DNA of 62,566 nucleotides, the filler included, from Basidiobolus ranarum (lineage: Eukaryota): assembly GCA_040143965.1 (NCBI GenBank). It is 6 parts of 6 records of this genome, joined end to end, with 100 filler letters (N's around TTAATTAATTAA, not from the genome) between each part and the next. Parts side by side here need not be neighbours in the genome. Positions count along the whole stretch, not along the records: positions 52,255 to 62,566 come from JASJQH010000717.1; 5 more parts are not named here. One strand, given 5' to 3'. Positions within the stretch are counted from its first letter, which is position 1, and every line of letters begins with the position of its first letter. Both the position numbers and the translations under genes were made by a program. Below, piece by piece: positions 1 through 62,566 of this stretch. The notes beneath the pieces were generated by a model that did no database searches, had not been told where the DNA came from, and saw only the letters and a list, made by a program, of their open reading frames with translations.

Positions 1-936
1 AGCGCTCCCCTATATCCAATCATGTGCTTCATACAGCTCCCAGTGATAGCGAGCGATCTGGCGCACTCAGCTTGTATAACAAAGACATAATAAGAAACAA
101 ACATCAGCAGAAAACCCAAGCAAGGAGTCTGGTATTGAGTAGATATATTGGCTGCAGCAATATCACACTACCTGATCTCTACAGTCCATTTTTGTAAGTA
201 TTCATGGATGAAACAGATTGAAGAGGATTCTGCTTCTGGAATTAACCTAAACGCATTTTCACATGCTGTTCATCCTACCGTTTTATACAATCAATGGCTT
301 TCACATGCAATCACTCTTCGGACGCTTGTTGGGGTTACGTATTCCCTTCTTACACTCTTGGTAGTCGTATTCAGCTCTCCACCCTGCAGTGAAACGAATC
401 AATAAGCAGCTCATCCGGCATCTTCCAACCCATAAGACCAAATGCTCTAGTGTGGTTTGCATCCCCATATTGCCATCTGAAGGGCGTGCAAGTGACAATC
501 AGAAAATCACTCATACGAAAACATACAATGATTGGCTGTGGTTTGAACTATAAGCTAACAAGCGAGGATCATTGTTGCCCAATCAACTGGGCAGGTAGGA
601 AATAAACAAGTCCCCACGGTTTGTGGCACTTATAGCTATTATAGAGCGTTGTTGCATATTTCCTTGAAAAATCATGTGAAAATGTTAACTCCAAACTATT
701 CATTTCGAAAGGCGTGCTATCTATATGTGTCATCTAATATGGCTGGTTCATGCAAATTCGGTTATTTCTGAAAGTGGTTTTCATATGCTTCTATGATAAT
801 GATCGACCATTTAGCCCCTTTTCTTAGCTGGATTTTTACTATAATATGCTCCTTGCTGGCCATCCCAAAAATCAATATCGCTTCGAATAATAATTTCAAG
901 TTTGCGCTTTCTTGTACAAAATATCTTTCTAAAAAA

Positions 937-1671
937 ATGGGTAAACAGCGTTCTCTTAGACCTAACTCCCAAAGTTTCTCCCCTCCTACTATGGCAAAGA
1001 CCACCCCATCACCCCCTCATACCCCTTCTCCTAACAACGCCCATTCCATATCCCCATCAACAATTCCTACCCAGCCGGGGGCTGTTCCTGGGCGCTTTGA
1101 GCGTATTTTACCAAAGTACCATCACATACCTATGGTTCCTCAATATGCGGTCCCTATGGTACCTGCACACCCTGCTTTTCCTTATCCATACCCTTTCCCA
1201 ACTCCAATGACTGGAGTCTATGCCAGGGTTTCGGATGAGCGTCAAGAAAAAGAAACTCTTCGCAAAGTATCTCACTCAGCTATTGAACGTCGTCGCCGTG
1301 AGCGTATAAATGACAAGATCTTCCAGCTTAAAACCTTAGTTCCAAGCTGTGCCAACCAAGTCAATCTTCACAAGTTATCCATTCTAGAGTCGGCCATTGA
1401 GTATATTCATGAGCTTCTGGGCCGTCTTTCCCAGACTGATGAGCCCTCAATGGAGAATACTATTAAGAAAGAATCACCTATCTTTAGTGCACAAGATGAG
1501 ACGAAAGACAACTCAATTATCTCCTCACCAATTTTCGAAGATGCCAACAACCTCCTAATGTTGACTGGTGGTTCCTCAGAATCGAATACTGAGAAGTACA
1601 GTTATTCCGAAACAACTAAGGTGAATCCATCTCGTGCTCCTGGCATGAGTGTTTACGATCTTCTGTGTTAA
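937..1671 (+). CDS. bHLH transcription factor
   Basis: Intronless ORF (MGKQRS... from ATG 937) with basic-HLH RKVSHSAIERRRRERINDKIFQLKTLVP...KLSILESAIEYIHEL and a Pro-rich N-terminus. Confidence 0.9.
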   Translation: MGKQRSLRPNSQSFSPPTMAKTTPSPPHTPSPNNAHSISPSTIPTQPGAVPGRFERILPKYHHIPMVPQYAVPMVPAHPAFPYPYPFPTPMTGVYARVSDERQEKETLRKVSHSAIERRRRERINDKIFQLKTLVPSCANQVNLHKLSILESAIEYIHELLGRLSQTDEPSMENTIKKESPIFSAQDETKDNSIISSPIFEDANNLLMLTGGSSESNTEKYSYSETTKVNPSRAPGMSVYDLLC

Positions 1672-4286
1672 GCTATATGGCTATATTGGCAGGCATTCAA
1701 ATAATACCTTGTACCGTGTGATACCCTCATATCCCTATATATGCCCTGAGCATTCCTTATTCATTCCAACTTTTGAGCACTTTTATGTTAGCTCATAGAC
1801 ATTATTTGCGGGTCAAACTGGACTATAATCCCCCTTTCGTCCAGCCTTCACTTCATTTGATAACTCGATCAATCTGATCTGTCGACCCACTTCTAGTACA
1901 AGTACATAGCGGTTCCATCGAATGAGAGCTCGGTGTAGTTCTTACATTATTTTAATATTTTCCTTTCCAGCTTATCACTTTCAAAATCATTATTCTTACC
2001 ATGTATATAGGCGGTGGCGATTACATATTCTAAATGCGTCCACAAATCATCTATTTTTGCACATTTTGAAATGAAATAAATTTCCCAGCACGAGACAACA
2101 CGTGCATCCTCTGAAACCAGTAAGCCTAGTACAATGTGATCTTTCGATCCTTAGTGTCGATTGAATATTCCCATAGAACCAACAACATACAAGGCGCAAA
2201 GATAATTACAGACAAGATAACCATAAGTTACATCCAATGCTGAGCATGCTGCTAAATCGCTATCAAACCTGAAACCTACCCCTTAACTCCGCTATGTCCC
2301 GTGGTTTTGGACTGGTTTGTAGTTACCTAGGATAGGGTCTGAGACCTAGATATAGTGCTACATTTATCTATCGAAAAAGGTGTAGGCGGCTAACCTAAAA
2401 TCCAGCTATAACCGGGCATTATTTATGAAATTTTAATTACGGAGTCACCTGAATTCCCCATATCAACTGATTGTAACATTAGTGATGTTCAAGGGAATCC
2501 GTTCGCAGACTCATTTATCATCCAAGTCTCTTCAAATCTACGAAAATGGTATGAGGACCTTGGAGAGTGCTTCGAATGGAAAGACTGTAGATGGCATATT
2601 TCGAGGCTATAGAACGTCAATTCTCAAAAGACCCCTTCCATATTGGATGAATTAGTAAGTGAACTCCATAAATGGATACTTACCTAGGGATCGTTGATTG
2701 GTTATTGTTCGGGATAAGTAAGTGGTTGGTGATACATAATCAACAAATTCCATAATTCTTGTCAAACACCGAGCCCTGTCGGATGTCATCCATAAAATCA
2801 GGAATGTAATTGATTCTAATGAACACTTTTGCCAACCCAAAGAGTGATTCCATGGAGTGGGTAACCGTGAACTATACATTCATATTATTATGTTCTGCAG
2901 TGTATGACCAAAATTCCATTTACCAATTAAGAGCTGTCCATGATACTGCTTACTTTATCAAAATACCGAAGCGTGGAAATCATGCGAGAGGAGGGCGATG
3001 CCAGCTGCTCAAGATACACATCACGACCTGGATTATTTTTGTTTAACTTTCAGAACCAATTTGGGGAATTACTATATGAGCGTTTCCTAAACCGAATTAG
3101 AGTGAGAAAGTTTGATATGATCATGCGGTGATCCCGTAGTTTCAGAGTTCACTGTATGGCGGATTTAAGTAGGTTGGTTGCAAGAAATACGAGTGGACGA
3201 GACAATACAGTTCTGCTATCAAGTTTCCAGAATCTATCGTTCTCCACTTGGCTTCTTTTGTACAATTGTATCTTTTTTATAATTATAACTAGCCCTAGGC
3301 ATCAACAAGATAACCTAGAAACGTAGATTTTAGAAAAATTCTTTACATCATCGTTCTTCGGCTGAATGGCGGGCCGAGGATCCTCATCCGAGGTAGAGTC
3401 TGACGGAAGTGATGAGGTACGGGATACCCTGCCTACTGTAATTTGGTATCACCACTTTTTGACACTATTAGCTCTGGCGTTTGATATTCCAGGCATTTTA
3501 CGATCTCTAGCCATATAGGATTCTTAATTAGATAAAATTGCATCAAAGGCCTGGATTTGTTGAAGTGCATATCAATCATAACCCCAACTGCTTACTCAGT
3601 TTATTTGAGAGTAACTGGATCTTCCGCAAGATTGCTTCTTAGTAATTCAGGTAAGACGAGATATGATCAACTGACGGATACAATTCTCTCCTTAAATCAG
3701 TCTCCCTAATATATCATTTACTCATAGAATGATTAATGGGTTATTACTGATTTATTATTTTTTTACAAGCTTGCATATTTGCCCACCATTGGAGCAATGC
3801 ACACACTTGAGACAAAGAAGATCTTCCCGATTGACACTCACAGTGTGTAACTAAGATGAGGTATAGGAGGGAAAAGTATGTATATTCAAAGTATTTTACC
3901 TGCCCTAACTACAATATTGTCACATATTTCTATCCAATTTTCCCAGTGTTTCATAGAATCGGTATTCCTAGGAATATTCTTAACACATTCTTTTAACCAT
4001 TATAAATATCTTTCCCTGAAGTGATCGCTTGCTCTTTAAAAAAAGACACAATCTCTCCAATTACTTTTGTATCACCATCATGAAAAACTTAGTGCTAAAA
4101 TTTAACCATACATTTCGGATAGGCCTTGAAGATTTTATGAAATGATTGAGCTATTGAAACTCTCCCTCTATACTTCTAAGTAGTTATCTCCACTTCCTGA
4201 ACACCCTCTATTGATGTTACCACTACTTGCCATAATGAAATATATGAACGCTTGACATTTTTAGTTACTTCACTTGATATAGTTGC

Positions 4287-4591
4287 TGTTGAAAATGACA
4301 TAGCTTAAGCATCTATATAGTCATATAGTTAGCTACCTAAATTTCACTATGCTATATCTTCATTTACTTCGAATATTGAGACCAACTTGGGAGTTTGAAC
4401 ATTATATGATTTTCTCTTGTCCAAGACACCCCAAACGTTGTACGCATATTCCTACCTTTTTGAACATATTCTACATGTTGGTCTGTCTACTTCTTGACAA
4501 AAGTATAAATGTCAACATACACTCGATAGATCATTAAGTGAAAACCTCCAATTCTTCTAGTTCTCAAAATCACCTCCAAAATACTTCAACA
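4287..4591. mobile_element. Solo LTR, degenerate copy of the window's LTR family
   Basis: Begins TGTTGAAA, ends TTCAACA, perfect 5-bp direct repeat GTTGC on both sides (4282-4286, 4592-4596); similar to copies at 5164, 10319, 20615, 40426 and 62429. Confidence 0.8.
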
Positions 4592-5163
4592 GTTGCGATT
4601 AAGAAAGCTGACTTTCTGTATATTCATTCTTGAGTAGACAAATGCCCATTATTAGCATTGGATTACCACTACCTTGTATATGGAAAGATCCGCAAATTTA
4701 TAAATACTGAGGATATAGGATACTTGTCGAAGTTTATTATCTCTATCCTATTCTTTATTCTTTTACACCAAACTATTTCATATATCATATCAGAATTAGC
4801 TACCATTATTTGGCAAAAGGTCACTTAGCTCAAAAATAAAACATATATGCTTTTTTTTCTCTCTTTAGACCTTCCCTACTCTGTTGTCTGTGTGTCTGTC
4901 TCAGTTGTTGTCAACTATAAGTAAGGAATAAAATGTAAATTTCATCCTGGTATACTTCTCACTAGGATTTTGTGTGAGAGATGGCCTATACATGTAACAA
5001 ATATTTTCAATATTTAATATTCGAAACATCATTTATTTTTTACCCTCCATTTAATTTTATTTCGATTTTGAAATATACTTACACACATATGTGTGAAATG
5101 ATATATGGTGTGTTTATCAATTATATCTAACTATCCAATATTCTGAGCTTAGATACATGAGAT

Positions 5164-5484
5164 TGTTAAAATATTTTGGGAGCCTGTTGGAAGTGGTTTG
5201 GAGAACTAGAGAAATTCGTCGTTTTCACTTATTGATTTATTGAGCATTCAGTTGACATTTATAGTTTTGTCAAGATGTAAATAAACAAACGTGTAGAATG
5301 TGTTAAGGAAGGTCCCAGGAACATGTGTGCAAAGTTTGGGGCTTCTTTGAAAAATCTATATATTTGAGAACTTCTAAGTAAACTCCTCTTGAGAATAGTT
5401 CGCGATATCTTAGTTCAATTTAGGATAACTAGATACTAAGCTATATATGACTATATAGGTGTTTAGACAATGCTAATTTCAACA
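5164..5484. mobile_element. LTR copy, opposite orientation to 4287-4591
   Basis: TGTTAAAA...TTTCAACA, 321 bp; reverse complement aligns with the 20615 and 40426 copies; flanks GAGAT/GGGAT. Confidence 0.8.
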
Positions 5485-6564
5485 GGGATTAGGCAGAATT
5501 GGGTCTAAGGATGTATACCGTCTCACATTTGTATATGCGTTTATATGTATTCACAGATACTAAACCTGGTCCGTATATCAGATAGTCCCTATGATATATG
5601 CTGTACAATTCTCTTAACTCCTGGGGCATCTTGCTCGCTGTACTTTCTTCGGTTACGACTTTATCTTTTGCTGTATTTGCTCGATAATTCACATATATTA
5701 GATATATTCTGGTAATGAAGTGATATTTGAGTAAATACTGACAAGTTGAACTTGAAATTTCAAAGTTATCTAAATGAATCCTAGGATGGCTCCTTTTACT
5801 CTCACAATGTAAACACGACTCCATTGTTGGATTTCCGTATCCCCTCCAAAAGCATAGATATTTTATTTCTAGTTAATTTCTACACATCTCTTAAACTCGC
5901 AATGGCTCCATTTCTTAAAACTCCCACAAACCTCAAATTCTCGCAATGGTACTAGGTACGTGGGTGATAGAGATTAGCAACTTTATTATTCAATATTTGA
6001 TTTATGAAGTTATGAATTACTGTGGAATATAAATATTCAATACAATCCAAATCCACTTTATTATCTTAGATGCTGCTGACTACAGACATGGAGGATTATA
6101 AAGCTGTACATGTTAGGTTCACAAGACATATGGCATCCCAACTTCAGATTATAAGAGCAATTCACCAATTTTACCAAGATGAAATGCTTGTACAGTACAG
6201 ATAGGTATCTGTACTTCTATATCAATTTACTTTAAATGAACTCAATACTTGACATGGTATTAAATAATTGAGAATTAATAATCCTTTTAAATGTTAAATC
6301 AATGAGTTTTCATTAATAATTAAGAAATGAAACGTAAAGAACATCAAAAAGATGGATGAAGTGAAATTAAAGGTAAACGGACGATTGCAAATTGATTTTG
6401 CCCTCTCAAACAAGTACAATAACTTCCAGTGGTGCTGTATGAAATTATCTATACTAGAAATAGTCTAAGTCTAGAAACAATTAGTGTAGAGGAACGTTAC
6501 ATAATCAAGTTTTATAAATTGATTTTATGCTGATCTCTCGTTCCAAATTCACACTTATTCCCAA

Positions 6565-8467
6565 TTAAGAGCTCTCCTGTTGAGCTTGACGGTATTGGTA
6601 CAATATAGCGAGAATAAAGATAACTACTGCATATTTAAGGTAAAGTTCAGTGTCATTAGGTTTCTTAGTAGCTGCCTTCAGTTTAGGGTTAGTTTCACAG
6701 TATTGTAAAACCTGAAAGGAGGTGTAGGAATTAGCAAGTAAAAGGATAGACAAAGTCAAGTTTTAGAGAGATTACCTTGCCATAGGTTTGGCTGATTTTA
6801 ATGTAGTTAGGATCGTTAGGATTATTCTTGAGAATGAACTTGTACATAAATTCCAAGAAAATGCTGCGGATGTTTTCAACACTATTGGCTTCATAAATAA
6901 GCTGGAAACAATGGATTGTTATCGATAAATTCTCCGCCCATGCAGATATTGCGAACTACAAATCCACTTACTCTCACTGCTAGTCCCTTTCTAATTTTGA
7001 CATTCTTACGGAATACATCGTAGTTGTTGAAAACCTCAGCAATAGTGGCAACGGCCATCACCTAAAAAATAACGGTAAGTTTCTGTTATCCAAAATATGG
7101 CACAATGGCATATACCTGAGGAATAGCACAGAAATTGAAAATCGTCTGATTGCGTATTCTGGACATGTAATCCAAAGCATCAGTCACATGGGTGAGAGCA
7201 TCCAAACACATATGGTTTAAACATGCAAGGGCCTAAAGAACTTGGTTAAAGATAGCCATCCAAATACCAAAATAAACGAATTACTTACCTTATCCTTGTT
7301 TTCGGGCTTAATAAGATCACTAAGATCTTTAACATAATGGCCATATATATCTCGGGGCCAGAAAGTTCTACCATCCAATAAATCTTCATAAAAGTCACGA
7401 ATGATATTGGTCTTTTGAAGGAAAAGTCCCATAGAATTGGATCTGTGATTATAATCACATAGATAACAATTGATCACTTGTTAGATAATACGCTTGAATG
7501 GGGAATCCAATTACTATTTACTTACAATTCATCCATTTCTGCGAAGCTAGAATCTATATCAAAGTGGTTTACCAGTTAAAATCAATTACAAGAAGTGCTG
7601 ATGCAACCATCCTTACCTTCCAACCCAGATGCAGCGAAGAGTTTACTCAACCCTACACCTACTAAGCCAGCAACGTAGTGACAATAAAGATTGTAGTCAT
7701 CTGTCGAAGAAACACGTTTGTCACAAAAATCAGCCATTCCTGCCCCCATTCTTCGAGTTATATCGGCAATGACTACTTGATATCTGCAAAATGAAAATTT
7801 GGAGACGATAAGTCAGTTATATCAACTTCAATGAAAGTAAAATTCTCTAGCCATATCATAGAGAAATAATTGAAGACTTACTCTTCTTTTAAAGTTAGGA
7901 ACTCCTCAATAACAACATCAAACTGAACGAGAAGAAGTCGATCTTTTTCATCCTCGCCATCTGAGTGCAACATAAAAGGTTATTTTTCAGCCAAGTCAGC
8001 TGTTTAAAGGAAATGATACGTACTTTCGGTGAAGTTCCACCCACGCAAATAGATCTTTTCATGGAAAGCACGCAACAAAGGAAGCTTCTTGGCGTTGGGG
8101 ATGGACATGTCATCCTCTGCAAAACATTAGCATATGGTCTATACATTGGCAAATCAACAAAAATAACGATATTTACCAACAGTATCAAGACCACGCAGAA
8201 CCAAGTAGAATATGCAAACCTACAAAAGTGAATTGAATTAACCTGGGATTTTTTACCATACGATGGAGTAAAACTTACAGCATCACGGAGTTCATCATCC
8301 AACTCCTTAATAACACTTGCGAAAGATCTAGAAGTTTGCTCTAGGAAGTCATAACAAGAGAATAAAGTAGGTCGGGGGAATTGCTGGGTCTTTTGTTTTG
8401 ATTTAGTGAAGAATTTGAGGATAGAAACCAACTCAGAAGGGTGGAAGACAGATTCAAGTAAACCCAT
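6565..8467 (-). CDS. ERG9: Squalene synthase (multi-exon)
   Basis: Spliced exons give [76 protein letters not shown], and a C-terminal TM anchor; GT-AG introns. Confidence 0.95.
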
Positions 8468-10256
8468 ATTAGCAGGCAGTTGTAGAGAGATAGCACGGTT
8501 TCGGGGAGAAAAAGAGTGGAAAAGAAATTGTAATTAATATGATAAAAAACAACGTTACTCAGGTGGCACTCCGTCCTTTTTAATATATAATCAATGATTC
8601 GATAGCTAAAGTTGATTAAGAAACAGAAGGTCTATGAATAGCAATCAGAATTTAAGGGAGAAGAGATCACTATAGACCATTAACACAATATGAATTTGTG
8701 GAGATGAAACAAGACTAAAAATGTTGCTAGAATAACCCGCGCCATATAAATGTTTACAACTTCCTCTGCGTTGCTATGATTCATTTAGTTTTACAAATGC
8801 ATAGTGCGCACTAGAGATAACCACAGACATAACTTAGGCAACAAACCCATTTAAATGATTGTATGTCTATTTGTTGGACTCTATTTATCCAAAAACGTGA
8901 GTTGGAGCCCACCGCACCATGAACCATGGATTTACGCACATGGAATCAGAGGAACTTGGACGGATATGTAATTACGAATTATCTTCATGGCTAATCTCGG
9001 CAGTGTGGTACACAGCAGAATCATGTACTCGCTCTAGATGGGATCAATTGCCAATCAGCTTGCTCTTCATCACTAATTGCCTGGACGCACCTGTAATATG
9101 TCCAAATGCTCACTGCTGTACCAATGAGATTCTCGAGAAAAAAAACTTGTCTGACATTCAGGTCAAAATGAACATCCGCGAGCCAATACGAATACGAGAA
9201 TCTGACTAACAGATCAAGTAGAGTTCAAAGCGGGGTTGATCTGTTCTTATCAAGTGCAATTTCAACAATTTGGGATAGGGAGAGTAGGTAGGAGATATTC
9301 TTTGCCATGCAAAGTGATATCCTGTAACGCTGTTTTAGCTGCCTCATCTTGAATGGTTAGTGACATGGTCTGTAGGTTTTAGAAGTATTGACTCCGCCAA
9401 ATCATAACGAAGAATTTCAGGTTTTAGTGAAGCATTCAATCCATAATACTCTTTGGAATATTCCGTAACCAAGACTTGGTTCCAACTCAACGCAGTATTT
9501 GGTCGGAGGTCATATCTAATGAGGCTGCATATTCCTGGGTCAGGATTGACGCAGTTTAATGAAACTAAACCAATATAGCCGTCTACTTGATCAGATTGGA
9601 TAAACCGAAGTGGCATTTTTGTGTAGATTTCAAATATATCAAGATCATATTTCTAGATAAGTCAATTCTCAGGAACGCTCATAATGCAAGCACATAGGAT
9701 ATATGGAAGTCTATTTAGCATGATTTCCATTCCTCAATACCTTGTATTCAATATTTCGTCCATAAAGCCACATTACTTCTCTGTGTTGTCTGGAGTTGCA
9801 AACTTGATTCTGTGACATTGCTTTAAATGGATACTCAAGTATTGACTTTATATAATGGCCATCGTTTGGAGTATATCAGTCTATTCTCAGTATACTTCTT
9901 ACAAAGGCTTTACAATGTAACAATAGGACTATGGATGAGGTGCCAAATATTAGTTACCAAAATCAAACAGAAACACACATAGTGAAGCCTAGTTCAAGTG
10001 TCTATTGGAAAACCGCAACAGTAAATGAATTCCCTCTTTTTATGCAATAAAGAGCTTTGCTCTAAATACAAAAAAGCATCAAGTCAGAGTTTTAGATATC
10101 AATGTACAATAAGATGTCCTATCGATTTGAAAAGCAAGAGCAGCATCATTGTCAATGAAAGTACAGAATTTTTGTACTTGCGTTTCCTTGACTCTAATGC
10201 TCTTATTTATTGATATCTCAGAATTTTGGACTTGGGATGAAGAATACTCTTGATGA

Positions 10257-10374
10257 TGTTGAAATTAGCATTATCTAAACACCTATATACATCCTCAGAC
10301 CCAATTCTGCCTAGTCCATGTTGAAATTAGCATTGTCTAAACATCTATATAGTCATATATAGCTTAGTATCTAG
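10257..10374. mobile_element. LTR terminus present twice in tandem, truncated by contig end
   Basis: TGTTGAAATTAGCATT at 10257 and again at 10319; the second copy continues as the LTR to the contig end. Confidence 0.75.
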
Positions 10375-10474
10375 NNNNNNNNNNNNNNNNNNNNNNNNNN
10401 NNNNNNNNNNNNNNNNNNTTAATTAATTAANNNNNNNNNNNNNNNNNNNNNNNNNNNNNNNNNNNNNNNNNNNN
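10375..10474. other. Artificial contig-joining spacer
   Basis: 100 bp, N44-TTAATTAATTAA-N44 (stop codons in all six frames). Confidence 0.98.
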
Positions 10475-10835
10475 CAAAGGTCTACTATATTACACTAATC
10501 TGTGACATTTTCATTAGTATATAGTAGGCCTTAGGTCGATATTTAGTCAATTTCAATTTGGCTTTTGACGAGTTTACCACTCGATGATTTTGGTACCATT
10601 TCCCACAGGAGAATTAAGGGTTCTCATACATAATAGCATTTAATATATCTGGTCAACGGTGTTTCTATTTCTCTTTTTGATACTGAATTTAACAGCATTG
10701 GGATACGTTATTCACTTCTTAGAGAATTAAAAATGTATTGAAGATGTAATATCATTTATGTGAAAATGCGGGGATCTTTATCGGATGACAGTAAAGATAT
10801 GGTAATCGACTGGAGAAATAAGATGAATGTTTACT

Positions 10836-11582
10836 CTATTCGTGCATACGACGGTTAGCATCACCAATGCGATTCACTGGCTGAGGCTTGATTCTACTCT
10901 TGCGCTCTTGTGCAGTTTTGGTCACTCTGAAGTCATCATTCATGATATTACGTCCACGGACTACCTGAAGTTTCTCATGGGAAACAAATGATGGCCATTC
11001 TAATTGATCTTTCTCTACAATCTCTTTCAATGCAGGTCTTTCCCAGAATAGAGTGAGTTTAGGTACTTCAGCATTATGTATACGTCTAGGTAGCTGATTC
11101 AGACCTTTGCATAAAGCTACAACTCGAGAGTCCACTTGATCCATCTCCTCTACTTTGCGAACAGTTTTTTTTTTCTTAAGCCACTCAGCATTTTTCTCAA
11201 TAGGGCTAATATTATCGTGAACTAGAGTGTTTAACAAGTTGAGATGAGTGAAAGAGTCGAAGCCAGTTATAGCAATCATAGGAGTCCAGTGATCTTTGCG
11301 GTAATGTGCTGGTCTTTGAGTCTCTTTGAGTTGGTTTAAAACAGCAGGCTATCGAAAAAAAAGGTTAGTTTTTTACTCGAGTAACTAGGAACTCTGCTTT
11401 ATTCAAATATTTCACTTGGTTGACCGTTTCAGACCCTATTCAAAGTGTGAAGCTCGGTGGTTCCGAAACGACTTTACGAGAAACCAATACAGTACCTTCA
11501 CATTTTGCTTTAATGACATCAGAACTTGAGAAGTCATGATGTTACGGAATATAAAAAGGGCATTTCTTTGAATGGGTGCCAT
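10836..11582 (-). CDS. MHR1: Mhr1/mL67-family mitochondrial protein
   Basis: Exon 1 MAPIQRNALFIFRNIMTSQVLMSLKQNVK, one intron, then PAVLNQLKETQRPAHYRKDHWTPMIA..., matching the Mhr1 FRN...QV / RKDxWxPM pattern. Confidence 0.7.
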
Positions 11583-12725
11583 GATTTAAATGAAAGTAAT
11601 CAAGCTTTACTGGTACACCTCACCAAACGTGTCCAATATCAAAAGTTTTAAACTTGAATGCCAGGCAAAGTTTTAGTGATCAAATTGATACAGTAGAAAT
11701 AGACCACTTACCAATAGAAAATACCGAAGTCATAACTGACAATTTGGGGGAGGATGTTTATTGATTTACAACATAAGGCGCAAGTTCCGGCATAATTCTT
11801 GATTTGCTTTGGGTTAAGATGGCAAAATTGCTTAAAACTTGCGAAGTATCCTTAACGAACAATTTGGCCGAAAAAAAACTCAACACCCTGACTGGGACTC
11901 ACAATGACTCTGAATCCCCCATGATTGTTACCTATAGCAATGGTCTACCTCCTGATGGTACGAACACCCTTTCTTGCTGCGAATTACTCACAGCTGCAAA
12001 ACCCTATTGATGGAATTCCAGATGATGTACAAACAGATGTACCCAACGGCAGAATCAATTTGCTTAATATAAATGTCGACATCCATGTATATACCATCAA
12101 GTAAGACAGCATTCTCGCATTTAGCCAGTTTGGATATTCGTTCAGTTGCATTTCGGATGTTAGGCCATATAAGAAACGGTATCAAATCAAGCAGGGATAG
12201 CTAAACTGATTATCGGCCTCATGCTGATCGGCTAAAGGGATAGATCGTCACGGTTGAAGGCTTCGGCTTAGTCAAGGAAAATATCCAACGTTTTACAAAC
12301 GTATGCGAGGATAGTCTTGTATCAAAGGCTACTACTAGTGTGGGTAAAAAGTATGCTCAAAGACCGAAGCCTAGTGGCCCTGATCTAGAACCAAAGTGAG
12401 ATAACAGCCAGTGAAAATGTAGCAGTTGGCTCCAAGCAAAAGACATGCCAAATTTGAAGAGAATTGAAACCTGACGTCCGGGTATCCAGTGGTGACATGA
12501 TGCAAGCACCGTCCATAGATGACCGTTAAGGGTAGTCAAATGACCTAAGGCTAGGCTTCCGCTCTGCTAAGACCAGTGGACATCTGAAACAGCCTTTTGT
12601 ACTTTGTATGTCACAAAGATACCGTTTGTTCGCAGGGTCAACAGAGAAAAAAACCAATGTATTCAGCTGACACTCCAATATATAAAGACCTCTCATTGTT
12701 GGAAATATCTCAGCTTATAACAATC

Positions 12726-13028
12726 ATGAGAAGCCTTACTCGTATCCCCCTTCGACCCCAAAGGTTAGCTTTTGCGCCTCGACTTTTCTCCACTACCGCC
12801 TTGCGTAGCTTTGATATTCCTAGCATGCCACCCATGGAAGCCTCCAATGCTGTCAAAATTAGGCCAATCAGGAAGATCATCGCGCCTGAAGCAACCTCTG
12901 AAGTAGTCAACACTCAGAATTTCACTACCATGGATAGAGCATTTATCGCTTTACTTGGTAAGCATGACCTTAATCCAGAGTTAGCTACCAGCAATTTCAA
13001 GATCTGGAATACCATTCCCAAGAAATGA
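12726..13028 (+). CDS. Small (100 aa) protein with mitochondrial presequence, unknown function
   Basis: TATAAA upstream at about 12681; N-terminus MRSLTRIPLRPQRLAFAPRLFSTTALRS is Arg/Ser-rich, acid-free, with an RxFS motif. Confidence 0.6.
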   Translation: MRSLTRIPLRPQRLAFAPRLFSTTALRSFDIPSMPPMEASNAVKIRPIRKIIAPEATSEVVNTQNFTTMDRAFIALLGKHDLNPELATSNFKIWNTIPKK

Positions 13029-13838
13029 TTGGCTCAGAATGGAGTCTGAGAAATATCACGACCAGTCTTATGTATATCAATGAAGTGTAAATGCTTTTAT
13101 GTAAAGGTTAATATGAATAAATTTATTGTTTTATGAGAATCCAAGGGTCCATGATGATGATTAGATTCGATTAGTGGAAGCATAGGGTTAGGATTTGACC
13201 ATCATTTGCAATGAGCTTCAATGCCCATAATTATATGAATTTGAACTGTAACAGTTAACTAGGTTTGCCATAAATATTATTGGCGGAGCCGATGCCATCG
13301 AATTCAAATAAGATACTTTCCTGCCAATCTGGCGTAATAACAATACCTAACCCTGTACTCAGGTGAAGGCAGCTGATGACCTTTAGAACTATATAGTTGG
13401 CCAGTTGATATTTGGCTGTTAATAAAGAAATGACATCAGTGGCATGATGAATGTAGACTATAACTGATGCATCTCTGCCATTTGTCCTGAAATATCAGTC
13501 AATAGATCTGATTACTCACTATCAGCATCGAGAGAGTTGTCATGCACCTGGGAGATTTTGGAGGATTATGCTACTGAAATCAGTACATTCTTAGTTTGGG
13601 TTCATAAAAGAATCCTTGTCCAGAACCTGGCAATCACAAATTTAAACTATCCTTGATTGAGAGGAAGTACTCTTCCACTCATCTCATTGGCTTGGCGTGG
13701 CTGATTGTTAAGGGATAGATTGATGGGATCATTGTTTGTTTTGGACCTCACCACCTCATTCTTGTAGCTGTGTCTCTCAATTTTTTGGATATCATTTGCC
13801 ATCTCTTGCCCTCTCTACCTTTAATATTATTTACTATT

Positions 13839-15315
13839 ATGGAGCCACTCCAGAAGCCTCGAAATGTTGCACATCAATTGTACAAGCTACATGGTCAGTA
13901 ATATGTTCCCAAAGATTGCAATACTCTGTGCCACTCAATTTGTTTGCACTTGTAGATTTGCTCGAAAGGGGTTTGATCGATCTGAGTAAGTGCTTTATAT
14001 GCACCAATCTATTTTATTCCCTAACTTATGCCAATGATAGCGCCAGAGTTCCAACGAGATGTTGTTTGGCCAGGTATCTATCTTGAGACTCACTATCACC
14101 GCTTGTGTGACTGGTAATTTATAATGCCAATATTTAGAGAGAAAGATGGCTCATTTAATCGATTCGGTGTTGAAGAACTTTTATGTTCCACCTGTGATTT
14201 TTTCTTGTAAACGTCTACCAGATGGACGGGTACTGAAGGTTTGTATTGATGGTAAGCAGAGACTCACGGCAGTAAGAAGGTAACATAGCTCTACCTGGAT
14301 CAAGTTTAAACATCAGTTTCTTTTGACGAACTTCTTTATCCCGGAAAGGTTTATGAGCAATGACATTCCGCACCTTGATCCTTGCATAGAAAGCTCTGTC
14401 AAAAGATATTATAAAGAGGATGCTTCCTATCCCAAACAGAAAACTCTATCACTTAGAGAACAGGAGGATTTTCAGTATTCTGAATTTGTATGCAGTACGT
14501 TTTTACTTCCTTCATTTCATTATTCCTTAACTTGAACTAAGAGGAATTGATAAACAGTCGAGTATAATGATTTGACTCCAACTCAAGAGCACGAGATTTT
14601 CTCCCGAGTACAATTAGGTGTGGCTCTGAGCGTTGCAGGTATATATCTATATATCTTCACCAAGTCACTATGAGGCTTAAAATGATTCAACAATTCTATT
14701 ACAAAAGAAAAACTACAAGCGATTGCAAGTCCCATGTCCAACTACATTCGTACTATTATTGAAGATTATCCCTTGCTCTCTAAAATCATGGATACTAAAC
14801 GGGCACGTCCGTTCTTGTTGATTGGCCAAGCACTTCACGTCATGTATTACGAGCCCGACCGTTTTATATCCACTTCACTTGCTATTGAGAAATTCTTGAA
14901 AAAAAAGGGAAATGTAGTTGCAAGTCTTCTGGTAAAGGCAAAGAGAACTTTTGAGATGTACTCCATGTTAATCCGTACATATCCAGAAATATTTGAAATA
15001 CCCACCAAAATGGCCCCAATTGAATTTGTCCTGTTTTCATATGTAATCGTTCGATATCCTGAACGTGGAAGTGAGCAGTTAAAACACGATCTACGCAATA
15101 TGAGAGAATATGTTCGCAGTATATATATCGATATTCGTTTCAACTCTGCCGTTTATGATTGTATTATGGATTTTATTGTCAATATTGATGACGAAATCAA
15201 TCGTGAATATCGTCCTACTAATGGAAAACAAAATGGCCTCAAACGTCAGTTGGATGAAGATCAAAAAGAAAACACCAAATCTAAGAGCATAAAGGCCGAA
15301 CCTATGGATATCTAG
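13839..15315 (+). CDS. DUF262 (GmrSD/SspE N-terminal ParB/Srx-like) domain protein, 7 exons
   Basis: Spliced product contains IDLTPEFQRDVVWP, LIDSVLKNFYVPPVIF, CIDGKQRLTAV and EHEIFSRVQLGVALS; canonical GT-AG introns keep frame. Confidence 0.85.
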
Positions 15316-17036
15316 ACTCTCCATTCCGATTATTAAGTAGATGGTATATGAACTACATTGCAGTGAAACGCTAATTTTCTAGGCTGTAGCTGGAAAGGCC
15401 ACCCAGTGAACACTACTACTCTTTACTTGGAGGCACCAAACGCAAGAAATACTATTAAAAATACTATGGCTTAATATGCATTTACTTCATTACTAAATAT
15501 CGACAGAATATAAACTAAATATAACAGTATCAAGTCTGCTGCATTCCATTGGGGTTTCTGGTGATTAAACTCTCAGTCATAACAATGATAATCTGTAGTC
15601 TAGCCTCCTCCCGTACACTGTCACGATATAGTATTTTGGTGTAGGTCTTTAAACCTCCATCGATCTATAAGCTTGCATTGTCAGCATAAAATCAAACCAG
15701 CTATCATTTCATCGTTTCAACTGGGATCAGGAATGATATTATAGTGTCGACAGTCAGGCCTAGTTACTTATTATCATTAACATGGCTTCTAAACATCTAC
15801 GGTAACCGAGCAGCTATCGTTACAAAGAATATGCACATGTCCAGATTGAATCCAACTCCAAACAGAATAAGGCATTTGTCCCAAAGATTTCGATCCACGA
15901 ACTGCTATTCTGGGAGAGATTTGGGACTGTGATTGTATAAATAGACTCATCAGCGTGCTAAGGTGACTAATAGAATGAATCTCACTTCTTTAATCACATG
16001 GATGGAATTCGCTGACTCTATAGTACTGAACCACTACCAATCACTTGTATGCAATAGGAGTGACAGTTCTACAGTTGGTCAGTCTGCAGTTGATGATATA
16101 AGTTGCGACCAATAATATGGGAGCTGGTGACTAACCAATGCAGTGTAACATTCAATGAGCTGGTCGTTTCTTAATTGTCCCGCAAAAGTTGATCTGTTCT
16201 CAATGATACCAGAATAGTTTCCAATCTGGAAGCGATTGAGCAACTTGTTATCATTATCACTGTAGACAAGTGGCCTTGATTGGTCTTCACTAACCTGGTG
16301 CTTGGACAGGAATAACACTGCTTAAATTAACCAACCTTCCCCCATATCAAGTAAATCAATAGGCAGTTCGTGTTGAATATAACCTGCAGTCAGTGAGATT
16401 CTTCCATCTAGAAGATTGATTTACTTTTAAAATATAGAGCTATATCAACACTCAGGGTAAAATATGCCAAATATAGGTTGCCTGTCTTCAGTTAGAGGTA
16501 CGAATTTATGAAATCCACACGATTCTCCAAGCATGTCGACATCTAGATAAATTGCTCTCAACTCCAGCAACTGAGTTGATCCAGCGCAACCGGGTGTGTG
16601 AGTGTGCTCTATCAATTGCTGGTATTCTGGGATTGGGAAAAGCAATCATCGGCCACCACAGCGAAGAGTACACTCGCTTTCTTTCTAGGGCTGAAGCTTC
16701 AATTTGTCCAAGGAGGGTTAAAAATAGCAGAATATTGTTTTTTGCTTCATCAAAATAAATAGCTTCCTAATAAGGAAAAAGGTTCGGTTGGTCGTTTATC
16801 GCAGTAAAGTTTGCGTAGCTCAAGTTGATTTTTGAATCGTTCTTATTTCAAACAGGAATGTGCCGATTCAGTAAACTACCGAGTGGTCAAGGGATCAGTT
16901 GGATGTGGGAAGTCAATATTTATATATCATCTTATCCTGGTCACTTCGATTCCTATCTTCCCTCCTGGGACTTTTTTGTTTATATTCTGATTCTAGTCAC
17001 TTTTATCGCTCGCCAAGCTCCTTTATTTACCTCAAG

Positions 17037-18509
17037 ATGCCTGTATCCATTGATGAAATCACTAGCCTCAAAGAGTTCTACACCGCTGCTGGTCAAGGTC
17101 ATGTGTTCACATTCTTTGACGATCTTTCCACTGAGAAGCAGCAGCTATTTGTAGCTCAACTCAAAGATATAGATCCTTCTTTCATCAACCGTGTCTATGA
17201 AAAAGTTACTGCTGACGAGAAAGTGACCCAAGAACAGAATGAAATCAAACCGTTCCCTGCTGAACGTTCTGGCTCCATCTTGACTGCCAACAAAGAGACT
17301 ATCGATGATTGGGAAACTACAGGTTTAAAGGCTATTGCCCAAAACCAGGTGGCAGTTATACTCATGGCTGGTGGCCAAGGTACCCGCTTGGGATCCTCAG
17401 CTCCAAAGGGTTGTTACGACATTAATCATCCCTCGCACAAATCTCTATTTCAACTACAAGCAGAGCGCATCATTCGACTCCAGTCTCTTGCTCAACAGTA
17501 TACGGAGGATGAAAGCTCTGAAGTGATTATTCCTTGGTATATCATGACTTCTGGACCCACTCACACCGCCACTATAGAGCATTTTGAACAACATGACTAT
17601 TTCGGTTTGAAAAAATCCAATGTTGTTTTCTTTAATCAAGGTATTATGCCTTGTGTCTCGTATGATGGTAAAATTCTTCTTGAAACCAAGTCTAAGCTCG
17701 CTATCGCCCCTAACGGAAATGGTGGTATTTACGATGCCCTTCGTCGCGATGGCATTCTTGATGATCTTGCTACACGTGGCATTCGTTTTATTCACAGTTA
17801 CTGCGTGGATAATTGTCTTGTTAAAGTGGCTGATCCTATGTTTATGGGTTATTGCATCTCTAAAGAAGCTGACTGCGGTAACAAAGTTGTACGCAAGGCT
17901 TATCCAACTGAACCCATCGGTGTTGTAAGTCTTCGTAACGGAAAGCCGAAGGTTGTCGAGTACTCTGAGATTGATCCATCCATGGCTGAATTGACCGATC
18001 AAGAAGGCCAACTTGTCTACAAGGCTGGTAATATTGCCAATCATTTCTACACCCTAGACTTTCTTCAGCGTGTCAAGACCTTTGAAGATAAACTTGATTA
18101 CCACGTTGCTAAGAAAAAGATCAAGCATGTCGACCTTACTACTGGTGAGAAGATCGTACCCTCTTCGCCCAATGGTATTAAATTCGAGGTATTTGTGTTT
18201 GATGTGTTTCCATTCACCGAAAACCTAGCAGTTTTTGAAGTCGATCGTAAAGAGGAGTTCTCGCCTTTGAAAAATGCTCCTGGGTCTGGTGTGGATTGTC
18301 CTGAAACTAGTTTACGCGATATTACTCAGCAGGGACTTCGCTTCCTTCAAAACTCTGGAGCAATCGTGGAAAACATCCAGGAAGATGTAATTCCTGTTGA
18401 AATATCGCCTCTGGTTTCGTACAATGGTGAAGGCTTGGAGACCCTTGCTGGGAAAGTGTTGAGCGCACCGGTGTACATCAATTCGTTAGAAGATCTTTCT
18501 AGACTTTAA
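17037..18509 (+). CDS. UAP1: UDP-N-acetylglucosamine pyrophosphorylase
   Basis: Intronless; motifs LMAGGQGTRLGSSAPKG, APNGNGG, VVEYSE, KFEVFVFDVF, EEFSPLKN. Confidence 0.97.
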   Translation: MPVSIDEITSLKEFYTAAGQGHVFTFFDDLSTEKQQLFVAQLKDIDPSFINRVYEKVTADEKVTQEQNEIKPFPAERSGSILTANKETIDDWETTGLKAIAQNQVAVILMAGGQGTRLGSSAPKGCYDINHPSHKSLFQLQAERIIRLQSLAQQYTEDESSEVIIPWYIMTSGPTHTATIEHFEQHDYFGLKKSNVVFFNQGIMPCVSYDGKILLETKSKLAIAPNGNGGIYDALRRDGILDDLATRGIRFIHSYCVDNCLVKVADPMFMGYCISKEADCGNKVVRKAYPTEPIGVVSLRNGKPKVVEYSEIDPSMAELTDQEGQLVYKAGNIANHFYTLDFLQRVKTFEDKLDYHVAKKKIKHVDLTTGEKIVPSSPNGIKFEVFVFDVFPFTENLAVFEVDRKEEFSPLKNAPGSGVDCPETSLRDITQQGLRFLQNSGAIVENIQEDVIPVEISPLVSYNGEGLETLAGKVLSAPVYINSLEDLSRL

Positions 18510-19270
18510 ATAATTGACTTGGGCAGTCTGGTATATTCACATAGCCTAAATCGTTTTTTGTAACTATTTAGATAGTTTTCTACCACGATTTCTGCCCTTC
18601 ATGTATTTTTACTTGTTCATCCTATCATTCCCACCATTGATGTACTATTTTTAAATGCCCTTGAACCAAATAACCTTCGTCTAAGTGAATGGTGAGTGGT
18701 AAATTTGTGTTGTTTTAATAAACTTGAAGCTAGCAAATTTTATTAATGCATCTTTGATTAGCAAATATCAACCAATTTTTGAGGCTGTATTTGAATAGAG
18801 GAATGCACATTAGATGACTTGATGTATCTAGAAATCTTCCTTCAGTGTGTACCGATTTTGGAGACGATGTGCTGCTCAAGACCGGTTTTTATCGTCTCTT
18901 ACGGAAATTATTATCGAAAGCATCTATATTAGGATTTAGTAATGCTATAAGTGGAGAGATTTCTAATCATTTCTACAAATTTTCATGTAACATGTAGGTG
19001 CATAGAATTTGTACTGAAGTGATCAGGATAGTGATAAACACAGAGGAGGTCTATTTTACTCGTATATGGAGTCTAACGTTAGCCTTCCACCATACCCGAA
19101 AATTTAGCATAGAAAGCTCCACTTGTCTGCTCTAGTTCAAATTTAGCGGGGATATCTTGACGCTTAACAAACTGTATATCCTAGTCAAGGTTTGGTGCTC
19201 TATTTTAGTTCTAAAGAGATGTTCCACCGTATCAAGCTAGACTAGCCCATTGCCTCCATAATGAATTTTC

Positions 19271-19279
19271 TTATCAGAT
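19271..19279 (-). promoter_or_regulatory. ATCWGATAA GATA-type (SreA/Sre1-like) site
   Basis: TTATCAGAT about 290 bp upstream of ORF 19562; near-match GTCAGATAA at about 19454. Confidence 0.3.
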
Positions 19280-19561
19280 TTCATAGAATCTTATCTAGCT
19301 TATTTTCTGAATATTCTGATCACTCCAAATATTGCATTAAGATCGCTTTAAAATGTAAATTGGATTTACTTCGAAATTCTTTGATCGTCACTATTCATAC
19401 GTAAGAGTATGGTCCAGAATGGATAAAAATGAACCATCAAAGACTGTCTCCTTGTCAGATAAATATTTTGATCTAGAATTCTGTAATGCCGAGTCATATC
19501 ATGAAATGGAAAACCTCTATTTAAGGGCCACAAGCTCATTCATTTTCGAGTAATACTTACA

Positions 19562-20149
19562 ATGAAAAACTCTCAAGAAAAGTCAGAAATTCATATCTCG
19601 CAAGGAGGAGATTTTCGCACCAAAGTCTCCAAGTTCTTACTGGATCCAATTTCATCTATTCACGTTGCTTTGATTGTTCTAATATTTACTTATTATTTCA
19701 AACCATTGGAAAAAAACTCCTCTCCTAAGGCCCAAGATGCTCAGCTGCTAGTCTTAAATAGTGTGTGGGCAGGTTTTTTACTTGCTATATCATTTATGGA
19801 AGCTTGGGTAAAGTTCTGTGCACCTACACAGATTCGAGTGCGGACTTTAGATATTGGGAGACATGTCTTTAGTGCGCTTAACAAAGTGGAAGTTGTTTTC
19901 AGCGTGCTTATTGGTTTCAATTGCGTTCGACAAGGCTCTTTCTTTGCTCAACTTGTAGGACCATTGGTCGTACTTACCGTACAGTCCGTCTGGCTACTAC
20001 CGTCGCTTATTCACCACGCTGACTGTTTATTGACGGGAAAACCTGTTCCTGGGAATACCCATCATGTTATGTATGTTCTTTTGGAGGTTGTAAAAGTGAT
20101 TACTTTCTCTTACTGTATTTCAGTTTACTATACAAGACTTACTAGCTAG
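19562..20149 (+). CDS. Multi-pass membrane protein, DUF4149/TMEM205-like
   Basis: Intronless 195 aa, about 5 hydrophobic helices, motif WAGFLLAISFMEAWVKFCAP...DIGRHVFSALNKVE, His-containing HHVMYVLLEVVK. Confidence 0.7.
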   Translation: MKNSQEKSEIHISQGGDFRTKVSKFLLDPISSIHVALIVLIFTYYFKPLEKNSSPKAQDAQLLVLNSVWAGFLLAISFMEAWVKFCAPTQIRVRTLDIGRHVFSALNKVEVVFSVLIGFNCVRQGSFFAQLVGPLVVLTVQSVWLLPSLIHHADCLLTGKPVPGNTHHVMYVLLEVVKVITFSYCISVYYTRLTS

Positions 20150-20614
20150 TTGAAAGTTAGTAAATGTATTTCTAATCTGATTAAAAGCGATTTTCCCTTG
20201 TCAAGAACAATAATCGGTTACACTTGGCACTTGAGTTACAATGATCTTGATTTTAACTCTGATTTTGAGATCAGTATTCCAATCATAGGAATGACTCATC
20301 ATCTGTACACTGATTATACAGAACTATTTGTGACTTTTCACACATATTCTTTCAATTGCTTTCCAACTAAAACTTTATATTACTTATAAATAACTGAATA
20401 CTTCTTGATACATGGTTGGGATGCAAGTAGTGATTCTAGAGAATCCCTTTCTCTTTCCATTACTTTTACTGATTTGTCATACTCTTTTGAAGGAACATAG
20501 TGGTGCCAACTTTTAGGGAATGTGATTTCATTGATTCTAAATATTCTCATGTAAGATATCAATAATAATATATTAAAATGACTGAACAATAGAGCCATAT
20601 GAGTGTGCTCTATT

Positions 20615-20844
20615 TGTTGAAATTAACATTGCCTAAACACCTATATAGTCATATATAGCTTAGTATTTAGTTATCCTACATTTCACTAAGATATTACCCA
20701 TTATTCTCAAGAGGAATATACTTAGAAGTTCTCAGATATATAGATTTTTCAAGCTTGTGCCAGAAGCCCCAAACTTTGCCCACATGCTCCTGGGACATTT
20801 CTCAACACATTCTATACGCTAGCTTTTTTACATATATACAATAC
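20615..20844. mobile_element. LTR copy truncated by contig end
   Basis: Starts TGTTGAAATTAACATTG; aligns with the 40426 copy and the reverse complement of 5164-5484. Confidence 0.8.
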
Positions 20845-20944
20845 NNNNNNNNNNNNNNNNNNNNNNNNNNNNNNNNNNNNNNNNNNNNTTAATTAATTAA
20901 NNNNNNNNNNNNNNNNNNNNNNNNNNNNNNNNNNNNNNNNNNNN
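20845..20944. other. Artificial contig-joining spacer
   Basis: N44-TTAATTAATTAA-N44. Confidence 0.98.
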
Positions 20945-22481
<1,537 letters not shown>

Positions 22482-23627
22482 GCTAATGTTTAGTGTGTTA
22501 GTCGATTTAGGTGAGTAAATGATCAGAACGTGACAATAACCTTCAAGTAAAAGCAGAAGCTAGCACTTTAAAAGCCTCGAAAAGAGTCTATGTGAAAGTC
22601 ACATGACCAATTCCAGCAAATATTATCCAAATAATTGAAAATCCAGGCCTCACTGTATCTGATTGAAAGTAGTAAATTATCGACCTTGTCTGGATCTTCA
22701 TGATATACACAACCAACCAAATGGGTTTGTCCCCGCACGATAAAGCATCAATATTGAAAGCAATCAGAGCTAGGTTTCATACAATATCAACTTGACCGAA
22801 AATTCGGGCGATTAACTCGATCTAGAAGCAGTCTTCTAATGCCAAGAGTGTGTAACAAATAGTGACACATAAATGTAATTCCTCCCCTCCCCAGCTAAAT
22901 AGCCGAATCTACTATAGATAAGCCCACTGAACACCAGATTTGGCCAATAGAATCAAATTATTTTCGGTTATCTGGTTAAAGCAATCATCACCATTACCCA
23001 AAAAAAGCACACAGTCGAGAACTCAGAGCCAAGATGAAATTTAGTGAAGGAAGCAGTGCGTCCTGAACGGTCATGATAAAGTCGATGCCTAGATACTTTA
23101 TGACAATAATATAATGTGTGACCTGTACAATTGTACTAGACTACCTTGGTAACCAACACGGCCAAGCGGAGTAGTCAATATTTGCGTGGGGGTGTCGAGT
23201 CACTCGCGCTCTAGACCTTACCAGTAACGGACAAACAGTACTTGTTAACACACGATAAATTAGCACAAACGTCTTAAGCTATCATTCGTATCACTGTCAA
23301 AAAGGGCGCCTCACCCAAGATGTTCCAGCCAAACGCCCAATGTATGAGATTTTATTGATGTTGACCCTTCGAGAGTGATCGGAGAAATATATGTCAGTCC
23401 AACACAAGGAAACTGAGCGAGCATCCATATGTTTTGGTCCATCGCAAGAAATCCTAACAAGCACATACTTCTAAAATCAGCACTAGCCTTGATAACAAGA
23501 GTATTCGAATCAATAAGAGAGGTTCAAAATTGAATTTTATAGAATAAATACAAAAGAAACAGCCAAAGAATAGAACTAATCAATAAGAATTAACGAGGTT
23601 TAATTGGTATCGAAAGAGAATTGATAT

Positions 23628-24711
23628 CTATTTAGTCTTTTGTGTATCCTCGAGATTTGCGACCATGTCATCTACTTCTTTAGCCTGTTTGCAATAGACT
23701 GATTTGGTGCTACGGAGTTCAGTATTGTAGATCTCGTCGTCAGGTTGGCGGTAGGAGCCACCGAGACGGTCCCAGAGAGTAAGGTACTGACCGTAATTGT
23801 AATTGAAATACAGGTGATGAACAGTGTGATGTGCGGCACTGTTGATAACAGGATCATGTGTGAAATATTCGCCTAGAAGACAAATATTAGACTTGACTTG
23901 AGATGAAGTATTACTTAAAAAAACTAACCATCATGAATCAAAATAGACCAGATTTGAACGAAGACAAAAAGTCCAAGGTAAAGGACCTTGTGCATGGGGA
24001 AAAGAAAAACGCAAACATGGTAAGGAAGCGATTGTACCCAACCGTCCACAGGATGGAAAGCAATCGAGGCATATGGTGTAGGGACTAAAATGTAAAGCAA
24101 TCATTAGAATTTAATCAATCACATAGTATCCTAATAATAAGCACATACCAATCCATTTGTGATGAGGCTTAATATCGAAATGAGGAGATAAGGTCGCTTG
24201 TTTAGTACATAACGATAAGACACTGTTAAAATATAATGAGTACCTTGTGGAGCATGGCATACACTGATTTGACATGTAACCAACGGTGAAGCCAGTAGAT
24301 TCCAAAATCGGTAGCCAAGAGAAACAGGAAAATACTGCCGATTAAATAGCCCCAACCGTAGTCATCGACATTTTCGTAGAGACGTGAATAACCGTGTATC
24401 TCAAACATAAAGAAAGGAACGGTCAGGAAGGCCATAAGTGGAATAGCATCAGTGGCCATTTTGATTTCTTGGCTAATCTGATCTTTGAGAAAGCGAGGAT
24501 GGTTCATTTGACGCTTGTCAAAAAACAAGTGGAAAGAGATGGTGGAGAAAAGCATATAGATAGCGTAGGCACTGAAGGCGGAGATAAACATCAAAGTACC
24601 AAATTGACGTAGAAGAGCATCTCGAGGAAGGTCAGGTAATCCGACCAGAGTGAAAGCAGAATATACTTTATCGAAGAAGTACTCGTCAGTTACCTGCAAT
24701 ACAATATCCAT
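23628..24711 (-). CDS. ERG3: Sterol C-5 desaturase (4 exons)
   Basis: His boxes HRWLH, HKPHH, HTVHH; AFHPVDG and NYGQY motifs; GT-AG introns. Confidence 0.95.
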
Positions 24712-27073
24712 AGTAAACAGTCGCTACAAAATACGAGATGAGTTGTAAAATAGAACGATCGGAATCCTCCTCTTTTATTACGGATATCTAGGAAAAGACC
24801 CAGAACAGTCCAAGTTAACTAATCTACCATATGGAATAAAAAGCGGGTGATCCACAAACGATTTGCGCGTAACCTGGTAAGCGTTTACACTTGCCTGTAG
24901 ATGAAATTGTATCACATTAGTAAAGAAACTCAAAAACTAGGTAACTGAGACGCATTGTACTCACGTGTATGCGGGCGAGACTCATTTCCAGGTTACTAAA
25001 TAAGACAAACTGTTACCAGAATAAATCATGATTGGAAGTTTTCATATATCATCAATAAATGCATACATATTTGATCGACAAGTGTAGCATCATGCAATTC
25101 TAGATCCCAAATAACTCCAGCCAGGGCAAAGCAAGGTCCAGAGCCTCAGAACAATGCTCTGAACTGTTGCAGGCAATAGTATTGCCTTAAGAGTGAGTCT
25201 TGGCATAACGATTACGATATTCCACCATAAAGATTATTCCCAGTAACACCAATACTCAGTGCTCCATTGATTTGTTTAGTTTGACTACCAATAGTGAATA
25301 GCATGAAAAACTCTCAAGTTGGTGATTTTTGCTTTAGAGACCTACAGATATCATAGGAATAAGGCGGCTATTGTTGAATTGGTATTGAGAAAAGCTAGTA
25401 GAAGCTGGTTAAAGTAATGATATCTGTGACTTGACTGAAAAGATTCAACCCTCAGCCACATGATTTGACGTCATCTAAGCCTTGTGTGTAGAACCAGCAT
25501 ATAAAAAGACATGATACAGCATGGTGTTTTTCTGTTCAATTTCGAAAGCAATAAAGGTTTAATTATATAGCAGTAATATCTTTATCTGTGACTGATTAGA
25601 GTAGGAATGACTAGCAAATATACTGAAAAGAGGAAAGGATGTAGGGATAGACCTTTATCGCATTCTAGCTATCGAGTGAGTTGGGTCATAACTAGCAATT
25701 GTTTATGCCTGACTGCAAGATTCCAATGATAGCGAGCTTCGTTGCTTGAGAGAGGACGCCCATTAAGATGAAAGTGAAGAGAAGCGCTCTGTACGAAATC
25801 CATCGTTTCTATCTTGCCGTTCATTGATTCGTCAGAGCCTCTGCTGCCGATACTCCACGTACTGCCATCTCGATTCAAGGATTCAACTAGAGGATCAAGG
25901 TTGAAGGACATGGTATAAAGTTGAAAGATGGCCAAGATAATTAGCTCTGTTAAATACCCCAGATGAACCTACCTTTGCTATTTGAGAGGAATCTACTGCG
26001 AATCAAATATTGGGCCATTTAGTGCTTAGACCACTCCTATCCAAAGGTGTTCTCACTTTCTATTTGAGAAATACTAAGCTGATCTGTCTCCAATTGTAGT
26101 GGGATTATATTGGATGTGCCTTTCGATCAACTAGCCACGGTAATTCGTATCTTTGTTTGCATTGACCACTGACAATGCATGAGCCAGATACTCGTTGGCC
26201 ATGTTTCGGCCATCGGTGCTACACAAGTTTGTTGCTCAAGTTACGATCCACCAATTGGTCAGATTAATATCCAGCACTGCACTTGACAGTTTGACGACAA
26301 AATAATTAATTCGCGCAAGTTTGTAATCACTTAACCAAAAACGCACCTTAAGCGGTATGATTCGGCGAATGATCCACTCCATGTCTCTCTCGTCCCAAAC
26401 TCTTCTCAAAGCGAGGGATTTTCCCATCAATTGATGATTCATGAATCCAAACACAACATATGAGCGAGCATGCCGTTTGTCTGTTCTTGGTAATGTGGCA
26501 TCTGCTGATTATGATTTACATTTCTTGTAAGTGGTGATCGGCGTAATGATCATCTTGACTTGCAACAATACTAAGTATTGATATTTTGTTGCAGTTTGGC
26601 CAGGCGTAATGTTTCAAATAGAATCCTTGGGTTGTTAGGTAAGTGCCACTTACATGCGTTAATCATAATAATGCCCTCATTTCGCGGATTATTTATGTTG
26701 TTTTCATTTGTCATTCAGCATGAAGTGTCTAATTGAAAATACTCTCATTTCAACAGCCAAGCGTCGTCATTGTGCTTGCAAAATTTGAATTATTTGATAT
26801 AAACAGCTATCTGAGTACGTCATGTATTTGAACATTAATTTTCAAAAAATGAAATATCAAGTTCGAATCACGTGATATCTAATTTTGCTGACGTACTGAG
26901 AGATCAATTAGTGAGGAGAAACGAAGTGAGAATAGAAAGAAAACTACGACGAACGTAAACGTGATTAATACTACGAAGTGGTTGTCTTTCTATTTTGCAA
27001 CTCTGGCACTAAGCAGTACATACCTGAATCATTTTCCATCTCAATAGTATCACCTGCACTAATATATTCTTAA

Positions 27074-28628
27074 ATGGCTGAAAAAATGGAAGTTGATGTG
27101 CCCGTAACTGAATTCTTGGCACAAGAAAGAAAGAAAGCTCCTAAGCACTTGCAAGAGTATTATATGACCTTTGAGGATCTTTATGAGCGCAAGTAAGGAC
27201 AATTATATAATATTCCTATATGAAGTTCCATTGTGTAGAAAATAACCAACTATTCTGCAGATTATGGCATCAACTCACTTGTCGTCTGGAGGAATTTGTA
27301 ACTCAGCCAGAATGTGGACCTTTTTTGGTTCCTTTATATCAGCATTTTGTCTCTGATTGGGCCAAGAAGATGAACAAATTGAAACTTGTAGGTTTCGCGC
27401 TTTCTGCAGCTGCTCAGTTCCAAGGTACGTTAATTTATGGGTAGTTCTAATAAATATACAAGTCTGCAGAATTAATATTCTATTTAATGTCTAGATTTTC
27501 AAGAAGCTATCAAGTTTTTATCTCCTCTCACCGAGAAAGTAAATACCCCTGAAACTCAAGATGCCTATGTTCTTGCCATAATGGAAACTGCTAGCTTCAA
27601 ATTACTTCTTAGTGATTCGGATGGAACCAAGGAGGCCATGGATGAAAGTGAAAAAATCCTCGAAAAATTCGATAGCGTAGAGACTATTATTCATGCTAGT
27701 TTCTATCGAGTTTCGGCACAATATTACAAAGTCAGAGCATTATACTTGATTATTCCTATTTCGAATTTTTTCTTAACAGTACTTTATTTAGGCCAAGGCG
27801 GACTTCGTTCAATATTACAAGTGTGCTCTTCTTTTCTTAGCTTGTGTTAACCTTGATGACCTATCGGATGTCGAGAAGGTCGAGCGTGCATATGATCTAT
27901 CATTGGCCGCTCTCCTCGGTGAGACCATTTATAATTTCGGTGAATTGGTAAGCAACAAGGATAGCAAATGTTTTCCGAAGGCAATCACATTAACAACCTT
28001 TTGTTATATATTGTATAGCTTATGCATCCTATTCTCGAAGTCTTAAAGGTAGGGGAGCACGAATGGTTGTATAAGCTTCTTTTTGCTGTCAATGCCGGTG
28101 ACATTGGCAAGTTCGAAGCATTATCTACACAATTTACAAAGCAAGTAAGTGTATTCGCATAAAACCATTCTATTAGCTAACAACTAAAGTAAGCTATCAT
28201 ACCATAGCCCCTGCTTGAAAGCTACTCAGCCTTCCTTAGACAGAAGATATGCTTGATGTCACTCATCGAATCTATTTTCAAGCGTTCGGCTGATAACCGA
28301 CGAATCGATTTCTCAGACATTGCCTCAGAAACTAAGCTTCCAGTTGATGAGGTATGATCTCTCATTGTGCCTACGGATATTTGTCAATAGATTTGCTAAT
28401 TGATGTTTTCAGGTCGAACATCTTGTTATGAAGGGACTTTCACTCAACTTGATTCGCGGCTCTATTGACCAAGTTGAGCAATCAGTACACATCACCTGGG
28501 TGCAATCTCGCTATATGGATATCAATCAAGTTGATGGAATGAAGTTACGTCTCAATGAATGGAGTCAAAATGTCGATAAAATGGCCAACTTGATGCAAGA
28601 TATGACCCCAGAACTATTTATTCAGTAG
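27074..28628 (+). CDS. RPN9: 26S proteasome lid subunit (PCI domain), multi-exon
   Basis: FEDLYERKLWHQLT, LAALLGETIYNFGELLMHPIL, LRQKICLMSLIE, VEHLVMKGLSLNLIRGSIDQV. Confidence 0.95.
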
Positions 28629-28892
28629 AATGATTCTACCAGTGAGTCAATATTCCATTTCTTCGTGTAGCTAATATACTCTTCCCTTCACCATTTCTAT
28701 TACGACGTTGATAATCGTTACAAAACGAGAAATAAAGAGGCAGTCAGTCAGTCAAAGGTGACCACATAGTGGATGGAAAGTCATTTAATTGGTATATGGC
28801 ACAATATTCTCGAACTTTTGAGGGCTAATTTACTAATGGCCCAAGTAATTTGGAATTAACCTTTAATGCAAATGTGAGGAAATATGAAATGC

Positions 28893-29670
28893 TCAAGCTT
28901 TGACATTTAAGATAGCATTAACATCATGTTCTAAAATATCAAAGATGAAGTTAATAAATGTTCCTAGATAAATTCACTATAATCATGAATACTTACCAAT
29001 GCCCGAAACATGTTCTTTGAGTGCCAAGTGCTCAGCATGAATAGTGGACTGAAAAGGGTTAGCATGAATATCAACATGTATTATATCCTTAGTAGATAAT
29101 GCGAAATGAAACATACATATAACTTTCTGAGGTCACTCTTGGTATTTTCGAGTTGCTCATGGGAGGCAGATACAGACTTCAAATTCTTGAGTTCTCTCTC
29201 AACTGTATTGATTTTTTGTACGTACTCTTTGACCTTTGTATATAATATGTAGAATTTGAATCTGAGCAATCTAATATATTTTCCAAGCATATTCAACTTT
29301 CAAACTACCTTATTAGTAGAAGCTTGCAATTCTTCGACAGATTGAAGTAACATGTCAGAGGCATTTTGGTACTCCTCCAAAAGATAATAATAGCCGACAC
29401 CGCCCGCACAGGTTAAACCGAAAAGAAAACCCATAAGCCTATTATAACTTGTCAGTTCCTTGTTTTGACATCTAGTGGTGGTAAAATCATCCAAGCGAAA
29501 ATATCCTTAATAAATATAAATGACTCCTACCCTCCACGGAAGCTTCCGGTTTTCTTAACGACAATCTTTGGGGGAGTAACTACACGTTCGGTGAAACTAG
29601 TGCTTGCTTGTTCTAAGCGAGGCAAAGAAGTAGTGAATCTACGAGTGGCAACTTGACGAAGAGCATTCAT
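28893..29670 (-). CDS. Fungal mitochondrial single-TM coiled-coil protein, unknown function (5 exons)
   Basis: Presequence MNALRQVATRRFTTSLPRL; GSFRGGLMGFLFGLTCAGGVGYYYLLEEY TM segment followed by coiled coil; GT-AG introns. Confidence 0.75.
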
Positions 29671-31078
29671 TCTATAGAGGGATTCTTGTTTCTTTGTGAT
29701 AGATGAAATGGATTAAAAATATTTCACACTTTTCTATACGAAAACTGTCTTTATGAAGTGCATAAACTAAGTACACATGTGAATGTATTCAAGTAGGGCT
29801 AAATATTGCACATCGAATAAATCGATTGGATTCTTTGTTCCAACATTGTCAATGAGGTTTTCCCCAGTTTCCCCATCGCAGTCATCTATAAATTTTAATC
29901 AGGTTGGGGTAAAACAGTGTTTTGGGACTCACCCTACCTGCATGTTACTAATGTCAGAAAAGGTTGAATATTTCTTTTGAGCATACTTCCTTTCACTCAT
30001 ATTTCAATGTGGCGGTTGGGAGATACTTTACAAACACTGTTTGAGTGAGTTGCATATAGAAGCGATACTGAGTTATGTCGATAAGAAGCACGCTTATATG
30101 GCAACATTCTGTCGCCGTATTCACAAACCATGCAGCTCGTGTCTGTGGACGAGCTTTTCATCGGTTGCTGAGCCTACTGAAGGATTTTTTACATCTCACA
30201 CTTCGTTTTCTACCAAGTGTCTAGATGGCATTGGACTTCGAAAGAGCCATTGCGATTATCCAATTTGGATATTTAATTTGGAGAATTCGGCATAAAATAG
30301 AGGATTTGTTGCTTAAAAATCCACTTGAATAAAGAAGTTTTTAGAAATCTAAATTTCAGCAGATGGCTGGAGCGAACTGGACCTCAGATTGGAGAAGGAA
30401 GATGAGTTGATGATAAGGTCAATCCCCCACTGAACAAAATATCGCTACAGCAAATCATATTTATCTACGTTGATCTTTAACTGGACTTGAAATACAGTAA
30501 CTAGGAACATAGTGATTATTACCATCTAAATCAATCCTGTTGCATCCAATCATAGTTCGAAGCGATAAAATGGTTCCATACTGATATTTACGTAAGTAGA
30601 GAGTGGAAGAATCCTGGTTCGAGATGTTTGTAAGCTACTGCGGGGAAGCAACATATGACATCATCGACCAATCGGGAGTGATTATAAAGCTCACAACCTA
30701 GCTCTGTCTAGACCAAGTTAGTACTAGCTTATGTAGAAGATCTTTATTTGTCAAAAACAAAGATTAACTTGGCTTGAAATGGGGTCGATTTCTATACCAG
30801 GCATTTGGTGAAGGGTATTCTAGAGATTCGCTTTTTAAACTCCACATTTAAAAAGTAAATTTTCGAAGGACCCAGTTTGCTGATATATCGATAACCCAAC
30901 CTAGAACCTGGGTTTAAGTTTGAAAGTTTGAGGGAAATCTGAGTATAAAATGAGGTGGAACTGGCATCATTTGTGCTACCATTCCGTTTATCCTTCCGTT
31001 ACTTCATTGACGAGCAGATCGCTTCACACAAGCAAAGCAAGCCTACTGTACTACTATTAATATTATCCTTACGTTACC

Positions 31079-31301
31079 ATGGACAAGTCAAAGAGCCACC
31101 GTCCATACAAGTGCCCAATGTGCGAAAAGGCATTTTATCGGCTAGAGCATCGTACCCGTCATATCCGGATTCATACAGGCGAAAAGCCCCACCAATGCAC
31201 TTTACCAGACTGTGGTAAAAGGTTTTCTAGGTCTGATGAGCTTGTCAGACATCAACGTATTCACAATAAGTCTACGAAGAAACCACGCACTAATAGCCAG
31301 T
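31079..31301 (+). CDS. CreA/Mig1-family C2H2 zinc-finger transcription factor, truncated by contig end
   Basis: [33 protein letters not shown]...[18 protein letters not shown]. Confidence 0.85.
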
Positions 31302-31401
31302 NNNNNNNNNNNNNNNNNNNNNNNNNNNNNNNNNNNNNNNNNNNNTTAATTAATTAANNNNNNNNNNNNNNNNNNNNNNNNNNNNNNNNNNNNNNNNNNN
31401 N
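31302..31401. other. Artificial contig-joining spacer
   Basis: N44-TTAATTAATTAA-N44. Confidence 0.98.
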
Positions 31402-32160
31402 AGACTCTTTATCATTCCTCCTGAATCTTAGGTCTTTGTCAACTTGAGGCCTATAAGTATAGAGCTGGAAAAGAGCACTGACGATCACTAATCCGAAAAG
31501 TCCACCAATCATGGCATATATTTTTCCAGTTGGAGCATAAACAAGAGCCGAAGAGCCGCTCCAGTAGTAGGCTAAGTGTGATTTAAATCCGACTCCAATT
31601 AACTCGTCCAAGGGTAAAATCGTCATATAGCTGCCTAACATCGCACTGTGAAAGATGAAAGTGTACTTCTTGACAAAATACACACTTATCAAGCCTACCA
31701 ATGCTAGAACCGCAACAAATACTTGGGCGATGATATGATTTTGTATAAGGAAGCCTTCACGTACTGACAAAAGGCTGAATCCTAAGGTGATACCACCTAG
31801 GCAACCCAATGGTATACGGGCTAGTTTGCGGAAATAGATCCATATAAATCCTCCCAACAAAGCACTACCAAATACGCTAGGGAATAGAATTCCCAAATCT
31901 TGGATGTGGTTTGTCTCCTTGACACAGATGAATGCAACTAATCCCCACATCACTCCACTAGCTAGTACAGTGGTCACACGATAGGAGTATTGACTAAGAA
32001 AGCAAAAGTAAATTCCAATCACTAATGAAACAAAAGTGAATACAACAGTGGGAATGTCGACGGGAGTTTCAGAGAAGATTCCTTGTGCTGTTACAGTTGG
32101 GAGGATTAATAGAATCGAGCATAGAAAACGTTCGAGAATGATCCGTTGTTTGTTTATCAT
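31402..32160 (-). CDS. DUF4203 (TMEM198/TM7S3-like) membrane protein, C-terminus truncated
   Basis: Signal peptide then about 7 TM helices; GxxGG repeats, FHSAMLGSY motif; paralog of 32802-33569. Confidence 0.75.
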
Positions 32161-32801
32161 GGTTTATGCTGGTTTAAAATTAGAGAAATGGGTAGCCAAC
32201 TTTTTGATTTTTCAAAATGAAACGTAGGTTACTTTTATACTATTACTATCACTACCATGCTAGCAACAGTGTATTCTTGGCGCGATCAGAAAAATGCCAA
32301 GAATCATTTTTATGGTAGATTTGTTCGACTTAAACTAGTTTGCTACTACAGTTAATATGTAGCATGATCATAGTGTAGTGGCTAGAATATTAAAGAACGA
32401 TCATCAACATTTATTTCAGCCTAAACAAGTCATTCGCAAATTTCAACCATGTCATTCTATTAGTAGCCAAGTCGTTAATAAGTGAATACTCTGAGTCAGA
32501 TAGTTGAATGTTCTCTAGCCTCTTCTTCCCAAATGTGTGGATGATGGAGAGTAGGTTAATCTTAATATGCGTTGAAGAATACTATCCCTGAAACATTAGT
32601 GCCTCCAAACCTACTACTCAATATCTGGTTAGGAAACAAACTACGTCTCCAAGCATTGAAGGCTTAGATATTCAAAATTTCTTGATTAGTTCTGCATTCG
32701 AGCCAAGCCGAGATATCCTGAATTAACTTGGAATATAAGTAGCTATTAGAGCCTTAGGTGTCTGTAGCCTATTGTTGCATTATTACGTGCCACTATTAGA
32801 T

Positions 32802-33569
32802 ATGTTCTGCTTGGCCATTCACGGGGTATCTACTTATTTCCTATTCTTCATTCTTGCAGGGTCATCCTGGGCGGCTCCTGATATCCCTGGGTTGCCGGTT
32901 GATCTTCCTACGAAACCTGGAGATTATACTATCACACCACAACCATCCGTGATAGCAACGATCAGGATCATAGTGGGGTTCTTCTTCTGCTTCTTAGGAC
33001 AACGATTCTTCAAACTTGTGTTATTCTTTGCTGGGTTTGTCACTGTTGGGTTTGTTGCGTATATTGTCTGTTACAAAATTGCTCCACCAACCACATCCTC
33101 TAAGGCCACCATATACTTAGTGGTATCAATAATCAGCGGCATCATTGGTGGATTACTGTTTGCTTGTCTTTGGAAATTGGGATTGATAGCCATTGGAGGA
33201 TTGGGTGGATTCGCACTCAGTATGTTGATACTGTCACTCAAAGACGGATTATTAATTAGTAACTCCACAGCACGCTATATTTTCATCGCCGTATTTGTTA
33301 TAATTGGAATGATGCTGATCCTCTTTTTTGAAAAACCTCTACTTATATTGGGAACAGCAATCACTGGCTCCTATTCTCTTGTAGTTGGTATCGATTATTT
33401 TGCACGCACTGGATTCACCCAACAGCTTGTAGATTTTCTAAATGGAAGTGGGCAAGTGTTCTATCATACTACGGGGGCTGTCTATGGCATGATAGCTACG
33501 TTGGTAGTGTTATTTATTATCGGCTCTGTCGTTCAATTCAAAACCTATCATGGTAGGAACGAGAAATAA
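32802..33569 (+). CDS. DUF4203 (TMEM198/TM7S3-like) membrane protein
   Basis: Signal peptide; GFFFCFLGQRFFKLVLFFAGF, GGLGGF, GTAITGSYSLVVGIDYF, GSVVQ motifs. Confidence 0.85.
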   Translation: MFCLAIHGVSTYFLFFILAGSSWAAPDIPGLPVDLPTKPGDYTITPQPSVIATIRIIVGFFFCFLGQRFFKLVLFFAGFVTVGFVAYIVCYKIAPPTTSSKATIYLVVSIISGIIGGLLFACLWKLGLIAIGGLGGFALSMLILSLKDGLLISNSTARYIFIAVFVIIGMMLILFFEKPLLILGTAITGSYSLVVGIDYFARTGFTQQLVDFLNGSGQVFYHTTGAVYGMIATLVVLFIIGSVVQFKTYHGRNEK

Positions 33570-35715
33570 TAGGACATACACTTCAATTTATTTACAACTG
33601 ATCCTACCAGTTACGTCGCACTATTCTCCAACAATCTTTTCATTTTATATACATGGAGGAAACGACATTCGGGGCTAACTTTAATAGCGTAGTAATTTCT
33701 ATTCATGTAAATATCACTCACAGTTCACATTCAGTTAAAAGGCAGTCTGAGTTTACCAACCATTTAGTACATTCCAGCCTTGCTCTTGATTTACAATATC
33801 GCTCCCTAGGATTCATGGGATTTATATCCACTATATGAAAATAAAGTATATTTAAGGACATAGTAGGTAGCTGTACTTTTTCTCACCTCATGAGCCAATC
33901 AAACAAGATATCGCTCGACCAACTTGGATTAGGCATATACATCTCCACATAAAGAAGTCTCAATCATACTACTGATGTCTATAAACTCTACAATGGAGGG
34001 CTAAATCTCTTAGCTTGCACACGTACACTTAATGCCAATTCATGCAAGATTTTAATCACACAACAGGCCTCAACCGAAACCTTGGTAAATTATTGATGTC
34101 ACATGGCAAGGGCATTTGGGGAACGTCCATTGAGCTTGAATTCGACCTCATACATTATGGAAGGAGGGCAGAGACTTGAAGTCACTAAATATGGGAGAAA
34201 CTTAATAACACTTGAATGTATGTGATCATATTTCCCTGCGGATTACTCTGCTTCTGGAACAGCCAGCCATCACCACACATTGCTTACCGTCAGTGACGTC
34301 AATGATCCACCACTATACTATACTGAGAAGTGCTTTCAGGGATAATGTTGGGCCAATATTTCTGCTGAGTCATTGAGAAAAATTATTCATGCTCTATAAT
34401 CTCAACGAGTTCATTGAACCAAACTATGTGCTGGATTAACTGCAAGAACCACGACGTTTTAAATGAAAAAGTGCTGGAGACTACTCGTATTCGAATCTCA
34501 ACATAAGAATCGCGCATGTACAATAGTATCACTCAATGAATCGTGGCCACCTAGAGCATTGGTCAGTCATGGGTTCTGTGTGTTGGTTGTCTGTTGAGTG
34601 AAGTAGCCGCTAGCATTTCAAACGATCCTTGAATACTTTGATGTGATAGTGTGCCAGATCCAACAGGCCTACAAGTACGAAGGACTCGTGCAAGGCTAGT
34701 ATGGAAACGGATTAATGATTGAGACCTATTTCATATATATTCTTGATGTTTACTTACCATTAGAGGTCATGCCGTTTTTCTAAGACCATATCAGGAGCTG
34801 GCGATACCAAGTGATCAATTTTCCAAGCTTCTAACTACCCCCTCTTTAATTTTCCTGGATCCAAACAAAAGCTCCATCGCCCATCCTCTCAAATAACAAA
34901 GCTCCTTAAACATCATCATAACAAAAATTGAACATCCAAATGTAAGGATACTACTGATGAATAGGTTCCTCTAAACGAGTGCTTCTGGGAGAGAGATCTC
35001 CCGTCAATATGTAAAATCCCTTATAGCCTGCTACAGAAAGCAAGTATATATCCCGCTATTGGAACGAAACTAACCATTCTTCGGTTTAAATACTTGTAGC
35101 TTAGAACCTATAATGGTTAAGCTGCCTTGTACAACTTGCTCTGTGGACACTGTTAGATAGCTAGTGATTGTCAAAGTATCTATCCAACAAATACTACCTG
35201 ATGTCATCTAGCTGGTTAGATCAGGTTAGAAATAGAAGCATTTTAATAAGTCTAGTCAGTTCAGCTGGTTACGAAGTCTTGTTAAGATTCAGAACCAAGG
35301 TCACCAATTCCTATAGAACAAGCGCATCACTAGGGTTGGTTGACGTTCCAAGGTTGAATAGATCCTAGTTTAAAGGAGGAAAACTCTGACACCTTTAGTA
35401 TTGGATCTCAATAAATAACAGATCCGATCACTCTACTCTAGAGGTCCCCGACCCAACCTTGAAATAACCAATCATAAGACACTGATAATATGTTCAGTAG
35501 GTCCTTCCCTCCAATAAACCGATTTAAATTGAATGAGTGAAATAGTTGCAATTCACTGGCACTTACATCTTTGGAAATATGAAATTTCCGGTATATTTAC
35601 CACCTGATATATTCATATAAAAGGAAATGGTGCCCTAAGGTTCGCTCATATCATAAGCATCAGTCACTATTTCAATTCCTTCTTCTACTTTGCTAAAGAT
35701 TTCTTGTTTCTTGTA

Positions 35716-36705
35716 ATGCCACATTCCACCATCGAGATCATTTTTAATAATCCTTACATGGCGCTTTATGGGCATCCTTCCACTTCTGCTGGCAAGGCAC
35801 TAAAGGGCATCGTGGTGATGCGATTCAAACGACCCGCTAAAATAAAGTCACTGACCCTGAGATTGGAAGGAGAAAGTGACATCAATTGGATTTACAGTAC
35901 GGCGTTGTTGAACAGCAAGTGTCGATTTAAAGAAAAACTGCTGGACCAAACTTTAACCATCTTAGAGCCAAATGAAGAGATGTACACGATGCCAGCAGGG
36001 GTATCAAAATTCCCATTTGAGTTCGCCATTGATGGGGATATGATGGAGACGATCAAGACCCAAGTGGTCAAGTGTGACTACTCTCTTACCGCTACAGCTG
36101 AGAGGCCCCATTTTCAACCAAAATTATCCATCAAGAAGCCGGTTTTAGTGAAACGTTTCTTTCAACATAATGATGACCCGATAGTAGCCTACGACACTAT
36201 TCCCAATGTCCTGAGCATCGAGTTTTTCGCTCAGAAGAAAGTCTACGGATTTGGGGATATCATCCCTATACACGTTCGTTGCTTACCTTTAGGAAATACC
36301 ACTAATGTATGTCTAAGGATTAACTCGGCGATCAAAGAAATCACCACATTTCGAAAGCCGAAAAGCAACAAGACCAACGTTCAAAAGAAGTGGCACCGTG
36401 TGGTGTTTGAAAATGATTTCTCCAACGCAACTGAGCGAGAAGTTATTATGCCTATACAATCTAACGACATACAATTCGATTGCGACAATATCTTTATGGA
36501 AACCAGGCATGAAATTGTACTGAGGGTCGAAGCTAAACACCATGCACAGACATTGACGCACTTCATTAAGATCCCTGTTATTATACTCTCTGACACAGTT
36601 GACCGGATTTTTGAAGTCTTGCCCCCATACTATACACTTGAGGAACATTTCCCTAATGTCCCGCCACCCTCCTACTCCCAGAGCAACATTGCTCTTGTAG
36701 TGTAA
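35716..36705 (+). CDS. Alpha-arrestin (arrestin N/C domains with PY motifs)
   Basis: LKGIVVMRFKRPAKIKSLTLRLEG, FPFEF, YSLTATAERP, and C-terminal LPPY and PPPSY; TATAAAA at about 35616. Confidence 0.85.
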   Translation: MPHSTIEIIFNNPYMALYGHPSTSAGKALKGIVVMRFKRPAKIKSLTLRLEGESDINWIYSTALLNSKCRFKEKLLDQTLTILEPNEEMYTMPAGVSKFPFEFAIDGDMMETIKTQVVKCDYSLTATAERPHFQPKLSIKKPVLVKRFFQHNDDPIVAYDTIPNVLSIEFFAQKKVYGFGDIIPIHVRCLPLGNTTNVCLRINSAIKEITTFRKPKSNKTNVQKKWHRVVFENDFSNATEREVIMPIQSNDIQFDCDNIFMETRHEIVLRVEAKHHAQTLTHFIKIPVIILSDTVDRIFEVLPPYYTLEEHFPNVPPPSYSQSNIALVV

Positions 36706-39700
36706 CTTCCACAGCCCTTGACCTCTTAGCCACTTGAACATCAACTCTGCTTCAAAATATGGATTGTAAATATCACCACACGCATCTCCAAGTAAAGAAA
36801 ACCAATAAATTTATTCCAACTGTGTTTTTCGTATGAATTATATGAAATATCTGCATCATCTTTGACTCTTCTATGGTTTTCTCATACTCGGAACATTCCC
36901 AGGAAACTGTTGGATAGTCAAAGTGGAATTATTAAATTCGATCCAATCCACCTTTCGATACATTATTTGACTTGTTTGAAAAATATCCATTACCACTATC
37001 GGGGAAACTTTTCGATGGTTTCTTTAAGATTCTTGTTGAATCCATAGGACTGCTGTCACCAAAACCTTTTAAATAGACCGTGAGATTTTGGGTCGGTCAT
37101 ATGATTGGTGAGGAAATGACCAATGGTTGCCACTCCATTCTTATGGGAATTTTTTGTTGAAATCCACACATGAGACTCATAGACTATTTGAGTGACTTTT
37201 TCCTAGGAACCTTCCGTGTAACAGAGGTGCCATAACTGTCATAGGGCATGCCGCAAATAAGCCCTGTCCTGGAAAATCAGAGCGTCCGTCAGTAGTATAT
37301 TATAGTGTATCAAAGAAGCGGATGAGCTCAGGAAATATTCACATCTTTACCGTGATATGCTTACTTGTGCTTATTAGCGTCTAGAAATCATCCGAATTTC
37401 CGGAATTCGCTGGTTAAATACAGGTAAACGATGAACAATGTAGAGGGTAAAAAAGCGAATGTCGCTAGTAAATATGATTGATAATGACATAGCCAAATGA
37501 ATAAGGCCCTTCTCCAATCAAGTGTGACGCATCCAGAGTAATAACTAGATCAGTGTAATGCCTCCATATGATTTTAGTGGGTTTCGTAGGAATCCCTAAT
37601 TTCCGTGACTAGGATTTCATTTGATAGCAATGAAATTCGAGGCTAAAGGTTCATTATAGCTCCCAATGGGGATATCTCTTTATCGCCTGGCTGTTGCGTA
37701 ATCGATACGCCGATCAGTTCGCCTTGGGCGTCAGAAATCAAATCATACTCGCCGAGCACCGAGCGCCGATTACCTAAGAGCTTTGAGTCACCCTGTAGCG
37801 CAATATTCAACTTGAGGTTGCACTAGTGAAATTAGCATTAATGTCAAATTTGATGGTAAATGGCCATAAAAGTTCCAAGTTGACAACGCCCTTCTATGAG
37901 GATAAAACCTGCAGCTGGGAGTATAAAACTTCCTACCGAGTGCTTGTTGGTTTCTGCCACCGATTTGGCTGGTTCCAGAACTATCTCGTATATATTGAAA
38001 TAGTTCTCTATATTTGGGGGGAGCGTGATCTCAACACACTAACCATCGTGCTAGGAAAATTGACCAAATTGCATGAACCGAATCAAGGCTCGTGTGAATG
38101 TGAATTAAAGTGACATGGGATCAGATATCAAGAAGTTGAAAATATCTGAATGAAAAGTGCGATTGGATGTAATTGTGACGTTAGAGTTACAATTATTGAC
38201 AGATACAGTTGTTTGCACTAATAAACTGGAAAAGCAAAACTTAACCAAGTATTGCCCACACACCTGTGGCGAAGTTGGAGATTAATCTTTCAGTCAGCAG
38301 TACAATTTGGCTTGATATTGTAATGCTAGGAGATAGTTAGTGCGTAGGGCTTTAAAACGTTGGAATGGAGTAGCAGCCCCACATGATTGGGATGCTCTAC
38401 TAAGAGTCTCAGTGATTCTGCTGATTCAGCCAATACTGGTAAAGAAATGGGACAGTAAATAACCTGTTGATGTAAAGAGCTACTACCAAGCATTACCAAC
38501 TGGCCATAGAATAATCCTCATTATTGTATGACACACCCACAAAATGTGGGATCTCGTTGCAATTATTCCCTTGACTTTGGAAACCTATGTGTACCGGTAC
38601 TTGCAGACTATATAGTATTGACTAATATTCTTCTACAGCCAGGACTCTTCAGAGTTGTTGTCACTATGATATGATCACTAGTGAGTATTTAATGATTCCG
38701 GTGAATGACGTCCAAGTGTCCTTACACTATCACATTGAATATTTCATTCTTTAATTGAGTGAGTTTGCTTGCCGAAATATTGTTACCGGATTTACTCTTG
38801 AGTTGGAAGTGTTTTACTTTGCTGATACTAAGGTTGTATCCGAACCCCAATCTCATTTGTAATACAAACTTTATAAGCGTGTAGAATATGCAGTAAACAG
38901 GATTGGATATACTTGTACCATCGGACCAGGGGCTATTAAGCCGTGGCTCGGCACACTAATTTCCATCTCATATCCTCGATCCTGCTATGTTTCAAGTAAT
39001 GTTGATTTAGAGTTTCATTTAGAGCATCAACAATAAAAATTCTTGGAATCTACCAGTAATCGAACATTCAATAGCACTAACGATACCGGTATTTGATGTT
39101 TATAAACATGAGGGAATTGGCTAAAAGGCAGTAAAAACTTCAGACAAAAGTAGTACTTTTTTGGAATCTAAGAAACCAGGAATGATGTATATATAATATG
39201 CGATATTCGAAGTTCCATGGTCAAAGTTGAAATAGCTGTCAACTTGTATGAAAGTGTCTGTATCTCAATGCTTTCAATACCAACTAAGTTGTTTGCACTA
39301 ATTTCTACTTTGGAGATATTAGACAGATACCAAATAATTCAGCTATTCAATATATGGAAATATTCTCAAGACAGCCTAGCTAACAGTCACTCTGTTAAGT
39401 TTACCATAGAATTTCAGCAATTACTCGCTCATTAGCTCCCTAGAGTATCCTATTGAGATCTCTTCATTGACAAGAATACACTCACACTCTGAGTTCTTAG
39501 ATGACCCAATCTCCCAATATACTTGGATTTATAGAATCTGCAATCATATGGTTGATATGCATTGGATGCGTGGTTAGGATTTAAGTGCCTGGCAACATAT
39601 ATAAGGACAATTGAAAAAGATGTTACTAAAATTCTAGGTACATGGTAAACATTCAACTGCGTGAACGTTGTTAAAGATATTGGACCTGACTTATCTCGAT

Positions 39701-40425
39701 TACGCAGAATATTTATCTCGCAGTCCAAGACACACTATATGTGCCAATGAGCTCTTAAACTATATAGATAAAATATGTATCATTGTTCTTACATTATAGC
39801 AGTTACAAATATTCAAGTAAATTGGGTGTTTACAATGAGTATGATTTTCCAATACTACTTTATGGAAAGTAAATATTCCTACTTGGGTTGGAAATAAAAA
39901 AACATCAGTATCACTCTATTGCTAGAGTATTAAAAAAACTTGGGAAACTTTTGAGGGCCTTAGGCAAGTTTGAAATTTTGACTTCTCAGATTTTCTATAT
40001 TTCAATATTAACCAGGATCAAATATGCTAAACATGACATAGAAACACTGAAGCACTTAACTGTAATATTAGAGTAAACTCCGTGTCTACAAAAGGGGTGA
40101 ATATTTCTGAGTTATACTGAGCAGAAGGTATGAACTCTTGGAACTTTCTTAGCCACAAGCAATGAATATTTAGAGTGCAGATTTGAATAAATATAGAACT
40201 TGAGAATGGTGGGGAGTTGCTACGTTATGACAGATATCAAACTGCTTAGCATTGGTAACTTGTTTGCTCAAGCTACTTGTTCCAAGTGAATATATTCCAA
40301 CTGGCTAGAGAAACACAAATCGGATAATAAGATAAGAATTATGTAGCTAGTCAGATTTAATGACTAGTTGATAAAACAGTTATATCAAGAATGGAATGAT
40401 GTATAGAAAAAAGATAGTTAATTAG

Positions 40426-40753
40426 TGCTGAAATTAACATATCTTAAACATCTATATAGTTGTATATAGCCAATTATTTAGTTATTCCATTTTCACTAAG
40501 ATATCACCTACTACTCTCAAGAGGAATTTACTTAGAATATTGATGCCAACTTAGAAATTTGAATCTATATAGATTTTTCAAACTTGCCCTAGAGGCCCCA
40601 AACTTTGCACACATGCTCCTGGAGCATTTATTAGCACATTCTGCATGTTTTTTTACCCAACTATAAATGTCAATTCAATAAAGCAACAAGTGAAACCATC
40701 ACTGCTTTCTTGTTCTCCAAACCACTTTCAATAACTCCCAAAATACTTCAACA
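40426..40753. mobile_element. Solo LTR
   Basis: TGCTGAAATT...TTCAACA, 328 bp, flanked by ATTAG/GTTAG (5-bp TSD with one mismatch). Confidence 0.8.
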
Positions 40754-41736
40754 GTTAGCAGATGTAGTTAGTTGTTAGATAGATAAAATGGATTGATGAT
40801 GTAATAGACATTCACTATGCTATCAGTTGGATAATCAAGGATAGGCAAGAAGAAACAGTTAGCAGAGACTAACATTAGAAATTTGATTCAGTATATATAA
40901 TTATCTTGCAATAATCCCATACTTGGTAGATACCATTTTCCCATAATATTATTGAATTTATCTCAGGACTCAGCCAAAAATGATGACAGAGATGCTCAAG
41001 AAGCTATTGTAGCTATATAGTGTCTCCTTAATAAAAGATATGCCTTTTCCATCTCATCACATCTTGATTGTTAGAACAGTGGTGCCAATATTGATTATAC
41101 TGCTAAGCATTTCCTTGAGCAAGTAGGATCAAGTATACGAACAATGACGGAAAGCTTAGTACCTCATGATTAGTCCAAGGCCTAGATTCGAAAATAAACT
41201 ATTCCGAATTGTTTGATTCAGCAAATTTGGATCAACTAAACACCAAAATGTGTCTATGAATCGTTGCGATTTCACATATGGTAATTATGTCATCATTAAA
41301 GATCAAGATGGGAGGTGATATGATAGTGAGCGTTATGAAAAACCGGCTGAATTGTATTGTTGATAACAAATGACATAACGTTGCATTAGAGTACACAAAA
41401 TAGAATAAGTGTTAATAACAGATACAGAAGTCTACAGAGTACAGTAGCCCCGCAGCTATCATAGTAGAAATGGAGCAATTAACTATTTTATGAGTAAAAG
41501 TCCTATTTGGAACTCTTTACAATTAATAGCTTGAAAGACGCTGAGTTAATAAAAGAACGAGTAAAGCAAAACGGGGACAGTACAATGTGAGTTGTCGAGT
41601 CAGTTCTTTGACAAGATATTAGAATCTATCACCTCTATTTTCCATGGTTACTAATACTCCTCGGTAATTATTTCACGATAAATATTTATTTTTTCGATAT
41701 TTTTCAACCGCCCCAAAACAAAAGTTAACTAACCGG

Positions 41737-41836
41737 NNNNNNNNNNNNNNNNNNNNNNNNNNNNNNNNNNNNNNNNNNNNTTAATTAATTAANNNNNNNN
41801 NNNNNNNNNNNNNNNNNNNNNNNNNNNNNNNNNNNN
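41737..41836. other. Artificial contig-joining spacer
   Basis: N44-TTAATTAATTAA-N44. Confidence 0.98.
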
Positions 41837-42508
41837 GTGGCTTTGGTTTGCTTAGATTTCTCACTTCCTTTCTTGTCGCCCTTTTTTACTTTAGGCTGGA
41901 CATTCGGAGCTTCCAAACTAACAGTAATGTTTTCTAAACCTGCCTTGGAGATATCGGTACTATGCTGAATGAGATCAACCCATCGGAAGAGATTACATAA
42001 TCCAGGTTGAGCAGGCTTAGGAAGTTTGAAAGCGAAAGGATAGATACGAACAAAGGCAACTAAGTCAGCAACAGTAAGATAATCGGCAACTAGATATGTT
42101 CGAGTCGCAAGGTATTCGTTCAGAGTCTATAATAACATAAGCAAGAAAGCTCTAGCAGTTGAAATATCACTGGAAAGTGGAAAAACAAGTTTCATACTCT
42201 AGCAAGCTCGTTCAGTTGATGGGGTTCAACAACAGTATCTTCAAGCCACTTTTCAACCTCAGTTTGTGTAGGCGCTTCCTTACCAACCGCTTCGTGGCCA
42301 TAATTAGCGGCAATTCGAAGGCAAATTGCGTTGATATCAGTTATGCCATCAAAATGGGAAGACTAAAATAACATTAGTACTAGAATAACTCAGAGCTACA
42401 GCAGATATGTACCTCAGTATCTGTTTCCTCGAATTTGGAGTCGGGGATATAATGAACAGCTACAAAACGAGTAACTTTGTCAGTTTTAGCAATTAAAAGT
42501 TTGGACAT
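41837..42508 (-). CDS. GST-C-like domain protein, probably Arc1p/AIMP-type tRNA-synthetase cofactor; truncated by contig edge
   Basis: Three exons: ...LNEYLATRTYLVADYLTVADL...NLFRWVDLIQ followed by a Lys-rich linker KVKKGDKKGSEKSKQ. Confidence 0.65.
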
Positions 42509-42794
42509 TCTTCGGTACCTAAGAAATGAAACAAGTGAATATGTAGTATTTATACATTCACACGTTCATTGAAGTTGGCTACCGCAGTTATGTTATCGAT
42601 TGGGATGACCTATTCTGTCGATTGGGCTGGCTGCAGTGACTTGTGTGAATTATCTCATAATCAAAACGTGACGAATTTTATAATTAAATCCTTCACAAAT
42701 CAAAACCTTGAATTGGGGATAGAAAACGAATTTTTGAATAAACTACAGGGTAACCATTTAGAACTGCCTTATTCCAATACAAAAATTTCAGACT

Positions 42795-43670
42795 ATGGAA
42801 GGTAATTCAAAGAAAACTGCCGACCGTAGTAGAAGCAAAAGAAGAAATAAAAAAGGCACCTATAGTCCAGAAGATTTAGAGCGCTCAAGCACTAAGCATT
42901 CAGAGGACGTGGTTGATGATAGTCACCTTCAAGATAAGTTGAAAAAACTTGCTGTTGGCGATCCTCCCTCCCCCGTTGCTGGAGTAACAACGCATACAGT
43001 TTTTGTAAATTACTCTTCCAACACTCCCGCAAAAGAAGCCGTAGCTGCTGCAACCACTTTGGAAAATAAAACACAAAGAACTAAAGATCCCTTTCAATCA
43101 AAGTTCCTTACTGGCCCTGTTACTCGCCGCAACCGATCTCTATCTCCCAATAATACTACGCTAAATGTTTTTGCCTCTGCCGTACAACCCGCTAATGCTC
43201 ATTTACTGAGCTCTTCGAACCCTGAAAATCAACCTTCACCCGTATTTCTTGCCGCATCTAATGAAACCCATAAAACAAGATCAAGCAGTGCAGAAAAAGA
43301 TGATCATACCCCTCCAAAAAACTCAAAACAAACACCCAACTTAAGTCGTACCCAACACAAACTTATGGTTCAGCGTCAGCACTTTCTCGCTGAAGATGAG
43401 AAATCTTTGCTTCACCCTAAAAATCAAATCCGACTCAGTCGTGAAATGGAGCGTATTAATCGTGAATATACGAGTTTACAAATGTTTGAGGATCCACTTA
43501 CGGAGTCTCTATCGCGTACTATGGAGCGCAAACGGCGTGAAGTTGTAGGTAGCTCTCATGCATCTAATGTTTTGAGATTCTCCGCACCCAATGGAGCTGA
43601 TAACAGGTTTCTTCCAGAACGTGCTAATACTGCTTCTGTAGCAGTGTCTCGATTTTTGGCCCGCGACTAA
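42795..43670 (+). CDS. TORC1 subunit Tco89-like protein
   Basis: Disordered Ser-rich body with C-terminal SRTQHKLMVQRQ and REMERINREY...DPLTESLSR motifs. Confidence 0.65.
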   Translation: MEGNSKKTADRSRSKRRNKKGTYSPEDLERSSTKHSEDVVDDSHLQDKLKKLAVGDPPSPVAGVTTHTVFVNYSSNTPAKEAVAAATTLENKTQRTKDPFQSKFLTGPVTRRNRSLSPNNTTLNVFASAVQPANAHLLSSSNPENQPSPVFLAASNETHKTRSSSAEKDDHTPPKNSKQTPNLSRTQHKLMVQRQHFLAEDEKSLLHPKNQIRLSREMERINREYTSLQMFEDPLTESLSRTMERKRREVVGSSHASNVLRFSAPNGADNRFLPERANTASVAVSRFLARD

Positions 43671-44289
43671 ACAAAGCATATTTCGCCATATAGTATTACA
43701 ACGTATATGTCTTGAATTATTTACCCGCTTGTAAAATACAAATAGAACTTGACTTAATTCATTATCTCGCCTTGACTTCTGATGATATTCTTACCCTATA
43801 TCTATCTGAAAATCATCTATTTCTTTCTTTTAAACACTCTATCTTTCAGGAATCTAAATAAAGAGACAAGATAAATTTGAAGGCTAAATTCTATTTAGAA
43901 AGCGCTGCTTGTCTTATAAATCTGAGGCGTTTACCAAGGGCGACTTCAATATAACCTGCTGTACGAGGTTGAACATCAGCAGTTGCAGTGATACTTGAAA
44001 ATTTTCTGTGCTTACTAAATTACAACCTGTATTATATTCGGGTTTTGCCGTGATTTTGCCGTAAATGTCCTTTAATATATGTTCAATATCATGTACTTTC
44101 CATTATAATCAATATTAAACATGACTCAAGGGTAAAAGTAGCCGTTTGTTTGATAAAATATCCTTTGTTCAACCAATAAATGACTGAACTATCAAAACAT
44201 TACCCGTGTTCATGCAATATTAATAATACCTTCCTCAAACTTCGAGCTTAACTTTCATTCATTCTTTCATATCATAGAAATCACTTCAC

Positions 44290-44634
44290 ATGGGTGGAAA
44301 ACCCTCCAAATCCAAGAGAGATTCCTTTCATTCGGCTAATAGTACTCATAGCTCTGCATCTACAACTCGTCGTCCACGTCAAAATCGATTGGTAAAAAAA
44401 TACAAAACTCATAGTGGAGTTAGTTACCAACGTCAGCTTAACAATGAAGGTTTTGCTGAATTGAATCAGACCCACTTTGAGACAAGCAATGAACCAAACT
44501 ATTTTCAAGCTCCATCAACATATAAAACGAAACCTTCCGCTTTAAATATCTTTAGAACACGAGCTGCTTCAAATAGTTCACTTGCAAATACATCCGATCC
44601 TGGACAAAACCTGAACAACTTGACTTTAAATTGA
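44290..44634 (+). CDS. Small basic protein with N-myristoylation motif, unknown function
   Basis: MGGKPSK (Gly2, Ser6, Lys7), 114 aa, Ser/Arg/Asn-rich. Confidence 0.45.
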   Translation: MGGKPSKSKRDSFHSANSTHSSASTTRRPRQNRLVKKYKTHSGVSYQRQLNNEGFAELNQTHFETSNEPNYFQAPSTYKTKPSALNIFRTRAASNSSLANTSDPGQNLNNLTLN

Positions 44635-45053
44635 TACTTCAATTGTCGAGTAACCTTTGTATTTTACTTTGTATACCCATAAGGTATAACACATCGTCGG
44701 ATATTTCTAGTTGTTTGAAAGGTTTCGTTGATTTAGCTTTCATATGACTTGATAGTCATTCACTTTGTATATATAACTCGCAAGCAACTTTCGCTATGGT
44801 ATAGCGATCTTTATCATTTGAATACACTAACTACATCAACTGTCTACTTGTTTTAGTGTCCGCAATTCTTCACCAACATTCTCAGCTTTAGTACATTAGT
44901 TAGTACACTTTTAGAATAAACAGCCATCATGACAATAATTTCATGTTTTCGTAAGTTAATCCGTAATATCCACTCTTCCTAATTTATCAACCAATATATA
45001 TATATAGATATATATACAACTTATAGAATGAAAGAGAATCCATAAGATTAAGT

Positions 45054-45645
45054 TTATTGTTCCATAGCATCAGAGGTCTTTGAACGATCCTTGCGTCCAA
45101 GAAGGGCCTTACGATCTTTGTCGAGTTTAATATTGGAAATAACAACCTTGGAAGGGTGAACACCGATGGCGGTGGTGGCACCGTTAACCTTCTCACGAGT
45201 AAGACGTTCGATGTGAATAACCCACTTCTTACGGTAAACTTGAACAATCTTGCCTTCGCGACCCTTATAGGTACCACGAACAACAAGTACCTCATCATCT
45301 TTACGAACAGGAAGAGAGCGAGTCTGTATCAATGTAATCAAAGGTTAAACCGTCTTCTTGATAAAATGAATTCAACCGAAGTCAATGCTTACGTTGTATT
45401 TCTCTCTCAATTCCTTGGAAAGAGAGGCGCTCATGATCTTTCTACGGATGCTAGAAGGAGCAGCGAAGTGAGCCTTACGGCACTTACGACGGGAAGAAGT
45501 AACGTCTATATATGAAAATAATGCATTTAGTAAAGGGTAATGGGTATTCTTGAAATGTAGACTTTATCATATCCTTAATGATTGTGGATGATAATGTCCT
45601 TTTTTGATGGATGGATAATATTTGTATACCTTGACTGAACTTCAT
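45054..45645 (-). CDS. RPL26: 60S ribosomal protein uL24 (L26), 3 exons
   Basis: [52 protein letters not shown]...GVHPSKVVI. Confidence 0.97.
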
Positions 45646-46705
45646 GACTCTATAAATTAAAGGAAAGAAAGGGAGAATCCAGCTCGATACTAGTGACTAA
45701 AGAGAACGTTTCTTGAAATCTTGATTGAACTATCATCACATGACTGAGGATTATTATTCTTGGGTCTTCGTTGAAGTGAATTATAATTACAAGTTGAAGC
45801 AACAACTTTGAAACACACTTCCAGATACTCTTACATTCTTAAAGTAGCTGTAGTTTGATTTGATTGAATCGACCAGATTAATTTCATTTATACTAATATT
45901 AGCTATAATCCGATGATAAGCGAATCACCAGGAAACATGAGTAATACTTTTAGGAAGGCCAGATTTAGGTTAAAGGTAGATATTACTGTTGTCTCTAACG
46001 TAGTTAGGTGGATATACAGAAGTAGGTGACTCCAACTGCAGTAGAGGGGTTCTTGCGTAAACAATAATAAGAACAGTTACGAAAAACCAAGTAGTTAGGC
46101 AAGCTACTGGAATTAGATGTTTGCACCCGATTCTAGAAGAATTCTATATCGGTCCTGTAATTTATACACCGTTACACGATGTAACCAAATCCTCCAATAC
46201 CAGAGAGATTCACTAAACAACAATGCTATTATAAACGTCAGCTCGTACTATGACGCATACTCCGTTCCCTGTCTGTATCAGTGATATCTGACTTGCTATT
46301 GGTGTGAAGTTGAACCTTTCACGAGTGAAAATTTGTGAGTGACTTGACCTAGCATTGAAGTCCTTTGTATGGTGGAATCGACATGCACAATAGATCTCAG
46401 GAATCAGACATCCGCTTTACTTCCAGAACATTGCCTTATTAGGTGATATGACCCCCATTGGCCTGTCTCTATAAGTCACACCGCATATAGAATAATTTAA
46501 ACAGTTGATTGAAGAACTTCTAGAACAGTTGTACAGATTCAGTAATGGAAGGCGCTGATTATGACTATTGTCAACCAATCCGATCTGATTAAAATTTATC
46601 GATTTCAAGTGGGGTGACACGAAAGGCAACATATAAAATAACTGGTGTGGGCTTAGAACTACTTTGTCAGAAATCCTCATCCTAACCCTCTATTGTATTT
46701 AAATC

Positions 46706-47818
46706 ATGAGAATCTCTACTACGCTACTTGCTACTATTATCACTCTCCTATCGACCAGCGTTCAAGGTCAAGACCATGGAGGCATGAACATGAATCCTAG
46801 CTCTAATAATACTTCTATTCCCATGACTAGCCCATGCTATACCGACCCATCTACCTCAAGCTGTGCGGATTTTCAAATGGAAAGTGCCACTGTTGATGCT
46901 AGCATCCAAAGTCTCTGTACAGCGATGCCATATATGCCTGGATGTAGTGTCAGAAATGCTTGTACCGCTACTTCCCAGTTCAGCTCAAAGTCATGGTGCA
47001 GCGGTATGTCCGTACTCGCTGATGTCTGCCAAACGGATATGCCAAAAATGACTGGGTGTAAAGCTTGGGTATCATTGTGTGGAAACAGTACCTCTGTAGT
47101 CAAGCAATGTAAAAGCCAGGGGGAAATTCCTAATATTCCTACCACCTCCGAGGCCTCAGGTTTCATCACCAGTATCTGTACAGAGATGAATATGCCAGGG
47201 TGTGAGAAGTGTAAATCATCCTCAACTATGTCTAAAAGACAGATGGACATGTCAGGCTCCGAAACTTGTGATTATCTCTCTGTTTATTCCGATCTTTGTA
47301 AATCCATGCCCAACATGAGCCAATGCCAAAAATGGACCTCCATGTGTAAGACCACTCCTGATCTCCCTTTCTGTACTAGTGGCTCATCAAGTTCTGGAGA
47401 ACCAGCTCCATCCATGATTATGTATTTCCACACTGGTATTCATGAGTACATTTTGTTCAAGAATTGGATACCTAAAACTAGTGGGCAAATGGCTGGAGCC
47501 TGGTTTGCCATTTTCTTCATTGGTATGCTTTATGAGGGATTCGGTGTACTTCGGGGTAACTTGGAAGCTAAATGGGCCCTTACTAACCAGCCATGCACCA
47601 CACTTTCCTTGGGTGCTTTCACCGCAAGTTTACCCAGAGATTGTGTCAGATTGGTTTTGAGATTTGTCGATGCTACAATTGGATATGCTCTTATGTTGGT
47701 TACTATGACATTCAATGTTGCACTGTTCTTCGCCGTAGTTACCGGACTAGCAGTAGGAACCTTCTTATTCGCTAAATTCAGGGCTGTATCAGCAGAACCA
47801 AAAGCTGGTTGTCATTAA
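46706..47818 (+). CDS. CTR-family copper transporter with signal peptide and Cys/Met-repeat ectodomain
   Basis: MIMYFH before TM1, MLVTM (MxxxM) in TM2, GLAVG in TM3, C-terminal CH; repeated CxxMxxMxxC motifs in the N-terminus. Confidence 0.9.
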   Translation: MRISTTLLATIITLLSTSVQGQDHGGMNMNPSSNNTSIPMTSPCYTDPSTSSCADFQMESATVDASIQSLCTAMPYMPGCSVRNACTATSQFSSKSWCSGMSVLADVCQTDMPKMTGCKAWVSLCGNSTSVVKQCKSQGEIPNIPTTSEASGFITSICTEMNMPGCEKCKSSSTMSKRQMDMSGSETCDYLSVYSDLCKSMPNMSQCQKWTSMCKTTPDLPFCTSGSSSSGEPAPSMIMYFHTGIHEYILFKNWIPKTSGQMAGAWFAIFFIGMLYEGFGVLRGNLEAKWALTNQPCTTLSLGAFTASLPRDCVRLVLRFVDATIGYALMLVTMTFNVALFFAVVTGLAVGTFLFAKFRAVSAEPKAGCH

Positions 47819-48199
47819 ATAGATTCCAACCGTAGATATCCCTTCAATAATTTAATGAACCCTTAGGCCTAACCCATTATGTAACCATTGTATCAAAGCA
47901 TCTCAATGTATAATCGTTTAACAATGATTTAATCATTATCGTCTATATAAATAAATAACTGATCCAACATTAGCCAAAGAAAGAAATAGGTAATTTTGCC
48001 ATACATTCGGTGTGTACAGCATAATTAGTCGCATCACATTGCGCTCTTTTATATCCAAGAACCAATGATTGAATAGAAGATTTTAAAGACTCCAGGAGTA
48101 AAGGAAAAGAGGCTTAGTGAATATCATCATCAATCATGATTATTATGAGTATTTCTTGTGATAGTTAAGGAAGGCTCCGTCTATTTCGAGTTAGAAACC

Positions 48200-49245
48200 A
48201 TGAAAGGGTTAAGCATACTTTTGTACTGGGTATTCCTTTGGCATTGCCCTCAACTTCAAGGTATCCTTTTTACTTATTCGTTTGGTCCTGTTCTTCCTCT
48301 CATCTAATTCTATTGACTTTAAGCTCGTTCGGTATCTTTGGACCCACAATTTACTCCAAAACTTGAAGTTCCAGGTACTTATGTGTATCAACATTTTTAT
48401 GCTTGGGACTATCTTTCGCAATTCAACCTTACTTATTTAAATTGTGTGGTAAAGTTTACTTTCTTTGAAGAAATCCTCTTAAACTTTAGAATTAACTTAT
48501 TTATTTTAAACTAGGTTAGGGACCCAGATATAGAAGAGTGGGTAGTAAATTCCGAACCACTTAAACAAGTGGAAGAAGAGTTTCTAAAAGAAAATGAGAA
48601 TGTTTGGGATCTCACTCATAATATCTATACTGACTTGTGTGAAAACCGGGACCTTTACGAAACCAAAGAATTGGATAGTCTACCCAAAGTGTATATAAGA
48701 TGGGTCAATTCCTTAGTAAAATGGGGATTATTTGCAGAAGAACCTATTCCACCAAAAACCACCATAGGTTTATATACAGGTATGGTCTTTTATTGAACAT
48801 TTATTCCAAATGAAAATTTCCTATGATATAACCCTTAGTTTAAGGTTTCCTTACCAATAAGACAACCAATTTCGATTATTCTTGGGAATATAACGTTTAC
48901 ACTCAAGTTTATGATAAAGACGAGGAATCGGTTTTGTTGGCTATTGATGCTCTGGAAGTGGGAAACCATTTGAGATTTGTTAACCATAATGAAGGTATTT
49001 TTCTTATCTTGGAATTTTATCAATTACTTTATTCACTTTTAGAATTAGAATCTATCAATGTTAGCCCATTTTATGCAGCTCGTGATAATATCTGGTGGAT
49101 ATTTTATATTGCAACTAAGCCTATCGAGATAAATCAACAACTTCTTACTGACTATGGAAAGAGCTACTGGGAGTCTGAAGAAGATGAGGAGGAAGGAGAG
49201 GGAGAAGAGGAAGAAGGTGAAGATATAGCTGAACACGAAGACTAA
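48200..49245 (+). CDS. SET-domain methyltransferase-like protein with N-terminal signal-like peptide and acidic tail (5 exons)
   Basis: Exons 48200-48260, 48324-48448, 48515-48779, about 48845-48993, about 49043-49245; motifs WGLFAEEPI, IGLYTG, IDALEVGNHLRFVNH, QLLTDYGKSYW. Confidence 0.8.
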
Positions 49246-49499
49246 CAAGGCCATGTAGATTTGCAGACAACTAATGTATAAAGTATCTGTGATATACTGT
49301 TATCCATGTAGTTACTCTATTCAGTAAGGAATGTATGTTAATATGAACATATACATATTTAATAAAATGGTGATTCACCAAGATACGTACAATCTTATTA
49401 CCCCAGTAATCAAGGGCTCAAGGGTACACTCATAATTACCACATTTGGACAAAGTAGAGCATAAATTCACTCAATTGAAGATAGCGTTTGACTGTAGTC

Positions 49500-50556
49500 A
49501 TGAGCTCACTTAACTCTATATTGGACTTGGCTGGACGTCAATATGAACATGAACTGTTAGTACGTAACGCTGTTGAAGCTTTCTTTGAAGTGGATAAGAA
49601 TGAGGACCGTGAGGTTTCCCCAGAGGAACTTCGTGCTTGGTGGAACTTGCCTAAGAAGGTTTTCGATGATTTATGGGAGCGCGTGGATAAGGACAAGTCT
49701 GGTAGTTTGAGTTGCATAGAATTCTTGGAACTTTATCAATTCTATAACAACTGGTGTCAAGGATATTGTGGCTCTTGTGAAAAACTCCTACTCAACACTG
49801 AGGAGACTGCTTACCATAGTTCCAAGGATGAAACCCTATGTTCAAACTGCTTTGAAAAGGTAGCGGATACTGCCGATTACAGCGTCAACAAGTCTGTACA
49901 ACCTACATTTGGGAACTTGTTGAGCTCAGAAATTCACAAGGAATTCGAGAGACTTGATACTGACAAGGATGGTACTGTGAGCTTAAAAGAACTTGAAGAA
50001 AACTATTCTTCAGAATATGTTCAATGGTATTTTACCAACTTCGATGAGGACAGTGATCAGTCGTTGAACGAGAAAGAGTTCGGATACGGTTTGATCTATT
50101 TAAAAATAGCCACTGGTTGTGATTCTTGTCATAAATTGGTCCTCAAAGACGGAAAATCTGGGTATGAATGCTCTCAATGCTCCGACTTGATACTTTGCCA
50201 ACAGTGTTACTCTGCAACCCCCGATATAGATCATCCATGCAATGTTCCTTTGGAGCCATTGAGAACTACATCATTTGCTGATCTTGGCCTGGAAGTTACT
50301 GAAACCGGGTTGACAGTTCAAGAGCCTGAAGTCTACAGTGCATATCGCCCATTCCTAAAAGAAATTGGACTTGTTGAGGTAATTCAAGTCAGTTCATTGA
50401 AACATTGCTTTTACTTACTTACAGTTACCATTGTCATAGGAAACTTCTGATACCGACCCCAAAACGTTCGATTTGGACGAGCTTTTCATTAAAACGAATC
50501 ACCCTGATTACTTGGAGAATTGGCAAGAGATTTCGAATTTCTTGAAATCTAATTAG
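49500..50556 (+). CDS. Tandem (EF-hand pair + ZZ-like zinc finger) x2 protein
   Basis: EF loops DKNEDREVSPEE, DKDKSGSLSCIE, DTDKDGTVSLKE, DEDSDQSLNEKE; CxxC...LCxxC fingers; one intron at about 50379-50439. Confidence 0.8.
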
Positions 50557-50945
50557 ACTATCATTTATCAACATTTATTAACCCACAACCTCGCTATCCT
50601 TGCTGTTGAAATTAACTATTTTTGCATAGTCAATAAACATCTTATATCATACGCGCTAGGGACATTTATTATGAGTAGTCTTGCAAGGAAAGGTGAATAG
50701 ATTGCGCTCCTTCCGAATTCCACCAGTGTAAAGACTTTTTCGAGGATTACTTTGGAGAAAGCTTGGCAAAAGTGGTTGACCTTCACTCCACTAAACCTGG
50801 CGATGGAATCGTTTTCAAAAGTAATAATGGGGGAATAGAAAAAATACACAACGAAAGTTAAAACTATTTGCAAGGAAACAAAATTTGTCAACTATCTATA
50901 CACAATTGGTTAAGAGGGAAGCCCACGAAGGAAGCCCACCCAAAA

Positions 50946-51943
50946 TTAATACTGAAATGAATTCTGTCTCTTGGTCCAACCATTCGAAATCGGCATTGAT
51001 ATTGGCATGGACATCACAGTAGAAGGTTGTTCAAGTTCTGGCATTGAGGAGTTGTTACCAAGTTGTGGATATCCGTAGTACATTTGTGAATTGAGCGTTG
51101 GATATGAATAATGTCGCGACAGACGTGGATTGATCGGTGGTGGCTGAGATGCCTGAAAGCTCATCATAGTGGAATAGTCCACTCCCTGGTCAAATTCTTC
51201 ACTCTGTTCACTAGCTCCACCATTGTTAAGCAAATAGTCACTCAACTCGTAGTTGGAACAATTACTCTCCGAATACTCTTCATGATACGTCATTTCGTCG
51301 CAGTGGTTGAGGGATAGAAGCATTGCACCGGGATTGTGCTCGTTCTTGCTGTGCTTGACTTGTATGTTTTCTGAACCTTCCCCGTTCGTTGATATCTTGT
51401 ATTCATTAATAATGGCTGGCACATTGGTAAAGCTACTGCTATAAAGGAGATTAGTTGGTCAAATTGTGGATGCATATGGAAATCATTAGTACGCATACCT
51501 AGTACTTGGTACAGATTTCCTTCTCTAGAACAAAGATTAGAACATGTACTTGTAGATCACAAAAGAAATGCGCTAACCCTAGTGTCAACTGTCTTGAACT
51601 CTTTGCGATAATATTTCTCTATTAATCCTTCTGGATCGTCTACTGATGAATACTACATGAAATCCGGATGAATTGGTAAGATTTCAACACCGTAATGTAC
51701 AATGATAACTTACCATATGACAGGCATCTTTCGCATCAAACATCATCAAAACCACTTTACATTCGCAGAGTACCGCCAATTCGTGGGCTTTCTTGATTAA
51801 TCCGCATCTCCTACGACTAAACGTTACGTTCTTCTGCCTTTCATTCTCGATGGTCTTTATCTATACAAGTAAGATTTAGATCGAATCGAGTGGAATAAAA
51901 GATGTTAGATAATGGAATTAACCTTGATTTTCTTGCGGCCCAT
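50946..51943 (-). CDS. MADS-box (MEF2-like) transcription factor, multi-exon
   Basis: MGRKKIK|IKTIENERQKNVTFSRRRCGLIKKAHELAVLCECKVVLMMF. Confidence 0.9.
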
Positions 51944-52154
51944 GACTAGGCGAAGTGATCCACAAGAGTTATAGAAACGGCAAGTTGCAATGGACTGTAA
52001 ACACCACCGAAGAAAGTGGAAGATGGGATGAAGGGGTTGAACCCTCCAGTGGCATGCAACCTTAGTTATTTATTAATGTCAAGTAACTCACCTTGGTAAC
52101 CATGATTGGATACCATGGATACCTAGAAGTGAGCACTCGGTCAACTTTGAATTA

Positions 52155-52254
52155 NNNNNNNNNNNNNNNNNNNNNNNNNNNNNNNNNNNNNNNNNNNNTT
52201 AATTAATTAANNNNNNNNNNNNNNNNNNNNNNNNNNNNNNNNNNNNNNNNNNNN
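52155..52254. other. Artificial contig-joining spacer
   Basis: N44-TTAATTAATTAA-N44. Confidence 0.98.
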
Positions 52255-53518
52255 TCATAACAGAGACTACTCTGTGTATTCTCTGTATTATTTAGTTTCT
52301 GTAGATGTTATCAAGGTTACACTTGAAGTATCTCTATCAATGTCCAATTGTTAACTCCTTCGTGAATGGCACAATACCTGGGTTTTCTCGTGGTGCATAT
52401 AGTGGAAAGGATCTGTTCCTGAAAAAGTGAGAGAAATCTGAACCTTTCGCGCAGGGTTCAAGTGGAGGTTATTGGAACTTGTGTGTTGCTATTTAGCTAA
52501 TTTAACCCAAATGTTACGACCTCATGTATGGCTAATGGCAGATGAGAACAACATGTTACTGGAAATGTGATGGATCTTGAAAAATCTATAATAGCAGAGT
52601 GCTGTTGGTGGTGGACAAGTTTGTGAGTATACCATAGATAGATAGAGAAATTTTCCAGTTCTCAAACTAACACGCACTTGTTCGATAGATGTGCTGTATG
52701 AAGATGACTCGAACATGGGAAATGCCATTCAATCTCTAGCATTACAACATATGGCAAGAGAGAGAATTTATTTCTCAACAACAATTGTACCAATAGAAAT
52801 GCCATCAGTTACATCTTAGGATTAACTACCATAATAAACTTTGCGAGCTAATGTCACGATACACATAAGTCAAGCTATACATGCAGCCATATGTATGTTT
52901 ATTCATGCGAATAATCTGAGTAATGGTACGACAGTTTCTACAATATAAACAATGCAAAAGTACACTTCAAATGATTGGTGGAATCTACGAAACCCGCACA
53001 ATCACAGTCATGATCAAGTCACACTGAAGCAGGGAAATTGTTGCCGAGTTAAGACTTCGGTATCTACCATCTTGAATATAACTGGGCTAGGTTTTTCCAT
53101 CCTATATTTGCATTGCATCTATAAGCAAAAATGAACAAGTTGAATCTAGGGTTATATACATAATTGAAATGCAGACCAACCGAAATGCAAAACATCCGAA
53201 ATGACGTTGTACTCCTATTCGTTAGGGTTAGTGGTGAAGTATCGGGTCGACAAGTATTGGGTCGTTGCTAGCACGGGCTAAATTCAAGTCGAAAAGGCTT
53301 ATTTTTCCATCAAATTTATTAATACACTCGGTGTCCTCTCTGAAACCGGAGGTGTATTTGAATCATTTGTATAAATTCATAGTTGGTGCAAAATGACACT
53401 AACAAATTCCTAAGTAACATTTACTACTTACACTTCTACTTCCACTTTCATTAACAGCTTTACATAGCTATCTAGGTACTTAAGACACCACGTTTACGAT
53501 CTCCACATTGAAAACAAG

Positions 53519-53815
53519 ATGAACTGCTTTTCCTTCTTAACCACAGCCAGCTTCTTATTGATCTTGGTAACAGCACAAGAAAGCCTAACAAGTAATGTAC
53601 TTGAAGTGAATAGAACATGTGCCATGAATTGTTTGACGAATCTAGCTCCATGCTACCGTTGCGGTGGTGAATGGACATCGTGTACAGCAAAATGTAACCC
53701 AAATGATGTTAAATTAATGACTGGGAAATGCTTCGATACATGCTTTATTGGCACCGTACAGTGTGTTGGAAAATGTATGCCACTTAATGTGTGTATCGGA
53801 GGATGCATCATGTGA
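53519..53815 (+). CDS. Small secreted cysteine-rich protein (12 Cys in mature part)
   Basis: Signal peptide MNCFSFLTTASFLLILVTA; six CxxC/CxxxC pairs; TATAAAT upstream at about 53370. Confidence 0.75.
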   Translation: MNCFSFLTTASFLLILVTAQESLTSNVLEVNRTCAMNCLTNLAPCYRCGGEWTSCTAKCNPNDVKLMTGKCFDTCFIGTVQCVGKCMPLNVCIGGCIM

Positions 53816-53861
53816 CATCTTGACTGTTTACTGTATGCAATATGCATGTTTATCAATGAAT

Positions 53862-53908
53862 TGTTTTTACTGTTTTTACTGCTTTTACTGCTTTTACTGT
53901 TTTTACTG
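53862..53908. repeat. 9-bp tandem repeat (TGYTTTTAC)x5
   Basis: tgtttttac tgtttttac tgcttttac tgcttttac tgtttttac tg, downstream of the 53519 gene. Confidence 0.9.
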
Positions 53909-55013
53909 AAAATAAACATCCTCCCTATAATATTAGTGGTTTTCTATCTATATCTCAAAAGTCGTATATGGGCAGCATTCAAGTATAAACTCCATCAACG
54001 CCATTTGGCCTTGTACTCTGATGTTATATGACTATCTGGATAATCAATGAAAGATTCAGAATATTGCCATTTGTTCATATTTGTGATGAATGTAGAATCT
54101 ACTTCACTCCTAGTTGGAAATGAGAAACTGCTTATAGATAGTTGGGAACGATTATACTTATATAAGCTCAATGGACAATTCTCATCCCGATTAAAGTTCA
54201 TAATACAATGTTGAAGCAAGCGTATGAGTTTTTAGGCTACCAAGGAACAATTACAGGAATGAAGATGAATTTTCCTTGAAACTTCCCTTGATAACTTGAT
54301 GCTACGAATGAAAGATGTGACAATCTCTAGTGAGATGTACATCTAGCAGATATGATTTTATTTACCTTGTACCAGTTGCACTGTTATAAGCAGCATGTAT
54401 AGGTTTGCCAGGATATGTATAGGCTGAAATAGAACGACCATACCAAGATAATACGAATGTGGAGGTTTTTGCTGTAGTCATCGAACAATTAGACACCTAC
54501 TTACTGTCAATATACTCAAGATAATATAGTATCAGTATTGGAAACCACAATATATACCCCAGCTTAAGAAGTAAAAGTATGCGGTAGAAAAAGTGCTCTG
54601 GGCCCATCATGTTAGGAATGAAAATCTGGGTGAAAACTACCCGTACATACGTTACACCAGGTATCTGCAGATATTCAAACTTACACCAGCCTTTACTAGC
54701 CAAGATTATAGTAAATTTCGAAGAATTTAGCAATAAGTGGGAAAGTATTGTAACTGAATTCTGTACTTTCTTGAGTTCATGTACCACAAACATTATCAAG
54801 TGATCTCCACCTAACACGCGGAAGAAACTTCCACTATTAAGAGTATAATTTGAACTAAAGTGTAATAGTCAAGGGGCGTCTCGGAACGATAGATTACACC
54901 AAAGTTATAGTCTGTAAATGGAATAAACAAACCACACAACTTTGATAATTAGTAATAAATGCCTTATGATTGGTTTCTATCCTTTTGAAAATTAATATAA
55001 TAGGAAAACAATA

Positions 55014-55175
55014 TTATCAGATCAAATGTATCAAATAGTTGAAGGTGACTAATACTAGCAATAATCCTAGCAATTTGAGTTCATATTATTATCAGATCAG
55101 GTTATGCTTAAAATATCTGATTCGCACACCAGTGTAACCCATTAGAGAATCAGATAAATATATGTTTTATCTGAT
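55014..55175. promoter_or_regulatory. Cluster of four perfect and one near ATCWGATAA sites (iron-responsive GATA repressor element)
   Basis: TTATCAGAT 55014 and 55089, ATCAGATAA 55149, TTATCTGAT 55167, near-match ATATCTGAT 55113; 320-490 bp upstream of ATG 55499. Confidence 0.75.
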
Positions 55176-55498
55176 CTAGAGGGATTAAAGATATTGAGTA
55201 AATGAGTTGCTAATTTATATGGTCTTAATTTTTTTCTTCCAAGAAGGTTACTGCATGGCGAAGAAAAGGAAAGAGGCCAGATTTATTATTGTTTTCGGTT
55301 CTATTGTGCTACTTTGCTTCAACTTTTAGGTAACTCTAAGTTAGCCCGAAACCCCATCTTTTCACTGGAGCCTATCGTGTTTTAACTACTAGGGCTTTCA
55401 AGTCAACTAATAATTTCCAACGTTGTGAGCACGAGCATACTAAGTCAGTATATATACCGAGGAAGCTCTTCCCTATCTATCACCACAATATCTACAAA

Positions 55499-56848
55499 AT
55501 GCAATTACTTTTCGTCGTATCCCTTGCAGCTGTGGCTATGGCCGCTAAACATGAAAAGCGCGCTACGACTTGTGCTGGAGCAGCCTACAATGTACCTTCC
55601 TTCAGTGGTTGTATCAATGATTGTAATCAAGTAAGTTAAGATATCTAACTTTGATGTTATACCCCTTCACTCAAAAATTCCTTTTAACATACTAATCATC
55701 TCCTTTATAAATTAGAAAGCTGGTCAAAGCTTCTTTGATGGCTACTCCAAGGATCCTACAAGTCCCAATCTTGTAAAATCTTTGTCTTATGAATGTGACT
55801 CCGGTAATCCTGATCGTACTGCGTTCATGACGAAAGCTGGAATATGTATGGTGGGTTGCTCGACTGAAGAGCAAAATGGTTATTCGGGAGGATACAAAGC
55901 AATGTGTGACTGGTATAAGGAACACATAAATGATGTATGCGTACCTGCAGAGACCCCTGCACCACCACCCGTTGTAGAGACTCCCACTCCTACTCCTGAG
56001 CCAGTTGCACCTGTTGAGCCTACTCAATCTCCTCCCACTCCTACCTCAGAGTCTATTGCACCAGTTGAGCCTACTCAATATCCTCCCACTTCTAGCGTAC
56101 CCACTCAAGAGTCCCCTATTGCTAGTCAAATCCCTGAAGAATCCACTTCAGTAGTAGTGAGCCCTACTGCTACCTCAGCAGTTCCCTCCTCTACATGCCA
56201 AGCAACCCCACCATATACTGGACCAACTTTTGACTCGTGCATCAACAACTGTAATGAGGTATGATGCCTTTTTCCCACAATGATTCAGATCCTTGATATA
56301 ACTAATGTACTATTGTTCCATAGCAAGCTGGAAAGACATTCTTCGAAGGATACTCTAAAGATCCCAACAGTCCCAACCTCATCAAATCCCTTTCTTACGA
56401 ATGTGATCCTAGCAATGCCGATCGTACATCTTTCATGACAAAGGCTGGTATTTGTATGGTTGGATGTACTACCGGGGAACAGGATGGCTATACCAACGGA
56501 TACAAGGCAATGTGTGGCTGGTATGAGCAAAACAAGTTGAATACTCCAAGCGACTGCAGTGTAGTCAGCCCCACTAGTTCCAGTGTACCAACTGCTACCT
56601 CTGTTGATGTTCTCCCAACCACCTGTCAACCTCTTACTGTGACAGTTACTAGCACTGTTACTCTCACTGATATTCCTCAGCCAACTCCTAACCCCGTTAC
56701 ATGCAACCATGGAGCTTATGCTTGTGAAGCTGAAGGAACATCAGCGAAATTCACCATCTGCGTATGGGGTAAACCAATTTTGGAAATGTGCGCACCTGGT
56801 ACTGTTTGTAAGACCTTTGGTGATTCCATCATCTGTGATTGGGCCTAA
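55499..56848 (+). CDS. Gene A: secreted protein with two unnamed Cys-rich domains, Pro/Thr linker and C-terminal CBM19-like chitin-binding module
   Basis: Signal MQLLFVVSLAAVAMA, KR site, introns 55631-55715 and 56259-56323; C-terminus CNHGAYAC...FTICVWG...MCAPGTVC. Confidence 0.85.
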
Positions 56849-57368
56849 AACCTTCTTAAAAGACGTATTATTTTGAAGAGAAATGTATATTCAACGATAT
56901 AAGTAAAGAAAATCTCCACTTTTGAGATTACATGTTTTATTTGTCAACTGAAACAAAAGGCTTAATTAATATGAAATGAAATTTAATAATTATGCTTTGA
57001 CTTTATCTACATTCGATCTGCTTACTCAAAACACAATTTGTCACCAACTTCCAGAATCTATAAACTTTGACTGGTTATTTATATTACATATTAAACGATA
57101 TATAATGTAATATATATTTCGAGTTTATTAAACACGAACTACTTGTTTCTCTTGCACTTCATCATCGGTTCTCTACTATCGCTCTCTAAATGTAAGTTAA
57201 TATATCAGATGCTTTTGGGGCATTTTCACTCCCTGTTGTATTGTACAACGATAAGTACAAATACCACATTCATTGATAAAATTAAGCCAACATGAGGATT
57301 AGTAATATTGACAGTAGCACTTAAGTGCATGGTTAGTTACACATACTACCTGTTCAATTCCACCACTG

Positions 57369-57496
57369 TTATCAGATTCGTTTCTCATCTGCATATTATT
57401 TCTGGTAACAACTACAAAGTTTTCAATAACAAATTCTTAATAAGCTCTATTTTAAATGGCGTTTTGCAATCGAATATCTGGGTAACCTTATCAGAT
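57369..57496. promoter_or_regulatory. Two perfect ATCWGATAA sites upstream of gene B
   Basis: TTATCAGAT at 57369 and 57488; near-match at 57202; TATATATA at about 57549. Confidence 0.7.
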
Positions 57497-57596
57497 CTAA
57501 TGCGGATACCCATAATAAAATTAAAAAAAACTTCTTCTCATAAGAGAGTATATATAGGGAACAGAAGATCTACGAATTTCTCATCAAGTCTACAAA

Positions 57597-58764
57597 ATGC
57601 GTCTTGCTTTGCTATTGAGTTTTACTGCTGTTGCTATCGCCCGTCCAGTTGTTGATGGAGAGGGATTTGTCACTTTGAATAAACGTGCCACAACTTGCTC
57701 TGGGGCAACATTTGACTTACCCGCCTTTAGTGCTTGTATTACCAATTGCAATACGGTATGTTAAGTCAATATAGATGTTTCTAACTTTTTAAACTTATTG
57801 TTAATGAACATGTAGAAAGCTGGAAAGGAACTCTTTAGCAATTATTCGAATGACCCAACCAGCCCAGAATTTATCAAATCTCTCTCTTATGAGTGTGACT
57901 CAGCTAATCCTGAACGTACCTCTTTCATGACCAAAGCTGGAATCTGTATGGTCGCCTGTACTAAAGAAGAGCAAGATGGATACACTAATGGATATAAGGC
58001 CTTCTGCGGTTGGTACCAAGAACATAAGAGTGATACTTGCCAACCAAAAGAAACTCCCTCCCCATCAGTGAAGCCTGAGCCTACTGTATCCACTCCAGAG
58101 CCGGCCCCACCAGCTGCATCAGTCCCTGCTTCTAATAACCCACCTCCAGCTGCTTCAAGTCCCTCACCAGCTCCTCAAAACTCTACTCCCCTCTCATCTC
58201 CATCACCAAGTGTAGCATCTTCCGCCAATGGGTCATCTGCTACCAATGTCGCTCCTAGTGCAACACCTTCTGCCAGTAAGTCGACCTCCGCCAATTCTAC
58301 TGCTAGTACCGCCCCAGTTGCTCCTGTATCTTGCAAGGAATTAGGTGACTATAAACTCGCCAGTCCTGGCTCATGCATTGATGATTGTAACTTGGTAAAT
58401 ATTTCTACTTCTACACTGTGTCATATGAATTTTACTGAAACCATTTCTATCATAGCAAGCGGGTCGTACTTTCTTCTCCGACTACACCAAAGATGCCAAA
58501 AGCCCCAACTTCGTTAAATCTCTAGCTTATGAGTGCGATAGATCCCATGCCGACCGTATCTCTTTCATGTCTAAAGCTGGAATTTGCATGGCAAAATGCT
58601 CTACAGCTGAACAAGACTCATACACTAATGCATACAAGGCCATTTGTGGCTGGTATAGTCAAAAATTAACTTGCACCGCTGACTCTACTTCTGGATCCTC
58701 CGTCATTTCTGTTTCAAAGAACATGGCATTATTATTTGCTCTTCCATTGATTATGGGCTTGTAA
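57597..58764 (+). CDS. Gene B: predicted GPI-anchored protein with two copies of the same Cys-rich domain and a Ser/Pro/Ala linker
   Basis: Signal MRLALLLSFTAVAIA, KR site, introns 57756-57815 and 58395-58455; C-terminus STSGSSVISVSKNMALLFALPLIMGL. Confidence 0.85.
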
Positions 58765-58996
58765 GGTTACAAATTTGTAGTCACAGCTCAATTACAGACT
58801 ATTACATATTTCGTGTTGACATCAATATCATATCTTAATTATTACCTCAATTAGCATTGTTCTAAGTTTAATAAATATGATGTAACTAGAAGAATTCTAT
58901 TCACTGATTATTACAATATTAAACTTTGGAATTCAGATGATAAATTCGAACACCAATAACTCGTAGTGGCTATTAAGTATCTGGCTTCAACCACTG

Positions 58997-59005
58997 ATCT
59001 GATAA
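58997..59005 (+). promoter_or_regulatory. ATCTGATAA site upstream of the pseudogene
   Basis: Perfect ATCWGATAA. Confidence 0.5.
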
Positions 59006-59019
59006 ACAATGTTTCTATT

Positions 59020-59642
59020 GACTGGTGCAAGAGGTTGTATAGACAAATGCAGGAGTTCAAGAAATTCTCTTATTCCAAAGCTGCACGTCTCAACGACATG
59101 AAGTACCAATGGTGATATCTTCTCCGGAGATAAATGACGTGACGAATTCGATGGCTATGCTCTAGCATCGAACTGGTCTCGAATACCCCATCTCTGGCTG
59201 ACCCAAGTTCCTCTTCATTTCTACTGTCCTACCATCCTCTTCACCAATACAGCACCCCTTGCCAGTAATAGTTGATCCTATATGTAAAGAATTTGGTGAC
59301 TATAAACTTCACAGTTCTGGCGTATGCGTAACCTTTGTTAAATGCTACTATTTCTATACTATATGAAATATGAGTGAGCGGGCCGGACTTTCCTCCCCGC
59401 CAAAGATGCGAAAATCCCGAGCTTCCTGAAATCTCTCGGCTATGGGTGCGATAGGTCCGTCCCATGCTAATCGGATCTCCTTCGTGTCTAAAGTCAGAAT
59501 TCGCAAAATAAAATTCTCTACAGCTGAACTGGACTCATACACCAATGCAAACCAAACCATTTGTGGCTGGTATAGTCAGAGATTGTCTTGCGCCGCTGCT
59601 GCTACATCCGAATCCTCCATCATTTCTGTTTCAAAGCAGTAG
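59020..59642 (+). pseudogene. Degraded paralog of gene B
   Basis: Nucleotide similarity to 58330-58720 (GGTGACTATAAACT; TCTACAGCTGAA...TCATACAC; ATTTGTGGCTGGTATAGTCA; ATTTCTGTTTCAAAG), with frameshifts, loss of the ICM Cys and a premature stop before the GPI tail. Confidence 0.8.
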
Positions 59643-60232
59643 GGGCATATGCCCTTTCATTGATTATTAACTTAGCCCTAATATCTGATCTGTATCGATA
59701 ATTATTTTGAGTTTAATTAAAAGTCAAATAGATTCCATGAAAGCCACTTAATGTTACAGTTGGAATACCATGTGTTAGTCACATCAAACTTCCGAATTTA
59801 GACTGCAAATTTGAAAGATCGATAGGTCGAGTTCTTATTAAACATCTTAATTTCGGCTGCAGAAATATACAGTGCGCCTTCGGTGAGAACATATAACTAG
59901 TCACTAATGGTCGTATATTCGAGTGACTTAGCATTACTTTCATATGTATTTACCTATTCAAATCTTTCCACGCATCAGGACCGGAGTAAATTCGGAAAAA
60001 GGGCATCTTTCAGTATTAAATCATGCATAAAACATTCATTCACACTGTATCTATTCAGATACCACACCAAAAATGGGTTTCTTGAAGAAAAGACGAAAAA
60101 AGATCAGTCATCTGTGTACCCTACGATGGAGTCGCATGATCCTCTTTGCTGGGGTTCATATTTACATGTTATCGACTAAAAGAGCGAATTGAAATGCGGC
60201 CACAGTACCACGGCAGGCTATTTAAACCGTTG

Positions 60233-60241
60233 ATCTGATAA
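60233..60241 (+). promoter_or_regulatory. ATCTGATAA site between TATA-like box and ATG of gene C
   Basis: TATTTAAA at about 60219, perfect site at 60233, ATG at 60269. Confidence 0.65.
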
Positions 60242-60268
60242 AAAGTACGAACATTCATATTAATCGAA

Positions 60269-60840
60269 ATGTTGTTTACTTCTGTTGTTTTCGCAAATCT
60301 TCTTACTCTGGCTGTCGCTGATTACCCAGGGAACAGCACAGCAAATACAGTATTTCCACTACCTAGTGCGGGAGATTGTATCGATAAATGCAACACGGTT
60401 TGAGAAACTCCCTTTTTATATAACTGCACATCTCAATTATCTTACCACTTTCTCAATATATATAGAGAGCTGGACAAATGTTCGATAAGAGTTATACTAC
60501 CGACCCTTCGATCCCATACTTCATTGACTCCTTGGATTTTGAGTGCAACTTGAGTAATCCTAAGCGCTCCCCATTTTTCACCCAAGCAGGTATCTGTATG
60601 ATGAGTTGCTCTTCGTCACAACAACATTCGTACGAAAATCAGTATGAACAAAAGTGCCAATGGTGGTATCAAGCCACTGGAACTGTGAATGATATCACCG
60701 TCACTGGAGACAAAGCAAGTGGTAAGGCTAAGGGTGATGCTGCACGCGCTGGCTTTTCCTCAGCTCCAGCTACTTTTACAAAGGCCACTCAAGGTCTTGG
60801 TACTCTAGCTGTTATAATGACCCTTGTCCATTTACTTTGA
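60269..60840 (+). CDS. Gene C: predicted GPI-anchored protein with a single divergent copy of the Cys-rich domain
   Basis: Signal MLFTSVVFANLLTLAVA, intron 60398-60465 at the same position as in genes A and B, hydrophobic C-terminus GLGTLAVIMTLVHLL. Confidence 0.85.
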
Positions 60841-61016
60841 ATTCAAGCCCCGGCATAAAGACATAATCCAGTGTTTTATAATACAATCTATTAAAGCATA
60901 CTTGAGCATTAAAAATCCTTATTTGACCCAAATATTCGCTAAAAGAGTGAACCATTTTTGACCAAGATCTTCCAATTCTTGTGATACCATATACACCTGC
61001 TTAACAGACCCCATTC

Positions 61017-61308
61017 TTATCAGATTCTTACAATCAATCAATAATGCAAAGTAAAAATTGGATGAAATCTATTTTTTGTGTATCAACATTCTTATCAGAT
61101 GATACTTTGGATCTGCATGTCGGAAAATGAGATCAATCATTGGTAATACATCGTGTAAGCCATCGCCCCAACATCCAACTTTATTTTACTTTTAGGGCCT
61201 ACTAAGAAGCATTTTAGGATGAAGTATTGTAGGATTGGGATGAAATAGGCGAAAGAGTTATCTGATCAACAAAACCATTTTCCACCTTATTTTGTCAAAA
61301 TCAGATAG
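61017..61308. promoter_or_regulatory. Three perfect and one near ATCWGATAA sites with no recognisable downstream gene
   Basis: TTATCAGAT 61017 and 61092, TTATCTGAT 61258, near-match ATCAGATAG 61300. Confidence 0.55.
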
Positions 61309-62428
61309 GGAGTTTGTTGTTGATAATTCCAAACCACTGTATCACCAAATGCATCGTTCGACGTCTGGATTGATTGTTCTCGACTCTTTAGCAACCAAGT
61401 AGGATTCAATCGAGCACACATCATGCATGATACTAATACTCGTGTGGGAAGGAAGTTGAGTATCTGATGGTCTTACTATGCTTCCTTCCTGTTACTGCAA
61501 AGGTATTAATACTGAAAATGACTTGATTCGCATTCCTTTTCAATATTACGCGTGTAACCTTATTGCTTGATATATTCATTGTTTCTGTAGGAAGCCATAC
61601 ATACACTAAGCCATGCAATTATATATATACGATATGCCATATAGCTAATAGTACATGTATTTTATGGAATAAGTGATGTTTCTTGCTGCACGTGTAACTA
61701 TGACTTCGGTCATATTATTTGAAACCTTTACTGCTCGTAGAGACAAGAATGTTGTTATTAGTCTTAGCCTCTATCTGTAATATATAGAGTAATTCCCTCT
61801 CGAAACTGTAACCCTTGCTTATATTGTAGAAGTGGAGTAAAACGAGATGGATTTCATTTACGCAATATTAGCACTTCACCAGTCTTGTAAATTCCTTAAT
61901 ATCGATAACTGAGTGACAAGTCAATCATCTTGTGCACAGAGGTAAGCTCTTAGAACGGCTTCAAGCCTCGTTTATGCTCTTAAAAATCGTTATATCGCGG
62001 CAGCCAAAAGATGGGCATTCACGTAATTGCCTCTTAAAGTATTATAATATTTGACCCTCTATTGCTCTTACCATCAATCTTTGTAATCTTTGATAGATAG
62101 AGCTAGTTCTTAGGAGGCAGCTTTTTTGATTATAGTAGCTATTTTAACTGCTGGTGCTATTTGCTATCTCTCAATAGGTCCTATATCCTTGTCCTAAACT
62201 TCTTCCACCTTCATGATTAGTTATGTTTGAGCATCAAAAGGAGATAATACATGCTCAGATAGAGGTACTTATGGGACATAGCTTTTTACAGGAGGGCAAT
62301 GTGGAAACATATAAGTAGCGTAAGAGAACCAATCTCAAATATGCTATGATCAACATCACTTATGCATTGATGAGTGGGTTTTTTAGATTTTAAAGTACTT
62401 CAACAATATCTCAGTAAAATCTATATAT

Positions 62429-62566
62429 TGTTAAAGTGTTTTAGGGGCCTGTTGGAAGTGGTTTCGACAAATAGAGAAATTGGTGGTTTTCACTCATTGA
62501 TTTATTGAGTAGAAAGTTAAACTTTATGCGTTTGTCATGATGTAGATAAAGTAACGTAGAGATTGT
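62429..62566. mobile_element. LTR copy truncated by window/contig end
   Basis: TGTTAAAGTGTTTTAGGGGCCTGTTGGAAGTGGTTT matches 5164-5300 in the same orientation. Confidence 0.8.

What the first reader, a model, noticed from the sequence alone, without database searches (positions are those of the whole stretch)
55014..61308. Candidate undescribed iron-repressed surface relay (hemophore-like) system
Seen: three tandem same-strand genes plus a pseudogene are built from one unnamed Cys-rich extracellular domain. Their predicted locations differ: A is secreted with two domains and a CBM19-like chitin-binding tail (cell wall); B has two domains, a long S/P/A stalk and a GPI signal; C has one domain, a short stalk and a GPI signal. 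Every member has ATCWGATAA upstream. Established: ATCWGATAA is the element bound by fungal iron-sensing GATA repressors (Aspergillus SreA, Histoplasma Sre1, S. pombe Fep1). Candida acquires heme through an iron-repressed relay of secreted, wall-bound and membrane GPI-anchored CFEM proteins (Csa2, Rbt5, Pga7). Inference: this locus is an analogous heme or iron-ligand capture-and-transfer system in an early-diverging fungus, where CFEM hemophores are not described.
Basis: partly seen in the sequence, partly recalled or inferred. Interest (0 to 1): 0.92.

Follow-up and report, generated by a model that had tools for sequence, protein, structure and literature searches.

The report
Iron-regulated surface protein family in zygomycetes
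A tandem gene cluster in the fungus Basidiobolus encodes secreted and membrane-anchored proteins built from an undescribed small domain, and their promoters carry the DNA signature of iron-starvation control, making them candidates for a new fungal iron-capture system.

Summary
Window 55499-60840 (+) carries three intron-containing genes and one partial pseudogene, all built from one roughly 95-residue Cys-rich domain that matches no Pfam family. The spliced models equal deposited Basidiobolus ranarum "hypothetical proteins". A has two domains and a CBM_19 tail. B has two domains and a GPI-like tail. C has one domain and a GPI-like tail.

Eleven of the window's 12 ATCWGATAA sites lie in 55014-61266, where about 0.32 are expected. 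The link is conserved. In 3 of 3 metagenome homolog loci that include upstream DNA, the motif sits 130-815 bp before the start codon (3, 1 and 4 copies; 0.02-0.03 expected per locus).

The family occurs in Basidiobolus, Mortierellaceae and Mucorales, including Rhizopus arrhizus and Mucor lusitanicus/circinelloides. Most members end in a GPI-like tail. AlphaFold2 gives a confident four-helix domain with no significant PDB match.

Iron repression through an SreA/Fep1-type GATA factor is well supported as an inference. Heme or siderophore binding and a "relay" are untested. Weak leads suggest a remote kinship to CFEM: Atlas TM 0.54, one UniRef name and a partial cysteine-pattern match. The defining CFEM tests are not met.

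Verdict: a new, probably iron-regulated extracellular family. Its ligand is unknown.

The parts
55014..55175 (.). Promoter of gene A with four ATCWGATAA sites (55014-55022 -, 55089-55097 -, 55149-55157 +, 55167-55175 -). The last two form an inverted pair 9 bp apart. A TATA-like tatatata lies at about 55449.
55499..56848 (+). Gene A (399 aa), exons 55499-55630, 55716-56258, 56324-56848. It has a signal peptide, a KR dibasic site, domain 1, an 84-aa P/T/S-rich linker, domain 2, a T/V/S linker and a CBM_19-like Cys-rich tail. It has no hydrophobic C-terminus.
   Evidence: CBM_19 21.3 bits vs cut-off 20.1; = P0004
57369..57496 (-). Promoter of gene B with two ATCTGATAA sites (57369-57377, 57488-57496). 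A TATA-like tatatata lies at about 57549.
57597..58764 (+). Gene B (348 aa), exons 57597-57755, 57816-58394, 58456-58764. It has a signal peptide, a KR site, domain 1, a 94-aa S/P/A-rich linker, domain 2 and a GPI-like tail (...SGSSVISVSKN plus a 13-residue hydrophobic end).
   Evidence: (= P0003)
58997..59005 (+). ATCTGATAA site between gene B and the pseudogene.
59268..59690 (+). Pseudogene: a partial copy of the 3' half of B (domain 2, intron relic, tail) at about 80% nt identity. It has indels, lost Cys codons and an in-frame TAG, and no start codon or signal peptide.
60233..60241 (+). ATCTGATAA site 36 bp before the ATG of gene C, just after a TATA-like tatttaaa (about 60219).
60269..60840 (+). 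Gene C (167 aa), exons 60269-60397, 60466-60840. It has a signal peptide, one six-Cys domain, a spacer of about 35 aa and a GPI-like tail.
   Evidence: = P0031, K7432_010422; AF2
61017..61266 (-). Three more ATCWGATAA sites (61017, 61092, 61258) downstream of gene C. No ORF or domain relic follows within the remaining 1.3 kb, and their role is unexplained.

Best explanation
The locus is a lineage-specific tandem expansion of an undescribed family of extracellular fungal proteins found in zygomycetes.

Each protein carries one to several copies of a roughly 95-residue four-helix domain. The domain is braced by two invariant CxxxC pairs and by one or two further, optional disulfides. The copies are presented in different ways:
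- as soluble or chitin-bound proteins (A);
- on a GPI anchor with one membrane-proximal and one distal domain (B);
- on a short GPI stalk (C).

Transcription is most likely repressed in iron-replete cells by a two-finger SreA/Fep1-type GATA factor that binds the clustered ATCWGATAA sites, and de-repressed under iron starvation.

I commit to this reading of function: the domain binds an iron-carrying ligand at the cell surface (heme or a ferric chelate/siderophore), concentrates it in the wall and at the membrane, and so feeds an uptake system.

Shown: gene structure, domain family, anchoring modules, motif clustering and its conservation across species.
Inferred: the regulator, the direction of regulation, ligand binding and any hand-over between the paralogs.
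For: (1) Motif clustering. 11 of 12 ATCWGATAA sites in the window lie in 6.25 kb around the genes. About 0.32 are expected there, P about 6e-14. Every gene, and the pseudogene, has at least one site within 490 bp upstream.

(2) The motif has a published meaning. It is over-represented in the A. fumigatus SreA regulon and fits the mapped in vivo sites of Urbs1 and Fep1 (PMC2610380, passages). It was also noted in silico in the Mucor lusitanicus rhizoferrin synthetase promoter (PMC9226013, passage).

(3) The link is conserved. Homologs on metagenome contigs carry the motif upstream: L001 has 3 sites at -625 to -240, L002 has 1 at -133, L003 has 4 at -815 to -333. Each locus is about 50% GC and is expected to hold 0.02-0.03 sites. 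The fourth locus, L004, has no upstream DNA.

(4) The proteins are extracellular. They have signal peptides. By my heuristic, 52 of 85 family proteins have a GPI-like hydrophobic tail, and 3 of 85 have a CBM_19-like tail.

(5) The domain is real and folded. AF2 pLDDT is 94-98 over the domain in two models, with four helices. Core residues are conserved over 109 domain instances, and the intron position is conserved from Basidiobolus to the Mortierella-like loci.

(6) There are precedents. Iron-starvation-induced secreted and GPI-anchored CFEM hemophores exist in Candida (PMC9635878; PMC7693903). Iron-induced FIT wall mannoproteins retain siderophores in yeast (PMC8781417). Basidiobolus invests heavily in siderophores (PMC7466969).
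Against: No expression data of any kind were available. No genome was held, so I could not confirm an SreA-type factor or check whether canonical iron genes in this organism use the motif.

The conserved polar residues (D66 and S69 in 'DPxSP', S75; B numbering) may simply cap helices. No obvious metal- or heme-ligand constellation can be named from sequence.

Three motif sites lie downstream of C and are upstream of nothing detectable.

L001 and L003 come from the same metagenome, so they may not be independent. No upstream DNA of a Mucorales homolog could be examined.
Confidence: 0.5

Rival explanations
1. Heme-specific hemophore relay. A is the soluble or wall-bound hemophore. B and C are wall-spanning and membrane-proximal acceptors, working like Csa2, Rbt5 and Pga7 in Candida. 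The family might be a remote CFEM relative.
For: It shows the same set of features as the CFEM cascade: iron-GATA control, secreted plus GPI-anchored paralogs, and a small disulfide-rich helical domain (PMC9635878).

Weak leads to CFEM:
- The ESM Atlas structure search gives a CFEM cluster at TM 0.54 over 70 residues.
- The Atlas feature search gives CFEM at 0.79.
- UniRef names one Parasitella homolog, P0126, 'Extracellular membrane protein CFEM domain...'.
- There is a partial match to the published CFEM cysteine consensus: C-x3-C at the start, C-x3-C-x15/16-C at the end, and a 94%-conserved Asp 14 residues after the second Cys, inside the consensus window of 11-17 (consensus from PMC4530338).

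Basidiobolus lives in animal guts and dung, where heme is available.
Against: The Pfam CFEM model hits none of 5 exon translations, none of 47 members and none of 10 Mucorales members, even at E<=10.

The central CFEM cysteines (C3 and C4-x-C5) are absent, and the C2-to-C6 spacing is 44-47 against 26-40.

No CFEM structure appears among the 49-50 best Foldseek PDB matches listed for either model.

The Atlas scores lie in the range that tool itself calls 'lead only'.

Most family members come from soil saprotrophs (Mortierellaceae, Mucorales), for which heme is not an obvious main iron source.

No binding data exist.
Confidence: 0.25
2. Siderophore or ferric-chelate retention proteins, functionally like the S. 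cerevisiae FIT1-3 wall mannoproteins. The domains would hold ferri-rhizoferrin or xenosiderophores in the wall and at the membrane, raising the local concentration for reductive uptake or for transporters.
For: Iron-GATA control and GPI or wall anchoring, as above.

The family is present in Mucorales, Mortierellaceae and Basidiobolus. These lineages rely on siderophores. Basidiobolus has an NRPS siderophore expansion and CAS-assay activity (PMC7466969). Rhizoferrin is the Mucorales siderophore (PMC4133162; PMC9226013).

FIT proteins are an established precedent (PMC8781417).

My recollection that rhizoferrin was also reported from Mortierella and Basidiobolus (Thieken and Winkelmann 1992) comes from no call.
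Against: There is no sequence or structural similarity to any siderophore-binding protein, and none could be tested. FIT proteins are Ser/Thr-rich repeats without a Cys domain, so the analogy is functional only. No binding data exist.
Confidence: 0.25
3. Iron-regulated, but not a ligand carrier. The family would be a wall or adhesion protein remodelled under iron stress, an accessory of the ferric reductase/permease machinery, or a binder of another metal. Copper is one candidate, given the conserved Met in FMxxxGxCM.
For: Motif clustering supports the regulation only. No ligand residues can be named. The conserved Met91 and Met98 and the aromatic residues are compatible with a hydrophobic core or with Cu(I) binding. 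A Ctr copper transporter lies about 8 kb upstream, but it has no motif.
Against: The combination of soluble, chitin-bound and GPI-anchored versions of one small domain is more typical of carrier systems than of structural proteins. Multi-domain arrays of up to 6 copies fit avidity for a ligand.
Confidence: 0.15
4. The motif is not an iron signal here. In zygomycetes the palindromic GATA site could be read by another GATA-type factor (nitrogen, light or development), so the family would be unrelated to iron.
For: No regulator has been identified in this genome. GATA cores are shared by several fungal factor classes (general knowledge). The only Mucoromycota use of the motif that I found is an in-silico note (PMC9226013).
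Against: The enrichment is specific to the extended half-palindrome ATCWGATAA and does not extend to plain WGATAA. That extended form is the signature tied to the two-finger iron repressors (PMC2610380). It is conserved in distant homolog promoters.
Confidence: 0.1

Closest known systems
Candida albicans CFEM hemophore cascade (Csa2 secreted; Rbt5 and Pga7 GPI-anchored)
   Same: It consists of paralogous small disulfide-rich helical extracellular domains in secreted and GPI-anchored forms. The genes are among the most strongly iron-starvation-induced, under the Hap43/Sfu1 (GATA) system (PMC9635878). There is a partial cysteine-pattern resemblance and there are weak Atlas/UniRef leads.
   Different: There is no Pfam CFEM match. 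The central three CFEM cysteines are missing and the spacing is longer. The prediction shows four helices, against the six-helix basket described for Csa2 (PMC7693903). No heme binding has been shown. The taxa are ones in which CFEM was reported absent (PMC4530338).
Saccharomyces cerevisiae FIT1/FIT2/FIT3 wall mannoproteins
   Same: They are iron-deprivation-induced, wall- or GPI-linked, multi-copy proteins that retain an iron chelate (siderophore) at the cell surface and enhance uptake (PMC8781417).
   Different: FIT proteins have no Cys-rich folded domain, and their regulation is by Aft1 rather than a GATA repressor (both points recalled).
N-terminal extracellular domain of fungal ferric reductases (CFEM-fold, per Roy et al. 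2022)
   Same: It is proposed to be a substrate-binding, disulfide-braced helical domain of the iron-uptake machinery, related to CFEM with only 6 of 8 cysteines kept (PMC9635878). This shows that divergent CFEM-like domains exist.
   Different: It is fused to a membrane reductase rather than free or GPI-anchored. No comparison with the present family could be run.
Cryptococcus neoformans Cig1 mannoprotein
   Same: It is an extracellular, iron-related, non-CFEM protein needed for heme use (PMC12153323).
   Different: It is a basidiomycete protein.

Membership tests
CFEM domain (Pfam PF05730) | Match to the Pfam CFEM profile | tested here: not met
   0 of 5 exon translations, 0 of 47 family members and 0 of 10 Mucorales members including P0126 hit CFEM at E<=10. 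The precomputed Pfam column is '-' for all 81 rows listed.
CFEM domain (Pfam PF05730) | Eight-cysteine consensus PxC[A/G]x2Cx8-12Cx1-3[x/T]Dx2-5CxCx9-14Cx3-4Cx15-16 (PMC4530338) | tested here: not met
   on the 78 of 109 domain instances that hold both CxxxC pairs. Present: C-x3-C; a later C-x3-C; a next Cys at x15-16 in 40 of the 44 instances that have one; Asp 14-15 residues after the second Cys in 69 of 78. Absent: C3 and C4-x-C5. The C2-to-C6 spacing is 44-47 against 26-40 (my arithmetic on the consensus). The residue after C1 is I/V/M/F rather than A/G. This is a partial match only.
CFEM domain (Pfam PF05730) | Helical-basket fold of Csa2 | tested here: inconclusive
CFEM domain (Pfam PF05730) | Heme binding with an Asp axial ligand | not testable with these tools
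   This needs purified protein. A 94%-conserved Asp exists, but it sits in a DPxSP motif that may be a helix cap.
SreA/Fep1/Urbs1-type iron-GATA regulon | Over-representation of ATCWGATAA in the promoters | tested here: met
   11 of the 12 window sites lie at the locus. The whole window is expected to hold 3.19, and 0 of 100 shuffles reach 12. P is about 6e-14 for the region.
SreA/Fep1/Urbs1-type iron-GATA regulon | Motif kept in promoters of homologs in other species | tested here: met
   3 of 3 homolog loci with upstream DNA carry it: L001 3 sites, L002 1, L003 4, against 0.02-0.03 expected each. The fourth locus, L004, has no upstream DNA. L001 and L003 share one metagenome.
SreA/Fep1/Urbs1-type iron-GATA regulon | A two-finger iron-sensing GATA repressor in the genome | not testable with these tools
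   No genome is held for this window.
SreA/Fep1/Urbs1-type iron-GATA regulon | Higher expression under iron starvation | not testable with these tools
Supplements of the L. corymbifera iron-limitation RNA-seq paper (PMC4133162) are closed.
GPI-anchored surface proteins | N-terminal signal peptide plus a C-terminal hydrophobic tail after small residues and a polar spacer | tested here: met
   This is a heuristic reading only, with no trained predictor. B ends ...TSGSSVISVSKN + MALLFALPLIMGL. C ends ...FSSAPATFTKATQG + LGTLAVIMTLVHLL. 52 of 85 family proteins show such a tail.
CBM_19 chitin-binding module (PF03427) | Pfam match above the gathering cut-off | tested here: met
   The exon-3 translation of A scores 21.3 bits against a cut-off of 20.1, E 2.7e-4, residues 106-162. 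The margin is narrow. Two paralogs, P0065 and P0080, share the same tail.
FIT wall mannoproteins | Sequence relation to Fit1-3 | not tested
The analogy is functional only.

The most novel reading that the evidence does not exclude
The family is the long-missing zygomycete branch of the CFEM superfamily. It would be a divergent, four- to eight-cysteine form that predates Dikarya, was already wired to the iron-GATA repressor, and works as an iron-starvation-induced hemophore or iron-chelate relay. Its members include proteins of the mucormycosis agents Rhizopus arrhizus, Mucor circinelloides/lusitanicus and Apophysomyces.
Probability: 0.22. Interest if true: 0.9.

Novelty: new variant of a known kind. 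Interest (0 to 1): 0.78.

Why it matters
Iron supply governs the growth of zygomycete fungi and the course of mucormycosis. Yet the reviews I read list only FTR1/ferroxidase, rhizoferrin, siderophore transporters and heme oxygenase for Mucorales, with no extracellular receptor or hemophore (PMC7693903, PMC12153323, PMC4133162; passages).

A Pfam-less, mostly GPI-anchored family is shared by Basidiobolus, Mortierellaceae and Mucorales, and its promoters keep the iron-repressor motif across more than one phylum. That makes it a concrete, testable candidate for the missing surface step.

If the remote CFEM link holds, it would also move the origin of CFEM-type iron-ligand binding to before the Dikarya, against the published dating (PMC4530338).

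The domain is small, confidently predicted and easy to express, so the key experiments are cheap.

Tried and rejected
1. Pfam on the exon translations and on 57 family members gave no family for the domain.
2. PDB sequence searches with two profiles and one protein returned only chance antibody light-chain hits at E>=0.1, or nothing.
4. The Atlas feature search gave CAP22 at 0.84 and CFEM at 0.79, both under the tool's 0.9 bar. I keep them as leads only.
5. The whole genome is not held. Therefore no SreA search, no genome-wide motif count, no look at paralog promoters and no expression data were possible.
It worked with a narrower alignment.
7. A search for a decayed domain copy after gene C, to explain the three downstream motif sites, found none at E<=10.
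8. I looked for divergent neighbouring genes that might own the motif sites in L001 and L002 and found no convincing ORF.
9. A profile-profile comparison with CFEM could not be done, because no CFEM sequence was obtainable from any tool.
10. Complex prediction was not used. I do not claim stable binding between A, B and C.
11. Earlier findings of the scan: four look-ups, all empty.
12. Literature: no description of this family or of a zygomycete hemophore turned up in the searches 'hemophore + Mucorales', 'iron starvation + Mortierella + GATA', 'Basidiobolus + iron', 'CFEM + Zygomycota' and 'CFEM + Mucorales'. Supplementary tables of the iron-limitation transcriptome papers are closed and might list homologs.

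Full report
WHAT IS THERE

The stretch 54800-61500 holds three same-strand genes with short GT..AG introns. My spliced models are:
- A: 55499-55630 / 55716-56258 / 56324-56848, 399 aa.
- B: 57597-57755 / 57816-58394 / 58456-58764, 348 aa.
- C: 60269-60397 / 60466-60840, 167 aa.

They are letter-identical to database proteins P0004, P0003 and P0031, which an exhaustive HMMER search returned. P0031 is 'hypothetical protein K7432_010422 [Basidiobolus ranarum]'.

tblastn of these proteins against the window finds the domain only inside 55499-60840.

Between B and C, 59268-59690 is an approximately 80% identical DNA copy of B's 3' half. It has several indels, two lost Cys codons and an in-frame TAG, and no start codon, so it is a true partial pseudogene.

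THE DOMAIN

Each domain is about 95 residues. In all five intact copies and in the relic, a phase-0 intron sits at the same point, two codons after the first CxxxC.

Pairwise identity is 64-65% among A1, A2 and B1, 48-59% for B2, and 40-42% for C.

Over 109 domain instances from 85 proteins the conservation is as follows (B numbering):
- The two CxxxC pairs (C47/C51 and C97/C101) are close to invariant.
- C80 and C117 are each present in about 60% of instances.
- The outermost pair (C34 and C128) is present in about 30% and is missing in C.
- S75 (100%), D66 (94%), F72, M91, W119 and Y120 are the other conserved positions.

The disulfide pairing I propose from this co-occurrence is an inference.

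No Pfam family matches at E<=10 in 5 exon translations, 47 members and 10 further Mucorales members. No PDB sequence matches.

AlphaFold2 was run with 47- and 50-sequence alignments. It gives pLDDT 94-98 across the domain and four helices, both in C (H36-49, H62-70, H77-88, H93-114) and in the 119-aa paralog P0013.

ARCHITECTURES

- A: signal peptide, KR, domain, 84-aa P/T/S linker, domain, T/V/S linker, then a tail that passes the CBM_19 gathering cut-off narrowly (21.3 against 20.1 bits). It has no hydrophobic end.
- B: signal peptide, KR, domain, 94-aa S/P/A linker, domain, then a GPI-like end.
- C: signal peptide, domain, spacer of about 35 aa, then a GPI-like end.

The long linker in B separates its two domains. 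One domain would therefore sit near the membrane and the other would be held outward.

The GPI and signal-peptide calls rest on my own simple rules, not on a trained predictor.

THE MOTIF

ATCWGATAA occurs 12 times in 62.6 kb, and 11 of these fall in 55014-61266 (3.19 expected for the whole window, 0 of 100 shuffles reach 12). For the 6253-bp stretch the expectation is 0.32, with Poisson P about 6e-14.

Flanks differ from site to site, so the sites are not copies of a longer repeat. A G or an extra base often extends the palindrome (GATCTGATAA).

Plain WGATAA is not enriched once the extended sites are removed: 8 of the remaining 112 lie in 10.4% of the window.

Positions relative to the ATG are:
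- A: -485, -410, -350 and -332; the last two form an inverted pair.
- B: -228 and -109.
- Pseudogene: about -270.
- C: -36, just after a TATA-like box.

Three further sites lie 180-430 bp after C's stop. I found no ORF or domain relic in the remaining 1.3 kb, and these sites are unexplained.

WHAT THE MOTIF MEANS

Schrettl et al. 2008 (PMC2610380, passages read) found ATCWGATAA 5.4-fold over-represented in the A. fumigatus SreA regulon. They noted that the mapped in vivo sites of U. maydis Urbs1 and S. pombe Fep1 comply with it, and they related it to palindromic sites read by two-finger GATA factors.

A Mucor lusitanicus paper notes the motif in silico in the rhizoferrin synthetase promoter (PMC9226013).

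That two-finger GATA factors in fungi are the iron repressors is established knowledge that I recall. I did not test it here.

CONSERVATION OF THE LINK

A scan of JGI metagenome contigs with an alignment of family members gave four loci. Three include upstream DNA, and all three carry the motif:
- L001: sites at -625, -372 and -240 before an ATG at 1482.
- L002: a site at -133 before an ATG at 845.
- L003: sites at -815, -746, -411 and -333 before an ATG at 1138.

The loci are 47-52% GC, and shuffles expect 0.02-0.03 sites per locus. For L002, 5 of 200 shuffles reach one site.

These genes are of the four-cysteine type seen in Mortierellaceae proteins, and they keep the intron position.

Caveats:
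- L001 and L003 come from one metagenome.
- The fourth locus, L004, has no upstream DNA.
- No Mucorales promoter could be examined.

DISTRIBUTION

The exhaustive search found 85 representatives at E<=0.001 among 1.84 billion. Four of these (P0075, P0079, P0081, P0085) lack the domain under my HMM and are probably spurious.

Of 30 representatives looked up, 28 carry names:
- 7 are from Basidiobolus (ranarum and meristosporus).
- 13 are from Mortierellaceae.
- 7 are from Mucorales.
- 1 is an odd partial protein labelled Malassezia nana.

Two further profile searches add 12 and 68 hits. They include Mucor lusitanicus, M. circinelloides, M. mucedo, Rhizopus arrhizus, R. stolonifer and Parasitella.

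All are 'hypothetical', 'uncharacterized', 'unnamed' or 'secreted' proteins with an empty Pfam column, with one exception: UniRef names the Parasitella protein P0126 'Extracellular membrane protein CFEM domain...'.

A FastTree of 90 of the 109 domain instances (those with >=85 residues; midpoint root, support values not inspected) groups Mortierellaceae, Mucorales and Basidiobolus sequences separately. It puts A1, A2, B1, B2 and C with other B. ranarum domains. That fits vertical descent plus a local expansion.

By my heuristic, 52 of 85 proteins have a GPI-like tail and 3 have the CBM_19-like tail.

HOW IT PROBABLY WORKS

The regulation is a strong inference. The genes should be repressed by an SreA/Fep1-type factor when iron is plentiful and expressed when it is scarce.

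The function is a weaker inference. One small folded domain is made in soluble/chitin-binding, long-reach GPI and short-reach GPI versions. Elsewhere it occurs in arrays of up to six copies. This is the layout of a surface capture system for a small ligand.

Two precedents exist:
- The Candida CFEM hemophore cascade, whose genes are among the most iron-starvation-induced under Hap43/Sfu1 (PMC9635878; PMC7693903).
- The yeast FIT mannoproteins, which retain siderophore iron in the wall (PMC8781417).

I cannot tell heme from ferric chelates. Basidiobolus has an expanded siderophore repertoire (PMC7466969), and most family members belong to soil saprotrophs, which argues for siderophores. The CFEM leads argue for heme or for a generic iron-chelate platform.

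Hand-over between A, B and C is pure inference.

RELATION TO CFEM

Membership fails on the tested defining features:
- There is no Pfam match.
- The central cysteines of the published consensus (PMC4530338) are absent.
- The C2-to-C6 spacing is too long, at 44-47 against 26-40.

Some features do fit the consensus:
- The ends fit: C-x3-C at the start, and C-x3-C-x15/16-C at the end.
- The conserved Asp lies 14 residues after the second Cys, within the consensus window of 11-17.

Further leads:
- The ESM Atlas lists a CFEM cluster at TM 0.54 for B's first domain.
- The Atlas lists CFEM at 0.79 by features for P0013. Both values are below that tool's own bars.
- Roy et al. showed that ferric-reductase N-termini are CFEM-like with only six of the eight cysteines, so divergent forms exist.

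I rate remote kinship at roughly one in three and leave it as the novel case. Zhang et al. 2015 reported CFEM absent from 36 species of Zygomycota, Chytridiomycota and Microsporidia. A positive result would revise that.

CONTEXT

The rest of the window shows nothing iron-specific: HLH, UDP-glucose pyrophosphorylase, two TM7S3/TM198 genes, an arrestin, TCO89 and a Ctr copper transporter at 46703-47818.

The single motif site outside the locus (19271) lies 234 bp before an unannotated multi-pass membrane ORF. It is within the chance expectation.

VERDICT

Iron control of a new extracellular family is likely. The ligand and the relay remain untested.

I found no description of the family in five literature searches. 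Closed supplementary tables of iron-limitation transcriptomes might list homologs.

Noticed in passing
window 61017-61266: Three ATCWGATAA sites lie 180-430 bp downstream of gene C's stop. No ORF or domain relic is detectable in the remaining 1.3 kb of the window. They could be the promoter of a gene beyond the window end, a relic promoter of a lost paralog, or a downstream regulatory cluster.
   Followed up: partly
window 53519-53815 (+): A 98-aa ORF with a signal-peptide-like start and 13 cysteines lies about 1.7 kb upstream of gene A. It is unrelated in sequence to the family and has no ATCWGATAA nearby.
   Followed up: no
window 19271-19279 and 19505-20149 (+): The only ATCWGATAA outside the locus sits 234 bp before an ORF that looks like a multi-pass membrane protein with no Pfam match. 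One such site is within the chance expectation.
   Followed up: partly
window 46703-47818 (+): A Ctr-family copper transporter ORF (Pfam E 1.5e-27) lies about 8 kb upstream of the locus and has no iron-GATA motif.
   Followed up: no
window about 20850-20892: A run of N in the window shows as X in an ORF translation, so the window comes from a scaffolded assembly.
   Followed up: no
protein P0032 (labelled Malassezia nana, partial, 106 aa): This is the only family member with a Dikarya label. It is very close to unnamed metagenome proteins (P0033, P0009) and nests among Mucorales-like sequences in the tree. Contamination of that assembly or gene transfer are both possible.
   Followed up: partly
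proteins P0131, P0147, P0045 (Mucor circinelloides, Rhizopus arrhizus, Sporodiniella): In these members a GPI tail is replaced by one to four copies of a short Cys-rich repeat (G-K-K-x-G-x-G-P-x-D-A-C-C-S...C-x-x-S-C-x-x-G-K-C-N). It may be another wall-binding or anchoring module.
   Followed up: no
protein P0126 (Parasitella parasitica): UniRef names this family member a CFEM-domain protein, yet the Pfam CFEM model does not hit it at E<=10. The source of that name could not be checked.
   Followed up: partly
window 31354-33569: Two divergently oriented ORFs both match the TM7S3/TM198-like domain, so they form a local gene pair.
   Followed up: no
B. ranarum paralogs (cluster of P0013): Eleven near-identical small secreted single-domain paralogs sit on several short contigs, some as adjacent gene pairs (e.g. 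K7432_016468/016469, K7432_004502/004503). The family is therefore strongly expanded in this species beyond the window.
   Followed up: no
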